Source: Verrucomicrobiales bacterium (lineage in GTDB: Bacteria; Verrucomicrobiota; Verrucomicrobiia; Limisphaerales; JAFMIX01). From it: 50,620 bases of DNA. The stretch covers positions 1 to 50,620 of the forward strand of contig JAFMIX010000002.1 in NCBI GenBank assembly GCA_017853785.1, written 5' to 3'. Position numbers and translations under genes: made by a program. Positions 1 through 50,620 of the stretch are shown here, one piece after another. Below the pieces are notes generated by a model. It was not told where the DNA came from and did no database searches. It was given only the letters and a program-made list of their open reading frames with translations. Numbering within the stretch: position 1 is the first letter of the stretch; each line of letters opens with the position of its first letter.

Positions 1-206
1 ACTCCAACCAATGCTCGGACTAACACTTCACTGGTCCATAAGGTTGAGCCCGGTCGGAACCACGACGGCTGCCGGAGCGGGAAGATTTGGATACCCGCAC
101 GCCGCGCTCGGTGTTTCTCGCGGGTTGGGCGGTCATCTTCGGGGTGCTGCTGCTCTGCGCCGTGTTTTGGTGAACTGATGCTTCATTGGGTTGCTTTTTC
201 TCATTT

Positions 207-1724
207 ATGAAATACCTCCTTGCTCTGATTGCCGGTGGAATCATCCTTGCCGCAAATTCGTTCGCCGCTGCGCCTGCGAAGCCGAACATCATCTACATCC
301 TCAGCGACGATGTCGGTTATGGCGATCTCGGATGTTATGGGGCGACGCACGTCAAGACGCCAAACCTCGACCGGCTGGCGCGGGATGGGATGCGGTTCAC
401 TGACGCGCACACCACGGCTTCGGTCTGCACGCCTACCCGATATGCCTTGCTGACGGGGCGCTATGCCTGGCGGCAGGAAGGCACGGGCATCGCCCCCGGC
501 GATTCTCCCGCGCTGATTGCGCCCGGCACGGTCACGGTGGCGTCGCTGCTCAAGCAGGCGGGTTATAAGACGGGCGTCGTCGGCAAATGGCATCTCGGTT
601 TGGGCGAGGGCAAGACTGACTTCAAAGGCGAGATCAAGCCCGGCCCGCTGGAACTGGGTTTTGATTATGCCTTTTTCATCCCCGCCACCGGCGATCGCGT
701 GCCGTGTGTGTTTGTGGAGAACCACCGCGTTGTGGGGCTCGATCCGGCAGACCCGATCCGCGTGATTTATGGCAAGAATGACATCGGAGCCGCACCCACC
801 GGGCGCGATCCGGACGTGAAACTCAAGATGAAAGGGGACAAAAGCCATTCCGACAGCGTGGTCAACGGCATTAGCCGCATCGGCTTCATGACCGGCGGCA
901 AGGCGGCGCACTGGGTGGACGAAGACATCGCCGACACGCTGGCTGCAAAAGCGGTGAAGTTCATCGAGACGCACCAAGAAGGCCCGTTCTTCCTGTATCT
1001 CGCCACGCACGACATCCATGAACCGATGGTGCCGCACGCACGATTCAAGGGCACGAGCGATTGCGGTTCGCGCGGGGATGTCATTCATCAGCTCGACTTC
1101 ACGGTCGGCGCCGTGCTGGCGGCGCTCGACCGCCTCAAGCTTGCGGACAACACCCTCGTCATCTTCACCAGCGATAACGGCGGGGCGATCAAGGACACCT
1201 ATGATGACGGCACGAATCCGCTGCACTCACGGCAGGCGCCGAACGGCGGCTTGCGCGGCTTTAAAGGTTCGCTCTATGAAGGCGGGCATCGGGTGCCGTT
1301 CCTGGCACGCTGGCCGGGACACGTCGCCGCCGGCGGCGTTTCCGGCGCGCTTCTGGGCCACGTGGATGCGCTGGCGACGGTCGCAGCGCTCGCGGGTCAG
1401 GAACTTCCGACCGCAGCCGGGCCGGACAGCTTCAATGCGCTCCCGGTTTTGCTGGGTGAAAAGCAGACGTCGCTGCGGGATCATCTAGTGCTGCAAAACA
1501 ACAACCAGGTTCCGCTCGCATTGCGCGAGGGTGATTGGGTGTTGCTTCAAAAGGGCGGCGGCTGGGGCAAGGCGAAGGCAGACGCCCAGCCCGGATACGA
1601 GCTTTTCAACTTGGCCCAAGACCCGAAGCAGACGAACAATCTCGCCGCCACGCAACCCGACAAGGTGAAGCAACTTTCCGCGCGGCTGGAAACCATCCGC
1701 AAACAGGGCCGCAGCCGCCCCTAG
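207..1724 (+). CDS. Formylglycine-dependent arylsulfatase, exported
   Basis: ORF 186..1724 (TTG). The first ATG at 207 gives a signal-like MKYLLALIAGGIILAANSFAAAPA. Sulfatase hallmarks: SDDVGYGDLGCYG, the C-x-P-x-R motif CTPTRYALLTGRY, GKWHLG. Confidence 0.9.
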   Translation: MKYLLALIAGGIILAANSFAAAPAKPNIIYILSDDVGYGDLGCYGATHVKTPNLDRLARDGMRFTDAHTTASVCTPTRYALLTGRYAWRQEGTGIAPGDSPALIAPGTVTVASLLKQAGYKTGVVGKWHLGLGEGKTDFKGEIKPGPLELGFDYAFFIPATGDRVPCVFVENHRVVGLDPADPIRVIYGKNDIGAAPTGRDPDVKLKMKGDKSHSDSVVNGISRIGFMTGGKAAHWVDEDIADTLAAKAVKFIETHQEGPFFLYLATHDIHEPMVPHARFKGTSDCGSRGDVIHQLDFTVGAVLAALDRLKLADNTLVIFTSDNGGAIKDTYDDGTNPLHSRQAPNGGLRGFKGSLYEGGHRVPFLARWPGHVAAGGVSGALLGHVDALATVAALAGQELPTAAGPDSFNALPVLLGEKQTSLRDHLVLQNNNQVPLALREGDWVLLQKGGGWGKAKADAQPGYELFNLAQDPKQTNNLAATQPDKVKQLSARLETIRKQGRSRP

Positions 1725-1745
1725 CGGCGGCGGTGGTGGCAGCTT

Positions 1746-1777
1746 CCAAAAAAAACGCGAGGCTTTTGCCTCGCGCT
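1746..1777 (-). terminator. Intrinsic terminator downstream of infC, between convergent genes
   Basis: Hairpin CGCGAGGC-tttt-GCCTCGCG (1756-1775). On the minus strand it is followed by a run of 8 U (A-tract 1748-1755 on plus). Confidence 0.6.
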
Positions 1778-1803
1778 GAACGAAATCGGAACGGTCGGTT
1801 TGC

Positions 1804-2541
1804 CTACTTGATTTCGATGTTGCCGAACGGATTGTTGGCGAAACCATCGGCGGGTTTGACGTTCGCCGGTTTGGCCGGCGGCGCGGATGGCGCGTCCGTA
1901 TCGTCATCGTCGTCGGGTTCTTCGTTGCGCAACTGATGCGGGTTGACCGGCACGGAGCCGTCCGCCAACTCACGGGGGTTCTTCGCGCGCTTGTTGCGGG
2001 GCAGGGGGGTGATCATCACATGGATGCCGCGGCCGACAAGCTTGGGCTCGAAGTCCGGATGGCCGAAGGGCGCGACCTGGGCCAGCAGCTTCTTGATGAC
2101 GTCAAAGCCGAATTCCTTGTGGGCCATCTCGCGGCCGCGGAACTTGAGCGAGACCTTCACCTTCATGTCCTCGCAAAGAAAATCCACGGCATGCGTCGTT
2201 TTAATGCCGAGATCATGCGGGTCAATCTTCGGCGAGAGCTGGATCTCTTTGATCTTGTTCGCGTGCTGGTGTTTCTTGGATTCCTTTTCCTTCTTCGCCT
2301 GTTCGTAGCGGTATTTGCCAAAGTCCACGATGCGACACACTGGCGGCAGGGCATTGGGGGCGATTTCAACAAGGTCCACGCCTTGATTGCGGGCGAGGTT
2401 GATGGCGTCGGTGAGCGACATGACGCCGAGTTGTTTGCCCTGATCGCCGATGACGCGGACTTCGCGGGCGCGAATCTTGCCGTTGATCCTGACGAACGAG
2501 GCGGGTGAGGCGGAACTACGCGGAGAGAAAGGGCGGCTCAA
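1804..2541 (-). CDS. infC: Translation initiation factor IF-3
   Basis: RINGKIRAREVRVIGDQGKQLGVMS and VDLVEIAPNALPPVCRIVDFGKYRYEQAKKEKE match the IF-3 N- and C-domains. Non-ATG start (TTG, complement of 2539-2541). About 60 aa acidic/Pro-rich C-terminal tail. Confidence 0.9.
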   Translation of the reverse strand: MSRPFSPRSSASPASFVRINGKIRAREVRVIGDQGKQLGVMSLTDAINLARNQGVDLVEIAPNALPPVCRIVDFGKYRYEQAKKEKESKKHQHANKIKEIQLSPKIDPHDLGIKTTHAVDFLCEDMKVKVSLKFRGREMAHKEFGFDVIKKLLAQVAPFGHPDFEPKLVGRGIHVMITPLPRNKRAKNPRELADGSVPVNPHQLRNEEPDDDDDTDAPSAPPAKPANVKPADGFANNPFGNIEIK

Positions 2542-2780
2542 GACACCCTCTTCGGTTGAAGCTTGTTCATGTATTTCGGTGACACACTGAATCCCGCACG
2601 GCGGAATTGACTTAATCTGCCGCCATTAAGCCCGGAGCCGGGAGAACCGCAAGGAAAAATTCTCCAAAAATGGCGGCGACTCGGGGCGGCGCCAACTGTC
2701 CAGTTCAAATTAATGACTTTACACCGCTGAGGCCGGCCACTAGAGTCACCGCTCGAAATAACGACTAAAAACCGAAGATT

Positions 2781-3038
2781 ATGGCCGAAAAGAAGAAGAC
2801 AATCGATACTTTCAAGCTCCACGACAAGGACACCGGTTCCGCCGACGTGCAGATTGCATTGCTCACCGAGCGCATCAACCACCTCACCGAGCACCTGCAG
2901 ACGAACAAGAAGGATCACAGTTCCCGCCGGGGGTTGTTGATGATGGTCAGTCAGCGCCGCAAGTTGCTGGATTACCTCCACAACACAGACACCACCCGCT
3001 ATCAGACCATCACCAAGAAGCTCAAGCTCCGAAAGTAA
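2781..3038 (+). CDS. rpsO: 30S ribosomal protein S15
   Basis: 85 aa. [48 protein letters not shown] is the canonical S15 sequence. Sits immediately upstream of pnp as in most bacteria. Confidence 0.95.
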
Positions 3039-3182
3039 GCCGGTCGGGCGCGCCGCCCCGCTTGGCGACCGCCCCGCACTCAATTTGACCGGCCTCGCGT
3101 AACGCGGCGGGGCCGGGTCATTCGACAACAAACCGAAACCATCGCGTAAAAAAATCCGTTGCCGGTGAGTGATTTCATTCAG

Positions 3183-3200
3183 ACCCGAAAGCGTTCGGGT
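3183..3200 (+). promoter_or_regulatory. Stem-loop in the rpsO-pnp spacer / pnp 5' leader (candidate processing or autoregulatory hairpin)
   Basis: ACCCGAA-agcg-TTCGGGT, a perfect 7-bp stem 42 nt upstream of the pnp ATG. A second GC-rich imperfect hairpin lies around 3090-3125. The function is inferred from the E. coli pnp leader paradigm only. Confidence 0.3.
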
Positions 3201-3241
3201 TTCACTGAAGTTCCTCATGGCAACGGAGACGAAAGCAAACT

Positions 3242-5407
3242 ATGTCAGTAAAAGTCTCCGCCACCATCGGCGATAAACAGATCCACATCGAATCCGGCAA
3301 ACTCGCCAAACAAGCCGACGGCGCCGTGACCGTCCAACTCGGCGAAACCATCGTCATTGTCGCCGCCGTCGCTGCGACCAAGGCCAAGGAAGGGCAGGAT
3401 TTCTTCCCGCTCACCGTGGACTACCGCGAGAAGGCCGCTGCGGCCGGCAAGTTCCCCGGCGGTTACTTCAAGCGCGAAGGCCGTCCCACCGAGAAGGAAA
3501 TCCTCACTTGCCGCCTCACCGACCGCCCCATCCGCCCGCTCTTCCCGAAGGGCTGGTACAATGAAGTGCAGGTCCAGACCGTCCTCCTCAGCGCGGACGG
3601 CGAGAACGACCCCGACATCTTGAGCATCGTCGGCGCGAGCGCCGCGCTGATGGTAAGCGACATCCCTTGGGCCGGACCGCTCGGCGCCGTGCGCGTCGGC
3701 CGCATCAACGGCAAGTTCGTCGCCAACCCCACCCACGCCGAGCAGGCTCAGAGCGACCTCGACCTCGTCTACGTCGGCAACGAAAAAGACATCGTCATGT
3801 ATGAAGGCTCGGCCCGGGAAATCACCGAAGCCGATTTCAGCGCCGCGCTGAAATTCGCGCAGGAATGCTGCCTGCCGCAGATCGCCGCGCAAAAGGAACT
3901 CGCCGCCAAAATCGGCAAGAAGAAGCGTGAGATCACCCTCAAGATTGTCCCCGACGAAATCCTGGCCGAAGCCAAGAAACTCGCCGGCGACCGTTTCGTG
4001 CCTGCGCTGCTCACCCCCGGAAAACTCAATCGCGAAGCCGCCTGCAACGCCATCAAAAACGAAGTCGGCGAAAAGCTCGTTGCCCAGTTCGGCGCGGAAA
4101 AGGTCACGCCGTTCGTCATCAACGACGCCTTCTACTACATCCAGAAAGAAGCCGTTCGCAAACTGATACTCGAAAACGGCAAGCGCCTCGACGGTCGCAA
4201 TTTTGAACAGGTCCGCCCCATCAGCGGCGAAGTCGGCATCCTGCCGCGCGCCCACGGTTCGGCCATCTTCACGCGCGGCGAGACCCAGGCTGTCACGCTC
4301 GTCACGCTCGGCACCGGTGAAGACGCGCAGGAATTTGATTCCTACACCGGTGGCGAGAACGAGAAGAAGTTCATCCTGCACTATAACTTCCCGAACTTCT
4401 CTGTCGGTGAAACCGGCCGCATCAGCGGCCCAGGACGTCGCGAAATCGGCCATGGCGCGCTGGCGGAACGCAGCATCGCCTCGATGATTCCGCTCGAGAC
4501 CTATCCCTACGCCGTGCGCGTCACCAGCGAGATCATGGAGTCCAACGGCTCGACCTCCATGGCCTCCGTTTGCGGCGGCACGCTCGCGCTGCTCGACGCC
4601 GGCGTCCCGATGATCCGCCCCGTGGCTGGCATCAGCGTCGGTATTTGCACGGAATACAGCGGCGAGAAGATTTCCAAATACGAACTGCTCACCGACATCA
4701 TCGGTTGGGAAGACGCGTATTGCGACATGGACTGCAAGATTGCCGGCACGGCCAAGGGCATCACCGGCTTCCAGCTGGACCTCAAGCTCAAGGGCCTCCC
4801 GCACGCCATCATGGACATCGCGGTGGAAAAAGCCCGCGTCGCCCGGATGCACATCCTCGCCGAGATGGCCAAGACCATCGCCGCCCCGCGCGAAGACATC
4901 AGTAAGTATGCCCCGCGCATCGTCACCCTCAAAATCAACCCCGAGAAGATTGGCGCGCTCATCGGACCGGGCGGCAAGAACATCAAACGCCTCGTTGAAG
5001 AATCCGGCTGCGAGATCAACATCGAAGACGATGGCACGGTGAACATCTACTCCGTCTCGCCCGAAGGCATGAAGATCGCCCGCGAATCCATCGAAGGCAT
5101 GACTGCCGAAGCCGAGATCGGCAAGCTCTACAAGGGCACGGTCGTGACCATCAAGGAATTCGGCGCGTTCGTCGAGTTCCTACCCGGCAAGGACGGCCTC
5201 TGCCACATCAGCGAACTCGCCAACTTCCGCGTGAAGAAGACCGAGGACATCGTGAAGATGGGCGACGAGATCTGGGTCAAGTGCCTGGGCGTGGACGAAA
5301 AGGGCCGCGTGAAACTCTCCCGTCGCGCCGCGATGGAAGAGCGCGACAAGGAAATGGCCGGCAGCGAAGGCGGCAAGGAAGCCCCGGCGATTCCCGCCGC
5401 GCATTGA
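3242..5407 (+). CDS. pnp: Polyribonucleotide nucleotidyltransferase (PNPase)
   Basis: 721 aa with two RNase PH-like halves, a KH motif [16 protein letters not shown] and an S1 domain [28 protein letters not shown]. Confidence 0.97.
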
Positions 5408-5428
5408 TCCGCGACCAAAACAATTCAG

Positions 5429-5456
5429 GCGAGCCGGCAACGGCTCGCTTTTTTGT
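5429..5456 (+). terminator. Intrinsic terminator after pnp
   Basis: GCGAGCCG-gcaa-CGGCTCGC followed by TTTTTTGTT. Confidence 0.75.
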
Positions 5457-5493
5457 TGAGCAGATGTAGTTTTGCGGTGTCAGATTAACCGAA

Positions 5494-6027
5494 ATGAAAA
5501 ACTGGAGCGCCATGTTCATGGTTCCGCTGCTGGTGGCCGCGTGTGCGCCCTCGGCACCGGCGCCGAACCGCGCGCCATCCCCTTCAACTCCCAACCCTGA
5601 AACCGCAACCAACCCCATGCCCGACCGACTCACCAAGACCGATGCCGAATGGCGGCAGCAACTCACACCCGAACAATACCGCGTGCTGCGCGAGAAGGGC
5701 ACGGAGCGCCCCTTCACCGGCAAATACTGGAATGCGCACGCCGCCGGCGATTACAAATGCGCCGGCTGCGGGCTGGTGCTGTTCAAGTCCGAGGCGAAGT
5801 TCGATTCCGGCTGCGGTTGGCCGAGCTTTTCCGCGCCGGTGGCGGCGGACGCTATCGCCGAACAGTCTGATAACAGCCATGGGATGCACCGCATCGAAGT
5901 GCTGTGCCCGCGGTGCGGCGGCCACCTCGGTCACGTTTTCGAGGACGGCCCCGCGCCGACGGGCTTGCGATATTGCATCAACTCCGCTTCGCTGACCTTT
6001 GAGCCGACCAACGCCCCGGCCCGGTAG
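5494..6027 (+). CDS. msrB: Peptide-methionine (R)-S-oxide reductase MsrB with lipoprotein signal peptide
   Basis: MsrB/SelR motifs: [18 protein letters not shown], two CxxC pairs (CAGCG, CPRCG), GCGWPSF, catalytic RYCINS. The N-terminus [17 protein letters not shown] has a lipobox. Confidence 0.9.
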
Positions 6028-6071
6028 CCGGGAGATTCATTTAGACGGTAGTATGAATTGCTTTGATCGAG

Positions 6072-6454
6072 TCACTTGGTTGCATCAGTTCTGATTCCCA
6101 CGCAATTTAAGCGGGCAATAATTCCCCAGGAGACGGGCTCAAGCAGATGTGCCGGCAGTTTTTTTAACTGCAGCTTCAATTCTGGCCCGGACGCGCCACC
6201 TGAAGCCGCTAATGCCTTAAGCGCATACAATAGCCCCCCCATGCTATGGTCTGCCGCGTGCGCTGTGGCCACCGCTTGACCGGCCGCACGAGCTGCGGAC
6301 GGGGATCTTTACTATGACGGGCAAACAGAGGCAGGACGCGTTCGGCATAATCAGCAGCCCATCGAGCCAGAAAGCGGTGGCTGTCCCGATCCAGCGGACC
6401 TCCTCGATACGCCGCAACAAAACGTCGGTCTCTCATGGTGTGTGATAGCGTCAT
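6072..6454 (-). pseudogene. Frameshifted helical 'Imm-5-like / SbcC-annotated' putative immunity-type protein
   Basis: Two ORFs in different frames (6209..6454 and 6072..6272). The first ends its recognisable part at ...WAADYAERVLPLFARHSKDPRP. The second frame is open from about 6300 as RSPSAARAAGQAVATAHAADHSMGGLLYALKAL... Both halves resemble one family in which about 40 aa normally separate DPRP from AARAAG. This suggests an internal out-of-frame deletion. Confidence 0.5.
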
Positions 6455-6732
6455 ACGATAAAGCCGACCTTGGAAGTGAGTGTGATAAACAGCAGTTCAC
6501 ACCAAAGACCCTGCTCCCGTGGGTTTAATCCGAGAGACAAGAACAGATGTGCTGAGACGCCAGTCAACACTTGGCGCGTATCCATGATCAACCAACTGGC
6601 GATGCTGAGAACTGCTGCTCCGCCAAAGCCAAGCGAAAGGGAACGGTTGAAACTCATAGTTGGCATATCTTGGTTCGCATTTTGAGGCTGCGCTATGCGG
6701 TGATTGCTGTCGAGTCGTAACTCTAAAGCCAC
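6451..6732 (-). CDS. Hypothetical small membrane protein, translationally coupled to the following pseudogene
   Basis: ATGA stop/start overlap with ORF 6209..6454. Two hydrophobic segments (LGFGGAAVLSIASWLIM, VLTGVSAHLFLSLGL). AT-rich context. No recognisable family. The start is uncertain (internal ATGs at MPTMSF). Confidence 0.3.
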   Translation of the reverse strand: MALELRLDSNHRIAQPQNANQDMPTMSFNRSLSLGFGGAAVLSIASWLIMDTRQVLTGVSAHLFLSLGLNPREQGLWCELLFITLTSKVGFIV

Positions 6733-6849
6733 TATTGAGACAGATTTTTTTCACGAAAAGAAGGCAGACTGGAAGGCTGCTTCATTGCCAAGCTGGTGGC
6801 GGCACTTTTCCGGCTCGCGCTGGCCGGCGTTTTGAAATATCTCTAGCAC

Positions 6850-7764
6850 ATGATTTCTGATTTTTGGCTGCTGGTCGGCTATTGCGCGCTGGTGTTGTTC
6901 GCCTCGCTCGCGGGCGGCTGGTTGCCGGCGCTGGTGCGGCTCACGCACACACGGCTGCAACTGGCGATCAGCTTCGTATCCGGCCTGATGCTGGGCATCG
7001 CGTTGCTGCATTTCCTGCCGCACGGGGCGGCAGAACTGGGGTCGGTCGGGCGGACCACGCAGTGGGCGTTGGGTGGGTTTCTGGCGATGTTTTTCCTGCA
7101 GCGGTTTTTCCACTTCCACCATCACGACTTGCCAGAGGGTGACCCGGAAGATTGCTGTCACGGCCACAGCGAGCCGCACACGCACGATCACTCCCATACG
7201 CTGGCGGGGAAATCAGCCTCGCAGCTCTCTTGGGTGGGCACGGCGCTGGGGCTGACGCTCCATTCATTGCTGGATGGGCTGGCGCTGGCGGCGGCGGTGG
7301 AGGCGGGCGGGTGCGGGCATGGCGGCGCCGGGCTGGCTGGTCTGGGTGTGGCCGTGGCGGTGATCCTGCACAAGCCGTTCGATGCGATGGCGGTGGCGAC
7401 CTTGATGACGGCAGGGGGCAGTTCGCGGCTATCGCGGCAGGTGTTGAACGGTTTGTTCGCGCTGGCGACGCCGCTGGGTGCGGTCCTGTTTTATTTCGGC
7501 GCGACGCAGTTCGCGGAGTCGAACGCGGTGTTTCTCGGCAGCGCACTGGCGTTCTGCGCGGGGACGTTCCTGTGCATCGCTTGCAGCGATCTGTTGCCGG
7601 AACTGCAATTCCACTCGCACGACCGGTTCAAACTCTCGTTCGCCCTGCTGGCAGGACTGGCCGTAGCGCTGCTCATCGGCCAGGTGGAGTGCGGGGAGCA
7701 TGATGGACATGGGGGGCATGAGCACGCGGCGGTGAGTTCCTCCGGTAGCCAGCCCATCCCGTGA
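6850..7764 (+). CDS. ZIP-family divalent metal (zinc) transporter
   Basis: ZIP signature helices HSLLDGLALAAAVE and ILHKPFDAMAVATL. His-rich loop HFHHHDLPEGDPEDCCHGHSEPHTHDHSH and His-rich C-terminus. Confidence 0.85.
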   Translation: MISDFWLLVGYCALVLFASLAGGWLPALVRLTHTRLQLAISFVSGLMLGIALLHFLPHGAAELGSVGRTTQWALGGFLAMFFLQRFFHFHHHDLPEGDPEDCCHGHSEPHTHDHSHTLAGKSASQLSWVGTALGLTLHSLLDGLALAAAVEAGGCGHGGAGLAGLGVAVAVILHKPFDAMAVATLMTAGGSSRLSRQVLNGLFALATPLGAVLFYFGATQFAESNAVFLGSALAFCAGTFLCIACSDLLPELQFHSHDRFKLSFALLAGLAVALLIGQVECGEHDGHGGHEHAAVSSSGSQPIP

Positions 7765-7813
7765 CGGGTGGCGCGGGTGGGTGGCGTGCTGACCGTTTTT
7801 TCAAAAAAAACCT

Positions 7814-7829
7814 TGTGAATATTTTCACA
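7814..7829. promoter_or_regulatory. Perfect CRP-type palindrome TGTGA-N6-TCACA upstream of the atp operon
   Basis: TGTGAATATTTTCACA lies 75 nt upstream of the atpB GTG (93 nt from ATG 7922). It is preceded by T6-C-A8 at 7796-7810. Confidence 0.4.
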
Positions 7830-7903
7830 GTCAGGCAGCCTCTCCCCCCTTCCGGCACCACCGGTTTGATTAACTGTGGGGGAAGCTCCCCTGTTTCTTA
7901 AAA

Positions 7904-8929
7904 GTGTCGCCGGTTTTTGCAATGCGATTTTTATTGGTATTCTTAATGACAGGCTGGCTGGGAACCCAGGCGGCTTTGGCGGAGACGGTCGCGCCCGGGC
8001 AAGATGCTGCGGTGGTGGATTCTGAAGCGATTGCCGGGGCGGAACACGCGGTCGCCGGCGCGGCTGAAGCGTCTCACGAGGCCCACTCCGGATTGCCGGC
8101 GGCGGCTCCGCACATACAGATCGGGCCATTTAGCGTCACCAACTCCATGATCATGACCTGGATTGTGGCTATCTTGATCATCATTTTTGCCCAGTTTGCC
8201 ACCCGGAAAATCCAGGCAGTACCATCCGGCGCGCAGAACTTCTGGGAATTTTTGGTGGAAGGACTTTACGGTTTCTTGGAAGGTATCATCGGTAGTCAGC
8301 TGGTTAAAAAGACCTTTTGGTTCTTCGCCACGATTTTCATTTTCATCCTGTTCACCAACTGGGCGGGTTTGTTCCCCGGGGTGGGTACGGTGGGCTGGAG
8401 CGAACATGCCCATGGAAAGATGTTGGGGCTGGATTCATTCAGCCATGTGTCCCGGCCGTTGTTGCGGGGTGGTAATGCTGACCTCAATATGACTTCGGCC
8501 ATGGCGCTCATCTTCTGCGTGATGTGGCTGGTCTGGTCGCTGCAGTCCAACGGCGTGGTCGGTTTCCTGAAGCATATCTTTGGCTATTCCGGTGACGCGA
8601 CCGGGTTAATGCGCATCGGTTTGATGGCGGTCTTTCTTGCAGTGGGTGTGTTGGAAGTGATTTCCATCGCGTTCCGGCCGGTGTCACTCTCGTTCCGTCT
8701 TTACGGCAACATTTTCGCGGGTGAAAACCTGCTGGAATCCATGGCAATCATGGGTGGGACTTGGTTCGGCTGGCTGGTGCCGCTGCCGTTCTATTTCATG
8801 GAACTCATTGTCGGTCTGGTGCAGGCGCTGGTGTTCATGTTGCTCACCGCCATCTTCACCAACCTGATGTGTGCGCACGCCGATGATCACGCGCATGGCC
8901 ACGAAGGCGAAGAAAAAGCGCACCATTAA
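7904..8929 (+). CDS. atpB: F0F1 ATP synthase subunit a
   Basis: Conserved SLSFRLYGNIFAGE with the essential Arg, and multiple TM helices. Start is GTG 7904 or ATG 7922. Has an N-terminal ~75-aa extension and a His-rich C-terminal tail. Confidence 0.93.
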   Translation: MSPVFAMRFLLVFLMTGWLGTQAALAETVAPGQDAAVVDSEAIAGAEHAVAGAAEASHEAHSGLPAAAPHIQIGPFSVTNSMIMTWIVAILIIIFAQFATRKIQAVPSGAQNFWEFLVEGLYGFLEGIIGSQLVKKTFWFFATIFIFILFTNWAGLFPGVGTVGWSEHAHGKMLGLDSFSHVSRPLLRGGNADLNMTSAMALIFCVMWLVWSLQSNGVVGFLKHIFGYSGDATGLMRIGLMAVFLAVGVLEVISIAFRPVSLSFRLYGNIFAGENLLESMAIMGGTWFGWLVPLPFYFMELIVGLVQALVFMLLTAIFTNLMCAHADDHAHGHEGEEKAHH

Positions 8930-8999
8930 ACAATTTGCCTGTCGGACGGTGGCAAGACTGCCGGGGCAGGTGAAAAAACAACAAAGAAAAGGTAAACAT

Positions 9000-9209
9000 A
9001 TGATGCTAGCAGAACTCAGTGGTAACTTACACATCGGTCTGGCCGCAATCGGTTCAGCCATCGGCGTAGGTATCATCGGCATGAAGGCCGCGGAAGCGGT
9101 CGGCCGTAATCCGGGTGCATCTGGTAAGATCCTGACCCAAGCCATCATCAGCTCGGCTCTGGCGGAAGGTATCATCTTCTTCGCTATTTTCTTGGCGAAG
9201 GGCCAGTAA
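9000..9209 (+). CDS. atpE: F0F1 ATP synthase subunit c
   Basis: 69-aa hairpin protein LAAIGSAIGVGIIGMKAAEAVGRNPGA...SSALAEGIIFFAIFLA with the carboxylate E in helix 2. The internal ATG at 9000 of ORF 8871..9209 follows aaaGGtaaaca. Confidence 0.93.
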   Translation: MMLAELSGNLHIGLAAIGSAIGVGIIGMKAAEAVGRNPGASGKILTQAIISSALAEGIIFFAIFLAKGQ

Positions 9210-9245
9210 CACTCCACTCCGAGACCAAGGTCTCGGAGTCAATTT

Positions 9246-9818
9246 TTGATCGTGATCATGAATACATTGTTCCTTGCTAGCGTAACTACTCCTGCGGCGG
9301 CTGAGCCGGGGGTCGTACAGCAAATCGTGGAGACATTCGGCTGGAATCCGACCCTGTTCTTCTCGCAGGTCGTCAGTTTCTGCGTGGTGGCGTTTTTGCT
9401 CCATCGCTTCGCCTACAAGCCGATCTTGACCGTGCTCGAAGAGCGCCGCCAAAAGATTGCCGAAGGTTTGGCCAACGCTGAGAAGATCAAGCACGAACTC
9501 GCTAACGCCCAGGCCAAGGCGCAGGAAATCTTGGGCCAGGCCAGCGCGCAGGCGAACAAGGCCATTGAAGAAGCCCGTGCCGCCGCTGCCAAGGTGCAGG
9601 AAGTGGAAACCCAGAAAGCCATCGCTGCCGCCAACGATATCGTCTCCAAGGCCAAGCAGGCCAGCGAAGCCGAGCTCGTTCGCATGAAGGCCGAACTCCG
9701 CAAGGAAGTTGGTCGGTTGGTGGTTGCCACCAGCACAAAAGTCACCGGCGGAATTTTGACGGCGGAGCAGCAAGGGCGGCTCGCGGAAGAGACGAACAAG
9801 CAGCTTGCAGCCAATTAA
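9246..9818 (+). CDS. atpF: F0F1 ATP synthase subunit b
   Basis: N-terminal TM (LFFSQVVSFCVVAFLLHRFAYKPI) followed by a long Ala/Lys/Glu-rich helix. Position between atpE and atpH. Start is TTG 9246 or ATG 9258. Confidence 0.85.
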   Translation: MIVIMNTLFLASVTTPAAAEPGVVQQIVETFGWNPTLFFSQVVSFCVVAFLLHRFAYKPILTVLEERRQKIAEGLANAEKIKHELANAQAKAQEILGQASAQANKAIEEARAAAAKVQEVETQKAIAAANDIVSKAKQASEAELVRMKAELRKEVGRLVVATSTKVTGGILTAEQQGRLAEETNKQLAAN

Positions 9819-9836
9819 TTTTATTTTTCGCGCCGA

Positions 9837-10229
9837 ATGAAAATCAGCAAGCAAGCTCGTCGCGACGGTAAATCGCTCTTCAACAGCTGCCGGGTCAACG
9901 GTGTGTTGGACGAAGCGCGCGTCCGCCAGACGGTCAGCGCGGTCATCGCGCAGAAGCCGCGCGGATACGTCGGCATCCTGTCGCATTTCCAGCGCCTCGT
10001 GAAGCTCGACATCGAGCGCCGCACGGCGCGGGTGGAGAGCTCGGTGGCGTTGAGCGGCGCGTTGCAGGAGTCCGTCAAGGCGAATCTCGCGAAGGGTTAC
10101 GGCGCGGGCTTGAGCATCGGTTTCGCGGTGAACCCGGCGCTCATCGGCGGGTTGCGCGTGAAGGTGGGGAGCGATGTTTTTGACGGCAGCGTAAAGGCGC
10201 GTTTGGCCGAGTTGGAAGCCAGTTTTTAA
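9837..10229 (+). CDS. atpH: F0F1 ATP synthase subunit delta (OSCP), short form
   Basis: C-terminal OSCP motif NPALIGGLRVKVGSDVFDGSVKARLAELE and operon position. It is only 130 aa, whereas my recollection of typical length is about 175-180 aa. Confidence 0.75.
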   Translation: MKISKQARRDGKSLFNSCRVNGVLDEARVRQTVSAVIAQKPRGYVGILSHFQRLVKLDIERRTARVESSVALSGALQESVKANLAKGYGAGLSIGFAVNPALIGGLRVKVGSDVFDGSVKARLAELEASF

Positions 10230-10247
10230 TCAGAACAGAAATTTGAT

Positions 10248-11780
10248 ATGAGCAATCTATTGCAAGAAATCGAAGCGCAGATCAGCGGCGTGAAGACGTC
10301 GGTGAATAAGCAGAACGTCGGCATCGTCCGCGAAATTTCGGACGGCGTCGCCAAGATCGAAGGCCTCACCGATTGCATGGCCAACGAGATGTTGGACTTC
10401 GGCAAAGGCGTCATCGGCCTAGCGCTCAACCTCGAAGAAACCGAAGTCGGCGCGATCATCCTCGGCGACTACCTCGGTGTCAGCGAAGGCGCCGAAGTGA
10501 AGACGACGGGCAAGCTGCTTTCCGTTCCCGTCGGCAAGGGCCTGCTCGGCCGCGTGGTGGATTGCTTGGGTCGACCCGTGGACGGTAAAGGTCCGATCAA
10601 GGAAAGTGCTTTTTATCCCGTGGAAAAAATTGCGCCCGGCATCGTCAAGCGCAAATCCGTCAGTCAGCCGGTGCAGACCGGCATCATGGCGATCGACGCG
10701 ATGATCCCGATCGGTCGCGGTCAGCGCGAGCTCATCATCGGTGACCGTTCAACGGGCAAGACGACCATCGGTGTGGACGCGATGATCAATCAGTCCCGCA
10801 TCAACAAGGTCGGTCGCGAATCCGGTGACAAGAGCTTCCGCCCGATGTACAACATTTACGTCGCGGTCGGTCAGAAGCAATCTAACATCGCCCGCGTCAT
10901 CGCGGAACTCGAAAAGGCTGGCGCGATGGAAGACACCATCGTCGTTGTCGCTGCCGCCTCTGATTCCGCCGCGAACCAATACCTCGCTCCATTCTCCGGT
11001 GCGGCGATCGGTGAGTGGTTCATGGATAACGGCATGGACGCGCTCATCATTTTTGATGATCTTTCCAAGCAGGCTGTCGCTTACCGCCAGGTTTCGCTGG
11101 TCTTGAAGCGTCCGTCTGGTCGTGAAGCGTATCCCGGCGACGTGTTCTATCTCCACAGCCGTCTGCTCGAACGTTCGGCACGTGTTTCCGAGAAGTATGG
11201 CAACGGCTCGCTCACGGCGCTCCCGATCATCGAGACGCAGGCGGGTGACGTTTCTGCTTACATTCCGACGAACGTGATCTCGATCACCGACGGTCAGATT
11301 TATCTCGAAACCGACTTGTTCTATCAAGGCGTGCGTCCCGCTGTGTCCGTCGGTCTCTCCGTGAGCCGCGTCGGTTCCGCCGCGCAGATCAAGGCGATGA
11401 AGCAGGTGGCCGGTCGTATCAAAGGCGACCTCGCGCAATACCGTGAACTCGCGGCGTTCGCGCAGTTCGGTTCGGATCTTGACGCCAAGACGCAGGGCAT
11501 TCTCGAGCGCGGCAAGCGCGTCGTGGAAATTTTCAAGCAACCGCAGTTCAACCCAATCCCCGTCGAAGTGCAGGCCGCGATCCTTTGGGCCGTGCAGCAG
11601 AACTTCTTCGACGACGTCCCGGTTGACAAGGTGAAGGATTGTCAGAACAAGATGACGGACTTCCTCAACACGCGGAAGGCCGACCTGCTCACGAAGGTCC
11701 GCACCGAAAAAGCCATCAGTGAGGCGCTTGCCGCCGAGTTGAAGGCCGCCATCACTGAATTCAAGCAAACCTATCGCTAA
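10248..11780 (+). CDS. atpA: F0F1 ATP synthase subunit alpha
   Basis: Walker [10 protein letters not shown]; [40 protein letters not shown]. Confidence 0.98.
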
Positions 11781-11783
11781 GCG

Positions 11784-12662
11784 ATGCCTAGCACACGCGA
11801 CATCCGCCGACGTATCAAGTCGGTAAAGAATACGGCGCAGATCACGAAGGCCATGCAGATGGTCGCTTCGTCGAAGATGCGCAAGGCGCAGCTCGCCGCG
11901 TTGGCGGGGCGTCCGTATGCGAAGTTGATGAACACGATGCTGGCCGACGTGGCCGCCGATACCAAGGATTTCAGCCATCCATTGATGGAGAACCGGGCCG
12001 GCAAGAAGCGCTGTGTGATTCTCGTCAGCTCGGACAAAGGTCTGTGCGGTGCGCTCAACTCCAACCTCACGCGCGAAGCGGCGAGGTACGATAAGGACAA
12101 CACCGTGTTCGTCTGCGCCGGCAAAAAAGGTGCGCAATTCGTTGCGCGGAACAAGCGCAAGCTCGCGGCAGAATTCACTTACAAGGATGCGCCGTTGTTC
12201 GCCGAAGCCCGCGCGATTTCCAAGTTCGTCCAGGAAATGTTCCTCAAGGGCGAAGTGGACAGCGTTGAGATCCTTTATACCAATTTCATCAGCACGCTCA
12301 TCCAAAAGCCGGAAGTGCAGCCGATGCTCCCCATCGGGGAGTTGAGGGGCGTGCAGGCCGGAGTGGATGGCGGCGATACCGGTGTGGATTTGCAGCGGTC
12401 GGGCTTGGAATTCCAGTTCGAACCGGCAGCCGAATCGGTGTTGGGTTCGTTGCTGCCGCACTACCTGAATTTTCAGATCTATCAAGTGTTGCTCGAAGCA
12501 AAAGCTTCCGAGCAGAGCTCGCGCATGGTGGCGATGAAGAACGCGACCGACAACGCGAAGCAGCTCATCAAGGACCTTACGCTCGAATACAACAAACTGC
12601 GGCAGGCAAACATCACGAAGGAACTTTTGGAAATCACCACGGCGCAGATGGCGCTCGGTTAA
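11784..12662 (+). CDS. atpG: F0F1 ATP synthase subunit gamma
   Basis: IRRRIKSVKNTAQITKAMQMVASSKMRKAQ at the N-terminus and LTLEYNKLRQANITKELLEI at the C-terminus. Confidence 0.95.
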   Translation: MPSTRDIRRRIKSVKNTAQITKAMQMVASSKMRKAQLAALAGRPYAKLMNTMLADVAADTKDFSHPLMENRAGKKRCVILVSSDKGLCGALNSNLTREAARYDKDNTVFVCAGKKGAQFVARNKRKLAAEFTYKDAPLFAEARAISKFVQEMFLKGEVDSVEILYTNFISTLIQKPEVQPMLPIGELRGVQAGVDGGDTGVDLQRSGLEFQFEPAAESVLGSLLPHYLNFQIYQVLLEAKASEQSSRMVAMKNATDNAKQLIKDLTLEYNKLRQANITKELLEITTAQMALG

Positions 12663-14138
<1,476 letters not shown>

Positions 14139-14167
14139 TTTGTTGACCCGTTCAACCGATTAACCAC

Positions 14168-14572
14168 ATGGCCACGCTGAAACTAGAGATCGTCACGCCG
14201 GAAGCGAAAGTCTATTCCGAAGACGTGGACATGGTCACGTTGCCGGGAGTCGAGGGTGAGATGGGCATCTTCCCGATGCACGTGCCATTGATCACCCAGC
14301 TTGCCGCCGGTGAAGTCGGAGTGCGTAAGGGTGGTCAGGATTTCTTCCTCGCGGTCGGTGAAGGTTTCGTGGAAATCACCGGGGATAGGGTCGCCATCCT
14401 CACGGACATGGCTATCAAGGCCGAGAACATCGATGAATCCAAGGCCGAGGAAGCCCGCAAGCGGGCTGAATCCCGGCTCAATGAAAAGCTCGATGAGGCT
14501 GAAGTGGCTTCGGTGAACGCGTCACTGGCGCATTCGCTCGCGCAGCTGAAGGTGAAGCGCCGGGGCAGATAG
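14168..14572 (+). CDS. atpC: F0F1 ATP synthase subunit epsilon
   Basis: LKLEIVTPEAKVYSEDVDMVTLPGVEGEMGIFPMHVPLIT plus a helical C-terminus. Last gene of the operon. Confidence 0.93.
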   Translation: MATLKLEIVTPEAKVYSEDVDMVTLPGVEGEMGIFPMHVPLITQLAAGEVGVRKGGQDFFLAVGEGFVEITGDRVAILTDMAIKAENIDESKAEEARKRAESRLNEKLDEAEVASVNASLAHSLAQLKVKRRGR

Positions 14573-14586
14573 CCGCCGCATTTTTC

Positions 14587-14620
14587 AAGGCCGCACTTCA
14601 TCGGTGCGGCCTTTTTATTT
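14587..14620 (+). terminator. Intrinsic terminator after the atp operon
   Basis: AAGGCCGCAC-ttcatcg-GTGCGGCCTT followed by TTTATTT. Confidence 0.8.
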
Positions 14621-14676
14621 GGGAGCATTTCACCGTCTTGACGGATTGGTGGAAGTTCGGCTAAAAAATATTTTCT

Positions 14677-16521
14677 ATGAGTAAAACGGAACCACATCAA
14701 TTTCAGGCGGAGATTCAGCAGTTGCTGAACATCGTCATTCACTCCCTCTACACCGACAAAGAAATCTTTGTGCGCGAACTGATCTCGAACGCGGCTGATG
14801 CGTGCGAGAAGTTCCGCTTCAACCAGTCGTCGGGCCAGCCGGTGCATCAATCAGACATCGCGCCCGGCATCAGCATCACCACGGACGACAAGGCCGGTAC
14901 GATCACCATCATGGACACCGGTTGCGGCATGACGCACGGCGAGTTGGTGGAGAACCTCGGCACCATCGCGCACTCGGGCACGAAGGCATTCTTGAAGCAG
15001 CTCGCGGAAGACAAGAAGCCGGACGTCGGGTTGATCGGCCAGTTCGGCGTTGGATTCTACTCCGCGTTCATGGTGGCGAAGAAGGTGACGGTGTTGAGCC
15101 ATTCGTTTGCGCCGGATGAGCAGGGGTGGCAATGGACGAGCGAAGGCATGGGCGGTTATGAGCTGACGCCGGCGGCGGATTTGCCGCGCGGCACGAAGAT
15201 CACGCTGGAGCTCAAGGACGACGCGAAGGAGTTTGCGCAAGAGGCAACGGTTGAAGGTATCATCAAGCGGTATTCCAGTTTCGTGCCGTTCCCGATTGAA
15301 CTGAACACGAAGCGGCAGAACACCGTGCAGGCGATCTGGGCACGCAACAAGAGCGAGATCAAGGAGGAGGAGTACAACGAATTCTATACGTTCGTCGGGC
15401 ACGACCACGAGAAGCCATTATTCCGGCTGCATTTTTCGGCGGACGCGCCGCTGGCGATCCAGGCTTTGCTGTTCGTGCCGCAGCGGAATTTCGAGAGCAT
15501 GGGCATGGGGCGGATCGATTCCGAAGTAAATCTGTATTGCCGCAAGGTGCTCATCCAGGCCAAGGCGAAAGGGCTGTTCCCGGATTGGTTGCGGTTCTTG
15601 AAGGGGGTCGTGGATAGCGAGGATCTGCCATTGAACATTTCCCGTGAGACGATGCAGGACACCTCGCTGCTGCAGAAGCTGAACAAGGTTTTGACCAGCC
15701 GCTTTCTGAAGTTCCTCGATGAGCAATCCGAGAAGGAAGCCGAAGCTTACGAGAAATTTTACACCGAGTATCAACGCTTTTTGAAGGAAGGTATCGTCAC
15801 GGATTTCACGCACAAGGAAGCACTCGGCAAATTGCTGCGCTTTGAATCATCGCTGGTGGATGCGGGCAAGCGCACTTCGCTGGCGGATTACGTGAAGCGC
15901 ATGCCGTCCGACCAGACGGAGATCTATTGCCTGCTCGCGGCGAACCGCGCGGCGGCGGAGGCGAGTCCGTACTTCGAGGTGTTCAAGGAGCGGAAGTTCG
16001 AAGTGCTGTTCCTCTACGATGCCTGGGATGAGTTTGTGGTGGAGCATCTCCACAACTTGGAAGGCAAACCGCTGAAGCTGGCGGAAAAAGCCGATCTGAA
16101 TCTCAGCGCGAAAAAGGACGGCGCTTTGTCCGAGGACGCCGTCAAGGCGCTCACCGCCTGGCTCAAAGAAACGCTCGGCGACAAGGTCGGCGAAGTGCGC
16201 GCCTCGCAGCGGCTGGTGGACAGCCCGGCGGTGGTGGTGGACTCGGATAAATTCATGACTGCCAGCATGCGGCGCATCATGAAAGCCATGAAACAGGACG
16301 GCCCGGAGCCGGCGGCGGCCAAACATGATTTTGAAATCAACCCGGCGCATCCGATGATCGCCAGGTTGGAAGCCACCCGCCAGAAGGATGCGGCACTGGC
16401 GGCGAGCGTGGCGGAACAGATACTCGACAACGCTCGGGTGGCCGCAGGGATTCTCGAAGATCCGCGCGCGATGCTCACGCGGCTGAATCAACTGCTCGAG
16501 AAAGTTCTCGCGAAGGATTGA
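14677..16521 (+). CDS. htpG: Molecular chaperone HtpG (Hsp90)
   Basis: FQAEIQQLLNIVIHSLYTDKEIFVRELISNAADA, GQFGVGFYSAFMVA, DSEDLPLNISRE. Confidence 0.97.
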   Translation: MSKTEPHQFQAEIQQLLNIVIHSLYTDKEIFVRELISNAADACEKFRFNQSSGQPVHQSDIAPGISITTDDKAGTITIMDTGCGMTHGELVENLGTIAHSGTKAFLKQLAEDKKPDVGLIGQFGVGFYSAFMVAKKVTVLSHSFAPDEQGWQWTSEGMGGYELTPAADLPRGTKITLELKDDAKEFAQEATVEGIIKRYSSFVPFPIELNTKRQNTVQAIWARNKSEIKEEEYNEFYTFVGHDHEKPLFRLHFSADAPLAIQALLFVPQRNFESMGMGRIDSEVNLYCRKVLIQAKAKGLFPDWLRFLKGVVDSEDLPLNISRETMQDTSLLQKLNKVLTSRFLKFLDEQSEKEAEAYEKFYTEYQRFLKEGIVTDFTHKEALGKLLRFESSLVDAGKRTSLADYVKRMPSDQTEIYCLLAANRAAAEASPYFEVFKERKFEVLFLYDAWDEFVVEHLHNLEGKPLKLAEKADLNLSAKKDGALSEDAVKALTAWLKETLGDKVGEVRASQRLVDSPAVVVDSDKFMTASMRRIMKAMKQDGPEPAAAKHDFEINPAHPMIARLEATRQKDAALAASVAEQILDNARVAAGILEDPRAMLTRLNQLLEKVLAKD

Positions 16522-16550
16522 GTTGCAGAGGTGGCCGGCCGGGGCGGGGA

Positions 16551-16841
16551 TCAGCCCGCGATGGCGCTGATCTCCACTGGCTCGACGTTCACGCCCTGCT
16601 TCTCCAGCCATTTGATGGCGGCTTTCACGTCGGCGCGTTTGCCGTCGAGTTCGAGGCAGACGATGCCGATCTCGTCGTTCACGCTGGCTTGGCGAATGTT
16701 GGTGACGACCTTGAACTTGTGACCGACCTCCCAGATGAACGGCTGCTTGATGAGCTTGGGTGGATACATCAGCCACAGGCGCGTCTGCTCGGGCGAGTTC
16801 GGCGTGGTGGGCTTGCGAACGATTTTATTTTTGGTGGCCAT
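16551..16841 (-). CDS. NIL-domain (MetN C-terminal-like, ferredoxin-fold) protein
   Basis: 96 aa. LWLMYPPKLIKQPFIWEVGHKFKVVTNIRQASVNDEIGIVCLELDGKRADVKAAIKWLEKQGV matches the NIL-domain pattern. Lies 9 nt downstream of the sulfur-carrier gene. Confidence 0.7.
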   Translation of the reverse strand: MATKNKIVRKPTTPNSPEQTRLWLMYPPKLIKQPFIWEVGHKFKVVTNIRQASVNDEIGIVCLELDGKRADVKAAIKWLEKQGVNVEPVEISAIAG

Positions 16842-16850
16842 TTGTGACTC

Positions 16851-17126
16851 CTAGCCGCCGGCGATGGCCGGAATGATGCTCACTTCATCACCAGCTTTGA
16901 GCGCCGTCTTACTGCCTTGGAGGAAGCGGATGTCTTCCTCATTGACGTAGACGTTCACGAAACGGCGGACTTCACCCTTCTCGTCAACGAGGCGTTCCTC
17001 GATGCCGGGATAGCGTGACTGTAATTCCTTGATGGCGTCGCCGATGGTGGCGGCGGTGACTTCGACAAGCTCCTCGTTGTTGGTCAACTTGCGGAGCGGG
17101 GTGGGGATGCGGACTTTGGTTGGCAT
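16851..17126 (-). CDS. MoaD/ThiS-family sulfur-carrier protein (C-terminal Gly-Gly)
   Basis: 91-aa beta-grasp-like protein ending ...GDEVSIIPAIAGG-stop. Lies 5 nt downstream of the ThrC-like gene. Confidence 0.85.
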   Translation of the reverse strand: MPTKVRIPTPLRKLTNNEELVEVTAATIGDAIKELQSRYPGIEERLVDEKGEVRRFVNVYVNEEDIRFLQGSKTALKAGDEVSIIPAIAGG

Positions 17127-17131
17127 AAATT

Positions 17132-18388
17132 TTAAGCGTTAACTTTTTCTTCCTGCGCCAGCATGGCTTCGAATTCGCGCAGGCTGGGCTTGATTTCGCG
17201 CGGCTTGCCGACGTGGCCGGTCATGGCTTCCAGTGTCTTGAGGCCGTTGCCGGTGACGCAAATCACGGCGCTAGAGTCTTTCGGAATCTTGCCGCTGGCA
17301 ATGAGTTTTTTGGCCACGCCTACGGTCACGCCGCCGGCAGTCTCGGCAAAGATGCCTTCGGTCTCGGCGAGCCGCTTGATGGCGTCGCGGATCTCGTCGT
17401 CGGTCACGTCGTCGGCGTGCGCGGCGGTCTCCTTCATCACTTTGAGCGCGTAGAAGCCGTCGGCGGGCGTGCCGATGGCGAGCGACTTGGCGATGGTGTC
17501 GGGCTTGACGGGCTTGAAGAAATCCAGCCCGGCCTTTTGCGCGGCGGAGATAGGTGAGCAGCCGGTGGCTTGCGCGCCGTGGATGGAATATTTGCTCTCG
17601 CCGACGAGGCCGAGCTTGGTGAATTCTTGGTAGCCTTTCTGGATCTTCGTGAGCAACGAGCCGGACGCCATCGGCACGATGGTGTGGTCGGGGATGCGCC
17701 AGCCGAGTTGTTCGATGATCTCATACGCCATGCTCTTCGAACCTTCGGCGTAGTAGGGGCGCATGTTGACGTTGACGAAGGCCCAGCCGAATTTGCCGGC
17801 GATCTCGGCGCAGAGGCGGTTGACTTCGTCATAGTGGCCTTTGATGCCGATCACGTGCGCGCCGTAAACGAGGGAGTTGATGATCTTGCCCTGTTCGAGG
17901 TCGGACGGGATGAAGACGTAGCATTTCAGCCCGGCGCTGGCGGCCTGGGCGGCGACGGAGTTGGCGAGGTTGCCGGTGGACGCGCAGGCGACGGTGGTGA
18001 AGCCGAGTTCCTTGGCGCGGCTCAACGCGACACTGACGACGCGGTCTTTGAAGGACAGGGTAGGGTAGTTCACCGTGTCGTTCTTGATGTAAAGTTCGCG
18101 GATGCCGAGTTGCTTGGCGAGCCGGTCAGCCTTGACGAGCGGCGTGAAACCGGCCTGCGTGCCGACGGTGGGGTCGTTCGCGACGGGCAGCAGCTCGCGA
18201 TAGCGCCACATGGATTTGGGTCGCGACTGGATGACTTCGCGGGTGAGGGATTTTTTGATTTTGGCGTAGTCGTAGGCGACTTCAAGCGGGCCGAAGTCGA
18301 ACTCGCAGACGTGGGTGGCGTGGAGCGGATACTCGCGGCCGCATTCACGGCACTTGAGGGCCTTCATGAATCCAGTTTGTTCACTCAT
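17132..18388 (-). CDS. Threonine-synthase-family PLP enzyme with N-terminal Zn ribbon (function possibly homocysteine synthesis)
   Basis: The internal ATG at 18388 (MSEQTGFMKALKCRECG...) is preferred because codons upstream of it overlap the riboswitch terminator. CRECG...HVCEF Zn-ribbon. PLP-lysine motif NYPTLSFKDRVVS. Gly-rich loop MASGSLLTK. Confidence 0.9.
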   Translation of the reverse strand: MSEQTGFMKALKCRECGREYPLHATHVCEFDFGPLEVAYDYAKIKKSLTREVIQSRPKSMWRYRELLPVANDPTVGTQAGFTPLVKADRLAKQLGIRELYIKNDTVNYPTLSFKDRVVSVALSRAKELGFTTVACASTGNLANSVAAQAASAGLKCYVFIPSDLEQGKIINSLVYGAHVIGIKGHYDEVNRLCAEIAGKFGWAFVNVNMRPYYAEGSKSMAYEIIEQLGWRIPDHTIVPMASGSLLTKIQKGYQEFTKLGLVGESKYSIHGAQATGCSPISAAQKAGLDFFKPVKPDTIAKSLAIGTPADGFYALKVMKETAAHADDVTDDEIRDAIKRLAETEGIFAETAGGVTVGVAKKLIASGKIPKDSSAVICVTGNGLKTLEAMTGHVGKPREIKPSLREFEAMLAQEEKVNA

Positions 18389-18410
18389 AAATTTGTTTCC
18401 GTTGTGGGCA

Positions 18411-18443
18411 AACAAAAAGCCCCGGCTCATGGCGAGACGGGGC
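18411..18443 (-). terminator. Riboswitch expression-platform terminator
   Basis: Minus strand GCCCCG-UCUC-gccau-GAG-C-CGGGGC followed by UUUUUGUUU. The 5' arm CGUCUC can alternatively pair with GAGACG of the aptamer P1 3' strand, forming an antiterminator. Confidence 0.75.
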
Positions 18444-18460
18444 GGCAAAACGGTTGCGCT

Positions 18461-18577
18461 CGTCTCATATTCCCCCGGCACTTGCCGGAGCTGGATTTAG
18501 CACCTGCATCGGACTGCGCGTCCGACCGGTTGCCGTGGTGTCATTGGGCCAGTCCCTCGACCACTCTACATGAGACC
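18461..18577 (-). promoter_or_regulatory. SAM-I (S-box) riboswitch aptamer
   Basis: Minus-strand RNA: GUCUCAU-GUAGAG-UGGUC-GAGGGACUGGCCCAAUGACACCACGGCAACC-GGUCGGACgcgcaGUCCGAU-GCAGGUGCUAAAUCCAGC-UCCGGCaagUGCCGGGGG-AAU-AUGAGAC. This shows the P1-P4 architecture and the conserved SAM-I core (GAGGGA, UGGCCC, AUGA, GCAACC, GGUGCUAAxUCC). Confidence 0.9.
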
Positions 18578-18719
18578 GTTGGTATCAACGGATGCGGATA
18601 TATTGATTTATGACTTTGAGGGAGTCAAATCATTTTTCCGCGCGTGGCATGATGGACGGTCGCCGCCTGATTTCAAGCTTGCGTTTTGGGGGTCTGCCCG
18701 GAACATTGACCGTCCAATT

Positions 18720-19388
18720 ATGACAAATGAAGCCCCGACCGCGATCCATTTTGAACGCTCCCTGAACTGGCTGGACACAAATCGCCAAAAGCTCACCCGG
18801 ATTGCCGTGGTGGTCGCCGTGGTGGCGCTCGCGGCTTCATATTATTTCTGGAATCAGGCCCAGCAGGAAGCGGCGGCGAGTGCGGCACTCTCCGATGTGC
18901 CGCCGGGCGCAGGGGCTGCGGAGGCTCATTTGAAGCTGGCTGCAAAATATCCAAAAACCTCCGCCGCGCCGCGCGCCGTGCTGGTGGCGGCGGGCGACTT
19001 GTTTGCCGCCGGCAAGCTTCCCGAGGCGGAGACCCAGTTCAAGCGGTTGCTGGACGAATACAGCGAAAGCCCGTTCCGTGTGCAAGGTCTGCTCGGCGTC
19101 GCGGCCTGTCTGGACGCGCAGGGGAAAATCCCCGACGCGGTCACGCGCTACGAACAGATCGTCGCCCGGTATCCCAAGGAGGCGGTTGCTTCCCAGGCCA
19201 AATCCGCCTTGGCGCGGCTCTACGAAATCCAGAACAAGCCCGCGCAGGCGTTGCCGCTTTACGAAGAACTCCAGCGCACCGAAGCCTATAGTTCGTTCGG
19301 GTTGGAAGCCAACATCCGCCGGCTCGCGCTCCTGGCCAAACATCCGGAACTGGCAAAAGCCAAAGCCCCCACTGCCAGCCTTAAATAA
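18720..19388 (+). CDS. YfgM-like membrane-anchored TPR protein
   Basis: The internal ATG at 18720 gives a short cytoplasmic N-terminus, a TM (RIAVVVAVVALAASYYFW) and TPR-like repeats (AEAHLKLAAKYPKTSAAPRAVL..., FRVQGLLGVAACLDAQGKIPDAVTRYEQIVARYP). Confidence 0.7.
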   Translation: MTNEAPTAIHFERSLNWLDTNRQKLTRIAVVVAVVALAASYYFWNQAQQEAAASAALSDVPPGAGAAEAHLKLAAKYPKTSAAPRAVLVAAGDLFAAGKLPEAETQFKRLLDEYSESPFRVQGLLGVAACLDAQGKIPDAVTRYEQIVARYPKEAVASQAKSALARLYEIQNKPAQALPLYEELQRTEAYSSFGLEANIRRLALLAKHPELAKAKAPTASLK

Positions 19389-19395
19389 TTTCCCC

Positions 19396-20685
19396 ATGAA
19401 GCTTTCCATCATCGGCACGGGCTACGTCGGACTCGTCACCGGAACGTGTTTTGCCGAAGTCGGCCACCACGTCATCTGCGTGGACAACGACGTCAACAAG
19501 GTCAAGCTCCTCCAGTCCGGTGGCATCCCCATCTACGAACCCGGCCTCGAGGAACTCGTCAAAAAGAACGTCGCCGCCGGGCGCTTGAGCTTCACCGCCA
19601 GCATCGCGGAGGGCGTCGAGCAATCCGACGTCATCTTCATCGCCGTGCCCACGCCGCCGCAGGAAGACGGCTCGGTGGACCTGAGCTTCATCGAGAAAGT
19701 CGCCCGCGACATCGCCGCCGCCATCACCAGCTACAAAATCGTCGTGGACAAGTCCACCGTGCCCGTCAACACCGGCGAGAAGGTGGCCGAGACCATCAAG
19801 CGCTATTGCAAATCCAAGGCCGAATTCGATGTCGTCAGCAATCCCGAGTTCCTCCGCGAAGGCTTTGCCGTCGAAGACCTGATGTCGCCCGACCGCGTCG
19901 TCATCGGCGTGCGCTCGCAGCGGCCCGTGAAGGCGATGACCGAGATGTATGAGCCGTTCAAGGCGCCCATCATCGTCACCGACATCAACTCTGCCGAGCT
20001 GATCAAGCACGCGGCGAATTCCTTCCTCGCCCTCAAGATTTCCTACATCAACGCCGTCTCCGCCATCTGCGAAGCCAGCGGCGCGAACGTGCAGGAAGTC
20101 GCCAACGGTATGGGTATGGACGCGCGCATCGGGCGCCGCTTCCTCGACGCCTCGCTCGGCTTCGGCGGCAGTTGTTTTCCAAAAGACCTTAGCGCTTTCA
20201 TCAAGATTGCCGACCAGCTCGGGCAGCCGTTCCATCTGCTCAAGGAAGTCCAGCGCATCAATGAAAACCAGATGGCGCGCTTCGTGAAGAAGATCACTGA
20301 CACGCTTTGGGTGCTGAAAGGCAAGACCATCGGCGTGCTCGGTCTCGCGTTCAAGCAGAACACCGACGACGTCCGCATGTCGCCCGCGATCGACTTGTGC
20401 CAGCGGTTGCAGAAGGAAGGCGCGACGTTGCGTGTCCACGACCCCAAGGCGATGGAGAAGGCCAAGGCAGTTTTGAAAAATGTGACCTATGTGGCCGATA
20501 TGAACGCTGTGGCCGAAGGCTGCGATGCGCTCGTGGTCGCGACTGAATGGCCGGAGTTCAAGAAGCTCGACCTCAATCGCGCTCGCAAAGCTTTGAGCCA
20601 TCCCATCATGTTCGATGGCCGCAACCTCTTCGATGTGGCCGAAATGGAAAAGCTCGGCTGGATCTACAAGAGCATCGGCCGGTGA
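19396..20685 (+). CDS. ugd: UDP-glucose 6-dehydrogenase
   Basis: MKLSIIGTGYVGLVTGTCFAEVGH Rossmann motif, catalytic-Cys motif GFGGSCFPKD, WPEF near the C-terminus. The ATG at 19396 is in frame within ORF 19003..20685. Confidence 0.95.
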   Translation: MKLSIIGTGYVGLVTGTCFAEVGHHVICVDNDVNKVKLLQSGGIPIYEPGLEELVKKNVAAGRLSFTASIAEGVEQSDVIFIAVPTPPQEDGSVDLSFIEKVARDIAAAITSYKIVVDKSTVPVNTGEKVAETIKRYCKSKAEFDVVSNPEFLREGFAVEDLMSPDRVVIGVRSQRPVKAMTEMYEPFKAPIIVTDINSAELIKHAANSFLALKISYINAVSAICEASGANVQEVANGMGMDARIGRRFLDASLGFGGSCFPKDLSAFIKIADQLGQPFHLLKEVQRINENQMARFVKKITDTLWVLKGKTIGVLGLAFKQNTDDVRMSPAIDLCQRLQKEGATLRVHDPKAMEKAKAVLKNVTYVADMNAVAEGCDALVVATEWPEFKKLDLNRARKALSHPIMFDGRNLFDVAEMEKLGWIYKSIGR

Positions 20686-21086
20686 GCGACGGCATCGAAG
20701 TCAGCGCCGGTCTCGTCTTCCGCGCCGGAAAACTTCTTATCACCCGACGCCGCGCGGATTCGCACCTTGGCGGGTTGTGGGAATTCCCCGGCGGCAAACG
20801 TGAGCTTGGCGAAACCTTTGAGCAGGCGCTCGTGCGCGAACTCTGCGAGGAACTGGGCGTCGAAGTGGCCGTTGGCGCGCTCATCACCGAACTCACGCAC
20901 GCCTACCCCACGAAGACCGTGCACCTGAAATTCTACGCTTGCCGCCTCGTCGCGGGCGAACCGCAGCCCTTGGATTGCGCCGCTGTCAAATGGGTCAACG
21001 CCGCCGAATTGGCCGCGCATGAGTTTCCCGCCGCCGATGCGCGATTGCTGGAGCGATTGCTGCGTGACTCCCGGCTGTGGGTGTGA
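20682..21086 (+). CDS. mutT: Nudix hydrolase, MutT-like (8-oxo-dGTP diphosphatase type)
   Basis: GTG start overlapping the ugd stop (GTGA). Nudix box GGKRELGETFEQALVRELCEELGV; LWEFPGG. Confidence 0.8.
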   Translation: MSDGIEVSAGLVFRAGKLLITRRRADSHLGGLWEFPGGKRELGETFEQALVRELCEELGVEVAVGALITELTHAYPTKTVHLKFYACRLVAGEPQPLDCAAVKWVNAAELAAHEFPAADARLLERLLRDSRLWV

Positions 21087-21125
21087 ATATTGGTTGTCCG
21101 GCGGGAGCGCGGTGAAAATGATTTT

Positions 21126-21632
21126 TCATCCACAGTTCGCCGTCCGGTTTTCTTCGAGCGTCCAGTCATTGCGCCCGTCTGGGTGGCAATGGCAGTGCGC
21201 GGCGAAGAAGCCACCGCGGTGTTGCCAGAACCACGGCCAGATGCGTTCGCGGTCAGTCTGCGGGATCTTCAGGGTGTCCAATGCGGCGCGCGGGAAGAAT
21301 TGAAACCGCCCTTCGCTCATCGGCGGCGGGAGTTGCGCGAGCTTGGGCTTCAACTCGAAGAGAAACATCAGCCAGTGCGCCTGTCCTTGGAAGCCGTGTT
21401 CGCTGACAAGCCCGGCGAGGTGGAAGTCGGACGGGGCAAACTGCAGCCCCATTTCCTCGTGCGCCTCGCGCGCGGCGCAGGCATAGGGCGATTCGCCGAT
21501 GTCGGTTTTGAGTTTGCCGCCGCACGGACTCCAGAAGCCGCGGTTTGGTTCGTGGGCGCGTTCAAGCAGGAGGATTTCATCGCGCTCGTTGAAGCAGTAG
21601 AGCAGGGTGGCGACTTTGTAGGGGAGAATCAT
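21126..21632 (-). CDS. Nudix hydrolase, second and unrelated copy
   Basis: The internal ATG at 21632 gives MILPYKVATLLYCF... Nudix box GGKLKTDIGESPYACAAREAHEEMGL. Confidence 0.85.
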   Translation of the reverse strand: MILPYKVATLLYCFNERDEILLLERAHEPNRGFWSPCGGKLKTDIGESPYACAAREAHEEMGLQFAPSDFHLAGLVSEHGFQGQAHWLMFLFELKPKLAQLPPPMSEGRFQFFPRAALDTLKIPQTDRERIWPWFWQHRGGFFAAHCHCHPDGRNDWTLEENRTANCG

Positions 21633-21642
21633 AAAACAGAGC

Positions 21643-21732
21643 CCGCAGATTTCGCAGATTAACGCAGATATTTTTGGAGGGAGCAAACTCTTAATCTGCG
21701 AACATCGGCGCAATCTGCGGATGAATCTCCGG
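21643..21732. repeat. CGCAGAT-type iterated/inverted repeat element in a divergent intergenic region
   Basis: Three direct CGCAGAT copies start at 21644, 21653 and 21663 (9-10 nt phasing). They are mirrored by ATCTGCG at 21694-21700 and 21713-21719. CGCAGATTAA/TTAATCTGCG and CCGCAGAT/ATCTGCGG pair perfectly. Confidence 0.5.
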
Positions 21733-21778
21733 TGTTCGCGGCTCGACAATTTTGTCAGTTCCCGCCACGCTCGCGGCG

Positions 21779-22396
21779 ATGGTGCCTGAAGAATCCGAAT
21801 CTGATTACCCGCTCGACCGGCTCTGGAAAGAATACGGCAGCGCCTTCGATGATTTTGACGACCTCACGCTGGCGCGCTGGCTGGCGCAGACGCTGGGGCA
21901 GATCAAAGGGCAGGGATGGCGCTACTCGCATCCGCTGCTTGGCGCGTATCGGCTCGCGGCGCAGGCGGGTCACGCGCGGCAGGTGTGGCTCAAACGGTTG
22001 GTGAACACGCCCGCGCCGTATGTGGAGGCGGGTTGCTGTCGCGCTCCGGCGCTGCCGTTGGTCACGCGCGACTTGGCGGAGTCGGGGCTGATCTGCCTGC
22101 ATTGCAGCGAGACGCTGCTGCCGTTCGAGGAGATTCCCGAGGCGTTGCGCCCGGAACTGGCGGCATGGGTGGCGGCTTATGCGCCGGTGCATCAGGTGGC
22201 GCATTGGGACGACCGGCAGCGGAAGGGGGCACGGAATTACGACCAAGCATGCGAGTCCGCCGCGCAGGAGGCGGAGCGGTTGCTGGCGCAACTGGGCGGG
22301 CATCTCGCGCCCAAGCTGCTGGAATATTTTCCCGCCGTCGTCTGGGAGGATCAGGACGAATGTCTGGAAGTGAGGCCGGAGGATATTCCGTTGTGA
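21779..22396 (+). CDS. Hypothetical protein with CC...CxxC cysteine cluster
   Basis: ORF 21752 (TTG) or 21779 (ATG) to 22396. Codon usage resembles neighbouring genes. GCCRAP...LICLHCSETL. I recognise no family. Confidence 0.55.
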   Translation: MVPEESESDYPLDRLWKEYGSAFDDFDDLTLARWLAQTLGQIKGQGWRYSHPLLGAYRLAAQAGHARQVWLKRLVNTPAPYVEAGCCRAPALPLVTRDLAESGLICLHCSETLLPFEEIPEALRPELAAWVAAYAPVHQVAHWDDRQRKGARNYDQACESAAQEAERLLAQLGGHLAPKLLEYFPAVVWEDQDECLEVRPEDIPL

Positions 22397-22526
22397 ACCG
22401 TTCGCTCGCGATGGCTTATGATTTAATGGTGACCTTTAACTAAATCCATCGAGCTATTGACATTTTTTAAAGGTTCAATAGAAGTGTCTGCGTCCGAAGG
22501 GTTAGGTTGTATAAACGCATAAAAAT

Positions 22527-22925
22527 ATGGCAGCAAAATTTTGCGGGCTGACTTTCGTCGAAATAGGATTGTTGTCTTCAGGTCTGGTTTTTTTGTCCGG
22601 TTGCGCTAACACCGAATATGGTCATACCAGCCCCTACCATCCTGGCCCAGCTGCTGGGCCAGCAGTTGGTAATGCAGCGGGCGTAGTGGTCGGCAACGCC
22701 CTCGGGGTTGGTGTTGGGGTGGTGGAAGGAACGGCGGCGGGATTGGCCGCGCCGTTTGATCCGAGTTATCACATGGTTCGTCATTGGAAAAATGAAACCA
22801 CAGCGGATGGTCGTACCATTCAGGTGCCTTACGACGTACTGGTGGACAAAAATGGGCGTCCGGTGAATATGCCAGCTCCTACGGGAAATCCGGCTCTGCC
22901 CCCGGTCGTGGCCCCGGCCAAATGA
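22527..22925 (+). CDS. Glycine-zipper (SlyB/Pcp-like) lipoprotein
   Basis: Signal + lipobox LVFLSGC. Gly-zipper GPAVGNAAGVVVGNALGVGVGVVEGTAAGLAAP. Confidence 0.7.
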   Translation: MAAKFCGLTFVEIGLLSSGLVFLSGCANTEYGHTSPYHPGPAAGPAVGNAAGVVVGNALGVGVGVVEGTAAGLAAPFDPSYHMVRHWKNETTADGRTIQVPYDVLVDKNGRPVNMPAPTGNPALPPVVAPAK

Positions 22926-22970
22926 CTCCCTTGCCACTTTCTTTTTCCAACCCTCACCCGAACAACAATT

Positions 22971-24185
22971 ATGCGAAACTTGATTCATGCCTGTCTGCTG
23001 GCCGCCTTGACGGTGACGTTGCCAAACTGCCTTCACGCCCAAAACAATCCGATTGAAACGGCGGCGAACCTCAAGGATAGCACTACCCATGTGGTTGTGG
23101 AACGAAAAGTTATTGAGACCACTAAAACCTACCAGCAAGAAACGGCGCGTGATGCCCAGCGTAAAATCGCCATCATTGTGCAAAACCGTGGCGACGCTAG
23201 CCTTAATGACAAGGTTGCCGTGCTGGAAGACTTGGTAGGTAGTCGAGTGGCTGGCAACGGGCTTTCCGTTATTTCTCGCGATGATGTCACGCGGTCATTG
23301 AAGAATTATTCCGGTAACAACAATCCCAATGGTGAATTGAACGCCGTGGACCGGTCGTTGGAGGATGGTAGTTCCGCACTGCGACTCGCACAGAATCTTG
23401 GTGTGGATTATATTCTGGTGCCTTCCATCGTCAGTCTGGGCACGGAGAAGAAAAATTATACCGGCAACGGTATCAGCACGCTCAACATTGCGCACAAACT
23501 CCGCGTAACCTATAAAATCGTCGAGGCAGGCGTGGGCGGTGCGGTGCGCGGTGGGGCGTTCACCTCGGAAAAAAACATCCGGCAGACGTCTGGTATGCAA
23601 ACCGAAAGCAACGACGTTATCAATGAACTGCTGGATGACGCAGCCGAGCAACTGGCTGATGCCATTGTGCAAAACGCCAAGTCATTGCCGGCGGAAGTGG
23701 CAAAAGCCGCCATGGTCAGTTTCAAGGTGGCTTGCACCATGACTGACCCGCGCCAGCAGCCGATTTTGATGTCCGCCGTGGGCATCACGGCGGATCACAA
23801 ATTGGTGGTGACCAACCAGCCGATTGCTGTTCAAGCCATGGATGTGACGGTGGAACTCGATGGCGTGGCGATTGGGTCTGCCCCCGGGACATTTCAGGGT
23901 CGCCCGGGTTTGCATAAAATCCGGCTGGCACGGGAAGGCTTTGATGTCTGGGAACGCACCATCAACATTTATGAGGGCCAGAATCTTCGCGTGGCACTCC
24001 AGATGAGCGCTGCCGGTTATGCGCGCTGGGCGGATACGACCGCCTTTCTTGCTGAGCTGGACAGTAATCGCAAGCTGACTGATGCCGAGGTGAAGCGTAT
24101 CGAGGGCATCGCCGAATTTTTCAAGAACAGCCACTACCGTGTGGACACCAAAGAGAACGTTAAAATTTACAAGAGCATCTTTTAA
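22971..24185 (+). CDS. Exported CsgG/LpoB-fold module + PEGA-domain protein
   Basis: Signal peptide ...LPNCLHA-QN. N-terminal module KIAIIVQNRGDASLNDKVAVLEDLV...VISRDDVTRSL...LRLAQNLGVDYILVPSIVSLG...KLRVTYKIVEAGVGG. PEGA-like VTVELDGVAIGSAPGTFQGRPGLHKIRLAREGFDVWERTINIYEGQNLRV. Confidence 0.7.
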   Translation: MRNLIHACLLAALTVTLPNCLHAQNNPIETAANLKDSTTHVVVERKVIETTKTYQQETARDAQRKIAIIVQNRGDASLNDKVAVLEDLVGSRVAGNGLSVISRDDVTRSLKNYSGNNNPNGELNAVDRSLEDGSSALRLAQNLGVDYILVPSIVSLGTEKKNYTGNGISTLNIAHKLRVTYKIVEAGVGGAVRGGAFTSEKNIRQTSGMQTESNDVINELLDDAAEQLADAIVQNAKSLPAEVAKAAMVSFKVACTMTDPRQQPILMSAVGITADHKLVVTNQPIAVQAMDVTVELDGVAIGSAPGTFQGRPGLHKIRLAREGFDVWERTINIYEGQNLRVALQMSAAGYARWADTTAFLAELDSNRKLTDAEVKRIEGIAEFFKNSHYRVDTKENVKIYKSIF

Positions 24186-24203
24186 TTCAACCACTTAACC
24201 CGC

Positions 24204-25103
24204 ATGAAAAATATTTTTTTTAGATTTGGTCTGGCGGCTCTGATTGTGACGCTTTTGCCCGCCGTGCTGACAGCGCAGGAAAAATCCACGCTCGCGGTTT
24301 CCTCTATCAAGCCGACGGCATCTTTATCAGCCTCGGTGTCGGCCGACAAAAAATTGAAATTGAATCGCATCACTGAGTCGCTTGATAGCCAGTTGATTGA
24401 CCGTATCAATGCGACACGAAAATTCGACGTCGTAGGTCGCAGCGACCTTGGTGATGTTATCAAAGAGCAGGATTTGGGTGCTTCTGGCAACGTAGATGCT
24501 AAGACGGCCGCGAAAGCGGGAAAATTGACAGGCGCGAAATATCTGCTGGTTGCGACCGTGGATGATTTTCAAGACTACGTTGAAAAGGCGACATTTGAGG
24601 GAACCGGTCGGGCGGCGACCAAACGGGTGTTTCGCTTTTCCATCGTCGGAAAAATTTATGATTCTACCACCGGCAAGCTGCTGGAGTCGGCCAATTTCCA
24701 GACCGGCAACGACGCGTTCAAGCAAATCCAGCAGGAACGCAATTACACCGTGAAGGATGGGGAGTTGAGTGATGAAATGATGGTCGCGGTTTCGCGGTCA
24801 ATGGCTGAAAAAATCGCCAATCGAGTGGCCGACGTTATTTTTCCAGCCAAGGTTTTGATCAAGCGCGATACGCAGGTAACCATCAACCGTGGCGAAGGCG
24901 CCGGGGTAGCGGTGGGCGACCTGTTCAATATTTTTGCGCTGGGTGACGAAATGATTGACCCTGACACCAAGGAATCGTTAGGCCGAGAAGAAGTGAAGGT
25001 TGGCAAGGTGAAGATTTCAGAAGTGAATCCTAAATTTTCCAAGGCAGAAGCTTTGGAAGACACCGGCATCACAAGCGGTGCCGTTTTACGCAAAGTTCAG
25101 TGA
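24204..25103 (+). CDS. Exported CsgG-family module + C-terminal beta-domain (FlgT_C-like)
   Basis: Signal ...LLPAVLTA-QE. FDVVGRSDLGDVIKEQDLGASGNVD...AGKLTGAKYLLVATVDDF and FRFSIVGKIYDSTTGKLLES parallel E. coli CsgG (PLERQGLQNLLNERKI..., IAVNLRVVNVSTGEILSS). C-terminus VLIKRDTQVTINRGEGAGVAVGDLFNIFALG...VGKVKISEV. Confidence 0.72.
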   Translation: MKNIFFRFGLAALIVTLLPAVLTAQEKSTLAVSSIKPTASLSASVSADKKLKLNRITESLDSQLIDRINATRKFDVVGRSDLGDVIKEQDLGASGNVDAKTAAKAGKLTGAKYLLVATVDDFQDYVEKATFEGTGRAATKRVFRFSIVGKIYDSTTGKLLESANFQTGNDAFKQIQQERNYTVKDGELSDEMMVAVSRSMAEKIANRVADVIFPAKVLIKRDTQVTINRGEGAGVAVGDLFNIFALGDEMIDPDTKESLGREEVKVGKVKISEVNPKFSKAEALEDTGITSGAVLRKVQ

Positions 25104-25107
25104 ACGT

Positions 25108-26568
25108 ATGGAGTTAACCGCAAACTTGATTATGGCTAACGAAAAAAACAAAAATAAATGGATCAAATGCGGAACTGCCATCCGGTTATTACTTTTGGTG
25201 GGTAGTGTTGGTTTGTTGGCAACGGGCTGTCAAACTTATCAGCAGCAAAACAAAGTTGTCTCCAATTGGAGGCAGGGAAATTTGAATGTCGCTGCCGCCG
25301 AGGCTAAAAAACTGGCGGACAACAATGCCCAGAACAAGGATTCCATCATATGGCGATTGGAGCAGGGTGCGGTTTTGAGAGCTGCTGGTCAATACAACGA
25401 AAGCAATCAAGCATTTGACCAGGCGCAGGAAAAAATTGACGACTATGCTCAGAAAGCCAAGGTTCGGGTCGGTCAGGAAGCCGGGGCGTTACTTTCCAAT
25501 CAGGCCAATCTGGATTACGAAGGTCGTTCTTACGATGGCATCATGCTCAACACCTACAAGGCATTGAATTATCTAGCGTTGGGCGAGTCCGACAAAGCCC
25601 GTCCGGAAATCATTCGCGCTTACCAACGCCAACAGGATGCAGTCGAAACCAACAAGAAACGCATTGAGAAAACACAAGAGGCTGCCGCGCAAAGCAAGGA
25701 CAAGGCGGCAATTGAAAAAGCGCAAAATGACCCCAAATTACAGGCGCAATTTGCCGGGGCTACCACCAATTTGGGCGGGTTGAATACCTATGCCGATTAC
25801 GTCAACCCGTTCACTACATATCTGGATGGCTTGTATTTCATGGCCAATGCCGCCGATGCTTCGGATTTGGAGCGCGCCCGTAAATCCTTTGAACGGGTCA
25901 CCGCCTTTACGCCCAATAATGACTACATCAAACAAGATTTTGCCACCGTCAACGATTTGATCCAAGGCAAGCCGTTGCCCTCGTTGACCTATGTGATTTT
26001 TGAAACCGGTTGTGCGCCCGAACGCGGGCAAATCCGGGTTGATATTCCCATCATCGTCCTGACGGTGTCCTACGTCGGCGCGGCGTTTCCAACCTTGAAA
26101 TTGCAGGATAATTTCATTCCTAGTTTGACGGTGGTTGCCGAAGGCACAAACGTCACCACGGCATCGGTTGCCAGCATAGATGGAGTTGTAGCATTAGACT
26201 TTAAGAATGAACAGCCCGTGGTTATCACCAAAACCATTGCTTCGACGGTGATAAAAGCAGTGGCTGCCTATGCCGCAAACGAAGCTGCCCAGCAGGCGGG
26301 TGGCGACATCGCTGGCTGGGTGTCAAAAATTGGCACGGCTGCCTACCAGATGGCTGTGAACATTGCTGACGAACGTACTTGGACGACGTTGCCAAAAGAA
26401 TTTCAGGTGGCGCGTATCCCCACCCCCTCAGATCGAAAATTAAATTTAGCCACTCCCAACGGCATGCAAACATCACTAACCATTGGCGACGGCATTATAA
26501 ACGTAGTTTATGTCAAATCCATTACTGCTGGAACGCCGCTGCTGATGTCACAATTCAAACTAAAATGA
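25108..26568 (+). CDS. Large TPR-like lipoprotein, uncharacterised
   Basis: Start at ATG 25108 or 25132. KNKNKWIKCGTAIRLLLLVGSVGLLATGC lipobox-like signal. Helical repeat region (WRLEQGAVLRAAGQYNESNQAFDQAQEKI, MLNTYKALNYLALGESDKARPEIIRAY). The family assignment rests on context only. Confidence 0.65.
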   Translation: MELTANLIMANEKNKNKWIKCGTAIRLLLLVGSVGLLATGCQTYQQQNKVVSNWRQGNLNVAAAEAKKLADNNAQNKDSIIWRLEQGAVLRAAGQYNESNQAFDQAQEKIDDYAQKAKVRVGQEAGALLSNQANLDYEGRSYDGIMLNTYKALNYLALGESDKARPEIIRAYQRQQDAVETNKKRIEKTQEAAAQSKDKAAIEKAQNDPKLQAQFAGATTNLGGLNTYADYVNPFTTYLDGLYFMANAADASDLERARKSFERVTAFTPNNDYIKQDFATVNDLIQGKPLPSLTYVIFETGCAPERGQIRVDIPIIVLTVSYVGAAFPTLKLQDNFIPSLTVVAEGTNVTTASVASIDGVVALDFKNEQPVVITKTIASTVIKAVAAYAANEAAQQAGGDIAGWVSKIGTAAYQMAVNIADERTWTTLPKEFQVARIPTPSDRKLNLATPNGMQTSLTIGDGIINVVYVKSITAGTPLLMSQFKLK

Positions 26569-26984
26569 AAACATCCAAAGTTATCCTTCCTTTTTTTGCC
26601 GTCGGCATTCTGATGCTGGTTGGTTGCACTACAGTTAACACCGTCGAAAACGCTCAAAAATCCGGTCAGCGCGCGATGGTTTCTGACCAGCGCGTGATTA
26701 CTGATGCCAGTCTCAACCGCAAGGTGGCCATTGTCGGCGTTAATGCTGCCATGACTCCGGGCGGACTCCTCAAGGCGCAGGTGGAACTGGAAAACCGCAC
26801 CCGCTCGCTTCAGCGGTTTCTGTATCGCTTCGAGTGGTTTGACGCCAACGGCATGCAGGTCAACAATATTATTTCCGCATCCGTTCCCGAGCAGATCGAA
26901 GGCAAGGAAAGCAAGTTCATCTACAGCGTCGCTCCAAATCCCAACTGCCGTGATTTCCGTGTAAAATTCATCGAAGCCAACTAA
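26565..26984 (+). CDS. YcfL-like (DUF1425) lipoprotein
   Basis: ATGA overlap with the preceding gene. Signal MKTSKVILPFFAVGILMLVGC. LKAQVELENRTRSLQRFLYRFEWFDANGMQV parallels E. coli YcfL ...VTVHYRFYWYDARGLEM. Confidence 0.75.
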   Translation: MKTSKVILPFFAVGILMLVGCTTVNTVENAQKSGQRAMVSDQRVITDASLNRKVAIVGVNAAMTPGGLLKAQVELENRTRSLQRFLYRFEWFDANGMQVNNIISASVPEQIEGKESKFIYSVAPNPNCRDFRVKFIEAN

Positions 26985-27001
26985 ACATCTAAAAGATAAC
27001 C

Positions 27002-27574
27002 ATGAAAAACAAAATTATACTTCTTATCATTGCGGCTGCGATTCCAGCGGCTTTTACCGGCTGTGCCACCAATGCACATTACGTTCAGACCGGCGACAAG
27101 GAACAGATAATTAGTTTGGGCCAGATCAATATTCAGGATTACGCTAACGCCGCCAATGCCGCAGTCAAAGAACTGCTTGAATCCGGAGCGATTGACAAGG
27201 TTGCCAACCCGCCGGCTTTGCTGGAGATCAGCCGTATTGTGAACAATACAGGGCAGCAGGTAGATACCGATTTGCTGACCAAAAAAATCAGCATTGCGCT
27301 GTTGCAAAGCGGCAAGGCGCTCACCAAGACCGTTGACAAGAAGGCGACAGGTTACCAGCAGGAAGCTGAATTCATGAACGACCAGAAGACCACCCGCATG
27401 CCGGATTTCACCCTTTCTGGCAAAATTATCGAGACGGTTGACCGGGCGGGAAACACCCGGCGCACGACTTATAGTTTTCAACTCTCACTCAACGACACCA
27501 AGGCTGGTGTTCAGGTGTGGGAAGGGGAAAAAGAAATTGCCAAGCAGGGGACTCGATCTTCCGTAGGGTTTTGA
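27002..27574 (+). CDS. LpoB-like lipoprotein (penicillin-binding-protein activator LpoB family)
   Basis: Signal IPAAFTGC. LLEISRIVNNTGQQVDTDLLTKKISIALLQSGK parallels E. coli LpoB LLVDSVNNRTNGSLNAAEATETLRNALANNGK. C-terminus YSFQLSLNDTKAGVQVWEGEKEIAKQG parallels LQMQLMLVQTGEIIWSGKGAVSQQ. Confidence 0.8.
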   Translation: MKNKIILLIIAAAIPAAFTGCATNAHYVQTGDKEQIISLGQINIQDYANAANAAVKELLESGAIDKVANPPALLEISRIVNNTGQQVDTDLLTKKISIALLQSGKALTKTVDKKATGYQQEAEFMNDQKTTRMPDFTLSGKIIETVDRAGNTRRTTYSFQLSLNDTKAGVQVWEGEKEIAKQGTRSSVGF

Positions 27575-27587
27575 ACTCTTCGAGGCA

Positions 27588-27643
27588 TATAACTTGTAGG
27601 GTTTCAGACGCCGCAGTTTTTTATATTCACTTTACAAGTTATA
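27588..27643. repeat. Perfect 11-bp inverted repeat with 34-nt spacer in an AT-rich spacer
   Basis: TATAACTTGTA (27588-27598) and TACAAGTTATA (27633-27643). Confidence 0.5.
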
Positions 27644-27713
27644 AAACTTTAAAATGTTCGATAATGAACAATTTAGGTAAAGATTGAACTGAAGCTGTTC
27701 TGAACATTTAATA

Positions 27714-27747
27714 GGCGGGGCTGGCGCGAGCCGGTCCCGCTTTTTTG
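27714..27747 (+). terminator. Intrinsic terminator closing the lipoprotein operon (or a short downstream transcript)
   Basis: GGCGGGGCUGGCgcgaGCCGGUCCCGC (with G-U pairs) followed by TTTTTTG, about 140 nt after the lpoB-like stop. Confidence 0.65.
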
Positions 27748-27790
27748 TTCAGTGATTGTTCCGCGCGGCGCGAAGAGGTATAACGCGGTG

Positions 27791-28534
27791 ATGAAGTTTC
27801 TGCTCAAACTGATTTTGCGGCTGCTGGCTGTGCTGCTAGTGCTGGCCATCGTCGCGTTCCTTTCGTGGGACTGGATTGTGAAAAAGGTCGCCGAAAAGCG
27901 GATCCAGTCCGTCACCGGCATGGAGACGCACATCGGGAAATTTTTCATCGGCGTGACGACGCCGGTGATTCGCATCAAGGATTTCAAGCTCTACAACCCG
28001 GCGGAATTCGGCGGTGCGCCGTTGGCGGATCTGCCGGAGGTGCATCTGGAATACGACAAGGCGGCGCTGCGGGAAGGTAAAGTGCACCTCAAGTTGCTCC
28101 GCGTGAATCTGGCCGAGTGGAATCTAGTGCGCAGCTTGGACGGCCGCACCAATGTGAATGTGCTGCGCGAACGGCTGCAGGCGCAATTCGCGGCGGCCGC
28201 CAAGGCGGCGGCGGAAGCCGGCAAGAACGGCAAGAATGTGCCGCTCCTGCAGTTCGACCGGATCGAGATGCTGAACCTCACACTTGGGCGGATGCGGTAT
28301 CTCGACCTAGCCCATCCCGAGGCGACGCGGGAGGTGGATCTGGGCATCCGCAACCAGGCGTTTCCGAATGTGAAATCACAGGAGGACCTTTACGGGCTGG
28401 CGGTCGTTTTGCTGCTGAAATGCGGGCCGGAACTGATGGAACAATTTTCCGGCCAGATGCAGGGCCTGGCGGCGGATGGCGCGGACAAACTGAAACAAGC
28501 CAAGGACAAGGCCGGCGCGTTGATCAAGCAATAG
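27791..28534 (+). CDS. Membrane-anchored hypothetical protein (AsmA-N-terminal-like)
   Basis: ATG 27791 gives MKFLLKLILRLLAVLLVLAIVAFLSWDWIVKKVAEKRIQSVTG..., an N-terminal anchor followed by a beta-rich region. The family call is tentative. Confidence 0.5.
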   Translation: MKFLLKLILRLLAVLLVLAIVAFLSWDWIVKKVAEKRIQSVTGMETHIGKFFIGVTTPVIRIKDFKLYNPAEFGGAPLADLPEVHLEYDKAALREGKVHLKLLRVNLAEWNLVRSLDGRTNVNVLRERLQAQFAAAAKAAAEAGKNGKNVPLLQFDRIEMLNLTLGRMRYLDLAHPEATREVDLGIRNQAFPNVKSQEDLYGLAVVLLLKCGPELMEQFSGQMQGLAADGADKLKQAKDKAGALIKQ

Positions 28535-28563
28535 GCTTCGTGGCGGAACTTCGCCGCGGTGGT

Positions 28564-28598
28564 GTCACCCGTTTGTAACCGTCCCGTCACCCGCTTGT
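28564..28598 (+). promoter_or_regulatory. Direct repeat GTCACCCGYTTGT x2 (22-nt phasing) upstream of the response-regulator gene
   Basis: GTCACCCGTTTGT (28564-28576) and GTCACCCGCTTGT (28586-28598), 12/13 identical, 43-77 nt upstream of ATG 28641. This geometry is typical of OmpR/PhoB-family tandem sites. Confidence 0.4.
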
Positions 28599-28640
28599 TG
28601 CCGGGTTTGAATTGTCGGCGTCGCGGCGGCGTGTTAATCA

Positions 28641-29330
28641 ATGCAAGTGAAGCCGAAGATTATGGTGGTGGATGATGAGCCGGATGCGCTCGAGTTGATC
28701 GAGTTCAATCTCAAGCAGGCCGGTTACGATGTCGTCACGGCTGGCGACGGCGCGGCGGCGTTGAAGAAAGCCCGCTCCGCCTCGCCCGATCTCGTGATCC
28801 TCGACATCATGTTGCCGGAGATCGACGGCTTTGAAGTATGCAAGCTTCTGCGTCGCGATCCTGCCACGGCGGCGATTCCCATTCTCATGCTCACGGCGCG
28901 CGCGGCAGAGATTGACCGCGTGCTCGGGCTCGAACTCGGCGGCGACGATTATGTGACCAAGCCGTTCAGCCCGCGCGAACTGGTCTTGCGCGTGAATAAA
29001 ATTCTGGAACGCGCGGCGGCCCCCGCCAAGTCCAAGCGCGATAATTTCACCATCGGCGACCTGCATATCGACGTGCCGCGCCATGAAGTCCGGTGGAAGG
29101 GCAAAGCCATCGAGCTGACCGCCACGGAGTTCAAGCTCATCACACTGCTCGCGGAACGGACCGGCCGGGTACAGTCACGCGAACAACTCCTGCGCGATGT
29201 CTGGCAATACGACACACTGATCGACACGCGCACTGTGGATACGCATATGCGCCGCCTGCGCGAGAAGCTCGGCGGCGCGGCCAAACATTTGGATACGGTG
29301 CGCGGCGTCGGGTATCGGTTTGTGGAGTGA
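28641..29330 (+). CDS. OmpR/PhoB-family response regulator
   Basis: Receiver VVDDEPD...DLVILDIMLPEIDG...KPF. Winged helix LTATEFKLITLLAERTGRVQSREQLL...TVDTHMRRLREKL...VRGVGYRF. Confidence 0.93.
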   Translation: MQVKPKIMVVDDEPDALELIEFNLKQAGYDVVTAGDGAAALKKARSASPDLVILDIMLPEIDGFEVCKLLRRDPATAAIPILMLTARAAEIDRVLGLELGGDDYVTKPFSPRELVLRVNKILERAAAPAKSKRDNFTIGDLHIDVPRHEVRWKGKAIELTATEFKLITLLAERTGRVQSREQLLRDVWQYDTLIDTRTVDTHMRRLREKLGGAAKHLDTVRGVGYRFVE

Positions 29331-29339
29331 TGCTTTTTC

Positions 29340-29434
29340 AGCCACGCTCTTTTAGGGGTGAAACACGGATTTATTGAGACGGATTCGTGAGTCTTGCTTA
29401 AATCTGTGTTTCATCCGTGTTTGATCTGTGGCTA
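29340..29434. repeat. REP-like palindromic element (core CACAGATnAACACGGATGAAACACA family) between RR and HK genes
   Basis: AGCCAC...GTGGCT outer pairing. GTGAAACACGGAT (29358-29370) is complementary to ATCCGTGTTTGA (29413-29424) and ATCTGTGTTTCA (29402-29413). The minus-strand core CACAGATCAAACACGGATGAAACACAGAT nearly matches 35407-35433. Confidence 0.6.
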
Positions 29435-29444
29435 AATCATTCGC

Positions 29445-30617
29445 GTGTCGATCATTCCTTCAGTTCTCGCGCTGGCGGCGCTCCTCGCGCTTCATTTCTG
29501 GTGGCGCGGGAAGTTGCGCCGCGAGCGGTCCGCCCAGCGTGCGGAACTCGCCCGGATCACCCAGTCCGAACATGACGCCAACGCCGGGGCGTTGGCGCGG
29601 CAGAACGCGATTTTCGACAGCATGATTGAGGGCGTGCTGGTGCTCGACGAGAACGGTCTGGTGAGTTTTGCGAATCGCACGTTCGCGGAGATGTTCGCCA
29701 CCGTCGGCATCCTGCGCGGCAAAGCCCTGTTGGAAACGGTGCGCTCGCACGAGATCGCCGAACTCGCCGCGCGCGCCCGGGTCGAGGGCCGTGTGCTCGG
29801 CCACGAATTGAAGCTTCCGGGCGAACCGGAACGCTGGTTGCAGATCAATGCCTCCGCGGTCACTGCTGTGGATCGTCGCCGGCTGGGAACGATCCTTGTT
29901 TTTCACGACCTCACACGGCTCAAGCAGCTCGAAGCGACGCGGCAGGAATTCGTCGCCAACGTCAGCCACGAACTCCGCACGCCGCTCGCGATGATCAAGG
30001 GCTACACCGAAACCCTGCTTGGCGGTGCGAAGGACGATTCCGCCACGGCCGCGAAGTTCCTCCAGACCGTCGAGCGCCACGCGGACCGGCTCACGCTGCT
30101 AATTGAGGATTTGCTGACCATCTCGTCGCTGGAATCCGGCCAGATCAAACTCAATCTGCAACCGGTCGCGCTCGGGCCGGTCGTGGAAAAGGTCTTCGCC
30201 GACCTCAAGCCGCGTGCGGATGCCAAAGGCGTGAAATTGCTCAACCAGTTGCCGCCGCTCGTCGTGACGGCGGACGCGAATCGCCTGCATCAGGTCCTGA
30301 GCAATCTCGTGGACAACGCCATCAAGTATGGCCGGGTCGCGGGCAGCGTGCTCGTGGCCGGACGGCCAAGCGACGGCAGTGCGGAGATTTCCGTGCAGGA
30401 CGACGGGCCGGGCATTCCGGTCGAGGCGCTGGAGCGTGTGTTCGAGCGGTTTTATCGCGTAGATAAAGCGCGCTCGCGCGAGCAAGGCGGCACGGGTCTT
30501 GGTTTGTCCATCGTCAAACACATCGTGCAGGCGCACGGTGGCAAAGTCTGGGCGCGTAGCGAGCCAGGCAGGGGAGCGACGTTTCTCTTCACGCTGCCTT
30601 GTAGCGGCGGTCTGTGA
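29445..30617 (+). CDS. PhoR-type sensor histidine kinase (TM-PAS-HisKA-HATPase)
   Basis: GTG start. H-box FVANVSHELRTPL, N-box LSNLVDNAIKYG, DDGPGIP, GGTGLGLSIVKHIV. Confidence 0.93.
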   Translation: MSIIPSVLALAALLALHFWWRGKLRRERSAQRAELARITQSEHDANAGALARQNAIFDSMIEGVLVLDENGLVSFANRTFAEMFATVGILRGKALLETVRSHEIAELAARARVEGRVLGHELKLPGEPERWLQINASAVTAVDRRRLGTILVFHDLTRLKQLEATRQEFVANVSHELRTPLAMIKGYTETLLGGAKDDSATAAKFLQTVERHADRLTLLIEDLLTISSLESGQIKLNLQPVALGPVVEKVFADLKPRADAKGVKLLNQLPPLVVTADANRLHQVLSNLVDNAIKYGRVAGSVLVAGRPSDGSAEISVQDDGPGIPVEALERVFERFYRVDKARSREQGGTGLGLSIVKHIVQAHGGKVWARSEPGRGATFLFTLPCSGGL

Positions 30618-30703
30618 CCGCGCATCGCGTCGGCGCTCATAGCGCGCCGCTACAAACGCGACAAAGCGTTGCCGTTCAACCTTGCCGCCGATATAGTCTC
30701 CGC

Positions 30704-31183
30704 ATGGTTCACGTAGGCATCGGTTACGACGTTCATCAATTGGTCGCGGGGCGCAAGCTCGTCCTCGGCGGCGTGGAAATCCCCCACACCAAGGGCCTCG
30801 ACGGCCATTCCGATGCGGACGCGCTCATGCACGCCATCTGCGACGCCGTCCTCGGCGCGCTCGGCGAGGAGGACATCGGCCACTTTTTCCCGAACACTGA
30901 CCCGCGGTGGAAAGGCGTGCCCAGCAAAATCTTTTTGGAGGAGGCCGCCAAGCAGGCGACCAAGCGCGGCGCGAAGATTGTGAACATTGATGCCACCGTC
31001 ATCGCGCAGTCCCCGAAGATTTATCCGCACATCGCCGAGATGAAGCAGCGCCTCGCCGCCGCACTGGGCGTCACGGTGAAGCAGGTCGGCGTGAAGGCGA
31101 CCACGAACGAGTTGATGGGTTTTATCGGCCGCGAGGAAGGCATTGCGGCGATGGCCGTCGCGAGCGTGGACATCCCCGAATAA
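30704..31183 (+). CDS. ispF: 2-C-methyl-D-erythritol 2,4-cyclodiphosphate synthase
   Basis: The internal ATG at 30704 gives MVHVGIGYDVHQL...GHSDADALMHAICDAVLGA...ATTNELMGFIGREEGIA. Confidence 0.95.
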   Translation: MVHVGIGYDVHQLVAGRKLVLGGVEIPHTKGLDGHSDADALMHAICDAVLGALGEEDIGHFFPNTDPRWKGVPSKIFLEEAAKQATKRGAKIVNIDATVIAQSPKIYPHIAEMKQRLAAALGVTVKQVGVKATTNELMGFIGREEGIAAMAVASVDIPE

Positions 31184-31187
31184 TCTC

Positions 31188-31457
31188 ATGCCCAAAGCCG
31201 AAGTCAGTTGGAAGCGCGTCACCGAGGACGGTGAAAAACTCCAGGTCTACGCCCAGCGCGTGAGTCGCGACTGGCGGTTTTTCGCCCGCCCCAAGCGTTT
31301 CGACCAGTGGCAGCCCGTGCCCGAGCCGCCGCTGGAGGATTGGCTGGCGTTGCTGGACGCTGTGGAGCGGATGGTGGTGCGCCGCCGGCTGCAGCCGGAT
31401 GACGAGGAGCGGTTACGCCGCCGCATCCGCGAGCATTTTCCGGAAGCGAAGTTCTGA
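31188..31457 (+). CDS. Hypothetical 89-aa protein
   Basis: ATG 4 nt after the ispF stop. Basic/Trp-containing MPKAEVSWKRVTEDGEKLQVYAQRVSRDWRFFARPKRFDQWQPV... No family recognised. Confidence 0.5.
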   Translation: MPKAEVSWKRVTEDGEKLQVYAQRVSRDWRFFARPKRFDQWQPVPEPPLEDWLALLDAVERMVVRRRLQPDDEERLRRRIREHFPEAKF

Positions 31458-31477
31458 AGCGGGACGGAAATCCGGCG

Positions 31478-31990
31478 TCAGTTGCCGGAATTCTTGGAAT
31501 CGGCAGCTTCCGATTTCTCACTGCGGCGAGCGGCAAAAAAACTTTTCAGCAAGGCGCGACACTCCTCCTCGCGCACTCCGGGGGTGATGTCACAGCGATG
31601 GTTCAGGCCGGGAAATTGCAGCAGGTTCAGTGCGCCGCCGGCGGCGCCGCCTTTCGGGTCGCCGATGCCGAAAACCACGCGCGCGAGCCGCGTGTGGACG
31701 ATCGCCCCGGCGCACATCGGGCAAGGTTCTTTCGTGACGTAGAGGGTGCAATCGGTCAGGCGCCAGTCACCGACAGCTTCCTGCGCCTGCGTGAGCGCGA
31801 GCATCTCGGCGTGGGCGGTGGCGTCCTTGAGCAGTTCCACTTGGTTGCTGGCGCGGGCGATGATGCGACCGCCGCGCACGATGACGGCGCCGACGGGGAC
31901 TTCCTCTGCTGCGTAAGCCCGCGCGGCCTGACGCAGCGCCTCGCCCATGAAGTGCGCGTCGCTTTGCAAGTCGATGATCGGTTCGTTCAT
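31478..31990 (-). CDS. tadA: tRNA adenosine(34) deaminase
   Basis: HAEMLAL and PCPMCAGA zinc motifs. The internal ATG at 31990 gives MNEPIIDL... Confidence 0.92.
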   Translation of the reverse strand: MNEPIIDLQSDAHFMGEALRQAARAYAAEEVPVGAVIVRGGRIIARASNQVELLKDATAHAEMLALTQAQEAVGDWRLTDCTLYVTKEPCPMCAGAIVHTRLARVVFGIGDPKGGAAGGALNLLQFPGLNHRCDITPGVREEECRALLKSFFAARRSEKSEAADSKNSGN

Positions 31991-32279
31991 CAGCGGGAGC
32001 GTAGCGGGGATGGAAGCAGTTTGAAAGACCGCTTCAACGTCCGGTCGCAAACAACGCGGGCTTGAAGGGGGATTGCTCCCGCTTACGAAAATAGAATCAA
32101 AACGGCAGCCTGCTCCTGCCGGATTGCTTGGAGAGGTCTTCCAAAGGTTTGTCGCGTTTTTTGGCCTGCGACTGGATGCCCTTTAAAGCGACTCCAGTGT
32201 TGCCGTCTACCGTGGCGGTGGGTTTATTGAGGACCTTTTCATTGACCACCTACTCCAGCTCGGTGCGGTAGTAAAACCG

Positions 32280-32435
32280 TCAGGCCAGCAGGGCCAACCC
32301 GAAAACCAGCATGAGGAAGCGGCGCAACTTGGTCTGCATCCGCTGCCGGCGCTGGGCTTCCAGCTCGCTTTGCTGCTCGGCATTCGCCTCTGCGGCGATC
32401 TGGCTCATGGCCTTCTCAAAGGATTTGTCGCTCAT
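32280..32435 (-). CDS. Possible 51-aa tail-anchored small protein (below the ORF-track cutoff)
   Basis: ATG 32435: MSDKSFEKAMSQIAAEANAEQQSELEAQRRQRMQTKLRRFLMLVFGLALLA-TGA. The same frame stays open to 32098 apart from this TGA and one TAG (32250-32252). Confidence 0.3.
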   Translation of the reverse strand: MSDKSFEKAMSQIAAEANAEQQSELEAQRRQRMQTKLRRFLMLVFGLALLA

Positions 32436-32628
32436 AATTAGCCGGGAAAGTTGTGAGAATAAGTTTTAAATCAAAGCAAACGCCCGCTAAAAACGACCTC
32501 GGATCGGACGTGAAAATTGCCATCCCGTGAAGGCAAATCGCCAGCCCGGCTCGGTCCAAATGGCAGGAATCAGACTGGGTAAGAACGTATCTTTAAAGCC
32601 CAACGGCTGGAGTTTTTCTGAAACCGCT

Positions 32629-33588
32629 CTAGGTGAACGGACAGCGCGAGCAATGTTGCAGGCCGACTTCCAACAGCTCCGGCAACTTCGCGGAACATTC
32701 CGGGCGGGCAATCTCGCAGCGCGGCGCGAAGGCGCAGCCGCCCGTCGGGCGCGAGAGGTCGGGGGGCATTCCGGGGATCGTGTATAGCTCCGTGCCCTTC
32801 GGCTGGAGCGCGGGAATTGATTTCTGCAACGCTCGCGTGTAGGGATGCCGCGTGTTCGCAAAAAGTTTCTCCGTCGGTGCGGTCTCCACGATGCGTCCGG
32901 CGTACATCACCTGCACGCGCCGGCAGAACCCAGCCACCACGCCAAGGTCGTGCGTGATCCAGATGACGGCCATACCGGTCTCGGCTTGCAGCCGCTTGAT
33001 GAGTTCCAGAATTTGCGCCTGCACGGTGACGTCCAGCGCGGTGGTGGGTTCGTCGGCAATGAGCAGATCCGGCTTGGTGATAAGCGCCATGGCGATCATC
33101 ACGCGCTGCCGCATGCCGCCGGAAAATTCGTGGGGGTAGCTGCGGATGCGCTTGGCGGCATCCGGGACGCCGACGTGTTCCAGCATCTGCACCGCCTGCC
33201 GCACCGCCTCGGCGCGCGAGGCCAGGCCGTGAATCAGCAGCGGCTCGACGATTTGATCTTCGATGCGCATGAAGGGATTCAGCGAAGTCATCGGGTCCTG
33301 GAAGATCATCGCCATGCGGCGGCCGCGGATGGCGTTGAGTTCTTTGGGTGAGCAGTTCAGCAAGTCGGTCTTGCCGGCGAAGATGGCGGTGCCGCCCTCA
33401 ATGCGGCCCGGAGGCTGCGGCACGAGGCCCATGAGCGAGTAGCACGTCACGGATTTGCCCGAGCCGGATTCGCCCACGATGCCGAGCGTCTCGCCGTGCG
33501 CGATGGCGAACGAGACATCGTTCACGGCGCGCACGATACCGTTGCGCGTGTGGAAGCTGGTTTTGAGATTTTTGACTTCGAGCAGCAT
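32629..33588 (-). CDS. oppD: Oligopeptide/dipeptide ABC transporter ATP-binding protein
   Basis: Walker A GESGSGKS, signature FSGGMRQRV, Walker [13 protein letters not shown], Cys-rich oligopeptide C-terminal region. Start is ATG 33588 (1 nt after the oppC stop) or 33621. Confidence 0.9.
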
Positions 33589-33589
33589 T

Positions 33590-34471
33590 TCAATCTTTTG
33601 AAGCGCGGACATCGAGCGCATCGCGGAGGCCGTCGCCGAGGAAGTTCAGCGAGAACAGCGTGAGGGAGAAACAGCCGGCGGGGAAAAATAGCAGCCAGGG
33701 AAATTCCTCCCAACTCCGTGCGCCGTCCTGGATCAACGTGCCCCACGAGGCCTGCGGTGCTTGCACGCCGAAACCAAGGAAGCTCAGGAACGCTTCGGTC
33801 AACATCACGCGCGGCACGATGAGCGTGCTGAACACGATGACGATGCCCAGCACGTTGGGGATCATGTGGCGCAGGATGATGCGGCGCTTGCGCAGGCCCA
33901 GCGCGCGGGCGGCCTCCACGAATTCCTGTTTCTTGAGCGCGAGCACCTGGCCGCGCACGATGCGCGCCATGTCCAGCCATTCCACCGCGCCAATGGCAAT
34001 GAAGAGCAGGTAGATGTTCCGCCCGTAAATCACCATCAGCAGGATCACGAAGATGGTGAAGGGCAGGGCGTAGAGGATGTCCACGAACCGCATCGCCAAC
34101 GCATCCAGCCGCCCGCCGATGTAGCCGGAAATCATCCCGAACAACACGCCGATGAGGACCGATACGAGCGTGGCCGCCAGCCCGACCGAGAGCGAGACGC
34201 GCCCGCCGTAGAGCAGGCGGGACAACTGGTCGCGCCCGAGGTCGTCCGTGCCGAACCAATGCGCGGCGCTGGGTGCGGTCGCGCCGAGTGCGAGGTTCTG
34301 ATTCGAATACGAAAGGCCCGGCATGAATGGCGCGGTGAGCGAGGCGAGTGCCAGCACGAGGACGAAAATGGCGCCGGCGACGGCCATCTTGTTCTTGCGC
34401 AGGCGCAGCCACGCATCCTGCCACAGCGAGTGGCCGGCTTCGACTTCGGTGATGGGCTGGGGCGGGCTCAT
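33590..34471 (-). CDS. oppC: Oligopeptide ABC transporter permease
   Basis: N-terminus SLWQDAWLRLRKNKMAV. EAA-type loop EFVEAARALGLRKRRIILRHMIPN. ATGA overlap with oppB. Confidence 0.92.
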   Translation of the reverse strand: MSPPQPITEVEAGHSLWQDAWLRLRKNKMAVAGAIFVLVLALASLTAPFMPGLSYSNQNLALGATAPSAAHWFGTDDLGRDQLSRLLYGGRVSLSVGLAATLVSVLIGVLFGMISGYIGGRLDALAMRFVDILYALPFTIFVILLMVIYGRNIYLLFIAIGAVEWLDMARIVRGQVLALKKQEFVEAARALGLRKRRIILRHMIPNVLGIVIVFSTLIVPRVMLTEAFLSFLGFGVQAPQASWGTLIQDGARSWEEFPWLLFFPAGCFSLTLFSLNFLGDGLRDALDVRASKD

Positions 34472-35385
34472 TCGAATCGCAGTTTCGGGTTGAGCCAGAC
34501 TTGCACGATGTCAACGAGCAGGTTCATCACGATGATGAGCACGGCGTAGAACAGCACCGTGCCCATGACCATCGTGTAGTCGCGGTTGAAGCCGGCCATG
34601 ACAAAGAATTTTCCCAGTCCGGGGATCTGATAGATGCTTTCCACCACGAGCGAGCCGGTGACAAGGCCGGAAATGGCCGGGCCGATGAACGATACCACCG
34701 AGAGCAGCCCGCCGCGCAGCGAGTGCCGCCAAACGACGCGCCATTCGCTGGCGCCTTTCGCACGGGCGGTGCGGATGAAATCCTGGCTTAAAATCTCCAG
34801 CATCCCGCCGCGTGTGAGCCGCGCGACGTAGGCGGTGTAGTAAAGACCGAGCGTGATGGCCGGGAGGACGCGGTCGCGTGGCTGTTCCCAGCCGGAGGCG
34901 TTGAACCACGTCAGCCACGAGGCGAACACCAGCAGCAGCAGCGGCCCGGTGACAAAAGTGGGCAGGCAGATGCCGAAGGTGGCGAAGGACATGGGCACGT
35001 AATCGCCCCAGGTGTTCTTGCGCAGCGCGGCGATGATGCCGGCGATCAGGCCAAACGTGAGCGCGAAAGCCAGTGCGTAGAGGCCGAGTTCCAGCGAGAC
35101 GGGAAAGGCGGACCAGAGCAGTTCGTTCACGGACCAGCCGGCGTATTTGAAGGACGGGCCGAGGTCACCTTGGGCGAGGTGGCCGAGGTAATCGAGGTAT
35201 TGCTGCCAGACGGGTTTATCGAGACCGTATTGCGCCTCGATCTGCGCGCGGATTTCCGGTGTGGTCTGTTTCTCGGAATCAAACGGTCCGCCGGGCGCGC
35301 GCTTCATCATGAAGAACGTGAGGGTCGCCACGATGAACAACACCGGGATTGTCTCAAACAGTCGTTTGGTGATGAGGCGGAGCAT
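34468..35385 (-). CDS. oppB: Oligopeptide ABC transporter permease
   Basis: MLRLITKRLFETIPVLFIVATLTFFMM...; DFIRTARAKGASEWRVVWRHSLR. Confidence 0.92.
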   Translation of the reverse strand: MLRLITKRLFETIPVLFIVATLTFFMMKRAPGGPFDSEKQTTPEIRAQIEAQYGLDKPVWQQYLDYLGHLAQGDLGPSFKYAGWSVNELLWSAFPVSLELGLYALAFALTFGLIAGIIAALRKNTWGDYVPMSFATFGICLPTFVTGPLLLLVFASWLTWFNASGWEQPRDRVLPAITLGLYYTAYVARLTRGGMLEILSQDFIRTARAKGASEWRVVWRHSLRGGLLSVVSFIGPAISGLVTGSLVVESIYQIPGLGKFFVMAGFNRDYTMVMGTVLFYAVLIIVMNLLVDIVQVWLNPKLRFE

Positions 35386-35395
35386 TTTTATTTAA

Positions 35396-35552
35396 CCAAG
35401 GATGGACACAGATAAACACGGATGAAACACATATCTTGGAGCGCGGCTGTGGTCGCAGACCCAGCCGCAGCAGGTTGAACGCGCTGCAGCTGGTGCTTCG
35501 CACACAGCCCCGCTCCGTCCCGACATTCGTGTTTATTGGTGTCCATTCGTGG
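35396..35552. repeat. Composite REP-like palindromic element filling the oppA-oppB spacer
   Basis: The 25-nt arms CCAAGGATGGACACAGATAAACACG (35396-35420) and CGTGTTTATTGGTGTCCATTCGTGG (35528-35552) are 21/25 complementary. Inner palindrome GGAGCGCGGCTGTG (35438-35451) / CACAGCCCCGCTCC (35503-35516). The core shared with 29340-29434 is at 35407-35433. The right arm supplies the last oppA codons and the stop. Confidence 0.65.
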
Positions 35553-37185
35553 TCGTAGCAGTGGTTTCCAGATAGACGTGCTTGTAGGGATGGTTGTCCA
35601 GCAGCGTGGAGTGCCAGCCTTTCAACTCCGGGCGCTTGAGGCAGACGCGCGTGTAGAAATAGATTGGAATGATGGGCATCTCGTCGAGCAGCAGCGCCTC
35701 GGCTTGCTGAAAAAACTCCAGTCGTTGCTGCGGCCCGGGCGCGCTGGCGGCGGCGGCGATGAGCGCGTCGTATTCCTTGTTCGCCCAGCCGGTCTCGTTG
35801 TTGCCGCCGCCGGTGAGCCACATGTCGAGGAACGAGTTGGGGTCCACGTAGTCGGCGATCCACGAGCCGCGCGCGATCTGGTAATTGAGGCTTTGGGTGG
35901 AGTCGAGGAAGACTTTCCATTCTTCATTCACGAGTTCCACTTCGATGTTGAGCTGCCGTTTCCACATCTGCTGGAGGGCTTCGGCGATGGCTTTGTGCCC
36001 CTCCGAGGTGTTGAAGAGCAGTTCCATGCGGGGAAATCCCTTGCCGTTCGGATAACCGGCTTCGGCCAGGAGCCGCCGGGCTTCGGCGATGTCGGCGGGG
36101 AGTTTCGTGCGGCAATCGTAGCCTGCGGTGCCGGGCGGCGTAAAGTGGTAGGCGGGTGTTTGCCCGCCGCGGGTGACGTTGGCCGCGAGCGATTCGCGGT
36201 CAATGGCGATGGCGAGCGCGCGGCGGACGCGTTTGTCATTGAGCGGGGGTTTGGTGGTGTTGAACCGATAGAAATAAGTGCCGAGATACGGGCCGAAGCT
36301 GAAAACATCAGGCCGATTGCGCCGGTAGGTTTCAATCTTGGCCAGCGGCAACGTCTCGGTCACATGCAATTGGCCGGCGCGGAAGGCGCGTTCCTCGCTG
36401 TTGTTGTCTTCGATGGGGTAGAAGCGGATTTCGTTGAGCCGCACGGTGGCTTGGTCCCAGTAGGTCGGGCTCTTCTTCACGATGATGACGTCGTTGACGC
36501 GCCACTTCTCGAGAGTGAACGGGCCGTTGCCGACGAAGCGCCCGGCGCGGGTCCACTTGCTGCCGCGTTGATAAGCCGGGCCGTATTTCGCGATGGTCGG
36601 CAGGTGCACAGGAAACCACGACATATGATTCAGCAGCGGGAGGAAATACGGCGTGGCATTTTCCAGCGTGATCTCCAGCGTGTGGTCGTCCACCACCCGG
36701 TAGCCGACTTGTGCAAAGTCCGTGAGCTTGCCGGCGTTGTAGGCCTCGGCGTTCTTCACGACGAAGTGCATGTAGGCATACTCCGAGGCCAGCGTGGGCG
36801 TGAGGATGCGTTTGTAGGTCTCAAAGAAATCGCGGGCCGTCACCGGGTCGCCGTTTGACCACTTGGCGTTGGCGCGGAGGTGGAACGTGTAAACTTTTCC
36901 GTCCGGCGAAATGTCCCATCGTTCCGCCACGCCGGGAACAGGATGCAAATCCACCGGGTCTTCCGCCACCAAGCCTTCGAGCAGTGCCATGATGATGTGA
37001 TGCTCGGTGACGCCGGTGGCCACGTGGGGGTCGAGGTCTTTGGGTTCGCTGCCGCTGCCTTTGAGGAGGATCTGGTGACGGTTGGCCCATTCCACGCGGG
37101 TCTCACGCGGACCGCAGCTGGTGGTCAACCCGCCCGCCACGCCGGCGGCGAGCAACCAGGCGGAAATTTGGGCGACGGGCTTCAC
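35533..37185 (-). CDS. oppA: Family-5 periplasmic peptide-binding lipoprotein
   Basis: GTG start at 37185 (VKPVAQISAWLLAAGVAGGLTTSC lipobox) within ORF 35533..37821. Typical SBP_bac_5 stretches (WSNGDPVTARDFFETYKRIL, GNGPFTLEKW). Confidence 0.9.
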   Translation of the reverse strand: MKPVAQISAWLLAAGVAGGLTTSCGPRETRVEWANRHQILLKGSGSEPKDLDPHVATGVTEHHIIMALLEGLVAEDPVDLHPVPGVAERWDISPDGKVYTFHLRANAKWSNGDPVTARDFFETYKRILTPTLASEYAYMHFVVKNAEAYNAGKLTDFAQVGYRVVDDHTLEITLENATPYFLPLLNHMSWFPVHLPTIAKYGPAYQRGSKWTRAGRFVGNGPFTLEKWRVNDVIIVKKSPTYWDQATVRLNEIRFYPIEDNNSEERAFRAGQLHVTETLPLAKIETYRRNRPDVFSFGPYLGTYFYRFNTTKPPLNDKRVRRALAIAIDRESLAANVTRGGQTPAYHFTPPGTAGYDCRTKLPADIAEARRLLAEAGYPNGKGFPRMELLFNTSEGHKAIAEALQQMWKRQLNIEVELVNEEWKVFLDSTQSLNYQIARGSWIADYVDPNSFLDMWLTGGGNNETGWANKEYDALIAAAASAPGPQQRLEFFQQAEALLLDEMPIIPIYFYTRVCLKRPELKGWHSTLLDNHPYKHVYLETTATTTNGHQ

Positions 37186-37284
37186 GTTGGTTTCAGTGGT
37201 GGCGATGCTAGGGGGCGGCGGCGGGCAAGGAAAGCCCGATTGCGCCGGAAAATTTGCTCGCGCATCCCGCGCTGCTTTTGGACT

Positions 37285-39351
37285 ATGCCCGCGATGATTT
37301 CCAGTTCCGAACCCGCTCCCGCCCGGCGTCACCCTGATGAATTTGTTTTGCCATTGGCGGGCTTCACCGGCACACCCGAGGAAAAAGACCGGCAATGGCT
37401 GGAGCAGTGTTATCGCGGCGACAGCGAGCGGCAACTCACGCTCCGGGCGGTGTTGATCGGCGGCTGCCTGGGGATGTTCATGGCCGTCTCCAACCTCTAC
37501 ACCACGCTCAAGATCGGCTGGGGCTTCGGCGTCTCCATCACCTCCTGCGTCATCTCGTTCGTCGTGTGGAACGCCCTGTGTTCCGTGGCGCGCGGGCGCA
37601 TCACGCGGATGGGCGCGCTGGAAAACAACTGTATGCAATCCACCGCCACCGCCGCCGGCGTCTCCACCGGCACCACGCTTGCCACGGCGTTGGGGGCGCT
37701 GCTGCTCATCCAAGGCGTGCATCAGCCGTGGTATGTGGCGGCCGCGTTTGTGGTCTGCACCGCCGCCTTGGGCGTGTTCCTGGCCATCCCGATGAAACGG
37801 CAGATGATCAACCACGAGCAATTGCGCTTCCCCTCCGGCATCGCCACCGCCGAAACCCTGCGCAGCCTCTACTCGAAGAGCCCCGAAGCCATCCGCCAGG
37901 CCTATTCCTTGATTGCCGCGCTCGTCGCCGGAGCGCTCATCGGATTATTCCACACCTACGGCAGCCTGGTGGAACAACTGGGGGATAAAAAACACCTCAG
38001 CGCCGGCCTCACCAAAGGGCTGGGAAAAATTCATCCCCAACTCACCGGGTGGATCGAAGGCGTTTTCCACAGCTTTTCCGGGTGGCTGGAGAAACTTTCC
38101 ACCAAGCTCTACCTGCCGGACGTTCTCGCGTTCGGAGGGATGTTGAATCCCTTGACGCGCGGCCAGATGTCCGGGCTCGCGTATGAGCCGAGCGTTTTGC
38201 TCGTCGGCGCGGGGATGATCACCGGCTTGCGTGTGTCGCTCTCCATGTTTGGCGCGTCGGTGTTGCTTTACTTCGTCGTCGCGCCGTGGCTCGTGGGCGT
38301 GGATATCGCCAACGTTGGCATCGCAGGCTATGTGCCCTCGTTCACCCTGAAACCCGACGGCAGCTTCAACCCCATCCGGTGGGCGCTGTGGGGCGGCACT
38401 TCGGTGATGGTTTTCTCCAGCCTCATGCAGGTGGCGCTCAACTGGCGTGCCGTGTTGAAGGCTTTCATGCTCTTCAAAAAAGAAGAACGCGCCTCCCTGC
38501 ATGACGCGGCGGAATCCGTGGAAGTCCCCAACTCCTGGCTCATCTGGGGCTTGATTCCCATCTCCATCGCCCTGATCGCGGTGCAATACTTCGCTTTCCA
38601 CATCGCCGTCTGGTTGGGGATCGTCTCCGTGGCGTTCTCCTTCATCGCCGCCCTCGTCTGCTGCCGCTCCACTGGCGAGACCGATACGGCTCCGGTCGGC
38701 GCGATGGGCAAGGTCACCCAATTGCTCTACGCCGTGCTGCCGGGTGCCGCCGGCAACATCACCACCAACCTCATGGCCGCCGGCACGACCGGCGCGGCCG
38801 GCGGCGCGGCGGCGGATTTGTTGACCGATCTCAAGAGTGGCTACCTGCTGGGTGCGAATCCGCGGCGGCAGTTCCTTGCGCAATTCTTCGGCGTCTTCTT
38901 TGGCGTCATCGCCGTCGTGCCCGCGTGGTATCTGATGGTGCCGACCAAGCAGGTGCTGGAAGCATTCAACCCGCCCGCCACGAACATGTGGAAAGCCGTC
39001 GCCGACCTCCTCACCCAAGGCGTGCATCTGCTGCCGCGCACCGCGCTGTGGGCGATCGTCATCGGCGCGTTCGTGGGCACAATCCTGCCGGTGATCGAGA
39101 AGCTGTGGCCCAAGACCAAGACCTGGCTCCCGTCGGCGATGGGCATCGGGCTTGCGTGGGTGGTGCCGTTTCAAAACTGTTTCTCCTTCCTCATCGGCGC
39201 GCTCATCCTCACGGTCTGGCAAAAGATCAGCCAGAAAAACTCGGACTCCTACTGCATCCCCGTGGCTTCAGGCTTGGTTGCCGGCGAATCGATCGTGGCC
39301 GCGTTTATCGCCATCGGTTGCACGCTCGTGGGATTTCTGCTCACACAATAA
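37285..39351 (+). CDS. OPT-family oligopeptide transporter
   Basis: ATG 37285 within ORF 36880..39351. QLTLRAVLIGGCLGMFMAVSNLYTTLKIGWGFGVSI..., FPSGIATAETL, many TM helices. Confidence 0.9.
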   Translation: MPAMISSSEPAPARRHPDEFVLPLAGFTGTPEEKDRQWLEQCYRGDSERQLTLRAVLIGGCLGMFMAVSNLYTTLKIGWGFGVSITSCVISFVVWNALCSVARGRITRMGALENNCMQSTATAAGVSTGTTLATALGALLLIQGVHQPWYVAAAFVVCTAALGVFLAIPMKRQMINHEQLRFPSGIATAETLRSLYSKSPEAIRQAYSLIAALVAGALIGLFHTYGSLVEQLGDKKHLSAGLTKGLGKIHPQLTGWIEGVFHSFSGWLEKLSTKLYLPDVLAFGGMLNPLTRGQMSGLAYEPSVLLVGAGMITGLRVSLSMFGASVLLYFVVAPWLVGVDIANVGIAGYVPSFTLKPDGSFNPIRWALWGGTSVMVFSSLMQVALNWRAVLKAFMLFKKEERASLHDAAESVEVPNSWLIWGLIPISIALIAVQYFAFHIAVWLGIVSVAFSFIAALVCCRSTGETDTAPVGAMGKVTQLLYAVLPGAAGNITTNLMAAGTTGAAGGAAADLLTDLKSGYLLGANPRRQFLAQFFGVFFGVIAVVPAWYLMVPTKQVLEAFNPPATNMWKAVADLLTQGVHLLPRTALWAIVIGAFVGTILPVIEKLWPKTKTWLPSAMGIGLAWVVPFQNCFSFLIGALILTVWQKISQKNSDSYCIPVASGLVAGESIVAAFIAIGCTLVGFLLTQ

Positions 39352-39414
39352 GCGTGCCCTTGGCCGCTGGTTTTTCACTTGTAACCGGGAACTTGCAACC
39401 GGCAACATGAGTCT

Positions 39415-40026
39415 ATGTTCACAGGCATCGTTGCCGAAGCGGGCGTCGTCGCAAAAATCAAACCTGCGGCCAGATCCATCCAACTCACCGTGCGCGCGGG
39501 CATCACCGGCCGCGGGCTCAAGCTCGGCGACAGCCTCGCCGTCAACGGCTGCTGCCTCACGGCGGTGAAGATTTCCCGGCGCGCCAAAGCCACGTTCGTC
39601 CAGTTCGACCTGCTGCAAGAGACGTGGCGGCGCACGAACCTGCAATTCGCCAAGGCCGGTTCACTCGTGAATCTGGAGCGGCCCTTGAGCGCCAGCGGCG
39701 AATTCGGCGGGCATTTCGTCACCGGCCACATTGATGGCGTGGGCAAGATCATCCGCTGGGAGCGCGCCGGCAAGGATCACGTGCTCGACATCGCCGCGCC
39801 GCCGGAAGTGATGCGCTACATGGTTTTCAAAGGCTCGGCGGCGGTGGACGGCATCAGCCTCACCGTGGCCGCCGTGCAGAAGAAAAGTTTCCGCATCTGG
39901 ATCATCCCGCACACCTACGAGATCACCGCGCTCCGCGACCGCAAGGTCGGCGACGCCGTGAATCTTGAAGCCGACATGCTCGGCAAATACGTGGAAAAAT
40001 TCCTCGCCGCGCGCGGCAAACGATGA
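39415..40026 (+). CDS. ribE: Riboflavin synthase (alpha chain)
   Basis: MFTGIVAEAGVV...GDSLAVNGCCLT...VNLE duplicated barrel; GHFVTGHIDG. Confidence 0.93.
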   Translation: MFTGIVAEAGVVAKIKPAARSIQLTVRAGITGRGLKLGDSLAVNGCCLTAVKISRRAKATFVQFDLLQETWRRTNLQFAKAGSLVNLERPLSASGEFGGHFVTGHIDGVGKIIRWERAGKDHVLDIAAPPEVMRYMVFKGSAAVDGISLTVAAVQKKSFRIWIIPHTYEITALRDRKVGDAVNLEADMLGKYVEKFLAARGKR

Positions 40027-40874
40027 CCGCGCCCGAACCGTTCTTCAAAGGCTGGGCCAAGCCCGGGCCGATTCCGCCGGGCGCGCTGACCGGCAAACCC
40101 GCCGTTGCGCCGGGCGAAACGCTCGACGCCATCAGCGGATACTTCCGGCTCTTCCAACTCAAGGACGGTCACCGTTTTTCCACCGACGACGTGCTCACGG
40201 CGTGGTATGGCACGAGTTGGTGTCCCACGGCGCGCACGGTGCTGGACCTCGGTAGCGGCATCGGCACGGTGGGGATGATCGCGGCGTGGCGGCTGCCGGG
40301 CGCGCGGTTCGTCACCGTGGAGGCGCAGGCGGAGAGCGTGCGGCTGGCGCGGAAATCGGCGGCGTGGAACGGCCTGACCGAGCGCTACGAAATCCGTGAA
40401 GGAGATTTCCGCGATGCGAACGTGCTGCGGGCGGAGGAGCAATTTGACTTGGTGCTGGGCAGCCCGCCGTATTTTCCGCAGGGCAGCGGCGTGGAGAGCG
40501 AGCATCCGCAGAAACTGGCGTGCCGATTCGAATTGCGCGGGACGGTGGCGGATTATTGCACGACGGCGGCAAAGCATCTGGAGCGCGGCGGCGTGTTTGC
40601 GTGCGTGTTTCCCATCGCGCCGGCGGAGCAGGAGGAGCGTGTTTGCGCGGGCGCGGCGGCGGCAGGGCTGGTCATTGTGCGCCGGCGGCCCGTAGTGCTG
40701 CGCGAGGGCGATCGGCCGCTGATTGGTCTGTTCGCGATGATGCGCAGGGAGGATTTGCCGGCGGCGATGCGCGGGCGGACTTGGAGCGAGCCGGACTTGA
40801 TTATCCGCGCGGTGGACGGGACAATTCATCCCGAATATGCGGCGGTAAAGCTGGCGTTCGGTTTTCCGCCGTGA
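40023..40874 (+). CDS. SAM-dependent methyltransferase (xPPY N6-adenine/tRNA MTase-like)
   Basis: ATGA overlap with ribE. DGHRFSTDDVLTAWY, motif I VLDLGSGIGTVG, motif IV GSPPYF. Confidence 0.8.
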   Translation: MTAPEPFFKGWAKPGPIPPGALTGKPAVAPGETLDAISGYFRLFQLKDGHRFSTDDVLTAWYGTSWCPTARTVLDLGSGIGTVGMIAAWRLPGARFVTVEAQAESVRLARKSAAWNGLTERYEIREGDFRDANVLRAEEQFDLVLGSPPYFPQGSGVESEHPQKLACRFELRGTVADYCTTAAKHLERGGVFACVFPIAPAEQEERVCAGAAAAGLVIVRRRPVVLREGDRPLIGLFAMMRREDLPAAMRGRTWSEPDLIIRAVDGTIHPEYAAVKLAFGFPP

Positions 40875-40901
40875 ATTATCCACGAGCGAATCAAAATCGA
40901 G

Positions 40902-41015
40902 GTAGGGACGAATCACCGAGCCGCCGTCCCCGCGCCGAAAGCGTGGTAGAAACCACATTATTTCATAACTCGTTCCGCCTGCTCGCGCGGGGACATCTCG
41001 GCGAGATGTCCCTAC
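40902..41015. repeat. Nested palindromic GC-rich element (GTAGGGAC / GTCCCCGCGC family)
   Basis: GTAGGGAC (40902-40909) ... GTCCCCGCGC (40926-40935) ... GCGCGGGGAC ... GTCCCTAC. Includes the perfect hairpin GGGACATCTC-ggc-GAGATGTCCC (40990-41012). Confidence 0.5.
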
Positions 41016-41064
41016 GCGTTTCCGCTGCATTGACCTGCGGGCGGCAATCTGGTGACAATCTGGC

Positions 41065-41394
41065 ATGGCAACTGAATTGAAGATCGAGAAACTCACCACC
41101 GGCAACGGCGCGGCCCCCAAAAAAGGTCAGGCTGTATCGGTTCACTACACCGGCTGGCTGACGAACGGCAGCAAGTTCGATAGTTCCGTGGACCGCGCCG
41201 AGCCGTTCACGTTCGTGCTGGGCGCGGGGCAGGTCATTGCGGGCTGGGATCTCGGCGTGGCGACGATGCGGATTGGCGATAAGGTGAAGCTCACCATACC
41301 GCCGGAACTCGCGTATGGTCGCGAAGGCTATCCCGGCGCGATTCCGCCGAACGCCACCTTGGTCTTCGAGGTCGAGCTGCTGGCGGTCGGGTGA
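41065..41394 (+). CDS. FKBP-type peptidyl-prolyl cis-trans isomerase (cytoplasmic, single domain)
   Basis: VHYTGWLTNGSKFDSS..PFTFVLGAGQVIAGWDLGV...IPPNATLVFEVELL. Confidence 0.93.
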   Translation: MATELKIEKLTTGNGAAPKKGQAVSVHYTGWLTNGSKFDSSVDRAEPFTFVLGAGQVIAGWDLGVATMRIGDKVKLTIPPELAYGREGYPGAIPPNATLVFEVELLAVG

Positions 41395-41542
41395 GGGCGT
41401 TGCGCCTCACACAAAGTCCGCCAAGGCCGCAAAGGGGACACGAAGTCGCGCGCTCGCTTTCCCCTTTTCTCCCCCGCTCTCTTTCGCGCGGACAGGCGGG
41501 GCGCGCTGTCCTATTTTGAGGGCAGTTCACAGTGCGCGCACC

Positions 41543-42676
41543 TCACTCGTTGATGTGGATCACTTTCGCCGGGGGGAAGCCGTTGAAGAACGTCGCCGAG
41601 GCGTTGCTGTAGGCACCGATGTTCTCCGCGTAAACCAAATCCTCAATGTCCAGCGGCGGCAGATGCTCCGATTGCGAGATCGTGTCCAAGCCGTCACAGG
41701 TCTGGCCGAAGATGGCGCAAAGCTCTTTCTTCCCGGATTTGAAAGCCTGAAGCGGATACTGGCAATGGTCAAAAATGATACCGCTGAAGGTGTGATAGAC
41801 GCTGTCGTTGATGTAATAGCACTGCTTGCCGTCGCGCACGGCCTTGCCGATGACGCGGGCGACGCTCGTGGCGGCGGTGGCAACGAGGAAGCGGCCCGGC
41901 TCGGCGAGAATCTGGATGTCCGGCGCGAAGAGGCGCTTGATCTCGGCGTTGATGACCTTGGCCAGCTCGCGGAACGGGCGGACGTGTTTGTTGTAGGGCG
42001 CGGGAAAGCCGCCGCCGATGTCGAGAATCTTCAGCTCGTGGCCGCGCGCCTTGGATTCGCGCATGACCGCCGCCGCCGCGTTGAGGGCCTGCACGAAGTT
42101 CTGGAAGTTCGTGCACTGGCTGCCGACGTGGAAGCTCAAGCCCTCGACCACGAGGCCGAGCTGGAACGCCGCTTCGATCAGGTCCACCGCCTCGCCGGTG
42201 GCGCAGCCGAACTTGGAGGAGAGTTCGCATTGCGACCCGGTGTTATCCACGCGCAACCGCAGGACCACGCCGGCGTGCGGAGCATATTTTTTTATTTTTT
42301 GCAGCTCGGTCGCGTTGTCGTAGGTGACGAGCGGCTTGTATTTGTCGAGCGCGAGCAGGGTTTCCTTCGGCTTCGTGGGGTTGGCGTAGATGATCTTGTC
42401 CCAGATGAAATCCTGCTGCGCCTTTGGGGAAAGCTTCTTGATGTTCTCATAGACCATCATGAACTCCGGCATGGACGCCACGTCGAAGCTCGCGCCGCAC
42501 TTGTAGAACGTGCGGATGATGGCCGGCTCACAGTTGGCTTTCACGGCGAAGTAGCATTGGACGTCGGGCAGGTGGCGCTTGAATTCGGCGTAATTCCGGC
42601 GCAGCACGTCGTGGTCGATGATGACGAGCGGTGTGCCGTGTTTCTTGGCGAGCGATTGGAGCTGGGATTTGGTCAT
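41543..42676 (-). CDS. Group IV PLP-dependent decarboxylase, ornithine-decarboxylase-like
   Basis: The internal ATG at 42676 gives MTKSQLQSLAKKHGTPLVIID. PLP-Lys motif YFAVKANCEP, LDIGGGFPAPY, GQTCDGLD. Substrate (Orn/Lys/Arg) is not resolvable by eye. Confidence 0.88.
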   Translation of the reverse strand: MTKSQLQSLAKKHGTPLVIIDHDVLRRNYAEFKRHLPDVQCYFAVKANCEPAIIRTFYKCGASFDVASMPEFMMVYENIKKLSPKAQQDFIWDKIIYANPTKPKETLLALDKYKPLVTYDNATELQKIKKYAPHAGVVLRLRVDNTGSQCELSSKFGCATGEAVDLIEAAFQLGLVVEGLSFHVGSQCTNFQNFVQALNAAAAVMRESKARGHELKILDIGGGFPAPYNKHVRPFRELAKVINAEIKRLFAPDIQILAEPGRFLVATAATSVARVIGKAVRDGKQCYYINDSVYHTFSGIIFDHCQYPLQAFKSGKKELCAIFGQTCDGLDTISQSEHLPPLDIEDLVYAENIGAYSNASATFFNGFPPAKVIHINE

Positions 42677-42740
42677 GGTGATGAAATGTCGGCGAGACTT
42701 TCGGGAGTTCGCTCCGGCGGCACAAGAATTTTTTTCAGGT

Positions 42741-43481
42741 TCAACACTCGAAGGCGCCGAACAATGCCCGCAGTTCCTGATCCACCAGCGTCGGATCGGC
42801 GAGGGTGCTGCAGATTTCTTCGCGGAGGAGAGCCCGGTAGCGCTTGCGCAGCCGGTGGACGGTGACCCGCACCGTGCCGGCATCCAGACCGAGAGATTCC
42901 GCGATTTCCACCGCCGCCGGCTCGCCCCGGCCGGCTTCGAGGAAGATGCGGAGTTGCGCGAATTGCTGTGCCTTGCCTTCGGCCTCCCATTCGGCCTGCA
43001 GCCGCGCGATGACTTGGGCGAGCAGGGTCAGCGCCCATTGGCGGTCGTATTCCTGGTCCGGGCTGGCGGCGGCGGCGGCGACTTGAAACCGGTTGTCGGC
43101 GGTCTGCCAGTCCAGCGAGAAGTGGGTCGCCCCGCCGCCCCGCTTGAGGCGCTGGGTGCGATCCCATTCGTTCGCGAGATAATGTTTCAGCGCCGCCAGC
43201 AGAAAGGCGCGGAAGCGACCGCGCTCGGCGTTCAGGCTGCGCAGATAATTTTTTTCCAGAAAGCGCGCGAAGAATCCCTGCACCGAATCTTCGGCATCTT
43301 CCGGGGAATGGCCGCGGCGCCGGACGTAGGCGTAGAGCGGAAACCAGTAGTTGCGGCAAAGCTCCTCCAGCGCACCAACAGAGTGCGGTTTGTGGTGCTG
43401 GCTTGCCGCAAGCACCACTGACCAACGGGTCGTGGCGAAGGAGTCGCCCGCAGTGACCGGGGCTGGCGTGGCAGTCATCAT
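42741..43481 (-). CDS. ECF-type sigma-70 factor, Ser/Thr-kinase-associated type
   Basis: Start at ATG 43481 (MMTATP...). Region 2 YWFPLYAYVRRRGHSPEDAEDSVQGFFARFLEKN. Region 4 HTH AAVEIAESLGLDAGTVRVTVHRLRKRYR. Long 2-4 linker and a C-terminal tail ...LVDQELRALFGAFEC. Confidence 0.85.
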   Translation of the reverse strand: MMTATPAPVTAGDSFATTRWSVVLAASQHHKPHSVGALEELCRNYWFPLYAYVRRRGHSPEDAEDSVQGFFARFLEKNYLRSLNAERGRFRAFLLAALKHYLANEWDRTQRLKRGGGATHFSLDWQTADNRFQVAAAAASPDQEYDRQWALTLLAQVIARLQAEWEAEGKAQQFAQLRIFLEAGRGEPAAVEIAESLGLDAGTVRVTVHRLRKRYRALLREEICSTLADPTLVDQELRALFGAFEC

Positions 43482-43572
43482 AAAGAAATAGTAGGAGATA
43501 CGGGAGGAAAATACAGCCAATAGAATTTTCCCTGGCGGCAGCAAACCAAGAGACGATGCCAGGTTGAAGTGC

Positions 43573-43863
43573 TTATTGTTCAGAACTGCGTTCCAGTCGC
43601 ACCGGAGTCAACTCCTTCAAGTGGATGCCCACAGAATAGTTGCGACCGGAGTCCACCATGGCGTCGAGAAGCTCGTAATCTCCATTGGTCACCGAGGCGA
43701 CTCTTCTAATCGAACCTCGTCCCAGTGGCTGCCCCAACCTGCCGGGATAAATGTCCTGCACGAAGCTTCCGACGACGATTTGCCCTCGTCGATAGTTCGG
43801 CGAAATCCGCGGGAGCGGAGATTTTCTTCGATAGAAAAACTGGCGTGAGCGGCGCCAGAGCAA
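43573..43863 (-). CDS. Doubtful 96-aa ORF in the AT-richer sigma-kinase spacer
   Basis: Only an open frame, and an overlapping + strand ORF (43564..43848) is equally long. No convincing family match. RRGQIVVGSF is faintly MazF/PemK-like. Confidence 0.2.
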   Translation of the reverse strand: MLWRRSRQFFYRRKSPLPRISPNYRRGQIVVGSFVQDIYPGRLGQPLGRGSIRRVASVTNGDYELLDAMVDSGRNYSVGIHLKELTPVRLERSSEQ

Positions 43864-43933
43864 GACAGCATAGGGTCCGGGTTAGCTGCCGAAACTTCCG
43901 CCGCCGCAATGCTGGCGCGGCGGGTTGGCATTA

Positions 43934-45823
43934 TCATTTTTTAGAATCAACCTTGTCTGGCACTTTTGGTAGAGTCGAGTCAACGGGGCTTGAAGCTTTG
44001 TAAATAGCCTGGATTTCCTCGGCGGAAAGGGCGCGGTTGTAAAGGGACACCTCATCCAAAGTCCCCGGAAATAGTCCGGCAGTCACACCGGCAGCATAGG
44101 CTCCTAATTTCAAAGGTTCGTCTGTCGCCTTCAAAATTCCGATGACTCTCCCCTTTCCATCCAATGCCCCGTTCACATAACCCTGCAAATAAGAGCCGTC
44201 ATAAACCATCGCCACATGATGCCAGACACCAAAATTGAGCGTGGTCGCACAATCCAAGATATACCAACTAATCCCCAATTGGGCATGACAGCGTAGCTTC
44301 TGTGTCCGACTAATGCCTAATGCCCAATCAATCGTCCTATACGCATCCACACCTTTAGCAATCAAAACCAATGCATTATCATCACCAATGCCTGAGGTTC
44401 TCGTATATTTTACCCAACCCTCGATGCTGAACGGCCCAGTCATCTTAACCGCCGGACTACTGGGCACGGTGACGTAGGAATCTTTTCCGTTGAAATTGAA
44501 GGCCTTTCCTGTCCTTCCCGGGGTGAAATCCACCCCACCAACCAATGTGCCATCGTTGCCACCAACAGAATCGTTGGCACTTCCCTCCGCCGACCACCGC
44601 GCCACTAAGCCCGGAAGCGTCTGTTTTTGTTGCAGACTGCGCCAAGCCGCCTTGAGCCGCTCCCGAACAGGGGAAGATAACATCACGGTCAGCAGCAGCA
44701 CCACCACTGCGAGCCCCGCCAGGACGCTGCAGGCAACCAAGAAGCCTCTCTTGCCGGAGTCATCCGCGGCAGCCCCTTCAGCAACCGCCGCCGTGCCGCC
44801 GGTGGCTGCGATGGTTTCCACCACGGTCTTGATTTCGCCGGCCTGCTGGTAGCGCAGTTCGGGATTTTTTTCCAAAGCGCGCAACACCACGGCATCGAGG
44901 CGCACATCAATTTGCACTTTGCCGGAGGGCGGCGCGATGGGTTTGGCAGGGAGTTCGCCGGTGAGTATCTGGTAGAACACGACGCCGAGCGCGTAGATGT
45001 CCGCCCGGTGATCCACTTCGCCGGGTGCGTGAATCTGCTCGGGCGACATGTATTGCGGCGTGCCCATGACGCCGGTGGTGAAGTCCGGCGCGGGTGCGGC
45101 TGCCGGATTGGTTGCCCCTGATTCGTCCGATTCGCCGGGCTTGATGATCCGCGCCAGGCCAAAATCCGCCACCTTCACACGACCACGGCGGTCCATGAGG
45201 ATGTTCTCCGGCTTGATGTCCCGGTGGACGATGCCTTGGTCGTGGGCGAACTGGAGGGCGTCGCAAATCTGCGGGATGATGGCGAGCGTCTCGCGCGGGG
45301 CAAGGCGGCGGGTGGCGAGTAATTGCAGCAGGTTCACGCCGTCCACAAATTCCATGAGGAAGTAGTAGAGTGGCGCGGCAGGCGTCGCCGGATCGGCGGC
45401 GGTGGTGGAGACGTTGCCGAACTCATACAAGGTCACGATGCCGGGGTGGTTGAGCCGGGCGAGGGCCTTGGCTTCGCGGGTGAAACGTTCGGCGAATGTG
45501 GAGTCTCCGCCGATGCCGGGCGGGAGGATTTTCAGGGCGACAATGCGATCGAGCTGTTTTTGCCGCGCCTTGTAAACCGCGCCCATCCCGCCTTTGCCGA
45601 GGAGTTCGAGGATTTCCAACTGCGGAAACAGCGGCGCGAGTTCGGCGATGGGTGGAGGGGTGAACGGCGTCTGTTTGGCATCCGTGACGGTGTCGGGGTG
45701 CGCGCCCATCTGGAGCAGACAGGCCGGGCATAGGCCGGCAAGCGGGCCGGCGGCGAGCGGTGCGCCGCAGTGCGAGCAATATTCGGCTTCGGGCATCGGT
45801 GCGGAAGGTTTTACAGGTTCCAT
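43934..45823 (-). CDS. Ser/Thr protein kinase with N-terminal Zn-ribbon motif, one TM and extracytoplasmic LamG-type domain
   Basis: CSHCGAPL...LCPACLL; GKGGMGAVYKA, VALKIL, HRDIKPENIL, DFGLA, GTPQYMSPE. TM GFLVACSVLAGLAVVVLLLTVML. C-terminal Laminin_G_3-like (LVARWSAEGSANDSVGGNDGTL..., HVAMVYDGSYLQGYVNG, LDEVSLYNRALSAEEIQAIY). Confidence 0.92.
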   Translation of the reverse strand: MEPVKPSAPMPEAEYCSHCGAPLAAGPLAGLCPACLLQMGAHPDTVTDAKQTPFTPPPIAELAPLFPQLEILELLGKGGMGAVYKARQKQLDRIVALKILPPGIGGDSTFAERFTREAKALARLNHPGIVTLYEFGNVSTTAADPATPAAPLYYFLMEFVDGVNLLQLLATRRLAPRETLAIIPQICDALQFAHDQGIVHRDIKPENILMDRRGRVKVADFGLARIIKPGESDESGATNPAAAPAPDFTTGVMGTPQYMSPEQIHAPGEVDHRADIYALGVVFYQILTGELPAKPIAPPSGKVQIDVRLDAVVLRALEKNPELRYQQAGEIKTVVETIAATGGTAAVAEGAAADDSGKRGFLVACSVLAGLAVVVLLLTVMLSSPVRERLKAAWRSLQQKQTLPGLVARWSAEGSANDSVGGNDGTLVGGVDFTPGRTGKAFNFNGKDSYVTVPSSPAVKMTGPFSIEGWVKYTRTSGIGDDNALVLIAKGVDAYRTIDWALGISRTQKLRCHAQLGISWYILDCATTLNFGVWHHVAMVYDGSYLQGYVNGALDGKGRVIGILKATDEPLKLGAYAAGVTAGLFPGTLDEVSLYNRALSAEEIQAIYKASSPVDSTLPKVPDKVDSKK

Positions 45824-45901
45824 GACCTATTCAGAAGCAAAACCTGCGGAACGTTACGGAAAATTTTTGCCGGGGGGAATCGCCCCGTCCCGTCCCGGCA
45901 A

Positions 45902-45933
45902 CAAAAAAGGCCGGAGATCGCTCTCCGGCCTTT
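45902..45933 (-). terminator. Intrinsic terminator after the deoxyhypusine-synthase-like gene
   Basis: GGCCGGAGA-tcgc-TCTCCGGCC (45909-45930) followed on the minus strand by UUUUUU. Confidence 0.75.
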
Positions 45934-45954
45934 GAAACAGGATTACCGCGCGGA

Positions 45955-47163
45955 TCAGAACTTGGGTTCGCTGCCGTCGAGCATCTTCACGTTGTTGTGC
46001 GCGAAGTATTCCTTGGTCAGAGCCTTCATCATCTTGGGCATCTGGTCGATGAGGCGCTTGAGCTTGCGCGGCTTGTGCTTGGCCAGCGCGTAGTGCGTGA
46101 CCAGCGGCATGGCGATGGTGGTGTCGGTGTAGCACACGATGGCGTCGGGCAGCTTGGTGGGATCAACCTTGCCCCAGCTGACGGCTTCGCCGGGCGTCGC
46201 GCCGGAGAGACCGCCGGTGTCGGGCCGGGCATCGGTGACTTGGATGAAATAATCCTGGCCGACTTCCTTGATGCGGAGGACTTCCTGAATTTGGGGTTCG
46301 GTCTGGAGGGTGAAGTTCTTCGGACTGCCGCCGCCCCAGAGGACGACGCCGCTCTTGCCGCCGCTGCGCTTGGCCGCGAGGACGATGGCGGTGGATTCAT
46401 TGACGTCGATGGACGGGTTCACGCGGAGCTTGTTGCCGCGGAGTTCCACGCCGGCGACGTTCATGCCGATGGTGGAGTCGCCGGGCGAACTGGTGAAGCA
46501 CGGCACGCCGGCGCGATAGGCGGCGGCCATGACGGAGACGTCCTTGAGGCCGTTCTTGCGTTCCCATTCAGCGGCGTATTTGCCGATCTTGTAGTGGAGT
46601 TCGGTCGTGCCCATCTCCTTCTGGAACTCGGGCTGGACAAGGATTTCGCGGAGAATCTCGTCGGTGGCCATCAAGCCGTCGGAGTAGGGGATGACGACGT
46701 CGTAGATGCGGACGAGGTCGTTGTCGCGCAGGTCGGTGTCGTCGAACTTGAAGCTGCCGGAGTGGACGGGATAATTCAGCGCGAAGTGCAGATCGTGGTA
46801 GAGGTTCGCGCCGGTGGCGACGATCCAGTCCACGAAGCCGGCCTTGATGAGCGGGATGATGCTGGAGCAGCCGAGGCCCGCCGGGGTGAGCGCGCCGGAC
46901 AAGCTCATGCCGATGGTGACGTCCTTATCAAGCATCTTGTTGGTGAAGAGATGGCAGACCTCGCGGAGGCGGGCGGAATTGTAGGCGAGGAACGTCTCGT
47001 CGATGATGTGGGTGAGTTTTTCCTTGCCGGTGAGGTTCTTGGGCTGGATGCGTTTGCCCTCCATGTATTTCTTTTTGTGGGGGCAGTTCTTTTCCTTCAT
47101 CCAGTCTGGCATCTCTGCCACGGCTTCGCGGTTGTGGATCTTGTAGCGTTCGGTTCGGGCCAT
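45955..47163 (-). CDS. Deoxyhypusine-synthase-like protein (candidate homospermidine synthase)
   Basis: ATG 47163 ([10 protein letters not shown]...). DHS-family stretches [65 protein letters not shown]. Confidence 0.88.
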
Positions 47164-47244
47164 AATTTTATAGAGTTGAGCTGCGTTAAAAAAACTAGGC
47201 ACACACGATACGCGCTGTGGCAGGGAAGCCAATAATAATCTCAC

Positions 47245-47264
47245 CCAGAACGGGCGCGTTCCGG
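47245..47264 (-). terminator. Weak hairpin after the M42 peptidase gene
   Basis: Minus strand CCGGAACG-cgcc-CGUUCUGG (one G-U) followed by a U-containing but not U-rich tail. May only attenuate. Confidence 0.3.
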
Positions 47265-47269
47265 CAGAA

Positions 47270-48340
47270 TCAGATCTTCACCTTGAACTGCTCGCCCTTC
47301 TTCAGGGAAAGTGCGAAGGCGGCCATGAGTTCCGGAATCTGCTCCAGGTCTTTCAGGCTCACCAGTTCCACCGGCGAGTGCATGTAGCGGTTCGGCAGGC
47401 TGATGAGCGCGCTGGCGATGCCGCCGCGCGTCCAAAAGATCACGTCGGTGTCCGTGCCGCTGGTGGCGGACATGGCTTCGTGCTGGAGCGGAATTTTCTT
47501 CTTCGCCGCGACTTCTTCCAGCCGCTTCACGACTTCGGGATGGTTGCAGCCGCCATGGGTGAGGGCGGGGCCGCCGCCGACCTTCACATCGCCGTGCTGC
47601 GCCTTGCTGACGGTGGGATAATCGGTGGCGTGGGTCACGTCCACGACGAGCGCGATGTCCGGCTTGAGCGAGTAGGCAATCTGCCGCGCGCCAAGCAAGC
47701 CGACTTCTTCCTGCACATTCGAGACGGCGCAGATTTCGGGCGCGAATTTGGATTTCGATTCCCCGAGCAGTCGCAGCGCCTCGGCCACGGCGAAGGTGCC
47801 GATGCGGTTGTCGAAGGCGCGGGCGATGGCGAGGTCGTCGCGGAGGAGTTCAAATTCGTCCACGAGGGTGATGGGGTCGCCGATGCGGACGATTTTTTCA
47901 GCGGCTTTGCGGCTGCTCACGCCGATGTCGATGAAGAGGTCGTGGATTTTCGGCGGCTTGGGGTCGCCGTCTGATTTCATGAGGTGGGGGGCGACGTTGC
48001 CGACGACGCCGCGCACGGCGCCGGCGCGGGTGTGGATGGTGATGCGTTGTGCCTTGGTGATGGCGGCGTCGATGCCGCCCATGCGGCGGACGTAGAGGAA
48101 GCCATCGGCGTCGATGTAGTTGACGGCCATGGCGATTTCATCGGCGTGGGCGGCAAGCATGAGGCGGGGCGAACCGCCTTTGTTAAGGACGGCGACGCAG
48201 TTGCCGTAGGCGTCGGAGAAGGTTTCGTCGGCGAATTGCGTGACGTAGTCGAGCCAGACGCGTTGGCCGCGGGCTTCGTGGCCGGTGGGGCTGGGGGTGT
48301 TGACGAGTTTCTGGAGGAAAGCCAGCGAAGGTTTTTGCAT
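47270..48340 (-). CDS. M42-family metallo-aminopeptidase (FrvX/endoglucanase-annotated family)
   Basis: [59 protein letters not shown]. Confidence 0.9.
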
Positions 48341-48342
48341 GG

Positions 48343-49188
48343 CTATTTGTTCGCGGCTTTTTCGGTCAGGGCTTTGACGTCGTCGGCTTTGATGGTTTCG
48401 ATCTTGGCGCCTTTCTTCATCTCCTCGGCGCTGGGCACGCGGATGATATCGCTGGTGATGGGCTGGGGCGCGGCGACGGGGGGCGGGGCGGTGCTGCCGA
48501 GGAGTTCGACTTCAAAGATGAGGGTGGAGTCCGGGGGGATGTTGGCGTTGCCGCGTTCGCCGTAGGCGAGGGGGGCGGGGATGAAGAGCCGCCATTTCGC
48601 GCCGGGGGACATGAGTTGCAGTGCCTCGGTCCAACCGCGGATGACGCCGGTGACGCGGAAGGTGGCGGGCTGACCGCGTCTGTAGGAACTGTCGAATTCG
48701 GTGTCGTCGATAAGGGTGCCGCGGTAGTTGACGGTAACGGTGTGGTCCGGCTTGGGGGGTTCGCCGGCGCCGGGATTGAGGACTTCGTATTGCAGGCCGC
48801 TGGGAAGGGTGATGACGCCGGGCTTGGCTTTGTTTTGGGCAAGGAATTTTTCCCCGGCCGCTTTGTTTTCTGCGGCGGCGTTCTTGCGTTTCTCCATGAC
48901 GGCTTGTTGGAGGACCTGCAAGGTGGCGTTGAGTTCCGGCTCGGTGATTTGCGGCGCGCTGCCAGTGAGGGCGTCTTTGAAGCCGCGGGCGAAACTCTCC
49001 GCATTCAAGAGCTCCGGGGAGAGGCCTTGGCGGCGCAGGTTGCTGCCGATGTTGAGGCCGAGGGCGTAGCCGTTTTTCTCGGTGGCATCCTTGGATTCGG
49101 CGGCGGCAGGGGCCGGGGACTTATCGGCAGCGCTGGCGGGCAGGGCGAGACCGGCCACGAGGAGGGCGAGGAGAAATTGAATTTTCAT
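48343..49188 (-). CDS. fkpA: Periplasmic FKBP-type peptidyl-prolyl isomerase, FkpA/Mip-like
   Basis: ATG 49188 gives signal MKIQFLLALLVAGLALPASA. N-terminal dimerisation helices. FKBP core VTVNYRGTLIDDTEFDSS...FRVTGVIRGWTEAL...IPPDSTLIFEVELL. About 55-aa C-terminal extension. Confidence 0.9.
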   Translation of the reverse strand: MKIQFLLALLVAGLALPASAADKSPAPAAAESKDATEKNGYALGLNIGSNLRRQGLSPELLNAESFARGFKDALTGSAPQITEPELNATLQVLQQAVMEKRKNAAAENKAAGEKFLAQNKAKPGVITLPSGLQYEVLNPGAGEPPKPDHTVTVNYRGTLIDDTEFDSSYRRGQPATFRVTGVIRGWTEALQLMSPGAKWRLFIPAPLAYGERGNANIPPDSTLIFEVELLGSTAPPPVAAPQPITSDIIRVPSAEEMKKGAKIETIKADDVKALTEKAANK

Positions 49189-49326
49189 GCGGAGGATATT
49201 TCCGCAACCGGTGCGAACTGGCAATGGAATAATGTGCCGGGCGGACAAATCTGCTTTCGTCGTGAACATTCCTTGATACCTTTGGTCAAAGCTGTGCCGT
49301 TAAAGGCGCACGAATCAATCGTCATC

Positions 49327-50620
49327 ATGCCATTCATCATCGTTTTCCTGCTGCTCGCCGGACCGTTCGCCCCGGTGACGCATGCGGAGGTCGCCAAGGT
49401 CGCCGCCGAGCCCGCCCGAACGAACGGGTTTGCGCTTTTGGTGCCCGGCCCGGATGACCCGCCGATCGCGCGGTTCACGGCGCGGGCGTTGCAACAGTTC
49501 CAGTATCGCCATCAGGTTTTCAACGACGTGGTTTCGAGCAATTTTCTGGTGCGGTTCATGAATGATCTGGACCCGCAGCGCATCCATTTTCTGCAAAGCG
49601 ACGAAGCGGAGTTCGCGCGCTACCGCACTACATTGGATGACCTGACGCTGCGATATGGCGACACCCGTCCGGCGTATGAGATTTTCCAGCGGTTTCGGGA
49701 GCGGCTGGCCCAGCGCACGGCTTACGCGGAGCAGTTGTTGCGCACCGAAAAATTTGAGTTCACGGCGGACGAGCGCGTGACGGTCAACCGGCGCAACCTG
49801 CCTTACCCGGCTGATTTGGCCATCGCCGAGAAACTGTGGCGTGAACGGGTGCGGTTTGAATATTTGCAAGAACGGTTGGGCGCCATCAATCCGGTCGGCA
49901 AAACCAACGCGACCGCCAAGGCTACGCCGGTGAAGCCGCCCGCGCAGATTCATAGCAACATCGTGCAGACGATCAGTCGGCGCTACGACCGTATCCTGAA
50001 GATCTTCAAGGATTGGGATAGTGATGACGTGTTCCAGTATTATTTGACCACGTTGGCGCACGTTTATGACCCGCACTCGGATTATTTCGGCAAGGCGCAG
50101 TTTGAAGAGTTTTCCCTGAGCATGAACCTCTCGCTGTTTGGTATCGGTGCGGTGCTCCGGTCCGAGGAGGACGGTTATTGCAAGATCGCGGAGCTGAAGC
50201 CCGGCCCGGCGCTCAAGGGCGGCCAGTTGAAGGTAAACGACCGCATCGTGGCGGTCGCGCAGGGCACAAATGAACCAATGGATGTCGTGGACCTGCCGTT
50301 GATCAAGGTCGTTCAGCAAATCCGGGGGCCAAAAGGTTCGGAAGTCCGGCTGACGGTCATCCCGGCGGATGCCACCGACCTGTCGCTCCGCAAAGTCGTG
50401 TCCATCATCCGCGAGGAGATCAAGATTGAGGATTCGGCGGCCAAGGCCAAAGTGGGCGAATTGCCCAACGGCAAGGGCGGCCCGCTGCGGTTGGGCGTGA
50501 TTGATCTGCCGGCCTTCTACGCCACGATGGACGTGCAAAGTTTGAAGGACAAAGCCACGCCGCGCAGCACCACAGCCGACGTCACCAAGCTCCTGGTGAA
50601 GCTCGCCGAAGAAAAGGTCG
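49327..50620 (+). CDS. prc: Carboxy-terminal processing (tail-specific) protease, 5' part; continues beyond the window
   Basis: Not in the ORF track because there is no stop in the window. I translated the frame from ATG 49327 to 50620 and found no stop. Signal MPFIIVFLLLAGPFAPVTHA. YDPHSDYFGKAQFEEFSLSMNLSLFGIGAVLRSEEDGYCKIAELKPGPALKGGQLKVNDRIVAV and IRGPKGSEVRLTVIPA parallel E. coli Prc (DPHTSYLSP...MSLSLEGIGAVLQ...IKGPKGSKVRLEILPA). Confidence 0.9.
   Translation, partial: MPFIIVFLLLAGPFAPVTHAEVAKVAAEPARTNGFALLVPGPDDPPIARFTARALQQFQYRHQVFNDVVSSNFLVRFMNDLDPQRIHFLQSDEAEFARYRTTLDDLTLRYGDTRPAYEIFQRFRERLAQRTAYAEQLLRTEKFEFTADERVTVNRRNLPYPADLAIAEKLWRERVRFEYLQERLGAINPVGKTNATAKATPVKPPAQIHSNIVQTISRRYDRILKIFKDWDSDDVFQYYLTTLAHVYDPHSDYFGKAQFEEFSLSMNLSLFGIGAVLRSEEDGYCKIAELKPGPALKGGQLKVNDRIVAVAQGTNEPMDVVDLPLIKVVQQIRGPKGSEVRLTVIPADATDLSLRKVVSIIREEIKIEDSAAKAKVGELPNGKGGPLRLGVIDLPAFYATMDVQSLKDKATPRSTTADVTKLLVKLAEEKV

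Follow-up and report, generated by a model that had tools for sequence, protein, structure and literature searches.

Six plus-strand genes that encode only exported proteins stand tightly packed at positions 22527-27574 of the window, i.e. of the whole stretch of 50,620 nucleotides analysed here, and raise the question of whether they form one unit and what such a unit does in the envelope. The genes, here called G1 to G6, are separated by 45, 18, 4 or 28, -4 and 17 nt, the start of G5 overlapping the stop of G4 in an ATGA motif, which bears out the closely spaced, same-strand layout given in a preliminary description of this DNA. Upstream lies an AT-rich intergenic region (22397..22526, plus strand) that forms the left border of a low-GC tract and presumably contains the promoter; neither a consensus sigma-70 site was listed nor an Rfam match found in this region. 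At the other end, near the right border of the tract, the operon is closed by an intrinsic terminator (27713..27748, plus strand). The 13-bp stem of its hairpin (27713-27742) includes 9 G-C pairs, and the T6 tail already noted comes next. The fold energy of -34 kcal/mol (z = -7.26) was reached by none of 200 shuffles, and further terminator-like sites occur at chance level (9 found versus 10.3 expected).

From its sequence the operon is predicted to encode four lipoproteins and two soluble periplasmic proteins. The lipoproteins are specified by G1 (22527-22925, plus strand; 132 aa, LSGC lipobox), G4 (25132-26568, plus strand; about 478 aa, ATGC), G5 (26565-26984, plus strand; 139 aa, LVGC) and G6 (27002-27574, plus strand; 190 aa, FTGC). 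For G4 the candidate starts are 25078, 25108 and 25132, of which homologue N-termini favour the last. The lipobox cysteine is kept across relatives in all four products for which a lipobox had been read, being invariant as C26 in 15 sequences of G1, as C21 in G5, where a lipoprotein signal is present, and as C21 in 17 sequences of G6, whose FTGC lipobox corresponds to an outer-membrane lipoprotein signal. G2 (22971-24185, plus strand; 404 aa) and G3 (24204-25103, plus strand; 299 aa) carry AxA/Q signals of the signal-peptidase-I type and have no conserved cysteine in 42-43 relatives (C20 of G2 is not conserved), and are not expected to be lipoproteins.

Within the Verrucomicrobiota (subdivision 3 / Limisphaerales), the block is conserved as a unit. 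G2 to G6 were collinear in 42 out of 42 species-level loci that were anchored on G2 and had enough DNA, down to 43-47% identity. In 34 metagenome loci anchored on G4 with room on both sides, G5 and G6 were found in all 34, G1 in 32, G3 in 29, and G2 in 28; in loci L042, L044 and L045, G1 sits downstream of G6. Reduced forms of the module comprise G1-G4-G5-G6 and G1-G3-G4-G5-G6. Since such forms exist and G2 was never found without adjacent G3-G6 in the 42 loci with enough DNA, the reverse being untrue, the core consists of the G4-G5-G6 trio and G1, on which G2 and G3 depend. The families hence co-occur well beyond the ycfL-lpoB pair. The flanks of the module differ between lineages, and the AsmA-like gene and two-component system that follow it here, to which the preliminary description had drawn attention, lie outside the unit: neither adjoins the module in any of about 120 related loci.

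The earlier impression that the block is richer in AT than its surroundings was confirmed by measurement but does not hold as a trait of the module. GC content is 51.2% in the block compared to 59.6% in the left and 61.6% in the right flank, a difference of 8.4 and 10.4 points, and GC3 is 50-62% compared to 77-83% in four flanking genes. The tract has sharp borders near 22400 and 27750, where GC drops from 0.68 (22050-22349) to 0.447 (22350-22649) on the left and is back at values of at least 0.57 from 27750 on the right. Among 32 relatives, however, the mean difference between module and flanks was -0.001. The AT-richness is special to this genome and no property of the module. Flanks are common to many relatives, whereas those of the window match none. 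A low GC content peculiar to this genome and a unique neighbourhood fit a lateral event, and lateral transfer from a relative of lower GC content, by acquisition or relocation, is the probable origin of the copy described here.

Three of the four lipoproteins belong to recognizable families. G5 is a YcfL protein matching Pfam DUF1425 (PF07233; 1e-19, 70.7 bits versus a cut-off of 28.3), and its profile retrieved 3o0l (3.8e-9) and 4gio (1.7e-4) from the PDB, the latter entry being Cj0090 (PMC7857515). G6 is a divergent member of the LpoB family and matches Pfam LpoB (PF13036; 7.4e-23, 81.5 bits versus 22.3) over profile positions 1-147 of 147. The relatives of G4 sharing 70% identity are named 'COG3014 family protein' by NCBI, and 3892 representatives in a 50%-identity cluster library are homologous to G4 at E <= 1e-3. 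AlphaFold2 confidently predicts a helical, TPR-like N-terminal half, whereas the conserved C-terminal half is poorly predicted. Structural matches to TPR proteins, including NlpI and PilF, are weak, and TPR scores stay below the curated Pfam cut-offs. Profile searches thus recovered the YcfL and LpoB-like assignments made before, as well as PEGA and CsgG discussed below, and placed the proposed TPR-like lipoprotein in COG3014 with its TPR part weakly recovered.

A trio of this kind is known from Campylobacter jejuni, where cj0089-cj0090-cj0091 encode three lipoproteins of 453, 122 and 207 aa (about 478, 139 and 190 aa in our operon) in the order of G4-G6, the first of TPR type, the second of the DUF1425 and the third of the LpoB family. 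HP1457, the orthologue of Cj0091, has been called an LpoB homologue (PMC11394524). The resemblance suspected before is therefore upheld by order, sizes and the G5 profile match to Cj0090; G4 is putatively linked to Cj0089/HP0018 by the COG3014 name, size, order, TPR content, proteobacterial homologues and the literature. In contrast to cj0089-91, the verrucomicrobial operon has three additional, co-inherited genes, one for a glycine-zipper lipoprotein and two for periplasmic paralogues of FlgT-like type. The ycfL-lpoB adjacency invoked for E. coli is also real. In the hinT-ycfL-lpoB-thiK-nagZ locus both genes encode lipoproteins and follow the order of G5-G6, but neither COG3014 nor the G1-G3 types are present.

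Larger versions of the cluster occur outside the Verrucomicrobiota. On Azospirillum plasmid p1 the order is COG3014-YcfL-LpoB-DUF6844-G3 homologue, and the protein encoded upstream of ycfL-lpoB aligns with G4 at an hhalign probability of 100% (E 1.9e-40, 411 columns). Homologues of G4 (1e-65 to 1e-98), LpoB (1e-32 to 1e-42) and G3 (1e-16 to 1e-23) were found in Endozoicomonadaceae, Roseococcus and four more contigs; the G4 HMM scored in the above range on five proteobacterial contigs and at 2e-36 on Aeromonas. Homologues of G4 and G6 adjoin a G3-like gene in 7 of 11 contexts outside the Verrucomicrobiota. Aeromonas has the order COG3014-YcfL-LpoB-thiK-like, which equals the lpoB locus of enterobacteria except that COG3014 has been kept. 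A new result is the position of G3-type proteins beside COG3014 and LpoB in both Alpha- and Gammaproteobacteria. The linkage therefore crosses phyla and is conserved over two of them, and the module core of COG3014, LpoB-like and G3-type proteins extends beyond the Verrucomicrobiota into the Proteobacteria.

This proteobacterial COG3014-(YcfL)-LpoB-(DUF6844)-CsgG/HfaB-like cluster contains homologues of G4, G6, G3 and sometimes G5 on one strand, and its G3-like protein has a signal-peptidase-I-type signal as in G3. It differs from the verrucomicrobial operon in lacking G2 (PEGA) and G1 (glycine zipper), with DUF6844, which is unrelated to G2 according to hhalign, often present instead, and in having the G3-type gene after LpoB rather than before COG3014. 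We found no paper describing the COG3014-LpoB-G3 cluster of Proteobacteria, which is known from annotation only. Nor did the literature yield a paper describing the six-gene module, in line with the earlier remark that this composite is not known to have a described function.

What G2 and G3 contribute can be approached through their folds. G2 consists of a CsgG/LptE/FlgT_M-like alpha/beta module (residues ~65-238), a PEGA domain (293-344; PF08308, 5.9e-9, 36.2 bits versus a cut-off of 20.8), which forms a beta-sandwich in the AlphaFold2 prediction, and a helical tail. The AlphaFold2 models are of moderate confidence (pLDDT 60 and 64.5, the former for G2). Foldseek assigned the N-terminal module of the G2 model to the CsgG/LptE/PelC/FlgT fold (E 1.6e-7 to 1e-4), with matches to GNA1162 (1.6e-7), FlgT (8z5n and 3w1e), PelC, LptE and CsgG; these included the PelC dodecamer and FlgT as part of the flagellar LPHT ring, and the alignment to FlgT spans ~310-340 columns. 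The module is homologous to that of G3 (hhalign probability 90.8%, E 1.2e-6), and G2 is related to CsgG by fold and by this hhalign match only. G3 itself passes Pfam CsgG (PF03783; 6.2e-15, 55.5 bits versus 20.8, residues 23-206). Its subsequent FlgT_C/TsaP-like beta domain resembles the FlgT_C-like domain of TsaP when its profile is compared with the PDB (6ve2_O 6.5e-8, 3jc8 6.3e-5), while FlgT_M (24.5 bits, cut-off 31.2) and FlgT_C (23.1, cut-off 27) remain below the Pfam cut-offs and FlgT_N is absent from G3 in Pfam searches. The domain plan first read for G2 was hence recovered, PEGA by HMM and the N-terminal module by fold search; for G3 the CsgG part was established together with a TsaP-like domain, FlgT_C being weak.

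G2 and G3 are thus predicted to be paralogous FlgT-like proteins, each with an alpha/beta module of the CsgG/TolB-N type followed by a beta-sandwich. FlgT of the Vibrio flagellar H-ring and TsaP of the type IV pilus secretin ring share this build; unlike these, G2 and G3 have neither a FlgT_N nor a LysM domain, and no pilus genes lie nearby. Flagellar genes were likewise absent from the related loci and from those window flanks that were examined. CsgG, PelC, LptE and GNA1162 belong to the fold class of the G2 model, but G2 and G3 lack a lipid anchor, and the module has no csgE/F/A/B, pelB or lptD partner. The hairpins of both G2 and G3 are short and charged. Aligned by HMM with E. coli CsgG, G3 has a TM1 hairpin region that is shortened by 4 residues and contains the charged residues E, K and R, and the TM2 region, as also seen on reading the sequence, is polar and unaligned, in agreement with the earlier remark that no obvious amphipathic beta-hairpin inserts are seen. 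That these FlgT-like proteins lack both lipid anchors and CsgG membrane hairpins is a further new result, and for this reason a curli-type secretion channel can be dismissed. Neither csgE/csgF nor amyloid subunit genes were detected, whether in the module itself or, for related loci, up to 10 kb away.

The operon is an enlarged version of the widespread, functionally unexplained COG3014-YcfL-LpoB cluster. As to its role, the most likely reading, to which we give an even chance, is a scaffold in the periplasm that is tethered to the outer membrane and acts on peptidoglycan and on homeostasis of the envelope. The core of such a complex would consist of the COG3014 TPR-like, the YcfL Ig-like and the LpoB-like lipoprotein, which in this verrucomicrobial lineage would be joined by the two soluble FlgT-like paralogues and the glycine-zipper lipoprotein. 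Most likely located under the outer membrane, this assembly would scaffold or regulate enzymes that remodel or synthesise peptidoglycan, and in this way outer membrane and wall would be kept coordinated. In E. coli, LpoB activates PBP1B, with modulation by the Tol system and by CpoB, a TPR protein (PMC4458516). Loss of HP0018, the Helicobacter pylori homologue of Cj0089, leads to altered cell shape and hypervesiculation, and HP0018 co-precipitates AmiA and MltD (PMC11394524). Insertions in ycfL of Klebsiella pneumoniae score like those in mrcB and lpoB under beta-lactam (PMC13436387), though these insertions may be polar on lpoB. Points against the scaffold are reports of Cj0091 as an adhesin and of Cj0089 as inner-membrane-associated (PMC3100323), the use of the G2/G3 fold by the export machines PelC and CsgG, and a G6 protein that scores too low for the LpoB equivalog and can hardly be aligned with LpoB of E. 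coli.

The latter point also weakens the strict enterobacterial reading, in which G6 is a true LpoB that binds a PBP1B-type synthase and activates it, with the remaining five proteins as unrelated neighbours or minor helpers. The Pfam match over the full domain length and the matching E. coli gene order speak for it, with Aeromonas bridging both arrangements. On TIGR02722, the NCBI LpoB equivalog, the LpoB proteins of E. coli (218 bits) and Aeromonas (218.6) as well as those in the larger proteobacterial modules of Azospirillum (145) and Endozoicomonadaceae (157.6) pass the cut-off of 110.55, but G6 reaches only 95.9 bits. It shares 21% identity with E. coli LpoB (BLASTP, E 0.033), and its family profile found no LpoB match in the PDB. 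In E. coli LpoB a disordered linker of ~55 residues lets the domain reach PBP1B. The domain of G6 starts at residue 46, ~25 residues past the cysteine, and its residue 72 pairs with residue 101 of the E. coli protein, which makes the part ahead of the aligned core ~29 residues shorter. A long linker is not universal: Aeromonas LpoB, for all its high score, likewise has a domain that begins at residue 43. That five or six genes are strictly inherited together speaks against their being mere neighbours, and we regard this reading as unlikely.

A secretion or anchoring device, in which CsgG-, PelC- or FlgT-like rings of G2/G3 under the outer membrane, together with the TPR lipoprotein G4, guide some polymer, fibre or appendage through or onto that membrane, appears quite unlikely to us. 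The resemblance of the G2 model to PelC, CsgG, GNA1162 and FlgT, and of G3 to CsgG and to TsaP, which forms rings as a secretin partner, would suit such a device. Proteins for exopolysaccharide export such as PelB, AlgK and BcsC typically contain TPR domains, and the Azospirillum copy lies amid glycosyltransferase and methyltransferase genes and adjoins a giant Ig-like protein. However, the module contains no beta-barrel porin, substrate gene or inner-membrane synthase, its flanks vary, the anchors and membrane hairpins are missing from G2/G3, and its constant partners, the LpoB-like protein and YcfL, have no link to secretion.

Very unlikely is a protective or stress module in which a SlyB/Pcp-like G1 and the other lipoproteins stabilise outer-membrane domains with no direct link to peptidoglycan enzymes. 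The zipper of G1, which lies after the lipobox and precedes a conserved domain at the C-terminus, is perfect, with eight glycines at i+4 spacing in GxxxG repeats (G44, G48, G52, G56, G60, G64, G68 and G72) invariant in 15 sequences. The trio nearly always has G1 linked to it, in locus L001 the module is followed by a second gene for a glycine-zipper protein, and loss of HP0018 causes vesiculation. Yet, although the zipper itself was as described before, its assignment to SlyB/Pcp was not supported by the family models: no Pfam match was obtained at E <= 1, NCBIfam gave weak glycine-zipper matches only (0.019 to 0.13), and the profile had no significant match to SlyB or to any solved structure. 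Moreover, the proteobacterial versions lack a G1 homologue. That the products are surface-exposed adhesins, as reported for Cj0091 from a C. jejuni mutant with less adhesion to INT 407 cells and poorer chick colonisation (PMC3100323), is hardly credible given that the carriers are free-living bacteria of soil, peat and lakes, that two products are predicted to be soluble in the periplasm, and that an envelope defect would equally explain the adhesion phenotype.

Beyond the scaffold role, the module may represent an ancient, phylum-spanning and so far undescribed periplasmic machine, in which an LpoB-type lipoprotein works within a larger outer-membrane-anchored assembly together with COG3014 and ring-capable FlgT-like proteins; we consider this a tentative and rather doubtful proposal. 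If it were true, the activation of PBP1B by LpoB in enterobacteria would be the stripped-down remnant of such a machine, and YcfL and COG3014 would gain a function.

The six plus-strand genes, numbered here G1 to G6 from 5' to 3', form a single, tight operon. It comprises G1 (22527-22925, 132 aa), G2 (22971-24185, 404 aa), G3 (24204-25103, 299 aa), G4 (candidate starts 25078, 25108, and 25132, end 26568), G5 (26565-26984, 139 aa), and G6 (27002-27574, 190 aa), with intergenic gaps of 45, 18, 4 or 28, -4, and 17 nt. Judged by the N-termini of homologues, G4 starts at 25132, with the lipobox cysteine at residue 33. In a public protein collection the G4 product (P0121) has 428 aa and begins 3' of signal peptide and lipobox. 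Hence, standard annotation would overlook its lipoprotein nature. Of the terminator-like sites in 7.5 kb, only a plus-strand hairpin at 27713-27742 (fold energy -34 kcal/mol, z = -7.26), followed by T6, stood out; the number of such sites in the whole scan (9 found, 10.3 expected) was at chance level. An Rfam scan yielded neither a leader nor a riboswitch, and antisense ORFs within the block had no family matches. The six-gene operon of the preliminary description is thus borne out by reading frames, tight gaps, terminator, and GC contrast.

The adjacent AsmA-like gene and two-component system (response regulator and kinase) were rejected as members of the module, i.e. G1-G6 as an inherited unit, because they adjoined it in none of the related loci, whether anchored by G2 or by G4. 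The ORF upstream of the operon was likewise never adjacent in these loci. All of these are ordinary neighbours in the window, like the genes for UDP-glucose dehydrogenase, two NUDIX proteins, IspF, and a TadA-like deaminase. The AsmA-like ORF (27752-28534) encodes only 260 aa and probably starts at ATG 27791 just past the terminator. In the AsmA and DUF748 models it covers no more than the first ~190 positions; rather than full-length, the protein is a short, N-terminal AsmA-like one.

All six products start with a signal peptide. The lipobox cysteine of G1, G4, G5, and G6 is kept across relatives. G2 and G3 carry AxA|Q signals, lack a conserved cysteine, and are therefore predicted to be soluble periplasmic proteins rather than lipoproteins. 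Hence six products are predicted to be exported, four of them lipid-anchored. Family assignments made earlier by reading the sequence were recovered by Pfam for G2 (PEGA, 5.9e-9), G3 (CsgG, 6.2e-15), G5 (DUF1425, 1e-19), and G6 (LpoB, 7.4e-23). Relatives of G4 carry the NCBI name 'COG3014 family protein', a family with 3892 representatives at 50% clustering. In the AF2 model of G4 (pLDDT 64.5) the N-terminal half consists of confident TPR-like helices, and Foldseek gave weak, generic TPR matches including NlpI and PilF. The C-terminal half is strongly conserved, yet its pLDDT was below 50. Searching solved structures with single sequences (G2, G4, and G6) returned nothing useful; with profiles (G1, G4, and G6) the matches, to TarM, a single TPR, and the OmpA family, were at chance level. 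Neither type of search found a structure related to G4. Some G4 homologues (P0152, P0169, P0240; loci L030, L034, L035) measure 570-690 aa and have insertions or a fused PF13646 (HEAT-like) region.

The module is an inherited unit in Verrucomicrobiota. A scan with the G2 alignment, using one genome per species, resulted in 43 loci, all belonging to this phylum (subdivision 3/Limisphaerales) aside from a few implausibly labelled bins. The survey for co-occurrence of the families, proposed as a check, found G2-G3-G4-G5-G6 collinear in 42 out of 42 loci with enough DNA, down to 43-47% identity, and G1 upstream in most of them. In the most divergent lineage G1 is retained in an altered position, 3' of G6 (L042:16101-16499, L044:14507-14905, L045:4776-5168). 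Module copies with 63-82% identity also occur on contigs assigned to bins of Hydrogenedentes, Bifidobacteriaceae, Methylomirabilota, and Acidoferrum (L008, L014, L030, L032, L040), which are probably mis-binned verrucomicrobial sequences. Metagenomes scanned with a G4 alignment that spanned phyla yielded only close verrucomicrobial relatives (56-77% identity) and no other phyla. Among 34 G4-anchored metagenome loci with sufficient sequence to either side, G5 and G6 were present in all 34, G1 in 32, G3 in 29, and G2 in 28. The module was reduced to G1-G4-G5-G6 at five loci and to G1-G3-G4-G5-G6 at a single one (contigs L075, L120, L121, L122, L124, and L097). These counts and reduced loci indicate that the trio COG3014-YcfL-LpoB (G4-G5-G6) together with G1 is the core in Verrucomicrobiota. 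G2 and G3 are additions, which in verrucomicrobial loci were not found without this core.

The AT-richness reported for the block is real in the window and special to this genome, but is not a feature of the module. GC content is 51.2% in the block versus 59.6% and 61.6% in the flanks, GC3 50-62% versus 77-83% in neighbouring genes, and the borders of the low-GC tract, near 22400 and 27750, are sharp. The tract (22400-27750) coincides exactly with operon, upstream region, and terminator. Over 32 relatives the GC content of the module differed from that of its flanks by -0.001 on average (lower in 16, higher in 16), which makes AT-richness no property of the module. The idea that flanks differ in every genome proved wrong: many relatives share a neighbourhood (75 of 210 locus pairs), and the window is the odd one, its flanks matching those of relatives only in two-component paralogues. 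The best reading of the deviant GC3, the sharp borders, and the unique location, taken together, is that the operon was acquired laterally or relocated from a lower-GC relative. No tRNA, integrase or mobility genes, or meaningful flanking repeats were found at the insertion.

A tblastn search of PLSDB with G4 returned two records. Plasmid p1 of Azospirillum sp. TSH100 encodes COG3014 (441 aa), YcfL, LpoB, DUF6844, and a 402-aa hypothetical protein in this order. The first is homologous to G4 over its full length (hhalign probability 100%, E 1.9e-40), the last to G3 over both domains (97.3%, E 2e-11). DUF6844 was rejected as a proteobacterial counterpart of G2 by descent, being unrelated to G2 and G3. 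The second record, from Aeromonas caviae, has the order COG3014-YcfL-LpoB-thiK-like kinase and is the E. coli hinT-ycfL-lpoB-thiK-nagZ locus with COG3014 still ahead. This entry (L049, NZ_AP026896.1, 4.94 Mb, 18 annotated features) is labelled "plasmid" in PLSDB and is evidently a chromosome. The Azospirillum G3-like protein was used for a further search, and the contexts of eight relatives were inspected. Six contigs, Endozoicomonadaceae and Roseococcus included, carried homologues of G4 (1e-65 to 1e-98), LpoB (1e-32 to 1e-42), and G3 (1e-16 to 1e-23) in one cluster, some also with DUF6844 or YcfL. The trio was absent from two further relatives and from the betaproteobacterial Cupriavidus and Caballeronia copies, which are surrounded by hypothetical genes. 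In all, trio genes were adjacent in 7 out of 11 G3-like contexts outside Verrucomicrobiota. Signals of the signal-peptidase-I type are likewise present in the G3-like proteins of Proteobacteria. At the level of gene neighbourhoods, co-inheritance of the predicted homologues across phyla is demonstrated.

As a regulator of cell-wall synthesis LpoB is textbook material, but it is understood in enterobacteria only. The LpoB family occurs widely, as do YcfL and COG3014, its constant neighbours, and to our knowledge none of them has been assigned a function. Judged by sequence, G6 is a distant LpoB. It scored 95.9 bits on TIGR02722, below the cut-off of 110.55 (E. coli and Aeromonas LpoB 218, proteobacterial module members 145-158), shares 21% identity with E. 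coli LpoB, and its family profile found no LpoB in the PDB. The proposed equivalence of G5-G6 to the ycfL-lpoB adjacency was confirmed by the E. coli gene order, and the noted likeness of G4-G6 to cj0089-cj0091 of C. jejuni extends to order, lipoprotein signals, and similar product sizes (453, 122, and 207 aa in C. jejuni), the G5 profile matching Cj0090 (PDB 4GIO). Cj0091/HP1457 has been called an LpoB homologue. The homologue of Cj0089 is HP0018; its loss results in vesicle chains and less helical cells, and HP0018 co-precipitated AmiA and MltD (PMC11394524). In fractionations Cj0089 was found in the inner and Cj0091 in the outer membrane (PMC3100323). In Tn-seq of K. pneumoniae under cefiderocol the value for ycfL (-2.54), possibly a polar effect, resembled those for mrcB (-2.43) and lpoB (-3.68) (PMC13436387).

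Three of the six products belong to fold classes whose studied members act on the periplasmic side of the outer membrane. The six may assemble as one outer-membrane-tethered periplasmic complex that would scaffold or regulate peptidoglycan enzymes and thereby couple the wall to the outer membrane; we give this reading about an even chance. The link to peptidoglycan is suggested because G6 is related to LpoB, Aeromonas bridges to the true lpoB locus, HP0018 has the phenotypes and partners described, and in E. coli the TPR protein CpoB and the TolB-N-fold protein TolB act alongside LpoB-PBP1B (PMC4458516). The relation of G6 to LpoB would also fit a strict LpoB-PBP1B activator with the other genes as bystanders, which is unlikely given the collinear inheritance of these genes.

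G2 and G3 bear on a second alternative. The N-terminal alpha/beta module in the AlphaFold2 model of G2 (pLDDT 60) resembles GNA1162 (1.6e-7) and also FlgT (both within the Vibrio LPHT ring and as a crystal structure), PelC, LptE, HpaA, and CsgG, and is homologous to its counterpart in G3 (hhalign probability 90.8%, E 1.2e-6). The C-terminal beta domain of G3 matches the FlgT_C-like domain of TsaP, a secretin-associated ring protein (6.5e-8 and 6.3e-5), and LpoB, FlgT_M, and FlgT_C gave sub-threshold Pfam matches to G3. This identifies G2 and G3 as paralogous FlgT-like two-domain proteins. The CsgG-type fold, PEGA, and FlgT-like C-terminal domain described before thus stood. Such ring-protein likenesses would suit a secretion or anchoring ring. 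Compared with E. coli CsgG, G3 has a first membrane-hairpin region that is charged and lacks four residues, and a second that is unaligned and polar, in line with the amphipathic hairpins noted as absent. Since a lipid anchor is also missing, a CsgG-type barrel is ruled out on present evidence, and we regard such a ring as quite unlikely. The putative common fold class of LpoB and CsgG is suggested by Pfam cross-matches only; hhalign of G6 with G2 and G3, on shallow alignments, found similarity limited to signal peptides. Many G2 homologues (L022-L040) contain a long Ser/Ala/Thr-rich insert past approximately residue 110. Tandem G3-like genes without COG3014 or LpoB (L134:6621-10138, L138:6617-8730), in L134 adjoining DUF6844 and a Peptidase_C14 (caspase-like) gene, are a different, equally undescribed context of the FlgT-like family.

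A SlyB-like outer-membrane protection module would draw on G1, a companion of the trio in which eight invariant glycines at i+4 spacing past the lipobox precede a conserved C-terminal domain. Pfam gave no match for G1, and this explanation appears improbable. A second glycine-zipper gene lies directly 3' of the module in L001 (L001:14797-15534), and in E. coli K-12 the glycine-zipper gene ycfJ (PF05433; L046:7600-8001) follows ycfL-lpoB at a distance of ~4.3 kb; the association may be a loose but recurrent one. That the products are adhesins, as the reduced adherence and colonisation of a cj0091 mutant (PMC3100323) could suggest, is very improbable.

The original interpretation as an envelope complex was largely correct, and the feature is real. 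The trio is of a known but poorly understood kind; our literature search turned up no publication that deals with the composite, with COG3014 as such, or with DUF6844. Undescribed are the six-gene form and the cross-phylum linkage of an FlgT-like protein with COG3014 and LpoB. In Verrucomicrobiota, Alpha-, and Gammaproteobacteria, LpoB-like proteins are co-inherited with FlgT-like periplasmic proteins and a TPR lipoprotein. This supplies a concrete, testable set of partners, including in the tractable Azospirillum, and suggests that coordination of wall and outer membrane in many Gram-negatives involves a larger assembly than is now known.
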